A stretch of DNA of 64,000 nucleotides. Source: Heptranchias perlo (Eukaryota). The DNA lies in contig NC_090326.1 of assembly GCF_035084215.1 (NCBI RefSeq), positions 73,532,001 to 73,596,000 of the forward strand, read 5' to 3'. The notes below the pieces were generated by a model. The model saw only the letters and a list, made by a program, of their open reading frames with translations, had not been told where the DNA came from and ran no database searches. The translations under genes were made by a program, and so were the position numbers. Shown in pieces: positions 1 through 64,000 of this stretch; the first letter of the stretch is position 1, and every line of letters begins with the position of its first letter.

Positions 1-878
1 AAGGTCCCTCTGTTCCTCTACACCTCTCAGTATCCTCCCATTTATTGTGTATTCCCGTGCCTTGTTTGCCCTCCCCAAATGCATTACCTCACACTTCTCT
101 GAATTGAATTCCATTTGCCATTTTTCTGCCCACCTGGTCAGTTCATTGATATCTTCCTGCAGTCGACAGCTTTCTTCCTCGCTGTCAACCACATGGTCAA
201 TTTTTGTGTCATCTGCAGACTTAATCATGCCCCTTACATTTAGGTCTAAATCATTAATATATACCACAAAAAGCAAGGGACCTAGTACTAATCGCTGTGG
301 AACCCCACTGGAAACAGCCTTCCGGTCACAAAAACACCCATCAACCATTACCCTTTGCTTCCTGCCACTGAGCCAATTTTGGATCCAACTTGCCACTTTC
401 CCTTGGATCCCATGGGCTTTTACTTTTTTGACCAGTCTGCCATGTGGGACCTTGTCAAAAGCCTTGCTAAAATCCATGTAGACTACATCAAGCATCCTAC
501 CCTCATCAGCCCTCCTTGTTACTGCCTCAAAAAAATTCAATCAAGTTAGTCAGACAAGACCTTCCTGTAACAAATCCTACTGACTGTCCTTGATTAATCC
601 ATACCTTTCTAAATGACGATTTATATCACGTCTCAGAATTGTTTCCAATAATTTGCCCACCTCCGAGGTTAGGCTGACTGGTCTGTAATTAATCTGTCTA
701 ACCTTTTCTCCCTTTTTAAACAACGGTACAACATTAGCAGTCCTCCAATCCTCCCGCACCATGCTTGTAGCCAGAGAAGATTGGAAAATGATGGTCAGAG
801 CCTCCACTATTTCCTCCCTTGCTTCTCTTAACAGCCTGGGATAGATTTCATCCGGGCATGGAGTTTTATCTACTTTCA
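1..878 (-). mobile_element. CR1 LINE ORF2 fragment (RT), same family as 53210-56253; runs off window start
   Basis: WRTANVVPLFKKG, NYRPVSLTS on the minus strand; stops. Confidence 0.9.
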
Positions 879-1289
879 AAAATCTTTCTCCTCCCCCCCG
901 CCCCCCACCTCACTGTACTACTTTTTCTTTGCTGTAAACAAGTACATTTGGTAGTTCAGAATTTTTGTAATAGGCTTGAAATAATTTCTTAAGTGCATTT
1001 TTATGCCTTTCTTTCAGTCATAGCACAAATTTTGTTTGGATCAATACTGCTTGTGCTTTCATAAAGGGACATTGAGACTTATGTTGATTGGCTCAGTTCT
1101 GGATGACTCATTCTTGAACGTCAGTAAATGTCAACCCTTGGTTTAAAAATTTCCTCTAATCCTTCCCATTGAATACTCATGACACCGGCTTATAACATCT
1201 CAACTCTCAAAAGTGTGAAGTATGCTCCTGTTTCAATAGTAGACTGCCTTATTAGTTGGCAGTCTATCGTGGCTGCAAGAAAGCCCAAG

Positions 1290-1650
1290 CTTGATTCTTC
1301 CAGGCACAAAGAAACCTCAGTTTCCAGTTCACTGAAAGGTTGGAACGTATGGGATCCAAGTAAGCTTTTCTGCCGCATACAGAAATTAAGCACAAGGCAT
1401 CATGTTTACAAATTAAAGGCAACAAAAGGAAATCCAGGAGGAACCTTTTTACTGAAAAAGGATATTAAGTACGTGAAACAGATTGGTGAAACAAGAAAAC
1501 TTAATGAGTTTCAAGAAGGAACTAGATAAGTTCTTGTCAAAAAATGGGATTCAGAGTCATTAGAAATGCACCAACGGAAAATGTGGATAAGTAAGCAAGA
1601 TGGACCAGAGGTCTTTTGCTGCCTGAAGCTGCTATTACGTTACTATGTAA
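1290..1650 (+). mobile_element. Highly decayed CR1-like 3' end
   Basis: Residual TRGH-like/RxxFFT/FKxxLDKF signature and 3' tail; approximate limits. Confidence 0.45.
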
Positions 1651-1959
1651 TGAAGCATTGTACCTTCAGCAAGTTAAATAAGGAATTGATTACAGGCAAG
1701 GAACAGTCCTAAAATGGATACTGGCTGAGCATACTATATCCTGAGGTAGAGGGTCCTTCAAAGTGCATGTAACCTCATTAGGCACAAGCCTGTTTGAACT
1801 TAGGATATGCGGTCAATCCATTGGCACCCAACACCAGTTCAAAATGAGTAACTAGGGTGACAGTTTGAAATCACCTTCAGCACAATCTTATGCATCTTCT
1901 GAAGCAGCCACCTTGGCCTTGGCAACAGTTTCGATCCAACTGTGGCCTAAGGGCTTGTA

Positions 1960-2880
1960 CAGGGTCAAAATTACCTCCTTGCTTTTGTATTCTATGCCTT
2001 TAGATACAAAATCAATGATTCTGTTCGACTTTTTATGACCTTTTCTACTTGTGTGCCACCTTTTAATGACCTGTGTACATAAAAGGTTTCTCTGCTCTAT
2101 TCCATTTAGAATCTTGTCACTTAATGTGTACTTCCTTTCACCATTCTTAGGAAGTCTATTACTTCACATCTTTCTACATTGAAGTGCACCTGCAACTTGT
2201 CTGTCCATACCAATAGCCTATATATATGCTTCTGCAATCTTTCATAATTTGCCATAACCCCTTCCTATTTGGTGGTGGTGGCAAATTTTGATATTCTCCC
2301 AGTTTTCAAGATCATAGTACTTGAGTGCAACCTGAACACCTGTGGAAGGCCACTCGTCACCAGATTGAGAAACTTTCTTTCGCCCCTATCCTTTGCTTCC
2401 TATCTCCAACCATCTCTGTGGCAACATTCCCCTTAATCCTATGTGCCATAAGTCTCCTTTTGTGGTGCCTTATGAAGTGCTTTTGAAAATCCATTTAAAT
2501 CACATTCACGGCATTCCTTTATGTATTTTTTTTTAAAAGAATTCTCCAAATTTGGTACGGCATGACCTGCCTTTCAGAAATCCACACTGACTGGTCCTTT
2601 TAATTTCTGTTTCTCTAATTTCTTGGTAATTTCATTCATAGTGTTGATTCTCAAGGTTTACCAGCAACTGAAGTCAGACTAACTGGCCTATAATTTCCTG
2701 GCTAATCCCTATTACACTTTTTTGAAGAGAGATGTCGACATGTGCCACCTTCCATTCCTTTGGTGAATTTTCCTATCCACAGAATTTTGGAAAGATCTCA
2801 TCAGAGCCCCCACTATTTCTTGCCTAGCTTGCTTCAGGATGCTTGATTATAAATCATCAGGTTCTGGTAGCCTGGTAGTA
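1960..2880 (-). mobile_element. Highly decayed CR1 RT fragment
   Basis: Reverse-strand remnants of NYRPVSLTS, QxGFxKGRSC, DFxKAF motifs; approximate limits. Confidence 0.6.
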
Positions 2881-3344
2881 TCTTTAGTATCATGATTGTC
2901 TATCAACAAATAATCTAATATAAAGGCTTATGGCTTTAGAGAGGAAGGAATTTACAGGGGCATACAAAAGTGAGGGGCTTTTGAGGGCAAATGGATGTTA
3001 TTAGACCCAGTAAATGAGTCACCACAGACCAGTGAAATGGCTGGGCTAACACCAGACCTGGAGAGTGAACCATCAGAGATTGGAGCCTGGGACCAGAATA
3101 ATCTGGGGACAGCATTGTCCTGCCATAGAGACAAGTACTGAGAGAAGCCAAGGAAATAGAGATAGTGGATGGATTAAGGTTGGTAGAAAGAGTAATAAAA
3201 ATAAGAAAGTCTGTGCAGCTCCCCAAGCGATTACATTCATCAACTGATACCAGGCTCTGTCCATCAATTTAGAAGAAAATGAGGGAAGGGGGGAATACTA
3301 ACCAACTCCTTACCCCCAGGACAGGTGGGGGGGTTAAAGGAAAG

Positions 3345-3650
3345 AAACCCGTTTCCAACACAGCCAGTTCCGGTTTTAATGGAGGTGGAATGGGGGGCAG
3401 GCAACTAACCTGTTCTCCCGAGCCGGGTCCTTAATTTATACATTTTAATGAGGCTGCGTGGCTTTCCAGGGCTCGGAAAACCCGACAGCTGAAGGGAGGC
3501 GAGAACGGCTGGATCCAACAGTGCCTTTCCAACTCTGCTTGTGAGCCAGGAGGAGTGATCAGACCCCCGTGATCTATCCGGCCCCCGGATCTCTCTGACC
3601 ACCCCCAAACCCACCCCGGATCTCTCTGCCGCCGCCCCCCCCCCCCCCCA
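3345..3650. mobile_element. GC-rich non-autonomous DNA transposon (Harbinger-type MITE) fragment
   Basis: CpG-rich block with aaacccg/ttccgg motifs resembling the Harbinger subterminal regions; no complete TIR pair seen. Confidence 0.4.
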
Positions 3651-3883
3651 CCAAGACATTCCGAGATGATATACGACCAAGGTCCATTTAGTTTGCCTTC
3701 TACCATCTTGGTAGTTGCATGATACAATATACAATATTAATGGAGATGTTGCCTAATCGTAGCAATCAATCTCTATCAATTAGTCTACAACAGACCTAGA
3801 AATGGCACAAGGAAAACCCCAGTGGTGGAGAGTTTTGGGAGCCATAGGTCCAAAGTTACCTTTTTCCTGTCGAGCATGATACA

Positions 3884-5030
3884 TTTTTGAATTTCAAAAT
3901 ATACTTTATTTCTTAAAATTTAAAGATACACACAGTTCAATGTAAATACACAATTACAATTCAAAAGATACAATACAGATCGTACATACTCTGATCCTAT
4001 CATTACCATTTAAAACACAGTACATATCTTCTGATACATTCTGCACAATACAAAGTGGGATGTCCTTACACAATGGCCTTTCCCCATAGAGCCTTTGCTT
4101 AGGCTGCACCTCACTTCAGTGTGTCCCGCAGCACGTACTCCTGGACCTTGTAATGTGCCAGTCAGTAACACTCTGTCCTGGACAGCTCCTTCAGTTGGAA
4201 GACCAGCAGGTTTCGGGCGGATCGAAGGGCCTCCTTCACCAAGTTTATGGTCTTCCAGCCGCAGGTGATACCTGTCTCGGTGTATGTCCCAGGGAACCGC
4301 CCGTGGAGCACAGCATCCTGTGTTACTGAGCTGTTGGGGATGAACCGGGACAGATACCAATGCATCTCTCTCCACATCTTCTGCGCAAAGGGGCAGTCCA
4401 TCAGAAGGTGGATGACAGTCTCGTCCCCGCTGTAGCCTCGAGGGCATCTCGCGGTGGCGCTGAGATTCTCTGTGTGTAGGAAAGACTGCACTGGTGATGC
4501 CCTTCACACCACCATCCAATCTATATCCTGGTGTCTGTTTGGTTAGTTCCGGTGATGAGACATTCTGCCAAATGGCTTTGACCGTCTGGTCGGGGAACTG
4601 CCCTATCTGCTCCATCCTCTCCTTTCCCTGCAAGACCCCCAGAACGTTCCGTGCCGACCACTGTCTGGCGGCCTTGTGGTCGAAGTGGTTCCTCCTCAGG
4701 AACTTTTCTACCTGGGACAGGTGGTAGGGTACGGTCCAGCTGGATGGGACGCCCTGCGTCTGCTCGGTCAGACCCAGTCTTCTCCATGGTGGACAGGTAG
4801 AAATTCAGCATGTAATGAGATTTGGTGTTTCTGTTCTGGGGCTCCACACACATCCTGAGGCAATCACACACATGAAGGTGACCATCAGGATCAAGGGGAG
4901 ATCCAGGATGCCCTTTCTTCGCCCCCCCCCCCCCCCCCGACCTTTTTTGTCGGGGGGCTTGTACATGATGTTCCTGCAGATGCAGACTACCTTGGACCTC
5001 CAGACAAAGTTGAAGATTACTCGTGTGGTC
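3884..5030 (-). mobile_element. Tx1/L1-clade LINE 3' end
   Basis: C-terminal zinc-knuckle-like RCPRG...ETVIHLLMDCPFA..W; AATAAA at 3910-3905 followed by A-rich tail. Confidence 0.75.
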
Positions 5031-5034
5031 TCAC

Positions 5035-8000
5035 CAAAACCCTGTACAATTGCAGCAAGACTTCCTTACTCTTGCACTCCAATCCCCTTGCAATAAAGGC
5101 CAACATACCATTTACCTTCCTAATTGCTTGTTGTACCTGCTTGATAACTTTGAGTTTTGTGTACAAGAACACCCAAATCTCTCTGAAGGCTAACATTTTA
5201 AAAGTTTCTTACCATTTAAAAAAAATTATGTTTTTCTATTCTTCCTACCAAAGCGAATAACCTTACATTTCCCCACATTACACTCCATCTGCCACCTTCT
5301 TGCCCACTCACTTAACCTGTCTATATCCCTTTGCAGTCTCTTTGTGTCCTCACAGCTTACTTTCCCACCTAGCTTTTTATCATGAGTAAACTTGGATACA
5401 CTACACTTGGTCCCTTCATCCAAGTCATTAATATAGATTGTAAATAGCTGAGGCCCCAGCACTGATCCTTGTGACACCCCATTAGTTACAGCCTGCCAAC
5501 CTGAAAATGACTCATTTATTCCTACTCTCTGTTCTCTGTTAACCAATCCTCTGTCCATGCTAATATATTACTCCCAATCTCCTGAGCCCTTATTTGTGTA
5601 ACAATCTTTTATGTGGCACCTTATCGAATGCCTTTGAAAATCCAAATACACTACGTCCACTGGTTCCCCATTATCTACCCTGTTAGTTATATCCTCATAA
5701 AAACTCTAATAAATTTGTCAAACATGATTTCCCTTTCATAAAACCATGTTGACTCTGCCTAATCATATTATGATTTCTAAGTGCCCTGTTACCACAGCCA
5801 TAATAATGGAGTCCAGCATTTTCCTGACGACTGATGTGAGGCTAACTGGTCTGCCCCTCCGTGTTTTCTCTGCCCCTCCGTGTTTTCTCTGTCCCTCCTT
5901 TCTTAAATAGCGGTGTTACGCTTCTACCTTCCAATCCACTGGGACCGTTCTAGAACCCAGGGAATTTTGGAAGATCACAACCAATGCATCCACTATCTCT
6001 GCAGCCATTTCTTTGAGAACCCTCGGATGTAGGCCATCAGGTCCAGGGGATTTGTCGGCTTTTAGTCCCTTTAATTTCCCCAGTACTTTCTCTTAACTAA
6101 TTAATTACTTTAAGTTCCTCACACTCATTAGACCCTTGGTTCCCCACAATTTCTGGTATTCTTTTTGTGTCTTCTACTGTGAAGACAGGTACAAAATATT
6201 TGTTTAACGTCTCTGCCATTTCCTTATTCCCTATTATAATTTCTCCTGTCTCAGCCTCAAAAGGACCCACGTTTACTTTTGCTACTCTCTTCCTTTTTGC
6301 ATACTTGTAGAAGCTCTTACAATCTGTTTTTATATTTCTTGCTAGTTTACTCTCATTCTATTTTATCCCTCTTTTTTTGGTCATCCTTTGCTGGTTTCTA
6401 AAACTCTCCCAATCCTGAGACTTACTGCTCTTCGCAACATTATAAGCCTCTTCTTTTAATCTGATACTGTCCTTAACTTCATTAGTTAGCCATGGATAGA
6501 TCACTTTTCCCCTGGAGTTTTTATTTCTCAATGGAATGTATGTTTGTTGAGAATTATGAAATATTTCTTTAAATGTTTGCCATTGCTTATCTACTGTCAC
6601 CCTTTCAATCTAATTTCCCAATCTTCCATAGCCAACTCATACCCCAGACCTATGTAATTGGCTTTAAGTTTAAGACTCTAGTTTCTGACTTAAGTACGTC
6701 ATTCTCAAACTCTGTGAAATTCTATCATATTATGATCACTTCTCCCCAGAGGATCCCTTACTATGAGATTACTAATTAACCATGTCTTCTTACACAGGTT
6801 ACGATCTAAAATAGCCTGCTCCCTGGTTGGTTCCACGAAGAATTGTTCTAGAAAACTGTCTCGAATGCATTCCATGAACTTGTCCTCCAAACTACCTTTG
6901 CCAATTTGATTTGTCCAGTCCATATGAAGATTAAAGTCCCCCACGATTATTGCATTACCTTTGCTACAAGCTGCTTTTATTTCTTGATTAATACTCTACC
7001 AATAGTATAGCTACTGTTAGGGGGCCTATAGACTACTTCTACCAGTGTTTCCTGCCCCTTGTTATTTCTTATCTCCACCCATACTGATTCTACTTCCTGA
7101 TCTTCCGAGTCTAAATCCTTCCTCACTACTGTCCTTATGTTATCCTTTCTTATCGGTGCTACACCCCCTCATTTTCCATTTTGTCTGTCATTTTGAAATG
7201 TCAAGTACCCTGGAATATTTCATTCCCAACTTTGGTCATCTTGCAACCACGTATCAGTAATGGCTTCTGATCAAACCCATTTATCTCTATTTGTGCCATT
7301 AATTCATCTATCTTGTAACGAATGCTTCATGCATTCAGATAAAGCGCCTTTAATTTTAGCTTTTTATCAGTTTTCCTTGAAATGACTTTTTTTATTCGTT
7401 CATGGGATGTGGACGTCGCTGGCGAGGCTGGCATTTATTGCCCATCCCTAATTGCCCTTGAGAAGGTGGTGGTGAGCCGCTTCTTGAACCACTGCAGTCC
7501 GTGTGGTGAAGGTTCTCCCACAGTGCTGTTTAGGAAGGGAGTTCCAGGATTTTGACCCAGCGACAATGAAGGAACGGCGATATATTTCCAAGTCGGGATG
7601 GTGTGTGACTTGGAGGGGAACGTGCAGGTGGTGTTGTTCCCATGTATCTGCTGCTCTTGTCCTTCTAGGTGGTAGAGGTCGCGGGTTTGGGAGGTGCTGT
7701 CGAAGAAGCCTTGGCGAGTTGCTACAGTGCATCCTGTGGATGGTACACACTGCAGCCACTGTGCGCCGGTGGTGAAGGGAGTGAATGTTTAGGGTGGTGG
7801 ATGGGGTGCCAATCAAGCGGGCTGCTTTGTCCTGGATGGTGTTGAGCTTCTTGAGTGTTGTTGGAGCTGCACTCATCCAGGCAAGCGGAGAGTATTCCAT
7901 CACACTCCTGACTTATGCCTTGTAGAAGGTGGAAAGGCTTTGTGGAGTCAGGAGGTGAGTCACTCGCCGCAGAATACCCATCCTCTGACCTGCTCTTGTA

Positions 8001-9170
8001 GCCACAGTATTTATATGGCTGGTCCCGTTAAGTTTATGGTCAATGGTGACCCCCAGAATGTTGATGGTGGGGGATTTGGCGATGGTAATGCTGTTGAATG
8101 TCATGGGGAGGTGGTCATTGCCTGGCACTTGTCTGGCACGAATGTTACTTGCCACTTATGAGCCCAAGCCTTGATGTTGTCCAGGTCTTGCTGCATGCGG
8201 GCACGGACTGCTTCAATATCTGAGGGGTTGCGAATGGAACTGAACACTGTGCAGTCATCAGCGAACATCCCCATTTCTGACCTTATGATGGAGGGAGGGT
8301 CATTGATGAAGCAGCTGAAGATGGTTGGGCCTAGGACACTGCCTTGAGGAACTCCTGCAGCAGTGTCCTGGGTCTGAGATGATTGGCCTCCAACAACCAC
8401 TACCATCTTCCTTTGTGCTAGGTACGACTCCAGCCACTGGAGAATTTTCCCCCTGATTCCCATTGACTTCAATTTTACTAGGGCTCCATGGTGCCACACT
8501 CGGTCAAATGCTGCCTTGATGTCAAGGGCAGTCACTCTCATCTCACCTCTGGAATTCAGCTCTTTTGTCCATGTTTGGACGAAAGCCGTAATGAGGTCTG
8601 GAGCCGAGTGGTCCTGGCGGAACCCAAAGTGAGCATCAGTGAGCAGGTTATTGGTGAGTAAGTGCTGCTTGATAGCATTGTCGACGACAACTTCCATCAC
8701 TTTGCTGATGATTGAGAGTAGACTGATGGGGCGGTAATTGGCCGGATTGTATTTGTCCTGCTTTTTGTGGACAGGACATACCTGGGCAATTTTCCTTATT
8801 CGCTGATGCACTATTAGCGTTAAACTCTCCGTCCCTTCCTGTCTCACTCTGCTTACCTTTACCCGAATCGCTACACTGCTCTAATGCCTTGACTTTTCTC
8901 TTTAGATTTCTAAATTTCCCCTCATCTGAACCCCCCCTTCCCCTGCCTTTTTTTAGTTTAAAGCGCTATCTACAGCCCTAGTTATTTGATTTACCAGGAC
9001 ACTGGACCCAGCCCAGTTTAAGTGGAGCCCGTCCCAAAGGAACAGCTCCCTCTTTCCCCAGTACTGGTGCCAGTGTCCCATGAATCGATACCCCTGTCTC
9101 CCACACCACTCTTTTGAGCCACACATTTAACCCTCTGATCTGCTTGTCTTTATGCCAATTGCGCATGCGT
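5035..9170 (-). mobile_element. CR1 LINE (ORF1 esterase remnant, endonuclease, RT), split by a nested LINE at 7387-8794
   Basis: QGSVLGPQLF, GDFN, SDHN motifs; ORF1 DGLHL-type region at 8960-9166. Confidence 0.88.
7387..8794 (-). mobile_element. 5'-truncated CR1-group LINE of a distinct family with short poly-A tail
   Basis: NYRPISLLS, LDIKAAFDRVWH, PQGSVLGP, FADD; 3' end ...CATCCCATGAACGAATAAAAAAA. Confidence 0.88.
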
Positions 9171-9240
9171 TCAAGTCTTTGGAGTAGGGCTTGAACCCGC
9201 AGTCTTCGGACTCGGACAAAAGTGCTAACAGTGAGCTAAT
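9170..9240 (-). mobile_element. tRNA-derived SINE head fragment
   Basis: Minus strand TTAGCTCACTG...GGGTTCAAGCCC (pol III A/B boxes), matching the head of the SINE at 48215. Confidence 0.6.
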
Positions 9241-10156
9241 GTAACAGTGGGCTGATGTAAAATCCAGTATCTATAATTGGAAAACCCATGGCCACTGAGT
9301 TGTCAGTCAAAGAGGACTGCAGCCAGCTAAGGACTTTGGTTCTTTCTCAAAGTTCTCAGACTCGACTGTCAATCAAACCTGCTACTCCCGCCCAAGCCCA
9401 ATTCTTTGGTCTGAGGCAAGATGGCTTGAACCAAATATGATCTCCATTTCTGATAGTCTAGAGAAACATCAAGCAGCCTCACTTTCTGTAACTGAAATGT
9501 CAAACTGAGTAAGTTAAATAGAATGACACCGTAAGCAGTAAGATGTGACAGTGATCTGAGGAACAAAGCATCTGAAATAATACCTTTTGCATGCTAAACT
9601 GTATGTAAATTTTCTCCATCTTGCAGAAAACAGGTAGCCGTTACTGATCTTACCCCTGTGTGACCTATTTTGGCCCCTTTCATATTGATTCTAGCAATAT
9701 AAAAATATTGAAAATTAAACATAGACAAAATGTACTTTTGTCACTGTATCTTTTCCATTTCTTTAGATAGTTCCAATTGCTGATTTAGAGTTCTATTTGC
9801 CAATTTTTAAATTTTTTTTATCTGTACCGATATTTTTATAGCATTTCGGCCTGATGCTGTAGAACACTGTTTTTCCTTCGTAAGCATCTATTATTTTTAA
9901 ACTAAAGCCTTTACTTTATCTGCGCTAATATGTTATGTGACTCCTTTTATTATTATTCCTTTATACATGGATGAGTGATTGTCCATAGTTGTTATCCTAT
10001 TAACAAAAGCAGACCATGTAAAATGATTTTGTAATCATATTCACGAGGGATAACTTCTGTAATATGAAAACAGCAATATTTGTTAATTTTGTACCTAAGC
10101 CATGAATAAAATGGAATTTAACAAAACTACTAAATATTTTTGTTTCCCTTAAACAG

Positions 10157-10369
10157 ACATGGACAAACAATATGAACAAATCATCTGAGGCGAAGATTAA
10201 ATATTTTGACGGTGATGATTACACATGTATTACATTCCAACCTGATCTGTCAAAATTCAACATGGAAAAACTGGATAAAGATATAGTGGCACTCATGACT
10301 CGAAGGGCTTACGATGTAGCTGGGTCATGTAAAGGAGTCAAAGTCATGCTCAATGGAAAGAAATTGCCA
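10157..10369 (+). CDS. TOP2B: TOP2B exon a (TWTNNMNKSSEAKIK...NGKKLP), ATPase domain
   Basis: aaacag| acceptor, |gtaagc donor, 213 nt, phase 0/0. Confidence 0.95.
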
Positions 10370-12689
10370 GTAAGCATTTTAAAAAAGTAGTATTAATATT
10401 TGTAGGATGTTTTGGGGTACTTGCACTTTGCTTCCAACTAGAAGATCCAAAGTTTTAAGTTACATTCATGCCAGCTGTTCAAATTAACTTTAATTTGTGT
10501 GAGTTTGTTTTATTTTTTCAATTGTTATTTGTGCCTTAAAGAAATCTCGTAGGCTACAGGATCATCTTGTACCATTACAGTTGTGCAAGAGTGGGCCAGG
10601 ATGACTGGCTTTTAGATTTCTCTATGCTTCCTGGTGGAGAAGTGCCTGGTATTGTGCTGGATGCTTCACTACAATTACATGGCTAAAATGTTAACTGAGC
10701 ATAAGAGAATTACAATTGTGAACCTGTGTCTTATCAGGGAGTGGCACTTTCAACATGATGCGTTCTAAGTTTCTCCCTTGTGAAGAAAATTTCTAAACTT
10801 TAAAAAATATATTTTTTTCCTAGTTAAATTTTGTTGCATTCTAGATTTCCCAAACCATTAATTAAACATAATTTTTTCCCCCATTCTACAAATGCACTTA
10901 TTAAAATTAATTATTAATTGATCTCCTGTGGCATTGCTTATAAGTTATACCATATCGTCTCCATCTTGGCACACTATTATCTTCATGTTGCTGCTCCTTG
11001 CTGTTTTTTTCTCTAGCTCATCCCTGCTTTGCTCTGTCCTTTTCTGTTTCTATATTTTTCTTTTTGGGTGAGAGATGCAACATGGTGGGGAAGGGAATCA
11101 GAACCATGAGACACAGGTGGACAGGGAAGTTTTACAAAGAGGAACATAAGGACAGCATTAGGATGGGTGCAGACGGGAATGCCAAGGCCCATGAAGATAT
11201 CCGATGGTGGGAAATTGTTGGGGGTATGAGTAAAATTCTGATTGTAGAGGATAGGGGTAGGTACAGGTGCAGTCAAGGCCTGAGAGGAGGATGCCCAGAA
11301 ATGACTGAGTTGGGACCAGTGGGAAAAAAATTAATTTTAAATATACTTAACAATTAAAACTCTCCTGAAAGCTGTATTAGCCTGAATCTGGTCTTTATGG
11401 TGCCATGTAAGCTGGTGACAGTTGAGAGGTCTTAAAGATAAGGCAATAGCGCTACCCACTTTCAAGACCAAATGTGCAAGACTTCAGGGTAAGTGAAATC
11501 AATAGAAAACTGCTGGAAGTAGAGTAATGGAGGTAATGTGACGGTATCAGAAAAAACTTGACATAAAAAATGATGCAGAAAATATGTTGCAAAAGATGGA
11601 GTGCCCCTCGCATTCCTCACTCTGCCCCTTTTTAACCCCATCAACTCATCTCAACTCCTCCCTTACCTCCTGACCCCCCCCCCCCCCCTCACTATTCTTT
11701 CATCCCCTCCCTCAGCCTGATCTGAAAGCCTCTTAGCCCTATGTTGGAAAACTGGCACTTTGTCTTTTTAAACACTTGTATAGTGCAATAAATAGACTAT
11801 AGTGCTACAAGTGCTTTTTAAAAAAAAAACAAGTGGCTGTTTCCGAGTTTGATGCTGGAGATGAGGATCAGGGAGCATGGGAACAAAAGCCACTGAGCAG
11901 GCTGGGAAGTGGCTACAAATGGGCAGACTGGGGAGTGGCTAAAAACGGGTGTGGGAGACCAGTGGTGGCCAACAATAGATGGGGAAGCAGAGGTGGGTGT
12001 GTTGGGGGGGGGGAACTTTTTTTTAAAAGAAGGCCTGAAGCATTGCTACCTTGGCTGGAGAGTGGGATGTCTCAAAGCTTAGTTGATATCAACATCAGTA
12101 CCTTGGAGACCAAGTATTGCAGAGCTCAAGGGGTAAGAAAAATGATCAAATCAGCGTGGTGGTAATAGCAGTGACACAATTGTGTCTGAAGGCGGTGGGG
12201 GGGGGGGTGGAATTGTGCACAATGCAAGACTTTTTGGGTCTTTATGCAATACTATATTTTGAATAACCCATAATGCAGCACTTGAAGGGGAAGTGAAGTG
12301 GTGCTTTGAATTTTTTTCCCCCAAAAATTATTTGCTTTTTTCTGTATTCAACTTGTTTAACCAGTAATCATGCTTCTTCTGAAGTATTTAACTCAGTCAA
12401 ATTATAGTTTAGGATAATCTAGTCAGTGAATGATGAATGTGCAAAGTGGAAAATTGTTTCATTATCCAGTGTTAACATTGCTCACCTGGAGTACAGAAAT
12501 TACAAAAAAAAATTTTAAAGTCAATCGAAATTCTCCCAATATTGGTAAATAGTTGATGTAGCCATCTGTCTTCTCACAAACAGTTACTACGTTAAATTCT
12601 TAAAATTATCTACAATGGTTCATACTCCAGTTTTTGTAATAGTCAAATTAGCGACTTTGACCTAAATCATTCAGGAAGGATAGTATTTA

Positions 12690-14015
12690 CTAAGACAAGA
12701 GGTGAGGTTCGTGAAGTGTTGATCCCTGTAATGAGGGAGTCGGCTGTTAGCGAGTTTTTGCTAGATTAGAAACAAGCAAACCTGATGCCAATTTTCAGAG
12801 GGTGACAAACAAACAACTAAAAATCAATCAGCTTCACATTAGTAACTGGTAAAATAATAGCATCTATTATCAGGAGTATTGACTATTAATTCTATAATCA
12901 TAACTCAGTAAATGGCAACTGACACTTTCAGAAGGGGGGAATTTTGCCTCACCAACCTCCTTGACTGCATTTTGAGAAGGTTAATCCCTCAATGTGGTGT
13001 ACCTAGCTTTCTAAAAAATACTTGAACAGAATTCAGACAGGCTGCTGCTTAAGCTTAAGGCTACAACTTAAGTTTAAAGCAGTGGGGATTCAAAGTTAAA
13101 CCTGGGAATGAATAAGAAATTGGCTGGTGGGGAAGAAGTATTATATGCTTGTTCGGGGAGTAAAGTTCAGGTGCGGCTGCTCCCCAGTGGATTGTTCCAG
13201 GCATTGATGTTGGGATTCCTACTATCTGATTTACATTAACGACTTGGATTCAGAGCTCTATGCAAACTCATGAAATTTGCAAATGATGCCAAACTAGGAG
13301 GGACAGTTGAATCTGAGGAGACAGCTCATGAAGTACTCAATGAATTAGACAAAGTATGTAAGCGGAAAGAACAGTGACTATTGAAGTTAAAGATTGATAA
13401 GTATAAACTGCTGCACATAGAAAAAATAGGCAGCATAAGTACTCCTTGAATGATGTTGAAAGAGATGTAGGGATATTAATAGACACTGCATTAAATATGT
13501 CCAATTAATAAGGAGTAGCAAAGAAGCAAATGTAATCCTGAACTAAAAACAGTAGATTATAAATTGAAGGAAGTCGTGCTTAAACTGTTCAGTGCCTTGC
13601 TGAACCGTGCCCAGAGTAATGTGTCCATTTGTTGGTTACTGGGACGCAAGGGGGAGACATTAAAGACCCACAATACTGATCCATGCCATTAGAAAAACTG
13701 GAGAAATATGGGCTTTTCAACTTGGAAAGAAAGTGACAGATGACTTTCTAGAGATGTATATGGTAGTTAATGGTTGAAAGAAGGTAAATCCAGAACACTA
13801 CTTCAAATTAAAATGCAAAAGGACTAAGGAAGTTGGCTTCAAGCTAGTGAAAGGAAGATTTTGGATTGATTATAGGAAGTTTGTCATGCATTAAGTCGAA
13901 TGTGGAAATATGTAAGGAGCATTTGGATGCTGTGATAGGGAGATCTGAGTACTTTCTAGAAGCATAAGCTAAGATGGGCTGATTAACTCTTCTCATCCAT
14001 GTTTGTCTTGTGAAA
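12690..14015 (+). mobile_element. Old, heavily decayed CR1 RT/3' region
   Basis: Remnants of PIFK, LTNLL, KFAxDAKLGG, YCVxxW; approximate limits. Confidence 0.65.
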
Positions 14016-14363
14016 AATGCTACCAGAATTTTTGTAACTTTAGTATTTTTCACATCTGTTTATGTGGCACTCCATTCAGCACCTCCCCCACCCCAGCATC
14101 ACTCCCCTAACCCATAGCATAATCACTCAAAACCGTGGCTTAAGAAATTAATGGTTACAGAAAATATAGCTTTTGGTGTAAGGGGTAGTTTACATTAAGG
14201 GTGCATGTGAATGAAGAATTACAACAAGCTTCAAAGGATGGACGCAGCAGGAAAAAGGAGGGAAAAGGAATAAAGGATTGGAGGTGAGGAATAGGCAAAC
14301 TAGTGGTATATGTGTGATGTATGCTTTGACTTTGACTTAAGTGTTTTATTATTTGCCCTATAG

Positions 14364-14537
14364 ATAAATGGGTTCCGGAGCTATGTTGATCTTTATGTGA
14401 AAGATAAATTGGATGAAACTGGCATTGCACTGAAGATGGTTCATGAATCTGTCAACGATCGATGGGAAGTGTGCCTGACCATGAGTGAGAAAGGCTTCCA
14501 GCAAATCAGCTTTGTAAATAGCATTGCTACCACAAAG
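14364..14537 (+). CDS. TOP2B: TOP2B exon b (INGFRSYVDLY...FVNSIATTK)
   Basis: tatag| ... |gttagt, 174 nt. Confidence 0.95.
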
Positions 14538-14693
14538 GTTAGTATTTGAGAACCAGTGCAGTTTTGTGTGTTATACATACATTCAACCATTGCTTTTTAA
14601 AAATACAAGAAACTTTGTTCATGGATATATTTTTCTTATTTGCAAATTAGAAATATTAAGATTCTGAATTTAATGCAGATCCTATTTTCACAG

Positions 14694-14795
14694 GGTGGTA
14701 GACATGCTGATTACGTAGTTGATCAGATTGTTAGTAAACTTATTGAAGTTGTCAAAAAGAAAAACAAAGCTGGAGTATCCGTGAAACCTTTTCAG
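14694..14795 (+). CDS. TOP2B: TOP2B exon c (GGRHADYVVDQ...VKPFQ)
   Basis: cacag| ... |gtaaga, 102 nt. Confidence 0.95.
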
Positions 14796-14897
14796 GTAAG
14801 ATTTTTTTTAGCAGAATTGTACTTAAACCTTAACATGAAAAAAAAACTCATTAATTTAGGAAGAAGATAAATACAGATGTTTTCTCCTTTTACATAG

Positions 14898-15035
14898 GTA
14901 AAAAATCATGTATGGGTCTTTGTCAACTGTCTGATTGAAAACCCAACATTTGATTCTCAAACAAAGGAAAATATGACTCTTCAACCTAAGAACTTTGGGT
15001 CCAAGTGTGTCCTTTCTGAGAAATTCTTCAAAGCG
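14898..15035 (+). CDS. TOP2B: TOP2B exon d (VKNHVWVFVNCLIENPTFDSQTKE...KFFKA)
   Basis: catag| ... |gttagt, 138 nt; contains QTK loop. Confidence 0.95.
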
Positions 15036-15589
15036 GTTAGTATTTCAATGTTAATACATCGATATTTACAATGTTCTATAAGTTTTAGTTTGCTTTCCAA
15101 CATCAGGTGTAAGTAGAAATTTTTCCCAACTTGATTTTTTTTTTAAATGGTTATTCTGAAAATAGAGTAAGTGATCTATTAAGAAGGTTTTTATAACATA
15201 TGTAACGCATGTACCGGCCATTTAGAGCATCTACTTTGCTCTACCGTTTCGGTCCTTTTTCAGGATCTGACCAATTTATCCCTTGCTTTTGTTGCCAAAT
15301 CAATTTTTACTCCAACCCATATTTCTCTGCTTTGTTGAATCTAGCTTCCTTTTGAATGCATTTGAATGGTGAGCTTAAGATCTAGGAGTACTTAAATGCA
15401 TAAGGAAAGTCAGGAATGGGGAAAGGCCTATCGAAGCACATCCATCTAGTATAACTTCACCCTCCTTTCATAAAGTTGGCTCCTTGTTTTCATTTTTTGT
15501 ACCTAGAAAACTAACTTTTTTTGCCCCTGACCTTTCATGTTACTCAAGCTTGTATTTCTTTGTTTTTCTGACTTGGATGAAATCTGTAG

Positions 15590-16040
15590 AGCCGGTTTTC
15601 ATCTCTTCTACTGGCTGGGATTGGGCTGGTACTGCAATTTAAAATAGCGATGCAGCACTTACCACCCCGTTCCCACTGATGGGGCTCTGCCATTTTTTGG
15701 TTGGGGCCTTGAAATGGCCAGGCCAGGCCAGGCTCCTGCTGGTAACAGGCAGGTTCCTCATTATCCCGTGCAAACCAGGGTCCTATGATGCCAATTGGAG
15801 CCCCATGAAATTTTGAAGTACCAATCGGTGGAACATGCACCATGCTTGCTTCCACTCATTGGTATTTGGCTTTGAGTGGCCTAACTAGTGGCCCTTAAAG
15901 GCTGCTCAGAAAAAGTTTAAAAAGCAGTTTGTAGGTGATTTTGTGGGGTCAGGAGGGTCATGAATGCTCTCATGACGACTGACCTTCCACAGCCCTCCCT
16001 TGGGATTGCCTCCCTACACTTAACTTACCTGGACCTGGTA
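15590..16040. mobile_element. Truncated GC-rich DNA transposon (MITE-like) fragment
   Basis: GC-rich block contrasting with the flanks; no second TIR. Confidence 0.35.
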
Positions 16041-16079
16041 GGATGATATTTACTAAGACAAGAGGTGAGGTTTCAAAAT

Positions 16080-16530
16080 GTTTTGGCTCAAGCCATAAAC
16101 TCCACACCCTTGCCACCGACTCCATCCTGCTCCCCAGTTATTCAGTCAAGCTGAAACAAGTCGTGCAATCCTCAGTGGCCTGTTTACTCAGAACTGAGTT
16201 TCAGACCCACATCCTATCCATCAGCAAAACTGTTTTCTTCTGTCTCCAGTGTCTCCTTAACAACCCCAATCCCAATGAAAATCTTTATCTCTAAACTCAA
16301 TCCCCTTCACCCACATATTACTATTGGTAGCAGCTTCATCTCTACACTCTTGAAATTCCCTCTCTAAAACCCTCTACGTCGCCTCTCTTGGGTTTTAAGG
16401 AGTTTTTTTTAAAACCCATCTTTTCCACCAAGCTTATGGTTTCCTCTACCAACTCCCACCATGGCTCAGTTACTTTCTCTCCCCTCTAGGATGATTCTCT
16501 GCATTAAAGACACTATATAAATGACAGTTG
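16080..16530 (+). mobile_element. L2 LINE 3' fragment
   Basis: Reverse complement of parts of 57440-58380; tail aaagacactatataaatg. Confidence 0.6.
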
Positions 16531-16696
16531 CTTATGTACTAGGAAGTGTTTTTCCAACCGTCATGGGGTTTCTCAAGATTTCAGCATTCTTTGGTTTCTT
16601 TGCATTTTGTATTGTTAAAATGTACAGAATGTTTTGGCATCAAGATTGACATATTCACAGTTGTAAAGGGAATGAAAATCTGTTTGGTCCTTCCAG

Positions 16697-16835
16697 GCAA
16701 ATAACTGCGGCATTGTTGAAAGTATACTAAATTGGGTCAAATTTAAAGCCCAGACCCAACTTAACAAGAAGTGTTCCTCAGTAAAACACAGCAAAATTAA
16801 AGGCATTCCAAAACTGGATGATGCCAATGATGCAG
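16697..16835 (+). CDS. TOP2B: TOP2B exon e (ANNCGIVESIL...KLDDANDA)
   Basis: ttccag| ... |gtacag, 139 nt, ends phase 1. Confidence 0.94.
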
Positions 16836-17093
16836 GTACAGTAAGTGTTTTTGCTTTCATATTTACTAGAATAGAGATAACTTAAGCTACCTTTTAGAGC
16901 CTTTATTAAAAATAGAATGGTTCATTCCTATTATGGTCATTAGTGAAAGCTTGTCTTAAGTTTGGAGCTACAGTAGTTGCCAAAAGCTCATTCAGATATT
17001 TGAGTATAAAATGCTTTTTTTAAATTAGTGTAACATCAGTCTTTAATAAGAAAAACTGTACAAGTTACGGACATGTATGTATTTCTGAAACAG

Positions 17094-17251
17094 GTGGCAG
17101 ACATTCTTCAGACTGTACATTGATTCTGACAGAAGGAGATTCAGCCAAATCCTTGGCTGTGTCAGGTCTGGGTGTCATTGGGCGTGATAGATATGGTGTG
17201 TTCCCACTGAGGGGTAAACTTCTCAATGTTCGAGAAGCTTCACACAAGCAG
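17094..17251 (+). CDS. TOP2B: TOP2B exon f (GGRHSSDCTLILTEGDSAK...PLRGKLLNVREASHKQ), TOPRIM
   Basis: aacag| ... |gtatga, 158 nt; EGDSA and PLRGK motifs. Confidence 0.96.
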
Positions 17252-17582
17252 GTATGACTGCACACAGGTGATAGAATCTAACAATTCATATTGCATTACG
17301 CTTTCACATTTTGAATGAAGTATATGCCTTTTTGACCCTCAGTCAGATAGAAATCTCTTGCATGTAAAACAACTGTGAGTAAAGCTGTTGAGATGTAACC
17401 TCAAAATGAAAGTTCTGGCAAGATATTATCATTGGCGTGCTAATTAAGAAATAAGTTTTTAAAATATTTGTGTATATGTGTGAGTGTATATATGTTGGGG
17501 TGTGTCTGTGCACATTAACCAGTGCGACATTTTCGGACGGTTTCTACCTTTCTTCAGATTATTTTGTTTCTCTTATCATAGA

Positions 17583-18030
17583 TACGGGTTAAGTTACGAG
17601 GAGAGATTACACAAATTGGGGTTGTATTCTCTGGAGTTTCGAAGGTTAAGGGGTGATCTGATCGAAGTTTATAAGATATTAAGGGGGACAGATAGGGTGG
17701 ATAGAGAGAGAAACTATTTCCGCTGGTTGGGGATTCTAGGAGTAGGGGGCACAGTCTAAAAATTAGAGCCAGACCTTTCAGGAGTGAGATTAGAAAACAT
17801 TTCTACACACAAAGGGTGGTAGAAGTTTAGAACTCTCTTCCGCAAACGGCAATTGATACTAGCTCAATTGCTAAATTTAAATCCGAGATAGATAGCTTTT
17901 TGGCAACCAAAGGTATTAAGGGATATGGGCCAAAGGCAGGTATATGGAGTTAGATTAAAGATCAACCATGATCTTATCAAATAGCGGAGCAGGCACGAGG
18001 GGCTGAATGGCCTACTCATATTCCTATATG
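17583..18030 (+). mobile_element. CR1 3' fragment
   Basis: LSYEERLHKLGLYSLEFRRLRGDLIEVYKI; 3' UTR gggctgaatggcctact. Confidence 0.88.
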
Positions 18031-18679
18031 ACTCACCCACGAGAGAGATCTAACTCCCCATACATTTTGGGAGAATGTATCCCAGCTTTGAGATCCATGT
18101 AACCTTTCTGTAATGCATCCTGGTTAACTAAAGAAAATTATGTTCATTATTTATTGGCCCTATCCAAACTTTGATAGGATCTCAGTTGTCTTCAGTAAAC
18201 GAATGGAGCATCACACCTACAGACCTCATTATAAGTTTAAAACTATTAAGCAAATTCACTTAGCAAAAAGGCAAACAAACAAATAGTGGAAGTAGTTTTT
18301 CCAATTTCCTTCATCAAAACCTCCTATAATTTTGAATGCCTCTCAAATCTTCTCTTTGCTATCTTAGTTCTAAAGAAAGGGGCGCCAGTTTCTCTGATCT
18401 CTCCTCATAACTAAAGCCTGTCATACTTGGTATCACATTAATGAATCTTTTCTCCATGACATCTTTTCTAAAGTAAGGCACCTAAAACTGTTTCTTTTCT
18501 TAATTTTTTTCACGACTGCCAGGCGTCTAACTGTTGTTAGAAATTTCAAACTGGCTGTCCAATTCAAGCAGAATAGTGTTACAGGGATTTTGTGTAGTTT
18601 GAATAATTGTCCACTCAAATTTTAAAATATTGTTGTTGTATGCAAACCGAACCAAAAGCATGGCCTTGTTAAATTTGAA

Positions 18680-19217
18680 TTTTTTTTTATTCGTTCATGG
18701 GATGTGGGCGTCACTGGCAAGGCCAGTATTTATTGCACATCCCGAATTGCCCTTGAGGAGGTGGTGGTGAGCCGCCTTCTTGAACCGCTGCAGTCCGTCT
18801 GGTGAAGGTTTTCCCACAGTGCTGTTAGGTAGGGAGTTCCAGGATTTTGACCCAGCGGTGATATTTCCAAGTCGGGATGGTGTGTGACTTGGAGGGGAAC
18901 GTGCAGGTGGTGTTGTTCCCATGCACCTGCTGCCCTTGTTCTTCCAGGTGGTAGGTCGCGGGTTTGGGAGGTGCTGTTGAAGAAGCCTTCGCAAGTTGCT
19001 GCAGCGCATCCTGTAGATGCTACACACTGTAGTCACAGTGCGCCGGTGGTGAAGGGAATGAATGTTTAGGATGGTGGATGGGTTGCCAATCAAGCGGGCT
19101 GCTTTGACCTGGATGGTGTCGAGCTTCTTGATTGTTGTTGGAGCTGCACTCATCCAGGCAAGTGGGGAGTATTCCATCACACTCCTGACTTGTGCCTTGT
19201 AGATGGTGGAAAGGCTT
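18680..19217 (-). mobile_element. 3' fragment of the same LINE family as 7387-8794
   Basis: High similarity to 7387-7940 including the poly-A tail. Confidence 0.88.
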
Positions 19218-19859
19218 CCCTTATCAAGCCTGTAACCAACAAAGCATACCACATTGAGTCGAGTTAAGTTTGGTAAAGGAATCTGGATGGCAATAGTTTT
19301 TTAAAAATTGGTTAGGTACCATGATTAGATTTAGAGGAACAGCCACCAAACAAAAACTGGGAACAAATACTTGATTTTTGTTGCATTACTTCCCACTCCC
19401 CTCTTTGAACTCAATGCTTGTTGGTGTCACTGATTTGGCGCTTGTGAGGATCAAAACTAGATTCATTCCTGATGTTACAGTGCATCGACACTCCTGTTTT
19501 GGAAACCACTACAATGTTGCATGACCATATTGTGTCCTCACAAACAATGCTGCATTGCAAAAGACATGCATTTTTGTCACAGGTTGACTGTAAGGGACTG
19601 TGATTAGAACACACCGTAACCTTCAATTCATATAAGTACAATTGTAGCTTCTGTATTACCAAGACTGCACTTAAACATTGTTTTTCAATTGCACATTAAT
19701 CTATCTCTTGTGATATTAACTTGGGACTTAGATAAACAACTGGGTATTCCTCCCTATAGTCATTTCCTTGGCTCAGTACAGTCTGTGCATCGGTATGGAC
19801 CATGAAAGCAAGAGAATAATCAGGACCAGCTAGTATGAGTTTTGTGCACATGGCATTTT

Positions 19860-20200
19860 TTTGTATACCCATGTCATTATAACAAGTGCAGAGTGCAAAA
19901 ACCCTTCAGGCTTAGAGCCTTCACATACCTGGTGTCTTCTAGTTTTTCTAGAATCTCCTCCATTTGAGGCATGGTGTCGGCTTTATCCTCTGTGTAGTCA
20001 TTTAGCTTATAATCTACACAGATTTTTTGGTCTCTCTTTTTTAATGTACTGCTGCCATTGGGGATAACCTCTCTGGGATTACCATATTGCTCCCAACGCA
20101 ACATCTCCTGTACCTCCTTTATGTGTAATGGTGCACTTTTCTCTTTTCCCTCCTCCACACCCAGTAGCAATAAGTTCCCTCACACTGTGTGGTCAAGGGG
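19860..20200 (-). mobile_element. Ty3/Gypsy LTR retrotransposon RT relic
   Basis: KEVQEML...KK..KICVDYKLN..T..DTMPQMEEILEKL resembles the Gypsy CVDYRKLN/YPMPRIEE motif. Confidence 0.6.
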
Positions 20201-20693
20201 TATGTGTAATGATGCCCTGAAGTAATGCAAATAGTGCGAACCTTGTAGATTCTTGGCGTACTTTACAATACTTTTGATTTGTGAATTTTAAAAAATGGGG
20301 GGAAATTGTATATAATTTTAATTGGATATAGCTCCAGTAATTTAATTTATTTTTTTAAAGCCCTGGCACTCAAATATTAGATGGATACCTGAAATTCTGT
20401 AGCTAATTGAACGGTTTTACACATTTGATGTCTGAATTTGTCAAGACTTCAGCTCTTGAATTAATTTTAAGGCATCACTGAAAGTGCCACTTCTTGTAAT
20501 TTTCATAACAGTAGTTGAACTAATTACAATTGCTGTGGTTACTGTTGTAAGTGACTACCTGTGTATATGTCAAATGTAAAAAAGATTTCAAGTGGATATG
20601 GTGCAAATTCCAGTCTGTTAATTAACAGCATGAAAGTTGTGAAATATTGCAATTCTACAAAAGCAGAGGTATGAATGACTTTTTGTCATGCAG

Positions 20694-20819
20694 ATAATGG
20701 AGAATGCAGAAATCAACAACATTATCAAGATAGTTGGCCTTCAGTACAAGAAAAGTTACGATGATGCAGAATCTCTGAAATCTCTTCGCTATGGCAAGAT
20801 TATGATCATGACTGATCAG
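20694..20819 (+). CDS. TOP2B: TOP2B exon g (IMENAEINNIIKIVGL...KIMIMTDQ)
   Basis: tgcag| ... |gtcaga, 126 nt, phase 0/0. Confidence 0.95.
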
Positions 20820-21659
20820 GTCAGAATGTCAAGTTAAATTAAAATGTTTAATTAAAACAAAATATGAATATTCATAGTCCTCTGTTAACATTACAGAAAA
20901 TCTGACATTGTGAGCACTATAATGCTGCTGCATGCAAATATTTAAAGTACTAGTTGATCTCCCGGGGTATTGCACACTGAATGTCGGAGAATATGGTCAC
21001 TATTGCCTTACATGCTGCTGTTTCTCACTGTTCTCTTCTGCTTCTGTCTCTTGCTCTTCTCTTTTCTTTTAATTATTTTTGTTTCTCTCATCTGTTTTTT
21101 TTTCTTTTTATCTTTCCTTTTGGGTAGGGATGGTGGGTGGCATGGCAGGGAAATGTGTCACAATAACTGCAGGTTGCATTTGGTGTATGGAATGCTGGTA
21201 AAATGTAGCTTTCTGGTTTCCTTTCCATCCCTTCCTCTACTCCTTCATCTCCCAAATGCACACCTCTTTCCTACCATCTCCTTACTACCATCACTACCTT
21301 TCCTCTTTTTTCCTTTGAACTGCCTACTCAACCTCTGAATTCTGCCTTTCTTCTCGACCTGCTGTCAGTCTCCTTGCCCTTCTATTGATTAACCCCGTCC
21401 TACTTGCTCCCTCCAAGGGCAAGTGGTGAGAGGCCAGAGGTCCACTCACATGCAATTAGTTTAACTCAGCCCCTTTCCCTCATTTTCTACTTATCTGTCT
21501 TCCTCAAAGAGGCTTTGATTGCTTTCAAAATTCAACTTCCTTTATATAAAAAAAATTAGAATGAGGAAACAAACACTCTTTTTCTCTTTCTCAAACCGAT
21601 CTCCTCTGTCTCATAGTTAGAAATTAGAATATCTATTTCACAGGTGTAAGCAAGGCAAA

Positions 21660-22039
21660 GTTAAAGAAAGAGAACTTGCAAATATATAGTGCCTTTCACG
21701 AAATCAGGATGTCGCAAAGAACATCACAGCCAATTAAGTGCTTTTGAAATGTAGTCACTAGGAAATATGGCAGACAGTTTATGCACAGCAAGGTTCCGTA
21801 AGCAGCAGTGAGATAAATGACTAGATAATCTGTTTGTGTTGTTGGTCGAGAGATAAATATTGGCCAGGCCACCAGGAGAACTCCCCTGCGCCTCTTCGAT
21901 TAGTGTAATGGGAAGTTTTATATCCACTAGAGAGGGCAGACAGAGCTTACGTTTAATGCCTCATAAATAGTCTGTAGCTCCGACAATGCAGCACTCCCTT
22001 AGTACTGTATTGAAGTACTAGCCCAGATTATGTGCTCAA
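21660..22039 (-). mobile_element. Deu-domain SINE (SacSINE1-like), head missing
   Basis: Reverse complement of the SINE at 48215-48640; L2-type 3' tail. Confidence 0.75.
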
Positions 22040-22662
22040 CAATAACTTGCATTTATATAGAGCCTTTGATGTAATAAAATCTCTCAAGACACTTCACAGG
22101 AGCTTAATCAGACAAAAATTAACACCAAAGAATACGACATTAGACGTCTTAAAGGAGTAGAGAAAGGTGGAGAGATAAAGGGTTTTGGGAAGGAATTCCA
22201 GCGCTTAGGGCCTAGATGGCTGAAGGCACAGTCGCCAATGGTGGGGCAAAGGAACGGGGAGATGCACATGAGGCCTGAGTTGGAGGAACACATGGAGGGT
22301 TGTAGGTCTGGAGGAGGTTGCAAAGATAGGAGGGGTGAGCCCATGCTGAGAATTGAACACTAGAATTATAAAATATGTGGCGTTGATGGACCTGAAGCCA
22401 GTGTAGATCAGCAAGCATAGGGATGATGGGTGAAGGGGACTTGGTGCGAGTTAGGATACAGGCAGAAGAGTTTTGGATGAGCTCAAGTTTATGAAGGGTG
22501 GAGGGTGGAAGATGGGAGGTCAGCCAGAAGAGCATTGGGGATGAGGGTTTCAGCAGTCGATGGACTGAGGCAGGGACGGACATGGGCGATATTACAGAGT
22601 TGGAAATAGGCGGTCTTTGTGATGGAGAAGATATGAGGTCGGAAGCTCAGCTCTGGGTCAAA
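22040..22662 (-). mobile_element. L2 LINE 3' fragment
   Basis: LHKLELIQNSSACILTRTKS.SPI.P.LADLHWL; L2 tail. Confidence 0.82.
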
Positions 22663-25261
22663 TACAGACAGGCAAAAAGGAAAAGGAGGTGGGGTGATGT
22701 TAGTAATGGATGAAATCAGAGCAATAGTGAGAAAGGATATTGGCTCAGAAAATCAAGATGTAGAATCAGTCTGGGTGGAGTTAAGAAGCACCAAGGGGCA
22801 GAAAACACTAGTGGGAGTTGTCTATAGGCTTCCAAACAGTAGTGGTAATGTAGGGGATGGCATCAAACAGGAAATTAGAGATGCATGTAACAAGGGTACC
22901 ACAGTAATTATGGGTGACTTTAATCTTCATATAGACTGGCCAAACCAAATTAGCAATAATACTGTGGAGGATGAATTCCTGGAGTGTGTATGAGATGGTT
23001 TTTTAGACCAGTGTGTTGAGGAGCCAACCAGGGAACAGGCTATCCTAGATTGGGTATTGTGCAATGAGAAGGGGTTAATTAATAATCTTGTTGTGCGGGG
23101 TCCTTTAGGGAAGAGTGACCATAAACATGATAGAATTCTTCATTAAGATGGAAAATGAAGTAGTCTAATCCGAAACTATGGTCCTAAATCTAAACAAAGG
23201 AAACTATGAAGGTATGAGGAGTGAGTTGGCTATGATAGATTGGGAAGTTTCATTAAAAGGCATGACGGTGGATAGGCAATGGCTAACATTTAAGGAACGA
23301 ATGCATGAACTGCAATAATTATAAATTCCTTTCTGGCGCAAAAACACAAAAGGAAAAGCAGCCCAACCATGGCTAACAAAATAAATTAAGGATAGTATTA
23401 GATCCAAAAAGGAGTCACATAAAGTTGCCAGAAAAAGTAGCAAGCCTGAGGATTGGGAGCAGTTTAGAATTCAGCAAAAAAGGACCAAGAGATTGATTAA
23501 GAGGGGAAAAATAGAGTATGAGAGTAAACTTGCAAGGAACATAAAAGTGGACTGTAAAAGCTTCTATAAGTATGTAAAAAGAAAAAGATTAGTGAAGACA
23601 AATGTTAGGTCCCTTACAGTCAGAAATGGGAGAATTTATAATGGGGAGCAAGGAAATGGCAGAGCAATTAAACAAATACTTTGGTTCAGTCTTCACGGAA
23701 GAGGACACAAATAACTTCCCAGAAATGCTAGGGAACCAAGGGACTAGTGAGAAGGAGGAATTAAAGGAAATTAGTATTAGTAAAAAAAATAGTGCTGGAG
23801 AAATTAATGGGACTGAAAGCCAATAAATCCCTAGAGCCTGATAATCTGCATCCCAGAGTACTAAAAGAGGTAGCCATGGAAATAGTGGACACATTAGTTG
23901 TTATCTTCCAAAATTCTATAGATCATGGAACAGTTCCTGCAGATTGGAGGGTGGCAAATGTAACCCCATTATTTAAAAAAGGAGGGAGAGAGAAAACAGG
24001 GAACCACAAACCGGTTAGCCTAACATCAGTAGAAGGGAAAATACTAGAGTCTATTATAAAGGATGTGATAACAGGACACTTAGAAAATATCAATGGGATT
24101 AGACAAAGTCAACATGGGTTTATGAAAGGGAAATCATGTTTGACAAATCTATTGGAGTTTTTTGAGGATGTAACTGGTAGAGTAGATAAGGGAGAACCAG
24201 TGGATGTGGTTTATTTGGATTTTCAGAAGGCCTTTGATAAAGTCCCACATAAGAAGTTAGTGTGCAAAATTAAAGCACATGGGATTGGGGGTACTGTATT
24301 GGCATGGATTGAAAATTGGTTAACAGACAGGAAACAGAGAGTAGGAATAAATGGGTCTTTTTTGGGGTAGCAGGCAGTAACTAGGGGGGTACTGCAGGGA
24401 TCAGTTCTTGCGCCCCAGCTATTCACAATATATATCAATGATTTGGATGAGGGAACCAAATGTAATATTTCGAAGTTTGCTGATGACACAAAACTAGGTG
24501 GGATCGTGAGTTGTGAGGAGGATGCAAAGAGGCTTCAAGGTGATTTAGACAAGTTGAGTGTGTGGGCAAATACATGGCAGATGCAGAATAACATGGATAA
24601 ATGTGAAGTTATCCACTTCGGAAGGAGAAACAGAAAGGCAGAGTATTATTTAAATGGTGATAGATTGGGGAGTGTTGATGTACAAAGGGACCTGCGTGTC
24701 CTTATACACCAGGTGCAGCAAGCAGTTAGGAAGGCAAATGGTTTGTTGGCCTTCATTGAAAGAGGATTTGAGCAGAGGAGCAAGAATGTCTTACTGCAGT
24801 TATACAGGGCCTTGGTAAGACCACACTTGGAGTACTGTGTGCAGTTTTGGTCTCCTTTCCTAAGAAAGGATATACTTGCCATAGAGCGAGTGCAGCGAAG
24901 GTTCACCAGACTGATTCCTGGGATGGCAGGGATCTCATTGAAACATATAAAATTTTGACAGGGCTAGACAGACTGGAAGCAGGGAGGATGTTTCCCCTGG
25001 CTGGGGTGGGGGGGGGCATCCAGAACGAGGGGTCACAGTCTCAGGATACGGGGTAAGACATTTAGGACTGAGATGAGGAGAAATTTCTTCACTCAGAGGG
25101 TGGTGAACCTGTGGAATTCTCTACCACAGAAGGCTGTGGAGGCCAAATCACTGAATGTATTTAAGAAGGAGCTAGATAGATTTCTAGACACAAAAGGCAT
25201 CAAGGGGTATGGGCTCGCAGGGCCGATTGGCCAACTCCTGCTCCTATTTTCTATGTTTCTA
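22663..25261 (+). mobile_element. CR1 LINE ORF2 (endonuclease + RT) with 3' tail, disrupted
   Basis: VYRxP, GDFN, QHGFMKGKSCLTNL, YLDFQKAFDKV, KFADD; tail ttctatgtttcta. Confidence 0.92.
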
Positions 25262-25514
25262 CAACAGTTACGAGGTAAATAAACAATCTGGGTGAAATTA
25301 ATTGCTCACCACCTTTGTCTTCATGTCATGCAGATGTGATAATGGTGTTGTCAGAACCTCAAGACTTATCAGCTCAATCTTCTCCAGTGTTCAGAACATC
25401 ATAGGAGGACCTTGTTGCTACTTCATGGGAGTAGATTCTCCATTGCAAGTTGGCTTCAACATTTTTGAAAAAATGGATTATCCGAAACAAATTGTTGCTA
25501 AGGTTATGCTGCAG

Positions 25515-28500
25515 GAGTCCGTAGTTCGGGGAGCAGACAGGTGTTTCTGCGGTCGCAGGCATGATTCCAGGATGGTATGTTGCCTCCCTGGTGCCAGGGT
25601 CATGGATGTCACTGAGCGGCTGCAGAACATTCTGAGGGGGGGAGGGTGAACTGCCAGAAGTCGTGGTCCTTATTGGGACCAACGACATAGGTAGAAAGAG
25701 GGATGAGGTCCTGCAGGCGGAGTTTAAGGAGTTAGGAAAAAGATTAAAAAGCAGGACTTCAAAGTTAGTAATCTCCGGATTACTCCCAGTGCCACGCGCT
25801 AGTGAGAATAGAAATAGGAGGATAAAGTAAATGAACGCGTGGCTGCAAGGGGGAGGGCTTTAAATTCCTGGGGCATTGGGACTGGTTCTGGGGAAGGTGG
25901 AACCTGTACAAGCCAGACGGGTTGCACCTCAACAGGGCCGGGACCAATATACTTGTGGGGAGGTTTGCTAGTGCTCTCGGGGAGGGTTTAAACTAGCTTA
26001 GCAGGGGGATGGGAACCTGAGTGTGGATTCAGATGGGATAAAGTCAGAACTGGAAATGGAAGGCAGAAAATTAGTGAGTGAGTCAGGAAGGCAGAGGGAA
26101 CGAAGGTTAGAAAATAAACAGCAGAGGGGCTTGGCAGTCCTTAAATGTATTTACCTCAATGCAAGGAGTATAGGAAATAAGGCAGATGAGCTGAGGGCAC
26201 AGATAGACACGTAGCAGTATGATATCTTAACTATTACAGAAACTTGGCTTAAAGAGGGGCAGGACTGGCAACTCAACGTCCCTGATTACATGGTTTTCAG
26301 ATGCGATAGAGAGGGGAATAAAAAAGGAAGTGGGGGGTGGCAATTTTGGTTAAGGAAGCAATTACAGTTGTGAGGAGGGATGATATTTTAGAACGAGCAT
26401 CAAATGAGGCCTTATGGGTTGAGCTAAAGAACAAAAAAGGGGCAGTCACATTACTGGGAGTGTACTATAGACCTCCAAACAGTCAGAGGGAGATAGAGGA
26501 ACAAATATGCAGGCAAATTTCTGAGAAGTGCAAAAACAATAGGGCAGTAATAGGAGATTTCAACTACCTTAATATTAGCTGGGATACAAACAGTGTGAAG
26601 GGTATAGAGGGCACAAAATTCTTAAATTGCATGCAGGAGAATTTTTTTACCCAGTATATAGCAAGCCCAACGAGAGGGGGGCAGTTCTGGATTTAGTTCT
26701 AGGAAATGAAGAGGGGCAGGTGGAAGAAGTAGCAGTGGGAGGGCATTTTAGTGGTAGTGATGATAATACAGTTAGTTTTAGCATAGTTATGGAAAAGGAC
26801 AAAGACAGAGCGGAGTTAAAGTTTTCAGTTGGGGAAAGGCCAATTTTACTAAACTGAGAAGTGATTTAGCAGAAGTAAACTCGAAACAGCTACTTGAAGG
26901 TAAATCAGTGTCAGAGCAGTGGAAGGCATTCAAAGAGGTGATTCAAGGGGTTCAGGGTAAACATGTTCCCACAAAGAAAAAGGGAGGGGCTGCCAAATTT
27001 AGAGTCCCCTGGATGTCAAGAAGCATTCAGGGTAAGATAAGGCAGAAAAAGAAATCCTATGATAGACACTGGGAACTCAATACTACGGAAAGCTTAAAGT
27101 AGTATAGAAAGTGCAGGGGTGAAGTTTAAAAAGGAAATTAGGAAAGCAAAGAGAGGGCATGAAAATATATTAGCAAGTAAAATCAAAGAAAACCCAAAGA
27201 TGTTTTATAAATATATTAAGAGCAAGAGGATAACTAAGGAAAGAGTAGGGCCTATTAGAGACCAAAAAGGTGAGGAGGCGGAAGATGTGGGTATGGTTCT
27301 TAATGAATACTTTGCATCTGTCTTCACAAAGGAGAGGGATGATGCAGGGATTGAAGTTAAGGAGGAGGAGTGTGAAATATTGGTTGGGATAAGCATAGTG
27401 AGAGAGGAAGTATTAAGGGGATTAGAATCTTTGAAAGTGGATAAATTACCAGGGCTGGATGAAATGTATCGCAGGCTGTTAAAAGTAGCCAGGGAGGAAA
27501 TAGCAGAGGCTTTAACAATCATTTTCCAAACTTCACTGGATAAAAGTGTAGTGCCAGAGGATTGGAGGACTGCTAACGTTGTACTGTTGTTTAAAAAGGG
27601 AGCAAAGGATAGACCGAGTAATTACAGGCCAGTCAGCCTAACCTCGGTGGTAGGCAAATTATTTGAATCAATTCTGAGGGACAGGATAAACTGTCACTTA
27701 GAAAGGCATGGACTAATCAAGGACAGTCAGCACAGATTTGTTATGGGGAGGTCGTGTCTGACTAACTTGATTGCATTTTTCGAGGAGGTGACATGGAGGA
27801 TCGATGAGGGTAGAGTAATTGATGTAGTCCAAGTGGATTTTAGCAAGGCTTTTGACAAGGTCTAACATGGCAGATTGGTCAAAAAAGTAAAGGCCCAAGG
27901 GATCCAAGGGAATGTGGCAAGTTGGATCCAAAATTGGCTCAGTGGCAGGAAGCAAAGGGTAATGGTCGACAGGTGTTTTTGCGACTGGAAGGTTGTTTCC
28001 AGTGGGGTGCCGCAGGGCTCGGTACTAGGTCCCTTGCTTTTAGTGGTATATGTTAACGATTTGGACTTAAACGTAGGAGGCATGATTAAGAAATTTGCGG
28101 ATGACACAAAGTTAGGCATGTGGTTGATAGTGAGGAGGAAAGCCCCAGCTATTCACAATATATATCAATGATTTGGATGAGGGAACCAAATGTAATATTT
28201 CGAAGTTTGCTGATGACACAAAACCAGGAAGATATCAATGGACGGGTCAGATGGGCAGAAAAGTGGCAAATGGAGTTCAAATGGAATACTGTGTACAGTT
28301 CTGGTCACCCTATTATAGAAAGGATATTATTAAACGAGAAAGAGTGCAGAAAAGATTTACTAGGATGCTACCGGGACTTGATGGTTTGACTTATAGGGAG
28401 AGGTTGGATAGGCTGAGACTTTTTTCCCTGGAGAGTAGGAGGTTAAGGGGTGATCTTATAGAAGTCTATAAAATAATGAGGGGCATAGATAAGGTAGATA

Positions 28501-29608
28501 GTCAAAATCTTTTCCCAAAGGTAGGGGAGTCTATAATGAGGGGGCATAGATTTAAGGTGAGAGGGGAGAGATACAAAAGGGTCCAGAGGGGCAATTTTTT
28601 CATTCAAAGGGTGGTGAGTGTCTGGAACGAGCTGCCAGAGGCAGTAGTAGAGGCGGGTACAATTTTGTCTTTTAAAAAGCATTTGGACAGTTACATGGGT
28701 AAGATGGGTATAGAGGGATATGGGCCAAGTGCAGGAAATTGGGACTAGCTTAGTGGTATAAACTGGGCGACATGGACATGTTGGGCCGAAGGGCCTGTTT
28801 CCATGTTGTAAACTTCTATGATTCTAAGTGTGAGATGATGCATTTGGGGAGAGCAAACAAGGCAAGGGAATACACAATAAATGGGAAGATACTGAGAGGT
28901 GTAGAGGAAGTTAGGGATCTTGGAGTGCATGACCACAGATCCTTGAAGGTAGCAGGATAGGTAGATAAGGTGGTTAAGAAGTCATATGCAATGCTTTCCT
29001 TTATTAGCTGAGGCATAGAATATAAAAGCAGGGATGTTATGCTGGAACTGTATAAAACACTAGTTAGGCCACAGTTCTGGTCATCACATTACAGGAAGGA
29101 TGTGATTGCACTAGAGAGGGTTCAGAGGAGACTTAGGGGGATGTTGCCAGGATTGGAGAATTTTAGCTATGATGACAGATTGGATAGGCTGGGGTTGTTT
29201 TCCTTGGAACAGAGGAGGCTGAGGGGTGATTTGATTGAGGTGTACAAAATTATGAGGGGCCTGGATAGAGTGGATAGGCAGGACCTATTTCCCTTAGCGG
29301 AGGGGTCAATAACCAGGGGGCATAGATTTAAAGTGATTGGTAGAAGGATTAGAGTGGAAATGAGGAACATTTTTTCTACCCAGTGGATGGTGGGGGCCTG
29401 GAGCTCACTGCCTGAGAGGGTGGTAGAGGCAGAAATCTTCAATTCATTTAAAAAAAAAACCTGGATGTGCACCTGAAGAGCCGTGATCTGCAGGGCTATG
29501 GACCAAATGCGGGTAAGTGGAATTAGGCTGGATGGCTTGTTTCTCAGCTGGCGCAGACACGATAGGCCGAATGGCCTCCTTCCATGCCGTAAATTTTCTA
29601 TGATTCTG
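25515..29608 (+). mobile_element. Near full-length CR1 LINE (ORF1 SGNH esterase part + ORF2), disrupted, with nested inserts
   Basis: GTND and DGLHL esterase motifs; YLNARS, ITETWL, FADD; tail ttctatgattctg. Confidence 0.92.
28281..28826 (+). mobile_element. CR1 3' fragment of another subfamily inserted into a CR1
   Basis: EYCVQFWSPYY...TRMLPG...; own tail ttctatgattcta; host frame resumes at agtgtgag. Confidence 0.85.
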
Positions 29609-30162
29609 TGAGCCAAAGATTATGGGCTCGATTTTACCGTCGGGTTTCCTGTGGGTTTCCAGCGGGGGGGGCCCCGAAAATCCCGATATCCAGTCACGTG
29701 ACCGGATCGCGCCGAGATCCCGGCCACTTCCGGGTGCCGCGCTGACGTGCGGGGCTGCGTGTGCAGGCCCCGCTGGTGGGAATCCCACAGGCAATTAAAG
29801 CCAGCGGGGTTCCACTTGAGTGTACTTACCTTGCTTGTTGAGGTCATTAAATGAGCTGAATCAGCTGTCAAAACAGGAAGTGTGGGATTTTAGCTTCAAC
29901 GCAGTGTGTGAAACACACTGGGGGAAACAGTCTCCCTTCAACCGGTCGTGTTCCAGCCAGCAGCCTGTGGCAGCTGCCAAGGTGCACTCCACAGCGGGTG
30001 GGAGAGCCCTCACCCACACAGGAGGCCACCGCGTCACGTAGGGCAACCCCTGCCCTCCACCACCCCCCGCCAAGCCAGAGGACAGACCGACGTGAAACCG
30101 CAGCCCCAGTGCGAGGAACCACCTACCTACCCTGCACAACCCCTCAGACCAACACCTGCCAG

Positions 30163-31380
30163 ATGGGTGGAGCGTTGACATCCTCGGAGGACGAACAGCA
30201 TGACCAGCCTCGCAGTCCACGCCGTCCACCTCGGAGACGTGGAGCCCCCCAACACGGTGCTGTGGCACACCCACCTGCACAGCAGGAGGGAGGGCAACCA
30301 CAGAGAGAGATGCGTCGCAGGAGGCACTACCCTCCGCACAGGGTGTACGGACCGAGGCTCAGCTTCATGGACCTCTCCGAGGAGCAGTGCATACGTCGGC
30401 TCAGAGTCAATCGCCAGGTAGTCGCCGACATCTGCAGCCTCCTTAACGACGAGCTGCTCCCTGATGGACCAAGCAGCATCTTCTTACCTGTCGCCGTCAA
30501 AGTCACCACTGCCCTCAACTTCTTTGCATCCGGATCCTTCCAGGGTGCCACCGGGGACATCACTGGGGTCTGTCAGTCGTCTGCACACAAGTGCATAAGG
30601 CAGGTCACCGATGGGTTGTTCCGCAGGGCCTCGCACTACATCAACTTCGCCATGGACGAGCGCAGCCAGATGGAGAGGGCGGTTGGATTCCATGCCATGG
30701 CTGGCTTCCCACGGGTACAGGGTGTAATCGACTGCACCCACATCGCAATACGGGCACCTCCGCATGAGCCAGGGCTGTTCATCAACAGGAAGGGGTATCA
30801 CTCCATGAACGCCCAGCTCATCTGTGACCACCGCCAGAGATTCCTACACGTGTGCGCCAGATACCCCGGCAGCTGCCACGATGCCTTCGTCCTCAGGGAG
30901 TCCACCGTCCCGCCCATCCTCCAGGCACCCAACGCCGGCAACAGCTGGCTCCTCGGCGACAAGGGGTATCCCCTACACACGTGGCTCATGACACCTCTGA
31001 GGAACCCCATCACCGAGCCGGAGCGTCGGTACAATGACAGCCACACTGCTACCAGGTCTACAATTGAGCAGACCATAGGGCTGCTCAAGATGCGCTTCAG
31101 GTGCCTTGATTGTTCTGGGGGAGCGCTCCAATACACACCATTCAGAGTGGGACGAATCATAGTTGTCTGCTGTGCCCTGCATAACATGGCACTACAGAGA
31201 GGGGTGCCGCTGGAGGAGGCCCAATCCACACCCGCCACCCACATTGAGGACGGCGATGAGGAGGAGGAGGAGGAGGACGCGGACGCGCCAGAGGATGGTG
31301 GACGACCCATGCGCCGAACCACGACTCACCGGGATGCTCGCCGGGCCAGGGAGGCACTCATACGTCAACGGTTCTCCTAG
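30163..31380 (+). CDS. Harbinger (HARBI1-like, DDE_Tnp_4) transposase, 405 aa, intact
   Basis: Uninterrupted ORF from first in-frame ATG; HTH region (ALNFFASGSFQ...CIRQVT), GVIDCTH, RKGYHSMNAQLICD, PGSCHD, LLGDKGYP, RSTIEQTIGLLKMRFRCL, CCALHN; acidic C-terminal tract. Confidence 0.93.
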   Translation: MGGALTSSEDEQHDQPRSPRRPPRRRGAPQHGAVAHPPAQQEGGQPQREMRRRRHYPPHRVYGPRLSFMDLSEEQCIRRLRVNRQVVADICSLLNDELLPDGPSSIFLPVAVKVTTALNFFASGSFQGATGDITGVCQSSAHKCIRQVTDGLFRRASHYINFAMDERSQMERAVGFHAMAGFPRVQGVIDCTHIAIRAPPHEPGLFINRKGYHSMNAQLICDHRQRFLHVCARYPGSCHDAFVLRESTVPPILQAPNAGNSWLLGDKGYPLHTWLMTPLRNPITEPERRYNDSHTATRSTIEQTIGLLKMRFRCLDCSGGALQYTPFRVGRIIVVCCALHNMALQRGVPLEEAQSTPATHIEDGDEEEEEEDADAPEDGGRPMRRTTTHRDARRAREALIRQRFS

Positions 31381-31712
31381 AGTCAGACAGTGCGAGGCGC
31401 TCGCATCTCCTCACCTGCACATGCGAGGGACCATACCAGCCCCCTCCACTGAAGACTGTTGCCAGTACTCCTGCACCCACAGCAGTGTGCCCAATGGGTG
31501 GCAGCAGGTGTTCGCCGTCATGATGGGCTGCACGGAACGCACCTATTGCACAGGCCGCGGAAGAATGGACGAGAGGTGGCAGGAGTGGTGAGAATATAGT
31601 GTTTAATATGTACAATGTGAGATAATATAAACAAAAAGTGTACAAATTAATAGATACCCTGGTGCATTCCCTTTGTGCTTATAACGCCTTTGGATTTCTT
31701 TTGCGGGTACCC

Positions 31713-32665
31713 CTACGTGGTGCTACCCCTGTGGCTCCAGCAGAGGTAGTGGCAGGTTGCTCCTGTTCTCGCCCTGACCGGGTAGATGCTTTGGGCGGAC
31801 GGCCCCTGGGTCACGGGCACCTCCACAGACTGCTCCTCCTGCACCGGGGCAGGGGCAGACTCAGCCACCTGGAGAGGAGGCACCATTGCGGGTACTGGTT
31901 GAGAGGGGGGCAACGGGTGGGACGTGGGGGCGCCTTGAGAAGCGTCCCCGCTTCCATGTCCCCGGTCACCATCATCCCTCTCGTGGCCTCGGCCCACATC
32001 ACCCCTTCCACCCTGCTGGACGGCAGTTTGGATGGCATGTGTGAGGCCTTGCAAGGCCACCCCTAGTGTATCCGTCAGCCTGTTTATGGCGGCGGAATGT
32101 TGCTCACCCTGAATCCGTACAGCCGTTGTCAGGGCCTGCACGGACTCAATGTGGAGCTGTGCGTGACGCTCGAGGGAGGCCAGCCTGTCCTCCACCGCAG
32201 ACGCTCCCGCACCTACCTGCGACACTATGTCGCCGGTACCCTCCTGTACCTGCGCCACCAATGCCCTCATGCAGGAGTTGGACTCCTCCATCGCCTGCGC
32301 AATTGTGGACAATGCGCGCGGCACCTCTCCCAGTACCTCAGCAATTAGCTGGTGCCCCTCGACGACTCTCCTTTTCACTGGTGGCCCCCTGGGTTCAGCA
32401 TCTGGGTCCGGCTGAGCAGAGCCTGGAGATGAGTGCTCCCACCGACGCGGACCCTCCGCGGCTGCCCCTGCCACCAGGGTCTGCTCATGCTCACTCATGC
32501 GCGGTGAATCACCAAGTGCTACCCCAACTAGTTGGCGAGGGGGACCCACCGAGGTGCGTGTCTCTGCGCTGGTGGATGGTTGGCTCAGATGTGACGATGC
32601 AGCCTCAGAGACCGCCATGTCCTCTGAGGAATCGCCCTCCTCAATCGCAGCGCTCGCAGACGGCC
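31713..32665 (-). CDS. Harbinger ORF2 exon 3 (Ser/acidic linker, predicted coiled coil; C-terminus probably frameshifted near 31812)
   Basis: ctgttctcttgcag| acceptor in phase 1 joins exon 2 in frame to the 343-aa ORF; spliced product 450 aa. Confidence 0.8.
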
Positions 32666-32781
32666 CTGCAAGAGAACAGAGGGCACTATGAGGCATGTGC
32701 ACCAACGTTACGGTGCGCCTGATGGCAGGTGATGATACGGTCACTCGCGATCATGGGTGTTGAGTGTCAGCTTTCCCTTAC

Positions 32782-32938
32782 CGGCCGTTTCTGCAGCGAC
32801 AGACTCGCCATCTGCGACCGACAGGCAATGTGGCGTGCGGGCGAGGTCGAGCGCCTCCACCTCTGCGTCTGTGAGGTCTACCAGGTGCGGCGGGCCACCT
32901 CCGGTGCGTGCCCTTTCCCTGTTGTTCTTGCTTCTCTT
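32782..32938 (-). CDS. Harbinger ORF2 exon 2 (KRSKNNRERARTGGGPPHLVDLTDAE...)
   Basis: ttttgccttgacag| acceptor, G|GTAAGG donor, 157 nt; TGGGP motif typical downstream of this Myb domain. Confidence 0.85.
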
Positions 32939-33262
32939 CTGTCAAGGCAAAACACAGATGCGTGAGTGGGTGCGTATTACATAGTGACACGCATCGAGCA
33001 TCGGTGTGGGTGGGTTGAGCGTGGGGCAGATGGATGGGAGGATGTGTGTGCCACATGCCCATCCCATTGCATGGGGATTGGGGTGTGTGGTAGTGTTCGG
33101 GTGGGGACAGGGACGGTGGGTACTTGCGGGCACGGCGAGGATGGTGAGTGAGTGGCTGTGAGGATTGCTGCGGGAGCGCTGTGGTGGCTCTGCAGGAGGG
33201 GTTGTGATCTGTTTGGCGTGATGGTGGGGACGGGTTGTGGGAGGGTGCGTTGGTGTACTCAC

Positions 33263-33505
33263 CTTGCCGGACCTAGTGAGGTCATTGAACCGCTTGCGGC
33301 ACTGCTCCCATGTCCTTGGGGTGTTGGCCCTGCTGCTGACCTCCGCCGCCACCTCTGCCCATGCCTTCCTGGTGGCGGCGGCAGGGCACTTGCGTCCATC
33401 CGCAGGGAAGAGCGTGTCCCTCCTCCTCCTCACGCCCTCCAGCATCAGCTGCAGCGCAAGGTCTGAAAAACGTGGCGCAGCCTTTCCCCTCGGGTGAACC
33501 ATCAT
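33263..33505 (-). CDS. Harbinger ORF2 exon 1: Myb/SANT-like (trihelix) DNA-binding domain
   Basis: MMVHPRGKAAPRFSD...AWAEVAAEVSS...RTWEQCRKRFNDL; ends AAG|GTGAGT donor; 243 nt. Confidence 0.88.
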
Positions 33506-34789
33506 CTCTAGCCTACTGATTGCAGCAGGAGGGGCTTTGGGAGACTGCCCCTTTAAGTGGAGCTCCTACATTGCGTCGACGGTACTGCGCATGCGCAGCC
33601 GGCCGGCACGCAGCTGGGGAGCGGAGAACCCGGAAGCAGGGCTTAAGCAGTTCAATTATCGCGCGGGGGACGCACGCAATTAGCCGTCCGCGTTTTCCAC
33701 GCTCCCGGAGGACCACCCGCAGGCCTGCTAAAATCGAGCCCTATATATTTTAGGAGTCTTATTAATCTCCTGGATGGGAGCTTTATTTTTGCCATCCCTT
33801 CATTTCCTTTCATTGCTGAGAAGTACTTTTACTGACAGAGGAAAAGTTGTTTTTTTGGGACTTATGGAATTGGCCCATTCAGATAAGATCTGTTAACACA
33901 GATTGAGAGCTACAAATGGCACAGTACCCTCACAAACTCCATCTGATGGCTTAGGTCTACAGAGGGCCAGTCTAATTAAAGTAGAATTTCTGCTTTCTGT
34001 GGTTGAAACATTCCTTGCATCTTGAAAAGCTGCTGATTTGAATGCACCCATGCCAAATGGAAAAAAAAGTAGTTCGTTGGTGTTGCGACCACCACTTTAA
34101 TCACTTGTGATTAGTATCTGCCAGTTAGTGGATTCATTGTGTTCGGCTGCACGTTTTCTGTGTAGTTTTGCTGCTCCAATTGCATTCATTTTATGTGGCC
34201 TCCACGTTTACCTTCCTGTTGTATCAATCATGTGATGTGCCTTGAAGGGGACAATGTGGTATGAAGGAGGGTGGCCTGTTTAATTTCATTGGTATTCACT
34301 GAGATGTTGAGAGTGGCCTTCTGGATGGTTTGAAGTTATGCTCATTGCTGCTTGCAATGAAACCACACCAGGATACTCCCCATAATTGACATTACTGGAG
34401 CAGCCTAGCAAAAAGAGATCTCATGCTGCTGCTGTCACTCGCTGTGGCTCCAGTTCCTGCTGAACTTTTGCCAGGGCTCACTCCCCTGCTTCAATCTCAG
34501 CTACTGCTGCTGTCCACGACTCCAAGCCCTGTTACTGCAGCTTACCAACTTCCAGCCTCAGATTTCACTGCAGGAAAAAGTAGAAAGGTGGAGACCAGTT
34601 GGCAGTGAAACATGCATGCCCTCCCCCTTCATTTCTTGGGAGAGACCAGATCATTTCCTGATTCTTGCTCCAGGTCTATGTAGGAGATGAAAGAGACCAA
34701 GGCATATAGAAAGAAAGGCAGAGAAATGTGAGGGAGATATAGAGATAAAGGGACAAAAAGATATGGAGAGAAATGTACAAAAGAACAAG

Positions 34790-35015
34790 AGCAGGATCAG
34801 GGGAGTTCTCCCAGTGTTCTGGCCATTTACCCTTCGACCAAAACAGGTGAATCGGTCATTTATCTCTTGCTGTTCATGGGACCTTGCTGCGTGGCAATTG
34901 GCTGCCTCAGTTGTTACCTTTACAGTGACTACATGCCAAAATAATTCATTGGCTCTAAAGTGCTTTGGGTGGCCTGAGTGAGAAAGGCACTATATAAATG
35001 CAAATTCTTTCTTAC
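34790..35015 (+). mobile_element. Deu-domain SINE 3' part
   Basis: Matches 48415-48640; tail gaaaggcactatataaatgcaa. Confidence 0.7.
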
Positions 35016-35380
35016 ATTAATGTGTTTGCTGTGAGAGTAATGCTCCCAACTGTGAGCCATGGATCATGGAATTTCTCCCTATGATGGGGGGAGAGCAGAG
35101 AAAGAACAACGGTTAGATACAGAGACAATAAGAGAAACTTTGAGAAGTATATAGAGAAAGAGGGGCAGATCAAGTTGCAGATAAGAGAAAAGAAAAAGAT
35201 TTAGTATGATACAAACAGAAAGATTTACAGGAAGAGGGATTTTTAAAATGTTGTGAGGACTGCTACGGGAGATTAAGTAGTTAATTCACGAATTGTACAA
35301 CAAAAAATCTTGGAAGTTTATCACAATTACTTAATTGAAACAGTTAATACGACAATTGCATATCTTTTTAAATTTTATAG

Positions 35381-35491
35381 GATCAGGATGGTTCTCACAT
35401 CAAAGGCTTGCTGATTAACTTCATTCATCACAACTGGCCATCTCTTCTGAGACATCATTTCTTGGAGGAATTCATTACTCCTATAGTAAAG
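35381..35491 (+). CDS. TOP2B: TOP2B exon h (DQDGSHIKGLLINF...FITPIVK), followed by a GC donor
   Basis: ttatag| acceptor; 3' end AAG|gctagt needed to keep PIVK-A; 111 nt. Confidence 0.9.
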
Positions 35492-35603
35492 GCTAGTGAA
35501 CCTTCAGATCACTGCAGATTTCACAGAACAATCTACAATCCTGTTGCTGTTGATGAAAATAAAAATGTGCAGCACTGATTTTAATACTTTTTTTTAAATA
35601 AAG

Positions 35604-35709
35604 GCTACCAAAAATAAACAAGAATTGGCATTCTACAGCATTCCTGAATTTGATGAATGGAAAAAACGTGCAGAAAACTACAAATCTTGGAAAGTAAAAT
35701 ACTACAAAG
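35604..35709 (+). CDS. TOP2B: TOP2B exon i (ATKNKQELAFYSIPEF...VKYYK)
   Basis: poly-T then ataaag| acceptor; |gtttgt donor; 106 nt. Confidence 0.9.
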
Positions 35710-35956
35710 GTTTGTAATGTAAAAGTTTAACTCAAACAGTCAAAAGTAGAAGCCACAGGAGGTGGGGGATAACCTGACTTTATTTAATTTAGTAATTCTG
35801 TATTTTTGTGCAGCTGCCAACAAGTTCTCTTAATGCTGATATGCTCTCGAGCTGAAGTTGAGTTACATTCTGCAGGTAACCATTAGAGCTAATGTTAAGT
35901 AATAAGCATAGTAAATACACATATAAAGTGACTGGAATATATGATGTCTCACACAG

Positions 35957-36066
35957 GTCTCGGTACCAGCACAGCAAAAGAGGCAAAAGAATACTTTTCT
36001 GATATGGACAGACACCGCATAATGTTTAGATACGCTGGTCCGGAGGATGATGCTGCAATTACCCTG
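35957..36066 (+). CDS. TOP2B: TOP2B exon j (GLGTSTAKEAKEYF...DDAAITL)
   Basis: cacag| ... |gtatta, 110 nt. Confidence 0.95.
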
Positions 36067-36468
36067 GTATTATATATAACAGTGTTGTGGAAGATTTCAA
36101 CTTGTCTATTTTTTAAATGAATTCAGATAAAAGGTTTCAGGGCAAAAGCCATATTCAGCCGAAGTGTTGTATTTAAACATCGTGATCGCACTATTGCCAT
36201 TCATTTCAGAGAATCGTTAAAATAAACTCCTGGGGATTAAAAATACTAAAATTAACTGTTTTTGGTCCAAAGAATTCTATTGGCAGACAGTTTTTTTTAA
36301 GTTAAGTCATGATTTGATTAGTTCATAATTTAGTTGTGTTTGGTAAAGCATTTCTTAGTGGTATTGTGACTTCATGGATAATCAGTAGCTAGAAACTGTA
36401 ACATGGTGACCTTTCTACAGTGTACCAGCTGTCTTTAATGCTACAATTAGAAAATGTCAATATCTCAG

Positions 36469-36561
36469 GCTTTCAGCAAAAAGAAGATAGACGATCGAAA
36501 AGAATGGCTGACCAATTTCATGGAAGACAGAAGACAGAGAAGGCTACATGGTTTGCCAGAG
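36469..36561 (+). CDS. TOP2B: TOP2B exon k (AFSKKKIDDRKEWL...LHGLPE)
   Basis: ctcag| ... |gtctgt, 93 nt. Confidence 0.95.
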
Positions 36562-36646
36562 GTCTGTGGTATTGAATTGTCATTACTATCTAATGTTCTA
36601 TTCTATTGTGTTTATGATTATGACTTTTCAAAATCTAATTTTACAG

Positions 36647-36761
36647 CAATACTTATATGGAACAGCAACAAAGTACTTGACCTACAATGACTTCATCAAC
36701 AAGGAATTAATCCTTTTCTCAAATTCTGACAATGAAAGGTCCATTCCTTCTCTTGTTGATG
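36647..36761 (+). CDS. TOP2B: TOP2B exon l (QYLYGTATK...ERSIPSLVD)
   Basis: ttacag| ... |gtaagc, 115 nt, ends phase 1. Confidence 0.95.
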
Positions 36762-37451
36762 GTAAGCATTTGATTATAAAGTTAATTTCCCTTTTTCCTA
36801 GAAAAACAGTATTAAAGTGATTATTTATTTATGGTGTGGGTTTATAGTTATCAGAATTGTGTCCAAAAGTGAAGTCTGTGTCTTTATCAACATCTTATAA
36901 TAAAATAAGTCCCAGTTTTCAGTTTAGCTGAAGACATGGGGCTCAATTTTAAAAGCAAAGTCCGGGTACGTTGAGGGCTGGAGGGGGGCAAAGAAGATCG
37001 TTTTTTTTTGAGCGGGCAGAAATCCTGGCTGAAGGACGCGCACGACCCAGAGTCATCTGGGTGCGCGCGCTGTTCCTGAACCCGGAAGTCCTGCCGGCAA
37101 TTAAAGCCGGTTGGACGATATTTAAACCACTAAATCAACTTGTTAAAGTTGCTTAAATTTAGATTGAAGGCAAGCGATTTCAAAGCTGCCTCAACGTGTT
37201 TCCCATACTGTGTGAAACACGCCATGGTGAAGGAGTCGTGTTTCAGCTGGCGACCATTTGGATGTTTAAATGCCTGTTTGACAGATGGAGATAAAAGGTG
37301 AGTTATTGCAGCAGGGCACTCAGTTCTCTCAGACAAACTTTTGGCTGGCAGATCTTTGTGTTAAGACAGAGAATTCTTGGTTTCCACTGAGACATTGTTC
37401 TGTTTACACATATTTACCAACTTTCCAGACCCCCTCAAACTGACACTCAGG

Positions 37452-38513
37452 ATGGGGGTGCACAATGGCTGCATTCACCACTACGGCCGAGGACGAGGAA
37501 CGTCACCATCCTTGCCAGGCACGGCGTGCACTTCCGCCACTTGGCCCTCCACAACACAGTGCTGCACCACAGGCACCTGCACAAGAGCACAGAGGGGAAC
37601 AACAGAGGGAGTGATGTTGCAGGAGGCACTACCCTCGTCAGAGGGTCTACAGACTGAGGCTCAGCTTCCTGGACCTCTCTGAGGAGCTGTGAATACGGAG
37701 GCAGAGAATGAGTCGCCAGGTAGTTGCAGACATCTGCAGCCTCCTTCATGCCGAGCTGCTCCTGGCTGGGCCTGGCAGCATGTCATTACCCGTCGCAGTT
37801 AAAGTCACCACTGCCCTCAACTCCTTCGCCTCCGGATCATTCCAGAGTGCCACCGGTGACATCACCAGAGTCTCTGTTGTCTGCACACAAGTGCACGAGG
37901 CAGGTCGCCGACAGATAGTTTCGCAGGGCCTCGCAATATGTCAACTTCCCCATGGAAGACCTCAGCCAGATGGAGAGGGCAGTGGGATTCCACTCTATGG
38001 CTGGCTTCCCACGTGCACAGGGTGCAATCGATTGCATGCATATAACAATCTGAGCACCTCCACACATGAACAGTCCTGGCCCCAACAGAAAGGGGCATCA
38101 GTCCATCAGTGCTCAGCTCATTTGTGACCGCCGCAAAAGATCTCTTCACGTGTGCGCCAGATTCCCTGGCAGCTGCCACGATTCGTTCATTCTGAGGGAA
38201 CCCAACATCCCGGGCCTCTTCCATGCACCGAACGTGCAATTGGGCTGCTCAAGATGTGATTTTGGTGCCTCAATCGTTCTGGGGGAGCTCTTCAATGCGC
38301 ACCAGCGAGAGTGGGTCGCATTATAGTAGTTTGTTGTGTCCTACACAACATGGTGCAACAGAGAGAGGTACCGGTTGAGGAGGCCTCATCCACCATCCAC
38401 ATCTGCCACCCACTTTGAGAAGGAGGAGGAGCAGGAGGACGAAACCACAGGCAGAGCAGCGGCTCACCTCGCTGCTCATGAGGCCAGGGAATCACTCGTG
38501 AACGGTTCTTGTA
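37452..38513 (+). pseudogene. Harbinger transposase pseudogene of element 2
   Basis: RQVVADICSLL, VAVKVTTALN, ARFPGSCHD fragments in shifting frames; stops; the GDKGY-to-catalytic-E segment is deleted near 38237. Confidence 0.88.
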
Positions 38514-38855
38514 AGATCAGAAAGTGTGAAGAGTCCAGTCCCCCCTCCATCTGGGAAAAAAACAGCGCCAACACCAGCCCCGCCGCCGCCCCCCCCCCCC
38601 CCCCCCCACCCCGGCTCAATACAGCCATGCAACTACACATACGCCCACTGTAAAGTGACCTACTGGTGGCATCAAGTATTGCCGTTCATGATGAAGCACA
38701 TTAAAGGGCCCTTTCACAAAAGCTAGTCAAGAATGGGCAAGACATGGCAGTAGTGGTGAGAATGACAACATTTAATGTGACCAACAAAAACCAAATATAA
38801 ATGAAAAACATGACAGTATGTCAGTCACCCTTGTGCTCACCCTTCATGATCACAA

Positions 38856-41085
38856 ATCCTTAGCCTTTCTCTTCCTACCGCTTCTACGTGGTGCATCCCC
38901 TGTGGCTGCAGCAGAGGTAGTGGCAGGTTGCTCATGTCCATGGCTGGACTGCTTAGATGCTTTCGGCCAAGCCCTCCGGGTTTTGGAGCCCAGGAGGGCC
39001 CCTCCAAAGACTGCTCCACCTGCACCTGTGCAGGGGCAGACTCGGCCATCAGGAGAGGAGGCAGCATTGTGGGTACTGGTTGAGAGGGGGGAGCCGGTGA
39101 GACGTGGGAGTGCTTTGAGTGGCGTCCCCACTTCCATGTCCCCTTTCATCATCATCCCTCTCCTGGACCAGGCCCACGTCACCCCTACCATCCTGCTGGA
39201 GAAAAGTTTGGAGGACATGTACGATGCATTGGAAGCCCAGTTGTAAAGTTTCTGTCTGCTTGTTTAAGGCAGCAGGATGTTGTTGGTGGAGAGAAATCTA
39301 GAATGCTAAAGGGAAAAGACAAAGAAGCAGTGCAGGAAAGTGATTGATTGGGGTAAGGATAACCAGATTGTGTCAGGAAGAGACAGAGCGTACAAACAAA
39401 AGACAACAACTAGGGTCCGGTTAAGAAAAAATGGTAATAAGACAAATAGGGCCATAGTACAAAAAAATGTTAAGATGTCTAAAAATGTTAAAAAGACAAA
39501 TCTAAAGGCACTGTATCTGAATGCACGAAGCATTCGTAATAAGGTAGATGAATTAACAGCGCAAATAGATGTAAACGGATATGATCTAATAGCAATTACA
39601 GAGACATGGCTGCAGGGTGACCAAGGCTGGGAGTTGAATATCCAAGGATATTCGGTATTTAGGAAGGACAGCCAAAAAGAAAAAGGAGGTGGGGTGGCGT
39701 TGTTAGTAAAGGATGAAATCAGAGCAATAGTGAGAAGGGATATTGGCTTAGAAAATCAAGATGTAGAATCAGTCTGGATGGAGTTAAGAAGCACCAAGGG
39801 GCAGAAAACACTGGTGGGAGTTGTCTATAGACCTCCAAACAGTAGTGGTAATGTAGGGGATGGCATCAAACAGGAAATTAGAGATGCATGTAACAAGGGT
39901 ACTACAGTAACCATGGGTGACTTTAATCTTCATATAGACTGGCCAAACCAAATTAGCAATAATACTGTGGAGGATGAATTCCTGGAGTGTGTACGAGATG
40001 GTTTTCTAGACCAGTATGTTGAGGAGCCAACCAGGAATAGGCTATCCTAGGTTGGGTATTGTGCAATGAGAAGGAGTTGAAATGTTTCAATGAGAGGGGA
40101 TCTTAACCCAACTAACTGACTACTAGGACCCACTGAGGTGTGAGTACCTACGCTGTTGTATGGCTCACTAAGATGTGTCGGTCCGGCCTCTGAGGAATCG
40201 TCCTCTGCTGTCACCGGTCGTTGAAGGGCCTCTAAGAAAACAGAAGGAAATATTAAGCATCATCACAGATGTGTCATGTTGCGATGAGCATACTGAGGTG
40301 TTCCACATTGCAAGCATTGTTAACATCAGTTCATGTTGTGTGTGATGAATGTTAAAGTTGTGTCACCAGACGTTTGTGGGGTGCCAGCCACGGCATCCCC
40401 ACGGACAGGCACGCGAGGGTGCAGCTGATCTCCAGCGCCGCCACCTCCGTGTCTGTGAGGACCACTATTTGTTGTGGCCCCCCCCCCCCCTCCAGTCCTC
40501 GCCCTCTCGCGTGCATTTTGCACGCTCTTCTAGATGGGGAGAAAGTACAGATGTGTGAGTGACGGTGAAGTGGCCAACCATGAACGCATTGCTTTGGGTG
40601 AGGCTAACCATGAAAGAGGTGCATCAGAGGGTGAGTATGAGACAGAGACATCACATTGCATCAGGATTGGGGTGAGTGGCAGTGGTGGGGTCACAAATGG
40701 GGAGGTCAAGAAGTGCTGGTAAGTTGAGGATGAGCCTTAAGTGGGTGTGAGGAACGATGTGATGGAGTAGTATTGGCAGTGCAGAATGAGTTGGGAGGGC
40801 GGGGGTGATGTGCAACACGGAATACAGGAGAATCGGTAAGTGTACTCACTTTTGCTGACCTAGTTAGGTCATTGAAACGCTTCCTGTACTGGACCCAGGT
40901 GCGGGATATGTTGCTGCTGGTGACCTCCTCTGCCACCTTGAGCCAGGCTTTCTTGGTGGCAGAGGCAGGGCGCTTCCTCCTGTTGGCTGGGTAAAATAGT
41001 TCCTCCCTCCTCCTCACCCCGGCCAGTAGCAGCTGAAGTGAGGCATTGCTGAATCTTGGAGCGACCTTGCCCCTCTACTGCTCAC
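38856..41085 (-). pseudogene. Harbinger Myb-like ORF2 pseudogene of element 2, interrupted by a CR1 fragment
   Basis: RRREELFYP...AWLKVAEEV...RTWVQYRKRFNDLTRSAK|GTGAGT, NARERARTGGG, C-terminal PATTSAAATGDAPRRSGRKRKAKDL. Confidence 0.82.
39283..40073 (+). mobile_element. CR1 LINE internal fragment (APE endonuclease) nested in Harbinger element 2
   Basis: ORF 39340..40050: YLNARS, ITETWL, VYRPP, GDFN; its 3' half closely matches 22670-23070. Confidence 0.88.
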
Positions 41086-41803
41086 TTGGGTCTTCTTGCT
41101 CTTTGCTGCAGCAAAATCCATTGGAGCAATGGCCCTTTAAATCTAGACGCTGCAGCTGACGGCCTGTCATGCGGGTGCGCAGCTTTCGGACGGCAAACCC
41201 GGAAACAAGATTAATGGCCACCAATTAAGTCGCGATTGCGTGGGGAAAGATAAGTTTTTATTCGTCAGGTTTGCCGCTTATTGACCGTTGCCATCCCCCT
41301 GCCCTTTCAAAATTGAGCCCATGTAATCTAAAGTCTGTTTACTCCTTCCCCATGGCAACCAGCTTGTCGACCTCAAATATTGGGAAATTGTAATACAGGA
41401 ATCCTATGATTTCAGGCTGTTTAGAACCTACACACAAGATATAATGAAATACAAACAGAATTAGAATAATCTAACTTGTTTCGTATAGTTTTTTTAAAAA
41501 TTGGTATATCTTTTTGACTTAAAACAAGTTTTATTTTTGATGAATTTGTTTCCCAATCAGTGCTAATGGTAAATACACCATCTTATCATGACTTAATGGA
41601 ATACATACATTTGACGGATATTGTTCTCTTTTCCCAGCTTTGGAAAAAAGTTCCCAGCCTCATGCCCTTGGATTATTCTAGCCCCATGAAATTCAAGCTT
41701 TGTATAGACATGGCTCAACATGTAGAACCAGCATTTAGAAGAAGTAAAACTGTATCTTAAAGCTAAATAGTATTGTAACTTTTGTATAAATCTTTTATTT
41801 CAG

Positions 41804-41925
41804 GTTTGAAACCCGGGCAGCGAAAAGTCTTATTTACATGCTACAAGAGAAATGACAAACGAGAAGTTAAAGTTGCTCAATTGGCAGGTTCAGTGGCTGA
41901 AATGTCAGCCTATCACCATGGTGAG
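41804..41925 (+). CDS. TOP2B: TOP2B exon m (GLKPGQRKVLF...SAYHHGE)
   Basis: tttcag| ... |gtaagt, 122 nt. Confidence 0.96.
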
Positions 41926-42124
41926 GTAAGTGAAACAGCAACATTTTTCTGTGCTGCGTCTGTAGTTCATCTCACATAACAATTAGACCCGGACATTAGG
42001 TTTGTAGCATAGTTTTTGCATAAGCGTCTGCCACGAGTGCAGAGGTAAATTCAGAACCACTTTTTGATCACGTATGTTTGTATTCACAGAAGGCCAGTCT
42101 TTATTTTGTATCCAAAAAATGGAC

Positions 42125-43738
42125 TGACTACTTGGCTGCAACCTAGGCATCGAATTAGGACATGACGATGACACAACCAACTCAGTTGACCCTGCAAAAT
42201 CCTCTTCACTAACATCTGGGGACTGGTGCCGTTGTTGGGAGTGCTGTCCCACAGACTAGTCGACTAACAGCCTGACATATAGTCACACTCACAGAATCAT
42301 ATTTATCAGCCAATGTCCCAGACTGCTCCATCACCATCCCTGGGTATGCCCTGTTCCACTGGCAGGGCAGACCTACCAGTGTTGACACAGTGGTGTACAG
42401 TCAGATGGTAGTGGCCCTGAGTGTCCTCAACATTGTCTCTGGACCTCATAAAGTCGCATGGCCTCAGATTAAACATGGGCAAGGAAACTCCTGCTGATTA
42501 CCACCTACCACCCTCCCTTGGCTGATGGATCATTACTCCCCATGTTAAACACCATTTGGAGGAAGCACTGAGGGTAGCAAGGGCACAGAATATACTCTGG
42601 GTGGGGGAATTTTAATGTCAGAATTTTAATGTCTATCACCAAGAATGACTCAGTAGTACCACCGCTGACTGAGCAGGCCGAGTCCTGAAGGACATAGCTG
42701 CCAGACTGGGCTTGCAGCAGGTAGTGAGAGAACCAACACAAGGGAATAACTGGAAGACCAAATCCCATCTTCACACTGAGGGCACTCCCCAGTGTGTAAT
42801 GTGCCACTACCATTGTACTAAATGGGATAGATTAAGAACAGATCTAGCAGCTCAAACTGGGCATCCATGAGGTACTGTGGATCATCAGCAACAGAATTGT
42901 ATTTCATCACAATCTGTAACTTCATGGCCTGCCATATCCCTCAAACCTCCATCATTATCAAGTCTGGTTCAATGAAGAGTGTGGAAGAGCATGCTAGGAG
43001 CAGAACCAGGCGTACCTGAAAATGAGGTGATGATGTGGTGAAGCTACAACACAGGACTTACATGCATGCTAAACAGCAAAAGCAGCATGCTATAGACCGA
43101 TCCAAGCGGTCACACAACCAACGGATCAGGTCAAAGCTCTGCAATCCTGTCACATACAACCATGAATGGTGGTGGACAATTAAGTAACTAACAGAAGGAG
43201 CAGGCTCTATGAACATCCCCCATCCTCAATGATGGCGGAGCCCAGCACGTGAGTGCAAAAGGCAAGGATGAAGCATTTGCAACCATCTTCAGCTAGAAGT
43301 AGAGTGAGGTCCTCATCATAACAGATGCTAGTCTTCAGCCAGTTTGATTATTTCCATGTGACATCAAGAAATGGCTGAGTGCACTGGACACAAGAAAAAC
43401 TACGAGCCCGACAACATGCTGGCTGTATTGCTGAAGACCTATGCTCCAGAACTAGCCGTGCCTCTAGCCAAGCTGTTCCAGTACAGCTACAGTGCTGGCA
43501 TCTACCTGATAATGTGGAAAAAAGCCTAGGTATGTCCTGAACACAAAAAGCAGTACAAATCCAACTCGGCTGAAAACCACCCTGTCAGCCTATACCCAAT
43601 CATCAGCAAAGCGATGGAAGTAGTAATCAACAGTGCTATCGAGTGGCACTTACTCGCCAATAGCCTGCTCACCAATGCTCAGTTTGGGTTCCACCAGGAC
43701 CACTTGGCTCTAGACCTCATTACAGCCGTGGTCCAAAT
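42125..43738 (+). mobile_element. Decayed 5'/central part (endonuclease to early RT) of the LINE family at 7387-8794
   Basis: 43540-43738 is the reverse complement of 8570-8790; upstream endonuclease-like remnants. Confidence 0.75.
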
Positions 43739-43779
43739 CCTGAGAATGAATATTTTTTAAAAAACTATACATCAATGGA

Positions 43780-44900
43780 GACGATTTGTAAAAATGTCCT
43801 GGAAGCAGCCAGGGAACTGGGTAGTAGCAGTTGAGGTTGCATACCATTTGCTGTTTAGCAAGTCATTGCTTTGATACTGGGTTACATAGAATCCTGGAGT
43901 AATAGATAACAGTGTATTAGACATAGATGGAAATGTTTTTGGTGAGGTGGGTAAAAGGAAGCGATTACAATTTTTCTGCTCCAAATCCAATTGGAAACTA
44001 TCATTCAACAAGAAATCTTGGTATATTTGAGGAGCAGCTTGATCAGAGTGCCAAATTAAGTAGTGCTAATTGACTGCCAATGGCTGAATCACACCAACAG
44101 TTGAGCTGAAACCAGAGCAGCCAAGTGTATTTGATGAGTACTTCAATTTTCAGGTGCTTGGAGATTTGATCTGCTTGTGGAGGACTTAGATTAAGGTCAA
44201 AATTTGGAATGAGAGGCAACTGTTGGGCTTTTATTTCCAGATTGCTTTAATGAAATGAAACACTGGTGGATGCTCTCCTAATGAACTTGATGGAAGAGGA
44301 TCATAGAGGACTGAGATGGATTTCAGCCACAGGGAAAGATGCTGTGGATACTTGAGAACAGAAACATAGCAAAGGAGAGGGGAATTAATACTTTGGCCTT
44401 CCTGAAGGCCTGTCTTAATCTACAGTGTTTGCTAATGTGAAAACAAATGAACACGGGCTGTCCATGTGTTGGATCGAGCCCTGCTGAAAGATTTGCCAAT
44501 CCTGCAAGTATATCAGCCTGAGTGCTATCTCTGAAATCAAATGCAAACCCTGTATAGATGTCTACGAATGGAGTGAAAGCACATCAATGTGGGATTGCCT
44601 TTGGTTCGTACATGGAGTAAGGCTGAAGTAAGATAATGGATTCTACACATTCTGTTTATTTTGGATGTGACCTTTTTGGAAACCTTGAGGAAGGACTCCA
44701 CCACTGACTTAGGGATTTCTGGAGTTAACCTGTTCAAGACCAGGGCTATCTGGCATTAAAGACATCCAGGTGTGATCTTGGGCACAACAACAGTGAGATT
44801 CTAGATCAAAATCTCTAGGTCCTCCTCATCTGACATCTCAGAAATGGACTGCCAAATATCCTTATGGAAATTTGGGATGGGGTTGATAGAACTACTGGAA
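43780..44900 (-). pseudogene. Possible ancient Harbinger transposase fossil
   Basis: Collinear weak remnants: SISEMSDEE (cf. SFMDLSEEQ), KVSKKVTSKIN (cf. AVKVTTALN), a QGxIDxTH-like stretch near 44470 and a WLLGDKGY-like stretch near 43850. Confidence 0.35.
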
Positions 44901-45027
44901 GGTTTTTGATGATCTGTTGAGGTATGGATGTTCTGGGCACTGTTGGGCGACCAGGTTCTCAAACCACAATCTCCAGAACCTACGGGGATTGTGAAAAGGT
45001 AGCCAAAATTGATGCAAGACTTTCTCT

Positions 45028-45252
45028 TGTGCATCCCGCTTCACCATTGGCGGCTGTGCTTTCAGCCACCTAGGCCTCACACTTTGGAATTTCCCCCCTA
45101 AACCTCTCTGCTTCACCTTTCTCTCCTCCGTAAAGACCCTCCTTAAAACTCACCTATTTAGCAAAACATTTGGTCATCTTTCCGAATCTTTAGCTTGGTG
45201 TCCATTTTTTTGATTGTACCTTTGTGACGCTAAAGAATATAAGCTGTTGTTG
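45028..45252 (+). mobile_element. L2 LINE 3' end
   Basis: ccattggcggctgtgctttcagc...ctccttaaaac... L2 3' signature. Confidence 0.65.
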
Positions 45253-45559
45253 TCAGAATGGCACAAACCCTCGTCTGTAGCAGCTGAGGAGAAATTTGTG
45301 AGCCAGATTTTTGATTGTGACTTTTCCCCAATGCAGGTACAGCACAGAGCACATCACCCCACAATCTGGCACTTTCGGATTGAGCAGGGAAGGAAGCATA
45401 TAGATAGCAGCACTCCAAAAGATTCTTTTATGGGAATTGAACACAACTTTTGACAGAAAACTCACCAGCAGGTCCCATAAGGAAAATGAGTGGTCATTAA
45501 CTCCTTCAGCCAGTGTCAGATGCATTATTGCTGGTACTGGTCATTAGAAATGTAAAAAA

Positions 45560-45650
45560 GATTCATTTATGTAGTGCTTTTTATGACTTCAGGGTGCCCC
45601 AAAGCACTTCACAGCCAATGTAGTTTTCAAGTTTAGTCACTGTTGTATGT
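45560..45650 (-). mobile_element. Deu SINE tail fragment
   Basis: Matches 21675-21760. Confidence 0.55.
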
Positions 45651-46755
45651 AGTCCTGGTCAGTGCTGAGGGCTGGCAACGAGTGGGGAATCCCTGCCAGC
45701 AGCAGCTGCAAAGCAACGCCACTCTTTTGAGGGGATTCCACCAATGCCAGATGTGTGGAGGGCTGAAGTCAGTACCAATGCTGGTTCCGATTCGGTACTG
45801 AATGGGAGCGGAGTTAATTTGAGCTCTGAGTCCACTGGTGGACTTCAGAGTTTGAAGCCGTGTAAAGACTGAAGGCTGGGATTACAGACGCCAATGCCAC
45901 TACGTTGAAGGAATTGCCCCGTCAGACTTTAAAGGTAGTAGTTTAGATTGAGCAGATGGGCTTTTGATTTTGTGAGTCATTAATGTTTCTCGTAGAAATC
46001 GAAGGAGGAGGCAGCTGTCATGATCAAGATCTGTTCAGTTATAAGTAGCTGAGGGGGAATAGATCCTATCTATGCTATATGCAGCTTGGGCACTAGGAAC
46101 CAAGGTGCTTTATCCATGCTTATGAACTCCCAAGTAAGCATAGAATGGAGGCGATGAAGGTACTCGCTGTGTGCAGATGGAAAATAATGGTGATCTTGCC
46201 ATATTGTGTTTGCTATGAGGCATTTCAAAAATTTATTGCGCCCATCTGCTGAAAGATAGACACGAGACAGCAAAATGCAGTGCTTAAAGCCATTATTGAA
46301 TATTTTATTGAAAATCCATCAATGTCGAAGTAGACCTTAACTATGCTATTACATAAGACTGACAAAAAATAAAGTTTTGAAGTAATATTTTTGTCTGAAA
46401 CATGAAATCTGACATGACAGCATGTGGAATGTTTTACTCCGAAGTTGGGGGGAAAAATTAACCAAAGCCTCTAAGGCGAGGCTACCTTATGTTGAGTGGG
46501 AAGAAGTCATAAGGGGGCACCTCTGATGCCAGTGCCATTACATTACAAAACTCTTTTAAAGGGGAGATTGTACTTTTTTGATTTCCACCCTCCCCCCATC
46601 CCCCCCCCCCCCAAAGTGCTGGCTAGCTCCAGCAGTATGTGAGGATATGTATTGAATTGAAATTAAATACTTGTGATTATTGTCTATGAAGTTTCAGTTG
46701 CAACACAGAATTGGCTTGCTTATTTATTATATAAGGAACTTTTTTTTCTTTTCAG

Positions 46756-46904
46756 CAAGCACTTATGATGACCATCGTAAACTTGGCTCAAAACTTTGTA
46801 GGAAGCAACAATATAAGTTTGTTGCAACCAATTGGTCAGTTTGGTACCAGACTGCACGGTGGCAAAGATGCTGCCAGTCCTCGTTATATTTTCACCATGT
46901 TAAG
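46756..46904 (+). CDS. TOP2B: TOP2B exon n ([14 protein letters not shown]...[11 protein letters not shown]), catalytic tyrosine at 46885-46887
   Basis: tttcag| ... |gtaagt, 149 nt; SPRY active-site motif. Confidence 0.96.
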
Positions 46905-47350
46905 GTAAGTCGAAATAAAAGCATCTAAACGCTGATTTGAAAACAATAGGTTCATGTTTCACGTGTACACGTTTCACCATAACTCTTGAAACACTAACTA
47001 GTCTTTTCTCTCAAATACTGGCAGACCTGCTGTGTAGTTCCAGAATTTTATCACATTTTCGGTTTTTTCTTTTTGCAATTACTAATGTGCTGCATGTGTA
47101 TTTATCAGTATTACATTTCACCTTTCTAGCCAGTTTATTTTCAATGCTTTGACAAAATTATACGTAATTGTACTTTTAAGAAGTTTCCGTTGTAATTATA
47201 TAGAAACGTGATTATTGAATTCTTAAAAAATAATTTTATTTTTCAGACAGTATGTGGTTAATTTACAATATAGTGGCTAATTTTTCTGACTATTAAATCT
47301 TTACTGAAGTATCTTAATTTTGAGGTTAAACTTGTTGCATTTTATTTTAG

Positions 47351-47582
47351 TCCATTGGCACGTTTGCTTGTCCCTCATGTGGATGACAATTTACTGAAGT
47401 TCCTTTATGATGACAACCAGCGAGTAGAGCCAGAATGGTACTGCCCCATAATTCCCATGGTCCTCGTTAATGGAGCTGAAGGTATTGGTACAGGATGGGC
47501 TTGTAGAATTCCTAATTATGATACCAGGGAGCTAGTCAACAATGTCAGGCGGATGCTGGATGGCCTGGATCCCCTTCCTATG
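47351..47582 (+). CDS. TOP2B: TOP2B exon o (SPLARLLVP...NGAEGIGTGW...DPLPM)
   Basis: ttttag| ... |gtaaat, 232 nt. Confidence 0.95.
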
Positions 47583-47754
47583 GTAAATAGTGGAGAATAT
47601 ATGTGCCATTTTGTTTAAACTAATTTTTTTGTCAAATTTAACACAATTCACCATGTTTTATACATGTAAAATATGTGTTTTGCATAACTTTGGACTAGTA
47701 TATCGTTCAAGAAAGTATATTTTTTGATAACTGAAGAAGACCTTGTAAGATATT

Positions 47755-47899
47755 GGGAATGAAATTGGTCTATGCCAGTATGGGTGTGTAATGAGTTGGC
47801 AGCCTGTTTTACACCATACCTAATCGGGACTGTGTAAAACGGACTGTCGACTTGCTATGGCTCCATTTCGCACTACTGGTGCAGACCAATTTCAGTCTC
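47755..47899. mobile_element. Palindromic MITE, 145 bp
   Basis: TIRs GGGAATGAAATTGGTCT / AGACCAATTTCAGTCTC plus inner inverted arms gttttacac / gtgtaaaac. Confidence 0.7.
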
Positions 47900-47990
47900 A
47901 ATGTTTTAAGATGAGAACTAAGGGTATAAAGTCATAATTCTGCCAACCTAGCCAACCGTTTACTTAAAGTGAAAAGCTTAACTGAAACAT

Positions 47991-48181
47991 GGGGTAGTTT
48001 CCGCTAGTTTTGCACCCAGATTGCAGTGCAATTGGCCGAACCAGCGCAAAACATCAAGGAATTTTATACATGAGTTACGCCCAAAACCACTGTGATTATG
48101 CAAATGCATTTTATCGGAAATTTGAACTGCAACCTAACAAGCGCAATTTCCCAATTGCACCCAAAGCGGAAACTCTACCCC
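47991..48181. mobile_element. Harbinger-type MITE, about 190 bp
   Basis: TIRs GGGGTAGTTTCCGCT / AGCGGAAACTCTACCCC (2-nt indel). Confidence 0.65.
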
Positions 48182-48214
48182 TTTATCTTGAACCCCTTTA
48201 TTGGAAACCAAGAT

Positions 48215-48640
48215 GTCAGCCTTGGCTCAGAGGCAGCACATCTGAGTCAAAAGGTTATGGTTTCAAGCCCAGCTCCAGAGACTTGAGCACATAATCTAGG
48301 CTGACACCAAGTGCAGTACTGTCAATGGTGCCGTAGTTTGGGTGAGATGTTAAGCTGAGGCCCCGTCTACCCTCTCGCATGGATGTGAAAGATCCCATGG
48401 TACTTTTCGAAGAAGAGAAGGGGAGTTCTCCTGGTGCCCTGGAAACATTTATCCCTCAGCGAACATCACTAAAACAGATTATCTGGGCATTTATCTCATT
48501 GTTGTTTGTGGGACCTTGTGTGCAAATTGGCTGCCTCATTTCCATACATTATAACAGTGGCAACATTTCTAAAGTACTTCATTGGTGGTGAAGCGCTTTG
48601 GGACGTCCTGAGGTTGTGAAAGGCACAATATTTGTTCTTT
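48215..48640 (+). mobile_element. Near full-length tRNA-headed Deu SINE (SacSINE1-like)
   Basis: A box TGGCTCAG, B-box-like GTTTCAAGCCC, central conserved domain, L2-like tail. Confidence 0.8.
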
Positions 48641-48983
48641 ACCACTTACTATTCTTATCATGGAGAAATTGTCCTTTGTATATCTGAAAATAAACTTCCT
48701 AACTATTTAAATGCAGATGTAAAAGTTTGTAATGAGGCTTTCAATAGGATTATTTGAGCAGGGCTGTTAATTTGTTAGAAAAGATGACAATACACTTTTT
48801 CACGGCATCATTACGTTGTTCTTGTACAACTTTATAGTTAATTTATAAATCTTTGTAACATGTTGGATCTTGTTGACTTAGAAATAGCTTTCTACACAGT
48901 GAGATTACAAAGAAAGCCAACCACTACCCTTAAGGTTTAATCACTCTCAAATATTCTTACTATTCTGCTTTGATTCTCCATAG

Positions 48984-49118
48984 CTTCCATGCTACAAGAA
49001 CTTCAAAGGAACGATTCATGAACTGGGCCAAAACCAATATGTTGTTAGTGGTGAGATCTTGGTTTTGGATCGGAATACAATAGAAGTTACAGAACTTCCA
49101 GTTAGGACTTGGACACAG
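48984..49118 (+). CDS. TOP2B: TOP2B exon p (LPCYKNFKGTI...TELPVRTWTQ)
   Basis: ccatag| ... |gtaacg, 135 nt. Confidence 0.95.
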
Positions 49119-49831
49119 GTAACGCTTACAATTTTGAAGTAAGTTTTAATATGGCAGTAAGTCAGGTATTGATGAGGTCAGTAACCACTGTAGAATATGG
49201 ATACATCCATGCCCATTTTATTTCTCTAGAAACTATGGACAACTTCTCATCTCTGTGAAGGATTATACTCGAATGCATCTACAACATGTTGGGTGGGGGT
49301 GGGGGGGGGTAACCTGAGTAGGTTGTAGTGGCAGTTACACAACATATTGAGTTTTGTTAATTTAAAGATTACATTTTTCCATTCTTTTTTGTTTCCTTTC
49401 TTTATACATCCCTGTTCAATTAAGCTTTGTGCCTGAACAGAGTCCTGGACAACGCTTAGTCAAGAAAACCCCAAGTTTGAATTAGGACCTATTAACAATT
49501 ATTGCTCTTCAGGGAATGTTTCAACATAACTATAGTCCCTTACTCATTGTACTGGGATAAGAATTTTAAGACAGACGTTTCTTACTAAAATGCATTGCCA
49601 GCTATGGGGGGATATCAGTAAGTGCTTCTGTATTTAAAAACTGTAAAAAGAGATGAATTAAAATCGGCTTGTGTTTCTGAAGGAAGAATGAGGTGTCACT
49701 TTTAGTTAAAGACATTTTCTTTTACGATTTCTCAATACTTTCTTGGGAGCTTGTTTTTTTTAAATATTTTTCCTTGTGTATGCTGATAAATACTTATGCT
49801 GGATTGAATAAAGGTTTTTTTTCCCCTACAG

Positions 49832-50032
49832 GTATACAAAGAGCAAGTTCTCGAGCCTATGCTCAATGGGACAGAAAAGACGGCAGCTTTGATAAATGAC
49901 TACAAAGAGTATCATACGGACACGACAGTCAAATTTGTGGTGAAGATGTCAGAGGAGAAACTTGCACAAGCAGAAGCTGCTGGCTTGCACAAGGTGTTCA
50001 AACTACAAACAACTCTCACTTGCAACTCTATG
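49832..50032 (+). CDS. TOP2B: TOP2B exon q (VYKEQVLEPMLNG...LTCNSM)
   Basis: ctacag| ... |gtagtg, 201 nt. Confidence 0.95.
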
Positions 50033-50132
50033 GTAGTGTCCTTTTTAAATATATATATTTATATGTAAAATTATTAAATGCTGGATGTATTTATAAAATG
50101 TTCAAACAGCAATAACATTATGATAATTGCAG

Positions 50133-50328
50133 GTACTATTTGATCACATGGGTTGCTTGAAGAAGTATGAAACTGTACAAGACATCTTGAAGGAATTCTT
50201 TGATCTGCGTTTACATTATTACAGTCTGAGGAAAGAGTGGTTGTCAGGAGTGCTGGGAGCAGAGTCTGCAAAACTAAACAACCAAGCTCGGTTCATTCTA
50301 GAGAAAATACAGGGAAAGATTACAATTG
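50133..50328 (+). CDS. TOP2B: TOP2B exon r (VLFDHMGCLKKY...EKIQGKITI)
   Basis: ttgcag| ... |gtaagg, 196 nt. Confidence 0.95.
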
Positions 50329-50916
50329 GTAAGGATAGATAAGATTAAAGTACAACACAAAAATTCCCATAATAAAACTTAAAGTAATTAAATGTTGTGC
50401 TGCATTAGATGCTGTTGATCAATTGTTTGCAAGTTAAATAATACTGAATAAATTATCTGAACGAAATTCCAATCCATGCTATCTCAGTCAGGAGAAGCCC
50501 CATGGATACTTGCTCTCGTTTTTGCATGAAACTCCTAATGAGTCAGCTAAAGCAGTGAAGGAAGGGACACTTCCTATTTTCCTTCCCTTTCTTCTCCCTT
50601 CTTAGCTCCCTTCCCCCCCCCCCTCCCCCCGCCCCCCTGCTGGTCAGATGCAGATGGACCTGAAAATCTTATACTGTTAAAAGGCTAAATGCAAGTTAAA
50701 ACTAGGATTCTAACTCAGGCCTTCTAGTTAAGAGCCCAGCATTGCAGCTACTAGATGTATCATTGTCAAATTTTCATTGTGATTGTCAATTCTCAAACAA
50801 TTGTAACTTGCTAGATTGTTGTTCAACCCTGTTAGCTCCAAAAGTGTTACACATTCCCATTCGCAAACTAGTGTTTTAAACAGTTCTGGCAAAAATGTAA
50901 AAGGAATAATTTAGGA

Positions 50917-51770
50917 CAGAGGTTCACAAACTGGGTGAGGGAGGCGGGTGTGACACCGGCTGTAATGCACTAACAGGTAATGTCTGCAATATGTATTTTC
51001 TCCATTGGTGGCACTGTAGGACTTCCCTCAGCCCCCTTGGGCTGATTCCCAGCTCAGCTGCTCCAAAATGCTGGCATCCTCTGTAAACAGTTCCAGCTTA
51101 CAGGTATTTTCAATATGTCTCAGCATAAATATGTATCATGCAGTTAAAAGAAAAGTTGCATGCCTTCTGGTTGGTATCTCTGTGCAGCGCAAATTTCTTT
51201 TTGGACGTGCTCCCCAGCCTTGGGGTCCCCAGTGCCACAAAGAAATAAATTGCAGCAAGTTGCTGGTCACACCCCCCCCCCCAACCCCCTCCATGACTTT
51301 ACTGAAATCTGCTAAAAGGTTCATTGCCCCATGTTCTGCAGCTCTGTGAAACATACTTTTTTTTGATGGGTGGAGGACTGATCATCCTGCACCCACCTTG
51401 CATCCTCCACAGAAAAGAGAGGAGAGGCCCGCAGTTTTCCTTTCAGTGAAGTTGCTTACACTGTCATAGTAGCTGGAAATACCTCCAATCTGCTCCCGCT
51501 TCACTGGTGTTATTTCTAAGTAACGCTAGCAAAGTGGGAGCGTATCCCAGGAATTTCCTGTCCAGTGATTTCTAATGATTTGTTTGGATTTCATTATTAA
51601 AACCCAAATGTGTAAGGGAGAAGAATTAAAACAGATGAAGTGACAAAACTGCTGAAGTTTGGGTTACCAGCTATATCTACACTAATAATTTTGAAAAGAT
51701 ATTGTTTCTTGGAGCATTGGACATGAATCTCAAAAGGGGGGCTCAGCAAAAAAAAGTTTGGGAACCTCTG
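50917..51770. mobile_element. hAT (Charlie-like) non-autonomous element containing a nested GC-rich insert
   Basis: TIR CAGAGGTTCACAAACT / AGTTTGGGAACCTCTG (15/16); 8-bp flanks ATTTAGGA / ATCCAGGA (6/8 TSD). Confidence 0.72.
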
Positions 51771-52401
51771 ATCCAGGATATCCTTCTTCGGTACACTTAT
51801 TAAAGATTGCTTTAATGCTAAGATTAGTCACATATTAAAATATTAAATTCTGTTCACATTTTGTATGTTCTAATCTGAGCTATCATTTTCTCATTCACCT
51901 ACTTTGGGGAAAATAGCATTGTATAATGCTGCTTCAGTATTGAGCATACTTCTTTCCCCTCTTAAGTCCTAGATGTTGCTGCTTATATTCTCCACGTGTC
52001 CTGTAATATTGAAAATATATGGAGAATGATACCCCATTAATCTGTTTCAAACTGAAAGATGTAGGAAAAAAAATCAACTCAGCTGTCAGAAAACTAAATT
52101 GCTGCTTATAATTGTGTAAGGTTATAAAATGGGAATATTTTGGTAGCTGTATGACAAAAGGCTATTCTGGAATATTCCTTTAATGTTCACAATTAAAGAT
52201 TTGCTTTTTTTGTTGGAGACAAATGCTAACATTTTGTCTCCAAAACGAAGTATGTTCTTGCATTACAATATTACTTGTAGCTGATGTTTTGTCTTCTTTA
52301 CGGCAGACAGAAGAAAATTTAGATTATGGGCAAAATTATTTGTGATTCATGCATAATTTTTTTTTTGAAATATAAAACTTTTAAAAATAATTTCTCTTTA
52401 G

Positions 52402-52493
52402 AGAATAAATCGAAGAAGGACCTTTATCAAATGCTCATCCAGCGGGGCTATGAATCTGATCCAGTCAAAGCCTGGAAAGAAGCACAAGAGAAG
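52402..52493 (+). CDS. TOP2B: TOP2B exon s (ENKSKKDL...SDPVKAWKEAQEK)
   Basis: ctttag| ... |gtaaaa, 92 nt. Confidence 0.94.
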
Positions 52494-53209
52494 GTAAAAT
52501 ATTGCTTTCCCAATCAGTCTCAAAAATATGCCAACCATTAATTTAAATCTAATGTAAATCATTAATTTGCATGTTTAAAATTATATTTTGAACAAATTTT
52601 ATTGTTAAAAATAGAACTAGTTGATGGAATTTCTATAGTGTGAGTAGGTTCATGGCTGTGATTCCCCACATGGGAGTTCCCAATCACAGTTGTTGCACAG
52701 TGAGATACTTCGAAGCACCGGTCATCCAGAAAACTCAAGCATTTTGTAGCGGCCAAATTTTCAGTGGCGTTGGCATCCCAACGTTGTGCAGACGAAAATC
52801 AAATAAATTGGTGGCAAAAAAAAGTGATGTATCTTAACCATTTAAGATAATTGCTCTTTTATTGGCATGCTGAATTTTTAGATACACGTATGGCCTCAAA
52901 GTGATTGACAGAAGGTAAATGGTAATTGGGAAAATTACAATGTATTTCTCAAATGATACTGATATGAATACGGATTAGTTGAGAGCCTAAATGTTTTGGG
53001 CAGTGCATTTCATTTTGACTAACACCTGCAGGCGTGTCCAACTTTAACTGGTGAAAAGTCAACATGGTGTTGGTAGATGGAATGATTCAACTTTCAAAAA
53101 AATATAATGGGCACTTTCATTAAGATATTAGATAAATTTTATTAGTAATGAAGGACTTAGCACATTGGGTTAAGACTGGTCGTTGTGGGATAACAGTAGT
53201 AGAGAAAGC

Positions 53210-56200
53210 GTAGATTCAGAAGGGAGAGAAGCAGAGCTGGAAATGGAAGATAAAAAAATTAGTAAGCGAGTTTGGAAGGCAGAGGAAACAAAGGTTAGAA
53301 ACTAGATGGCAAAGAGTTCGGCAGTGCTTAATGGTATATACTTCAATGCAAGGAGTCTAGTGAATAAGGCAGATGAGCTGAGGGCACAGATAGACATGTG
53401 GAAATATGATATCTTAGCTATTACTGAAACATGGCTTAAAGAGGGGCAGGAATGGCAGAAACGTTCCTGGTTGCAGGGTTTTCAGACGAGATAGAGAAGA
53501 GGATAAAAAAGGAGGGAGGTGGCGATATTGGTTAAAGAAACAATTACAGCTGTGAGGAGGGATGATATGTTAGAAGGATCATCAAATTAGGCCATATGGG
53601 TTGAGCTAACAAACAAAAAAGGGGCAATCACACTGCTAGGAGTGTACTATAGACCCCCAAACAGTCAGAAGGAGATAGAGGAGCAAATATGTAGGAAAAT
53701 TTCTGAGAAGTGCAATAACAATAGGGCGGTAATAGTAGAGGATTTCAACTACCCTAATATTAACTGAGATACAATCAGTGTAAAATGTATAGAAGGTGCA
53801 GAATTTTTAAATTGCATTCAGGAGAACTTTTTTAACCAGTACGTAGCAAGCCCAACAAGAGAAGGGGCAGTTCTGGACTTAGTTTTAGGTAATGAAGCTG
53901 GGTAGGTGGAAGGAGTATCAGTGCGAGAGCATTTTGCTGGTAGTGATCATAATTCAGTCAGTTTTAGCATTGTTATGGAAAAGGACATAGAACAGGAGTA
54001 AAGGTTCTCAATTGGGGAAAGGCCAATTTTACAAAGCTGAGAAGTGATTTAGCAAAAGTGGACTGGAAACAGCTACTTGAAGGTAAATTAGTGTCAGAGC
54101 AGTGGGCGGCATTCAAAGGAGAGATAGTGAGGGTTCATAATAAACATGTTCCCACAAAGAAAAAGGGTGGGACTGCCAAATCAAGAGCCCCCGGATGACG
54201 AGCATACAGGATAAGATACAGCAAAAAAGGGAAGCTTATGTCAGATACAGAGAGTTCAATACTGCGGAAAGCCGAGAGGAGTATAGAAAGTGCAGGGTGA
54301 AATTATAAAGGAAATTAGGAAAGCAAAGAGAGGCCATGAAAAAATACTGGCAAGAAAAATCAAGGAAAACCCAAAGATGTTTTATAAATACATAAAGAGC
54401 GAGAGAATAACTAAGGAAAGAGTAGGGCCTATTAGAAACCAAAAAGGTAACCTATGTGTAGAGGCGGAAGTGGTGGGTATGGTTCTTAATGAATACTTTG
54501 TACTTTGTGTCTGTCTTCACAAAAGAGATTATAGTTGAGGAGGAGTGTGAAATATTGGATGGGATAAACATAGTGAGAGAGGAAGTATTAAAGGGTTTAG
54601 CATCTTTGAAAGTAGGTAAATTGCCAGGCCCGGATGAAATGTATCTCAGGCTGTTAAGAGAAGCAAGAGAGGAAATAGCGGAGGCTCTGACCATCATTTT
54701 CCAATCCTCCCTGGCTACAGGCTTGGTGCCGGAGAATTGGAGGACTGCTAACGTTGTACCGTTGTTTAAAATGGGAGAAAGGGATAGACCGAGTAATTAT
54801 AGGCCAGTCAGTCTAACCTCGGTGATGGGCAAATTATTGGAAACAATTCTGAGACGTAGTATAAATCGTCATTTAGAAAGGCATGGGTTAATCGAGGACA
54901 GTCAGCATGGATTTGTTAAGGGAAGGTCGTGTCTGACTAACCTGATTTAATTTTTTGAGGCGGTAACAAGGAGGGTCGATGAGGGTAGCGCGTTTGATGT
55001 AGTCTACATGAAATTTAGCAAGGCTTTTGACAAGGTCCCACGTGGTAGACTGATCAAAAAAGTAAAAGCCCATAGGATCCAAGGGAAAGTGGTAAATTGG
55101 ATCCAAAATTGGCTCAGTGGCAGGAAGCAAAGGGTAATGGTCGACGGGTACTTCTATGACTGAAAGGCTGTTTCCAGTGGGGTTCCTCAGGGCTCGGTTC
55201 TAGGTCCCTTGCTTTTTGTGGTATATATTAATGATTTGGACTTGAATGTAGGGGGCATGATGAAGAAGTTTGCAGATGATACAAAAATTGGCCGCGCGGT
55301 TGATAGTGAAGAGGAAAGCTGTAGACTGCAGGAAGATATCAACGGACTGGTCAGGTGGGTAGAAAAGTGGCAAATGGAATTCAATTCAGAGCAATGTGAG
55401 GTGATGCATTTGGGGAGGGCAAAGAAGGCAAGGGAATACACAATAAATGGGAGGATACTGAGAGGTGTAGAGGAAGTGAGGGACCTTGGAGTGCATGTCC
55501 ACAGATCCCTGAAGGTAGCAGGACAGTTAGTTAAGGTGGTTAAGAAGGCATACGAGATACTTTCCTTTATTAGCCGAGGCATAGAATATAAGGTCAGGGA
55601 TGTTATGCTAGAACTGTATAAAACACTAGTTAGGCCACAGCTTGAGTACTGCATACAGATCTGGTCACCACATTACAGGAAAGATGTGATTGCACTAGAG
55701 AGGGTACAGAGGAGATTTACGAGGATGTTGCCAGGACTGGAGAATTTTAGCTATGAGAAAAGATTGGATAGGCTGGGGTTGTTTTCTTTGGAGAGGGAGA
55801 TTTAATTGAGGTGTACAAAATTAGGAGGGGCCTAGACAGAGTGGAAAGGGAGGACCTATTTCCCTTAGCAGAGGGGTCAGTGATCCCCAGGGAGCATAGA
55901 TTTAAAGTAATTGGTAGAAGGATTAGAGGGGAGCTGGTTGTTCTTCGAGCCGGCGCGGACACGATGGGCTGAATGGCGCCCTTCTGTTCTGTGTCTTTTC
56001 TATGGGAGCTGAGGAGAAATTTTTTCACCCAGAGGATGGTGGGTGTCTGGAACTCACTGCCTGAAAGGGTGGTAGAGGCAGAAACCCTCAACTCATTTAA
56101 AAAGTACTTGGATGTGCACTTGAAGTGCTGTAATCTACAGGGCTACGGACCAAGTGCTGGAAAGTGGGATTAAGCTGGATAGCTCTTTTTTGACCAACAT

Positions 56201-56253
56201 GGACACGATGGGCCGTATGGCCTCCTTCTGTGCCGTAACTTTCTATGATTCTA
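53210..56253 (+). mobile_element. CR1 LINE ORF2 with 3' tail, disrupted
   Basis: YFNARS, ITETWL, FADD, TRMLPG; tail ttctatgattcta; possible TSD AAAGC (53205-53209 / 56254-56258). Confidence 0.92.
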
Positions 56254-57440
56254 AAAGCTTTTTGTCCTCCTTTTCCCTTCCCTTCTCCTCTCCCACCCCC
56301 CCTCCCCCTGAACCCAGAGACTGGTTTCCTGGTCTTGGCTATGTCACTTTGTAAGCACTGAACAGAATCAGACACTTTACTTGAGAAAGAATCAGAAGGA
56401 ACGGGTGGAAATTTTGTATTAGAGCTGCTCTAGTGCACCTCTTAGCAGCTGGTTATGGCAGAGGCATGGAAAATTATCATCTGCCCACCCTATCAGCCAC
56501 CAATGATTTGTAGTCCATGAAAGAAATAGAAGGCAATCAACCACAATTAAAATTTCTGTTTGGCCTCTTGAATTGTGTTTCAAATCCAATCTCAATGCCA
56601 ACTATAAAAGTGCTACATGAAGAGAGCTTGGCCCATCTCAATTCGCTGAGTCACAAGTACACAGTACAAAACTGTCCCCAATTAATTGACACTCTTATGA
56701 TGTATTTATATTAGAGAACTATTTTGGAAATTGGTTCTGCAATACCAGCTCTGGTCCTGGCGCTATAAAGAAATAATCTGGTGCGAATTCCACAGTAGCC
56801 AGATCAGCATAAAACAACATGAGGTTCATGACTGTAACCAGCCAAAGTACAGCTATCTAATGGATGAGGATGGTCCATGCAGGCCAGTGTTACATTTTTG
56901 GATATTCCCTTCTTGCTCTAGATTTTTCTGTAACTATATTTTAGATCACTCATAGGTGAGTCCCAACTCCCTGTGCTTTCGAGGACATCTTCACTAGTCT
57001 TAATATCTAGGTAAGCTTTTGGTAACAGGCAAAATATAATGAACAGAGCTTTCGTGTAATTATTTTAGCCTCTGGAATTAAACCATATCTCCACAGGATT
57101 TCTCTCCAGTCTTCAATGCGCAGTAGAGGATCACAACATCAGATTTTGTTTTAGGCTTAGACTGTTAAGTGAATTTATTCATCAAAAGATGAGCACACAA
57201 ATAACTAATAGTAATATATGTATATTTACAATAGAAGTCTTTCTATCTACTCCTACAAAAAGAAAAGAAAATGTCTTTTATAGATAACTCTTATACATGC
57301 AATGTTTCGTTTGTATTTCTTACCACTACAGGAGCTGAGCTATATGCCTTGGAAGTTTTAAACTTTTGTCTGATTCAAACAGCTCCCAAAATATCCCTAA
57401 AAAGGGTAATGGGACTTCCTAGATTTGAGTAACTGGCTTT

Positions 57441-58380
57441 TACAATAACAAGTTGCATTTGTATAATGCCTTTAACATAATAAAACATCCCAAACAAAAT
57501 TTGACACCGAGCCACATGAGATTTTAGGACAGGTGACCAAAAGCTTGGTCAGAGAGGTAGGTTTTAAGGAACGTTTTAAAGGAGGAGAGAGATGTAGAGA
57601 AGCGAAGAGGTTTGGGGAGGGAATTCCAGAGCTTAGAGACTAGGTAGCTGAAGGCACGGCTGCCAATGGTGGAGCGATTAAAATCGGAGTTTCACAAGAG
57701 GCAAGAATTGGAGGAACGCAAAGATCTCGTAGGACTGGAGGAGGTTACAGAGATAGGGAGGGGCAAGGCCATGGAGGGATTTGAAAACAAGGATGAGAAT
57801 TGTAAAATTGAGGCGTTCCCTGTCTTGGAGTCGATGTAGGTCAGCAAGCGCAGGGGTGATGGGTGAACAGGACTTGGTGCGAGTTAGGATACGGGCAGCA
57901 GAGTTTTGGATGAGCTTAAGTTTATGGAGGGTGGAAGATGGGAGGCCAACCAGCCAGCAGAGCATTGGAATAGTCAAGTCTAGAGGTAACAAAGGCATGG
58001 ATGAGGGTTTCAGCAGCAGATGAGCTGAGGCAGGGGCGGAGATGGGGGATGTTATGGAGGTGGAATTAGGCAGTCTTGGTGATAGAGTGGATATGTGGTC
58101 GGAAGCTCACCTGAGGGTCAAATAGGATGCCAAGGTTGCGAACGATCTGGTTTCAGCCTCAGATAGTGGACAAGGAAAGGGATGGAGTCGGTGGCTAGGG
58201 AATAGAGTTTGTGGCGGGGACCAAAGACAATGACTTCGGTCTTCCCAATATTTAGTTGGAGGAAATTTTTGCTCATCCAGTACTGGATGTCAGGCAAGCA
58301 ATGTGACAAATGAGACACAGTGGGGGGGTCGGGACAGGTGCTGGTGAGGTAGAGCTGGGTGTCGTCAGCGTACATGTGGT
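57441..58380 (-). mobile_element. L2 LINE 3' portion
   Basis: HMYADDTQLY, LQLNIGKTE, IQNSAARILTRT, GLAPPYL. Confidence 0.9.
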
Positions 58381-58727
58381 AGTGATACACCTAACTGAAT
58401 AAAATAGTCCGTGTTCGTTCAAAAGTTGCTTGGTTCCTCCCTCAAGCTTTACAAATATCTGACAAAGCTTGCAACATTTGTATAGAGTTAAGCTAGGGTT
58501 AAGATTCTGACAGGAGCCATTTTTTAAAACTCCTTGTGACCAGTGACTGAATTAGAGAAATCTCCATAAAGCTAACACAAGACAGATGTGCTTCAGTTTT
58601 GTCACAACTATAAGTGCAAAACTGCTTTACCTGCCTGTGGCATAAGGTCCTACCACAGTAGTCTTTTCATTTATATATTTGTATGAGACCCTAAATATTT
58701 AGTGTGTTTTTAAAACAAAAATGTGTT

Positions 58728-59487
58728 GGACCAGAAACAGCTGTCAAAATAACGATGAGGCTAATGGTGCTCGCCATTATTTGTGTGTAAATGGTACAGC
58801 AACTTCAGGCGAGGGGCAAATGCACGGTTAAATGCCAATATCCAAAAGTTGCTGTCTGAGTTGCGCCGCTCTGCTGTTAGCTACGAGAAAATGGTATTTC
58901 GCTGTCTGCCTCACCATTGACATGCAGTGAATATCGTGAAGTTGCTGTATTTGCACAGTAGATACAAATTAAACCTGCCGCCGATATTTAGGGCTAGTAA
59001 TTAGAAGAGTAAGTACACTTTTAATGACATGATGGTTAATTACTGCCAATCAACCTCTCTGGCACTATTACAAGTGTGGAGTCTCATTCCTTCAGGGTTT
59101 TAATTTTTCGGGGGAGATTTTAAAAAGGTCAGATTTAAAAAAAATTTTTCTTATTTTTCCTGTCTCTTATTTTCTCGCTCTCTTGATCCAATCTTTCTTT
59201 GCCTCTCTTTATTTCTCTGTCTGTACATGATTTGATATTGAATTCACCCTCCTTCTCAGTCCTTCCGCTGTTTATTTCCCAATCCTTAAATCTCATTGAT
59301 TAAAGAAATACCCTCTTGGTTGCCCTGTTTACTCAGGTCCCAGATGTCCTATTTCCCTTGCTGCATCGTTACCAGCCTGCACTTTCAGTGACTTGGTGGG
59401 CAAAAATGTTTTGAGCTGAAGGGTATAGCGACAAGTCTAACTCATGGCAGACGCCGTTAGATGCCCTGCTACTGCAAAATCTGGCCC
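58728..59487. mobile_element. Harbinger-type non-autonomous element, copy 1
   Basis: Right end TGCAAAATCTGGCCC, left end GGACCAGA (degenerate TIR); inverted second copy at 63583. Confidence 0.65.
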
Positions 59488-59756
59488 AAAATCTTCCTGA
59501 CTTTGGGGTCCAACACATGATTGTTGTTCATGAGGATTGGAATCGGAATATGTTGTTTCGTTGTTTGACCTTGGTTCTCTGGCACCATATGCATTTGCAT
59601 TGATTGTAATGAGTGAAAGTTGGAGGAATTTTGGATTCCATAGCAAAGTTAATATTTTGATTAATGTCATGATTCCATGATCCTGTATCAAGTTCTACTT
59701 TAAAATGAATCTGGGTATTCTTCCTCACCACCTGCATGCATCTTTTTCGTTTGCAG

Positions 59757-59909
59757 TCAGCAGAAGAGGATTTGTTGGAACTAGATGATGGCACTTCAAG
59801 TGTTTCAGGCACTGGATCTGGGCCAGACTTCAACTACATCTTGAACATGCCTCTTTGGTGCCTTACAAAGGAGAAAGTAGATGAACTACTGAAACACAGG
59901 GATTCAAAA
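59757..59909 (+). CDS. TOP2B: TOP2B exon t (SAEEDLLE...GPDFNYILNMPLWCLTKEK...RDSK)
   Basis: ttgcag| ... |gtaatg, 153 nt, phase 0/0. Confidence 0.93.
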
Positions 59910-59992
59910 GTAATGCACTGACTTCAATTATTTTCATACTTACAGGCCTGTGACTCTGAATACTGTGCCAAACTATTTTTTATATGTTGTAG

Positions 59993-60076
59993 GAAAAGGA
60001 GCTTGAAGATCTGAAGAGAAAGAGTGGTCCTGAACTGTGGAAAGATGACCTTGCTGCCTTTATTGAAGAGCTTGAT
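59993..60076 (+). CDS. TOP2B: TOP2B exon u (EKELEDLKRKSGPELWKDDLAAFIEELD)
   Basis: ttgtag| ... |gtaagt, 84 nt, phase 0/0. Confidence 0.94.
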
Positions 60077-61198
60077 GTAAGTTTAACAAAAGCAGGCCAA
60101 CCTATGTGCATTCCTTATTTTAATGAGGTTTAAACAAGACCAAATGGCGCTTCCATTTTTTTTTTAAATGAATTCTTCCATTTACATGTGCTAAAATTAT
60201 TTGTTGTCCCAGTGTTTATTTTTTTTAAGATGCATCTATGACAATTGAGAGTGTGCTAATATTACAAAAATTACCTCCTGACACTAACCGGAAGTAACAA
60301 GTGATATTTAACACACTACCTTGCCACTCCTTTTAAATTCAAAATGATAGACTCTGTTGAAGAAACTTTGGGTCAAAGAGCATTTGAAAGACAGAAAGGT
60401 AATGAAGAAAAAACCTAAAGCAAGAATCTGGAATTGAGCATTGTTGTGAATTTGAAAGCGTGGCTCTATAATGAAGTAGTGGCAATGTAACAGCTGATTA
60501 CTACTGTTGTGAGCTGTAATTCTGTTGAATTCAAAATGTAAAGCTGGTCATAGCTCAGGTATTCCAAATGATGTAGTACTTTTTTTTAAAATAGCAGATT
60601 TCATATGCCGTTGCTTACACTGAGCCCAAAGCTGTGCTGTTGCAAGGGGAGGGGGAGGTTTGCTGGGGTATGGAAATGAGGGCGGAGTGCACAACTGCAA
60701 GAAAAGAGATTTGAGAGAGATCTCCTCACAGATGGTTCCTGGAAAATAAATGTCATTTTCTTTATCAAAGTAGATGCATTTTATCTCATTCTGTACTTAC
60801 ATGAATAGACCTCTGCATATAATACATAGAAGCAGGTCTTTATTGTCTGCGAGAGGCTGACTGCCAAGCTGACACTTTCTCTGAGCAAAAACTAATATTG
60901 GGGGTTTGCCCTGAAAAGGAGTTCGTAGCTGTGTGGTAAGTGTCCTGCTGTAACCGAAGCTGTGCGTCTGTATAGGGAGCTTTAATGAAGCCTCAGTTCA
61001 GACCGGGGGAAACAAATGTTTTTAACAGGAGGATTAAAATGATCCAATGAGATTTGAATATAGTTGGTTTGCCGGTGAAATAATCAGCTGAATTCTGGAT
61101 GGCTTTTTAGCTTCAAATGCAGAGCAGTTTATTTGTTCCTTTTTAATGGTATGATTAGTCAATTGTTCAAACGGACCTATTTCTCTGTTTTAATGCAG

Positions 61199-61399
61199 CG
61201 TGTGGAAGCCCAAGAGAGAGAGGATGTTCTAGCAGGAGTTGTTAGCAAGGCGGTTAAGGGAAAGGTTGGTAAACCGAAAATGAAAAAGATGCAGCTTGAA
61301 GAGACTTTGCCCTCAGTCCATGGCAGGAGAATTGAACCAGTCATTACCTTTGCTATGAAGGCAGATGCTACAAAAAAGATGATCAAGAAGAAAGGAAAG
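61199..61399 (+). CDS. TOP2B: TOP2B exon v (RVEAQEREDVLAG...KKMIKKKGK), probable GC donor
   Basis: atgcag| acceptor; AAG|gcaagt donor; 201 nt; 3' boundary not confirmable because the next exon is outside the window. Confidence 0.85.
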
Positions 61400-61599
61400 G
61401 CAAGTAAAAAAAAAATATAGGTCCAAATGTATTCAAACTGTGTTTGGAGTACTGTAAAATTTTGGTCTTTAATTTATTTCTGCATTTCATTAAATGGTTT
61501 GAATTGTTAATACTGTGGAGTTACGATATGGATTTAAAATGTGCATTGAGTTTGGGTTCAATGAAACAAAAGCAAAATGAGTTGGAAACTTCATCTGAT

Positions 61600-63068
61600 T
61601 AACTACTCTCTCATGTCCACCTTTGACGCCCTTGTGCACAGCAAAACCTTTACTCTCTCATCCTGGTTCTTTCCACTGATATAAAACTTATCTTCACTTT
61701 GTGAAGACCACGGGGTGTAGCCTTGAGCGTATCTGCCACACAACTGGTTTAGCCATCCATCACCAGATGTGGTTGGACCACATCGAGCGCTATTGGGCTG
61801 TGTTCTCATGTGCTAAAACTGCACACCAGGATCATTCTCAGAGCAAAGATAACACCTGGCTTCTTATCTCCACTCCCAGCCATCTCCTTAAACTCCTACC
61901 TCCTCCATCCTCAGATCCAAACTGTGAGACACTCAATGGACTTCTTTAGCACAAGATTGAGACCAGCTGCCTTTGGTGCTTCCCCCAATTCCCTTGCGCA
62001 CCTAGCCAATGCTCCCCATCTTTCCTGTAAACTATATATGGATCTCCAATCTGTTTCCACCCCTGCCACAGCACTGAAACAGCACTAACCGAAGCCACAA
62101 ATGATAACCTCTGTGACTGTAACCATGGTGCACTTTCCTTCCTCATCCTACTCTATTTCTCTGCACCCTTTGACATGGTCAAGCATATCATCCTCCTCCA
62201 ACATGTTTCCCCTGTCGTCCAGTTTGGTGAGACGGTTTTTGCTTGGTTCCACTCTTATCTGTCCAATTACAGCCAGAGCATCTCCAGCGATGCTTCTCTT
62301 TCCCCCCCATCGTTACCTCCAGAATCCCCCAAGGATCTATCCATGGCCCCCTCCTTTTCCTCATCTACATGCTACCCCATGGTGACATCATCTGCAGCCA
62401 CATGATCAGCTTTCACATGTACACTGACGGCACCATGCTCTACCTCTCCTCCACCTAACTTGACCCATCTACTGCCTCTGTGTTGTCTGATATCCAGTCT
62501 CGGATGAGCCATAAATTCCTCCAGTTAAACATGGGCAAAACTGATTCCATAGCCCTCGTCACCGATTCCATCCTCCCCTCCAACAATTGTCTCTGGCTAA
62601 ACCAAACTATTTGCAATCTCGGTGTCCTATTTTACCCCAAGCTGAGTTTCTGAGCCTGTATACTCTCCATCACAAAGACCGCCTGCTAAAACCTTTCACA
62701 GCCATGCCCCTCACTAATTCTTAAACCGGCTCCAGACCTACAATGCCCACCTTCCCCTACCCCTCACTCCCTTCCGGACTCTCCATTTCTCTGACTGGCC
62801 TTTTGTGCATCCCCACTCCCTTCACCCCATCATTGACCGCCGTGCCTTCTGCTGTCTAGGCTCCACGCTCTGGTATTCCCACCCTAAACCTCTCTGCCTT
62901 TCCACCTCCCCCCAACTCTTTTAAGGCCCTCCTTAAAATTCATCTTTATTGACCAAGGTTTTGTTCACCCTTTCTAATATCTCCTCCTTTGTCTTATCAT
63001 CCATTTTTGTCTGATTACACCTTTATGTAGCGCCTTAGGACATTTTTCTAATTTAAAGATGCGATATA
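61600..63068 (+). mobile_element. Decayed L2 LINE
   Basis: PQGSIHGPLLFLIYMLP, FHMYTDGT; L2 3' end. Confidence 0.8.
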
Positions 63069-63216
63069 TCGGCAAACAGAGCAATGGCAAATTAAATTTA
63101 ATGCAGACAAGTGTAAAGTGTGAAGAATGAAAGAAAAATGGGCGACACGTTTATGCTATTAATGGTCTTGATGTAGCTACGGATGAGGTTGATAGGGACC
63201 TAGGAGACTTGGTAAG

Positions 63217-63443
63217 AAATAGAAACAGAATATGCTGGAAATACTCAACAGATCAGACAGCATATGTGGAAGAGAGACAGAGTTAATGTTTCAGGTAAAT
63301 GGCCTTCCATCAGAACTCCGGTGGGCTATCTGCCTTAAATTCTAACTCTGTTTCTCTCTCCACAGATGCTGCCTGATCTGCTAATTGTTTCCAGCATTTT
63401 CTGTTTTTATTTTAGATTTCCAGTAACTGCCGCATTTTGCTTT
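63217..63443. repeat. Long inverted-repeat (hairpin) element, Penelope-like terminal structure
   Basis: aaacagaatatgctggaaa...gagacagagttaa pairs with taactctgtttctctc...ttccagcattttctgttt. Confidence 0.65.
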
Positions 63444-63582
63444 AGTAAGAAGTTGGTAAGAATATTGACAATAGTCATTTGAAGAGTGCAGAGGATGTAA
63501 AGAATAGGCTGCCGTACAAATCTGCTGGCATTATTTGTGAAGGTGACTAAGTTGCTGATGAAGATAGTTCTGTGATTATAAT

Positions 63583-64000
63583 GCGCCATAATTTGCTGTA
63601 GCAGGGCATCTAACGGTGTCTGCCATTAGTTAGACTTGCCCTTGCATTTAGATTTTTAATTTTTTTGCATGGCAAGTTGCTGATAACATCGCAGCGAGGG
63701 AAACAGAGCATCTGGGACCTGAGTGAATAGGGCAAGCAACTGTGTATCTCCTTAACCAATCAGATTGAAGGATTGTGAAATTAACAGTACAAGGACTAAG
63801 AAGGAAGTGTAAATTAGAGTGGGTGAATTCAATGTTAAATCAGGTACAGGAAGAGAAATAGAGAGATTGGATTGAGAGAAAAAAAAGTTTTAAAAAAAAT
63901 TAAAAATTTTACATTTTTAAAACCTCCAACAACAATTAAAACTGGAAGGAATGAGACGCCACACTTTTAATAGTTAATTTTCACGCCGTTCAGTGCGTTT
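63583..64000. mobile_element. Harbinger-type non-autonomous element, copy 2 (inverted relative to 58728-59487), runs off window end
   Basis: tagcagggcatctaacggtgtctgccattagttagacttg is the near reverse complement of 59434-59473; similarity continues to the window end. Confidence 0.72.

Follow-up and report, generated by a model that had tools for sequence, protein, structure and literature searches.

A Harbinger element of 4,118 bp (29624..33741) was found in the DNA analysed here, a stretch of 64,000 nucleotides from Heptranchias perlo (hereafter the window). It very probably represents a full-length member of an abundant two-gene Harbinger family that has lodged in a TOP2B intron; its transposase frame is open, its Myb gene is frameshifted, and the copy is likely decaying. 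The element possesses a DDE transposase, a Myb/SANT second open reading frame (ORF), short terminal inverted repeats (TIRs), and a target-site duplication (TSD) of 3 bp, all of them features of the PIF/Harbinger (PHIS) superfamily, and is a member of an abundant family and a new copy of an already known element type. The superfamily and the two-gene layout had been recognized in an earlier, sequence-only reading, and matches of the two convergent genes to DDE_Tnp_4 (E 4e-37; Plant_tran, E 6e-10) and Myb_DNA-bind_5 (E 7e-10) bear both out. Coordinates are given in Table 1.

Table 1. Features of the focal Harbinger element and its surroundings in the window
Feature	Position	Strand	Remark
TOP2B exon 5' of host intron	20694..20819	+	residues 522-563 of 7yq8_A
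Left TSD, TAT	29621..29623	.	TAT on both sides
Left TIR, GGGCTCGATTTTA	29624..29636	+	13/13 vs right TIR
Subterminal motif ACCCGGAA	29728..29735	-	putative function: candidate Myb-protein binding site or promoter element
Harbinger DDE transposase	30163..31380	+	405 aa, one exon, frame open
Stretch separating the two convergent stop codons	31381..31678	.	AT-rich part; minus-strand ATTAAA at ~31607, putative poly(A) role
Out-of-frame leftover of Myb C-terminal basic tail	31679..31792	-	tblastn
Myb/SANT exon 3	31713..32665	-	as read here until early stop 31713-31715
Frameshift site near 31812	31793..31814	-	22 nt vs 11 codons in relatives; 11-nt shortfall
Myb/SANT exon 2	32782..32938	-	starts one Glu codon short vs P0121 and P0122
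Myb/SANT exon 1	33263..33505	-	DNA-binding domain, predicted pI 11.3
Subterminal motif ACCCGGAA, second copy	33628..33635	+	opposite orientation to 29728..29735 motif
Right TIR	33729..33741	-	13/13 vs left TIR
Right TSD, TAT	33742..33744	.	
TOP2 exon 3' of host intron	35381..35491	+	residues 564-600 of 7yq8_A
Older decayed sibling Harbinger in later TOP2B intron	36939..41320	+	TIRs 16/17, TSD ATG

The perfect 13-bp TIRs, the clean 3-bp TSD, and the abundant CpG reported earlier were all recovered. Identity between the TIRs ends at base 14, and the observed/expected ratio of CpG is 0.67 (256 CpG) in the element, as opposed to 0.29 and 0.35 in the two flanking sides of the window. A window-wide scan for TIR pairs with a 3-bp duplication and at most one mismatch in 14 nt gave only two, those of this element and of the sibling. 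CCCGGAA, the core of ACCCGGAA, occurs four times in the 64 kb, once by each end of both Harbinger copies; when the ends were shuffled 1000 times, all four had a 7-mer in common in 14 cases. The empty site of the focal element, as reconstructed, reads AAA GAT TAT ATA TTT, and AAA-N9-TTT is found at 73 of 55,480 background positions. The empty site of the sibling matches four of the six outer-arm letters, as do 7% of background positions. The further proposal that the family could drive MITEs in the window gained no support, in that no complete MITE with the ends of this element was found in the 64-kb window by a scan for GG-starting TIR pairs (14 nt, 80-6000 bp spacing, up to two mismatches or three with a TSD), a 13-mer search with up to three mismatches, or blastn of the four element ends. 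Two old fragments, 59064-59488 and 63582-63974 (69% alike), each have one TIR-like end, and they have neither a TSD-bearing partner nor an internal match to the focal element.

The transposase frame is uninterrupted, as had been read, and its motifs IDCTH, SCHD, GDKGY, and TIEQ lie at residues 189, 237, 265, and 300, respectively. D190, D266, and E302, the most frequent residues of their columns among 120 homologues, likely make up the catalytic triad. Rare substitutions occur at conserved sites that include G63, M69, N83, C137, and C317, and the protein deviates at 14 of the 153 columns conserved in 40 close transposases. Of the seven high-share differences listed for this gene, six are synonymous, a proportion that under neutrality has a P of about 0.002.

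The second gene fared differently. It was rightly described as convergent, on the minus strand, and equipped with GT..AG introns (324 and 116 nt), but the frameshift near 31812 and the missing Glu codon were left unstated. Upstream of the frameshift, 391 of 416 residues of the three-exon model are identical to P0121, a full-length Myb protein of 465 aa annotated in H. perlo. The frameshift is also supported by contigs of four runs, namely X9 (11 gaps) and X5, X6, and X10 (loose ends). P0121-P0124, four close shark relatives, all retain a common C-terminal tail that the focal protein lacks, and in tblastn the out-of-frame leftover shares 89-92% identity with the corresponding part of P0121, P0122, and P0124 and 84% with that of P0123. 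Judged from these alignments, the frameshift would cost the focal protein its basic, AT-hook-like tail (AT-hook matches lie below Pfam's cut-off, with E 0.05-0.07), while the DNA-binding domain would stay, and the loss would likely impair the protein. Substitutions at conserved residues occur in the Myb protein as well. Since an autonomous Harbinger copy requires that both ORFs be intact and the Myb gene is frameshifted, the focal element is not autonomous as written.

The exons bordering the element cover consecutive residues of a TOP2B chain, and among four exons tested, TOP2B was the best match for three and TOP2A was slightly better for one. The host gene is likely the shark topoisomerase TOP2B, with the element in one of its introns, which agrees with the location first proposed. 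The sibling lies 3 kb from the focal element and contains in-frame stops and an internal LINE-like fragment; its CpG ratio is 0.47-0.51. Because this decayed copy has matching TIRs and a clean TSD, these features cannot date the focal element; neither they nor, in view of the sibling's ratio, the CpG content were accepted as proving that it is young.

The summed contig depth of run X2 over the element is 6,000-73,000 times that of the single-copy flank. Division by the 31-fold maximum overlap yields about 200-2,300 copies, although contig depth is no direct copy number; the family has at least hundreds of copies, and probably thousands. Over its roughly 4,118 positions, the focal copy departs from at least 80% of the X2 family depth at 47 (1.1%), and CpG decay accounts for nine of the 36 high-share sites checked among those listed. 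Host contigs most often fall into the class with 90-95% identity to the focal copy, short of the divergence above 10% that the sequence-only reading had held to speak against recent activity, and 11-14% of contigs are at least 99% identical to it. At the published shark mutation rate of 7e-10 per generation, which comes from one other shark species and has a tenfold confidence interval (PMC10587355), the insertion is likely millions of generations old. Given that the transposase differences are mostly synonymous, an active progenitor likely passed on some of the 1.1%, and the true age of the insertion may be lower than this figure suggests. The earlier description of the element as young thus stands only in comparison with other repeats; its distance to the family majority, about 1% or less, amounts to millions of generations at this rate. 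In X1 and X2, the right junction contig runs continuously from 33717 into unique flank with no differences and at single-copy depth. The insertion has likely gone to fixation or become common, homozygosity being judged from assembled contigs of one sample, in which rare variants are dropped by assembly.

Transcription and splicing likely continue in other members of the family. One contig of X5, which like X6-X8 is an RNA run by guess only, joins both predicted Myb introns, and those joints have a depth of 0 in the DNA run X1; hence, the family is likely still transcribed. The contig matches a sister subfamily, not the focal copy. In X6, no splice joint was present among the 15 of 43 joints listed.

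It is unlikely that the family is transposing now, with intact copies supplying both proteins and the focal copy having inserted very recently, its frameshift being either inherited or tolerated. Such a course would fit the open transposase frame, the perfect TIRs, the CpG ratio, the mostly synonymous transposase differences, the annotation of P0121 (94% identical) in H. perlo, and the spliced contig. However, an intact 405-codon frame together with 32 unchanged terminal bases has an expectation of about 70% when divergence is 1%. Matching TIRs and a TSD are likewise retained by the dead sibling. CpG decay in the focal copy, the changes at conserved residues of both proteins, and the assignment of the spliced contig to a sister subfamily also argue against it. 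Moreover, no joint skipping the element, as expected of an empty-site allele, was found among the joints listed in eight runs, including the 15 of 91 and the 15 of 43 listed; with the right junction contig unbroken and at single-copy depth, these joints give no sign of current activity.

Quite unlikely, too, is a horizontal transfer of the family between species, by which near-identical pieces in other organisms would be accounted for. Organisms B, D, and E have pieces that are 92-98% identical, non-coding ones included (10 pieces computed). The TOP2B matches of X9 finish as loose ends at exon borders, meaning that X9 introns do not align at 85%, and the depth profiles of X9, X11, and X12 are uncorrelated with those of the host (rho 0.17-0.24, not significant), and thus give no positive sign of library carry-over. 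Nonetheless, depths are low (mostly 2-14, with 18-66 contigs per run), trace library carry-over of a high-copy repeat would give a similar picture, and all eight proteins returned by a search with Myb exon 3 are from H. perlo. Domestication of the locus as a HARBI1/NAIF1-like pair of genes retained by the host is highly improbable. The nearest transposases carry the database name 'putative nuclease HARBI1', but the focal protein is only about 39% identical to a rodent protein so named (P0107) and 80% identical to H. perlo P0001, whose match stops early. TIRs, a TSD, at least hundreds of paralogues, and a depth thousands of times that of the flank are at odds with the single conserved copy that the earlier reading had associated with domestication, as are the frameshifted Myb gene and the changes at conserved residues.

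The preferred reading, that of a likely decaying member of an abundant family, can be compared with known systems. Zebrafish Harbinger3_DR was reportedly studied by Sinzelle et al. in 2008. Both elements have a DDE transposase, a Myb-like protein, and a 3-bp TSD, according to papers on the two-protein mechanism of Harbinger3_DR (PMC2836001, PMC9710019, PMC9392472, PMC3016246, PMC3158080). The published 15-bp target is AAACACCWGGTCTTT, of which the focal empty site retains the AAA and TTT outer arms, whereas the core is CWG there, TAT in the focal copy, and ATG in the sibling. A 9-bp Myb site is present at both ends of Harbinger3_DR, and so is the short subterminal motif in the focal element, the two being likened by placement alone. 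Set against the descriptions of Harbinger3_DR, the focal copy is a natural one with a broken Myb gene. By analogy, the Myb/SANT protein would bind the subterminal motifs and bring the transposase to the nucleus, where the GGG ends would be cleaved by this DDE enzyme, and insertion would occur into a loosely palindromic AAA-N3-core-N3-TTT site with duplication of the 3-bp core. The focal copy would depend on the Myb protein of another copy for movement.

The NuwaI group of the PHIS superfamily, as described by Han et al. (PMC4482050), resembles the focal element in its two ORFs (DDE and Myb/SANT) and animal host, and its TIRs (12-61 bp, beginning GGG) and length (about 4.1-4.5 kb) fit as well; its defining CWG TSD is absent, with TAT and ATG at the only two sites examined. 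Harbinger-Snek of sea kraits is likewise a big vertebrate expansion with intronic insertions, for which seemingly intact copies (one species has 269), RNA evidence, a horizontal transfer with a date, and counts across the genome are reported (PMC8437027), whereas the family described here was estimated from contig depth. In H. perlo itself, P0001 (transposase, 80% identical) and P0121-P0127 (Myb-like, up to 94% identical) belong to the same family by sequence, yet their annotations ('putative nuclease HARBI1', 'myb-related transcription factor', or 'uncharacterized') treat them as genes of the host and not as a transposon. PHIS elements were called absent from sharks in the survey by Han et al. 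(PMC4482050); between them, this survey and a second one (PMC9179366) recorded Harbinger or PHIS elements as missing in sharks or in the elephant shark, and one of the two wanted more cartilaginous fish checked. PIF-Harbinger is already on the list of a whale shark paper (PMC8455134). No description of the focal family was found among the open-access papers listed, although repeat tables in the supplements of shark genome papers could contain it.

It is conceivable, if unlikely, that this is a still-mobile shark family of thousands of copies, with intact members that work unreconstructed, AAA/TTT arms around a relaxed CWG core, and perhaps a passage between species in its past. The family could allow target choice to be tested in a natural system, a use to which the focal copy, with its broken Myb gene, is poorly suited. 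Near-intact elements are not necessarily recent in sharks, which mutate slowly. A high-copy, two-gene, and probably still transcribed Harbinger family in a shark extends the record of such elements.

The PIF/Harbinger element under study (the focal element) is genuine; it belongs to a large shark Harbinger family and, although well preserved, is damaged, and the superfamily features tested were found in it. As had been claimed from the sequence alone, its ends are identical at 13 of 13 bases and are flanked on both sides by a TAT duplication. Among all TIR-like pairs in the 64-kb window, only this element and an older copy at 36939-41320 (the sibling) combine no more than one mismatch in 14 nucleotides with a 3-bp duplication. 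The transposase frame is uninterrupted, the four motifs previously named in it are all present, and its catalytic residues are unaltered. The reported retention of CpG also held, the observed/expected ratio being 0.67 in the element versus 0.29 and 0.35 in the sequence to either side. The nearest exon found to the left covers residues 522-563 of a TOP2B chain and the nearest to the right continues at 564-600, so that the element lies within one intron of ~14.5 kb, in agreement with the sequence-only reading; when four exons were compared with TOP2B and TOP2A, three matched TOP2B best and one matched TOP2A slightly better. The insertion lies ~14 bp past the tail of a LINE 3' end (29012-29623), which we take to be CR1-like, partly from self-matches. 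TOP2B is host to two related Harbinger insertions.

Positions of the two Harbinger copies and of the genes of the focal copy
Feature	Position	Strand	Description
Focal Harbinger element	29624-33741		4,118 bp; matching ends with TAT on each side
Transposase frame	30163-31380	+	open, 405 aa; DDE_Tnp_4 match, E 4e-37
Myb/SANT gene, three exons	33505-33263, 32938-32782, 32665 onward	-	two introns with GT..AG borders, 324 and 116 nt long
Sibling Harbinger copy	36939-41320	same orientation as focal	older; later TOP2B intron; TSD ATG

The convergent second gene was only partly as described. Its introns are canonical, but its frame is broken between 31793 and 31814, where the focal copy has 22 nucleotides versus 11 codons in P0121-P0124 (Myb-like proteins of Heptranchias perlo). 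The sibling shares the longer form, as do a contig of X9 (a run of another organism) that aligns with 11 gap letters, loose ends of X5 and X6 (runs presumed to be RNA) and loose ends of X10 (organism C). As written, the gene would encode a 450-aa protein in which a foreign tail replaces the C-terminal segment of its relatives; the downstream tail is still encoded in the focal DNA, in another frame. An RGRP motif lies in the lost segment, where Pfam AT_hook scores short of its cut-off (E 0.05-0.07), together with a basic run that is a candidate nuclear signal. Before the break, 5 of 416 residues differ and one codon is missing, in each case at a site on which those relatives that span it are unanimous. 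Across 40 close homologues of the transposase, 153 columns are conserved, and the focal copy differs at 14 of them; several of these differences are conservative or common to P0001 (an H. perlo transposase), and G63, M69, N83, C137 and C317 are rare in the homologue columns (0-8%).

Sharks and rays supply the best matches to the transposase, with H. perlo at the top (80%), and all eight matches to Myb exon 3 come from H. perlo (up to 94%); the host is presumably a shark of this affinity. Summed contig depth in the host DNA run X2 is 125,923 to 1,521,722 over the element versus 20.9 on the unique flank, and is similar in a second such run, X1. This depth is not a copy number; because any one copy can be counted up to 31 times per position, we infer a family of at least ~200 copies where coverage is lowest and 2,300 where it is highest. 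Among 81,938 contigs aligned in X1, a count that includes flanking repeats, 11% are ≥99% identical, 25% are 95-99%, 43% are 90-95%, and 21% are 85-90%. Transcription and splicing of at least one member of the family are likely: X5, a presumed RNA run, has joints at 32919-33262 and 32666-32847 that fit excision of both predicted Myb introns, at a depth of 69.4 each versus 0 in X1. The letters at the first joint match the P0122-type subfamily rather than the focal copy.

Conserved Harbinger-like transposases P0003/P0005 (Carcharodon, Chiloscyllium; 83%) and P0014/P0016 (Pristis, Scyliorhinus; 89%) are possibly shark-and-ray domesticated genes distinct from the focal family. P0026, a Pristiophorus protein with both Myb and DDE domains annotated, probably reflects a gene model in which both genes of a single element have been joined. 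P0128, annotated in H. perlo as a 'cyclin-dependent kinase 2-like isoform', includes a piece that matches 18% of Myb exon 3 at 77% identity, possibly through exonisation of the focal family or as an annotation artefact.

Perfect ends and an open frame had been taken as signs of youth; both features stand, but they do not imply recency. The sibling is 78% identical to the focal element over part of the transposase, interrupted by in-frame stops and, at about 39300-40100, by a LINE-like fragment, yet its TIRs are still identical at 16 of 17 bases and its ATG duplication is clean; moreover, in a copy diverged by 1% the frame would be expected to stay open ~70% of the time, and the ends to stay untouched likewise ~70% of the time. 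In X2, the focal copy differs from ≥80% of the depth at 47 places, at most 1.1% of the element. CpG decay was seen at 9 of 36 high-share sites checked, which came from listings of 40 out of 644 and 40 out of 130 rows. Seven of the checked sites lie in the transposase and six of these are synonymous, which under neutrality has P about 0.002. Some of the 1.1% therefore likely predates the insertion, passed on by an active progenitor, and we put the divergence since then at roughly 0.25-1%. At a rate given for a different shark, 7e-10 per base per generation (interval 1.4-14.1e-10; PMC10587355), the insertion would be about 4-16 million generations old, or 2-80 million across the interval, and less with fast CpG decay. 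At the right junction, X1 and X2 each show one unbroken contig that runs from 33717 into unique flank with 0 differences, a weak indication that the sampled host carries the insertion on both chromosomes.

In X10 the family reaches high depth and its depth profile resembles that of the host (rho 0.91), with the unique flank uncovered. In X9, X11 and X12, from three other organisms, there are a few low-depth pieces of 92-98% identity, which may reflect horizontal transfer or may be library carry-over; the TOP2B introns of X9 do not align. X9 and X11 share indels at 29993, 29999 and 30204. A domesticated HARBI1/NAIF1 pair was rejected, the focal locus being a multi-copy transposon with TIRs and a TSD. 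The suggestion that this family gave rise to MITEs in the window was not borne out, no short element with these ends being found within the 64 kb. Two old fragments (59064-59488 and 63582-63974) are 69% alike with one TIR-like end each, that of the former matching the focal TIR at 10 of 13 bases; no partner end with a TSD was found for either in the window. The NuwaI group (PMC4482050) shares GGG ends and layout with the focal element, but its CWG TSD was found at neither site examined (focal TAT, sibling ATG).

ACCCGGAA is common to all four ends of the focal and sibling copies and its core is absent elsewhere in the 64 kb, which makes it a candidate binding site of the Myb protein, although an ETS-like promoter element is an alternative. 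A 14-bp palindrome with GCGCATGCGC at 33585-33598, upstream of the Myb gene, is unique in the window, as is TCACGTGA at 29694-29701, close to the left end; they resemble NRF1 and E-box promoter sites, a likeness that could render the promoters sensitive to methylation. The reconstructed empty site of the focal element is AAA GAT TAT ATA TTT, and its outer arms agree with AAACACCWGGTCTTT, the published Harbinger3_DR target (PMC3016246); among 55,480 background positions, 73 carry this arm pattern. At the sibling's empty site, 4 of 6 outer-arm letters match, which is not significant. For Harbinger3_DR and Ping/Pong, both proteins are reported to be required, the Myb protein binding a short subterminal motif and carrying the transposase into the nucleus (PMC2836001, PMC9710019, PMC9392472, PMC3158080). 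Because its ends are intact, the focal copy may still be mobilisable in trans.

Two surveys report no such elements in sharks (PMC4482050) or in the elephant shark (PMC9179366), and we found no published description of the focal family in the literature searched for shark or elasmobranch Harbinger elements. Already on record are a listing of PIF-Harbinger in the whale shark (PMC8455134) and, as a vertebrate case with intact, expressed copies, the Harbinger elements of sea kraits (PMC8437027).
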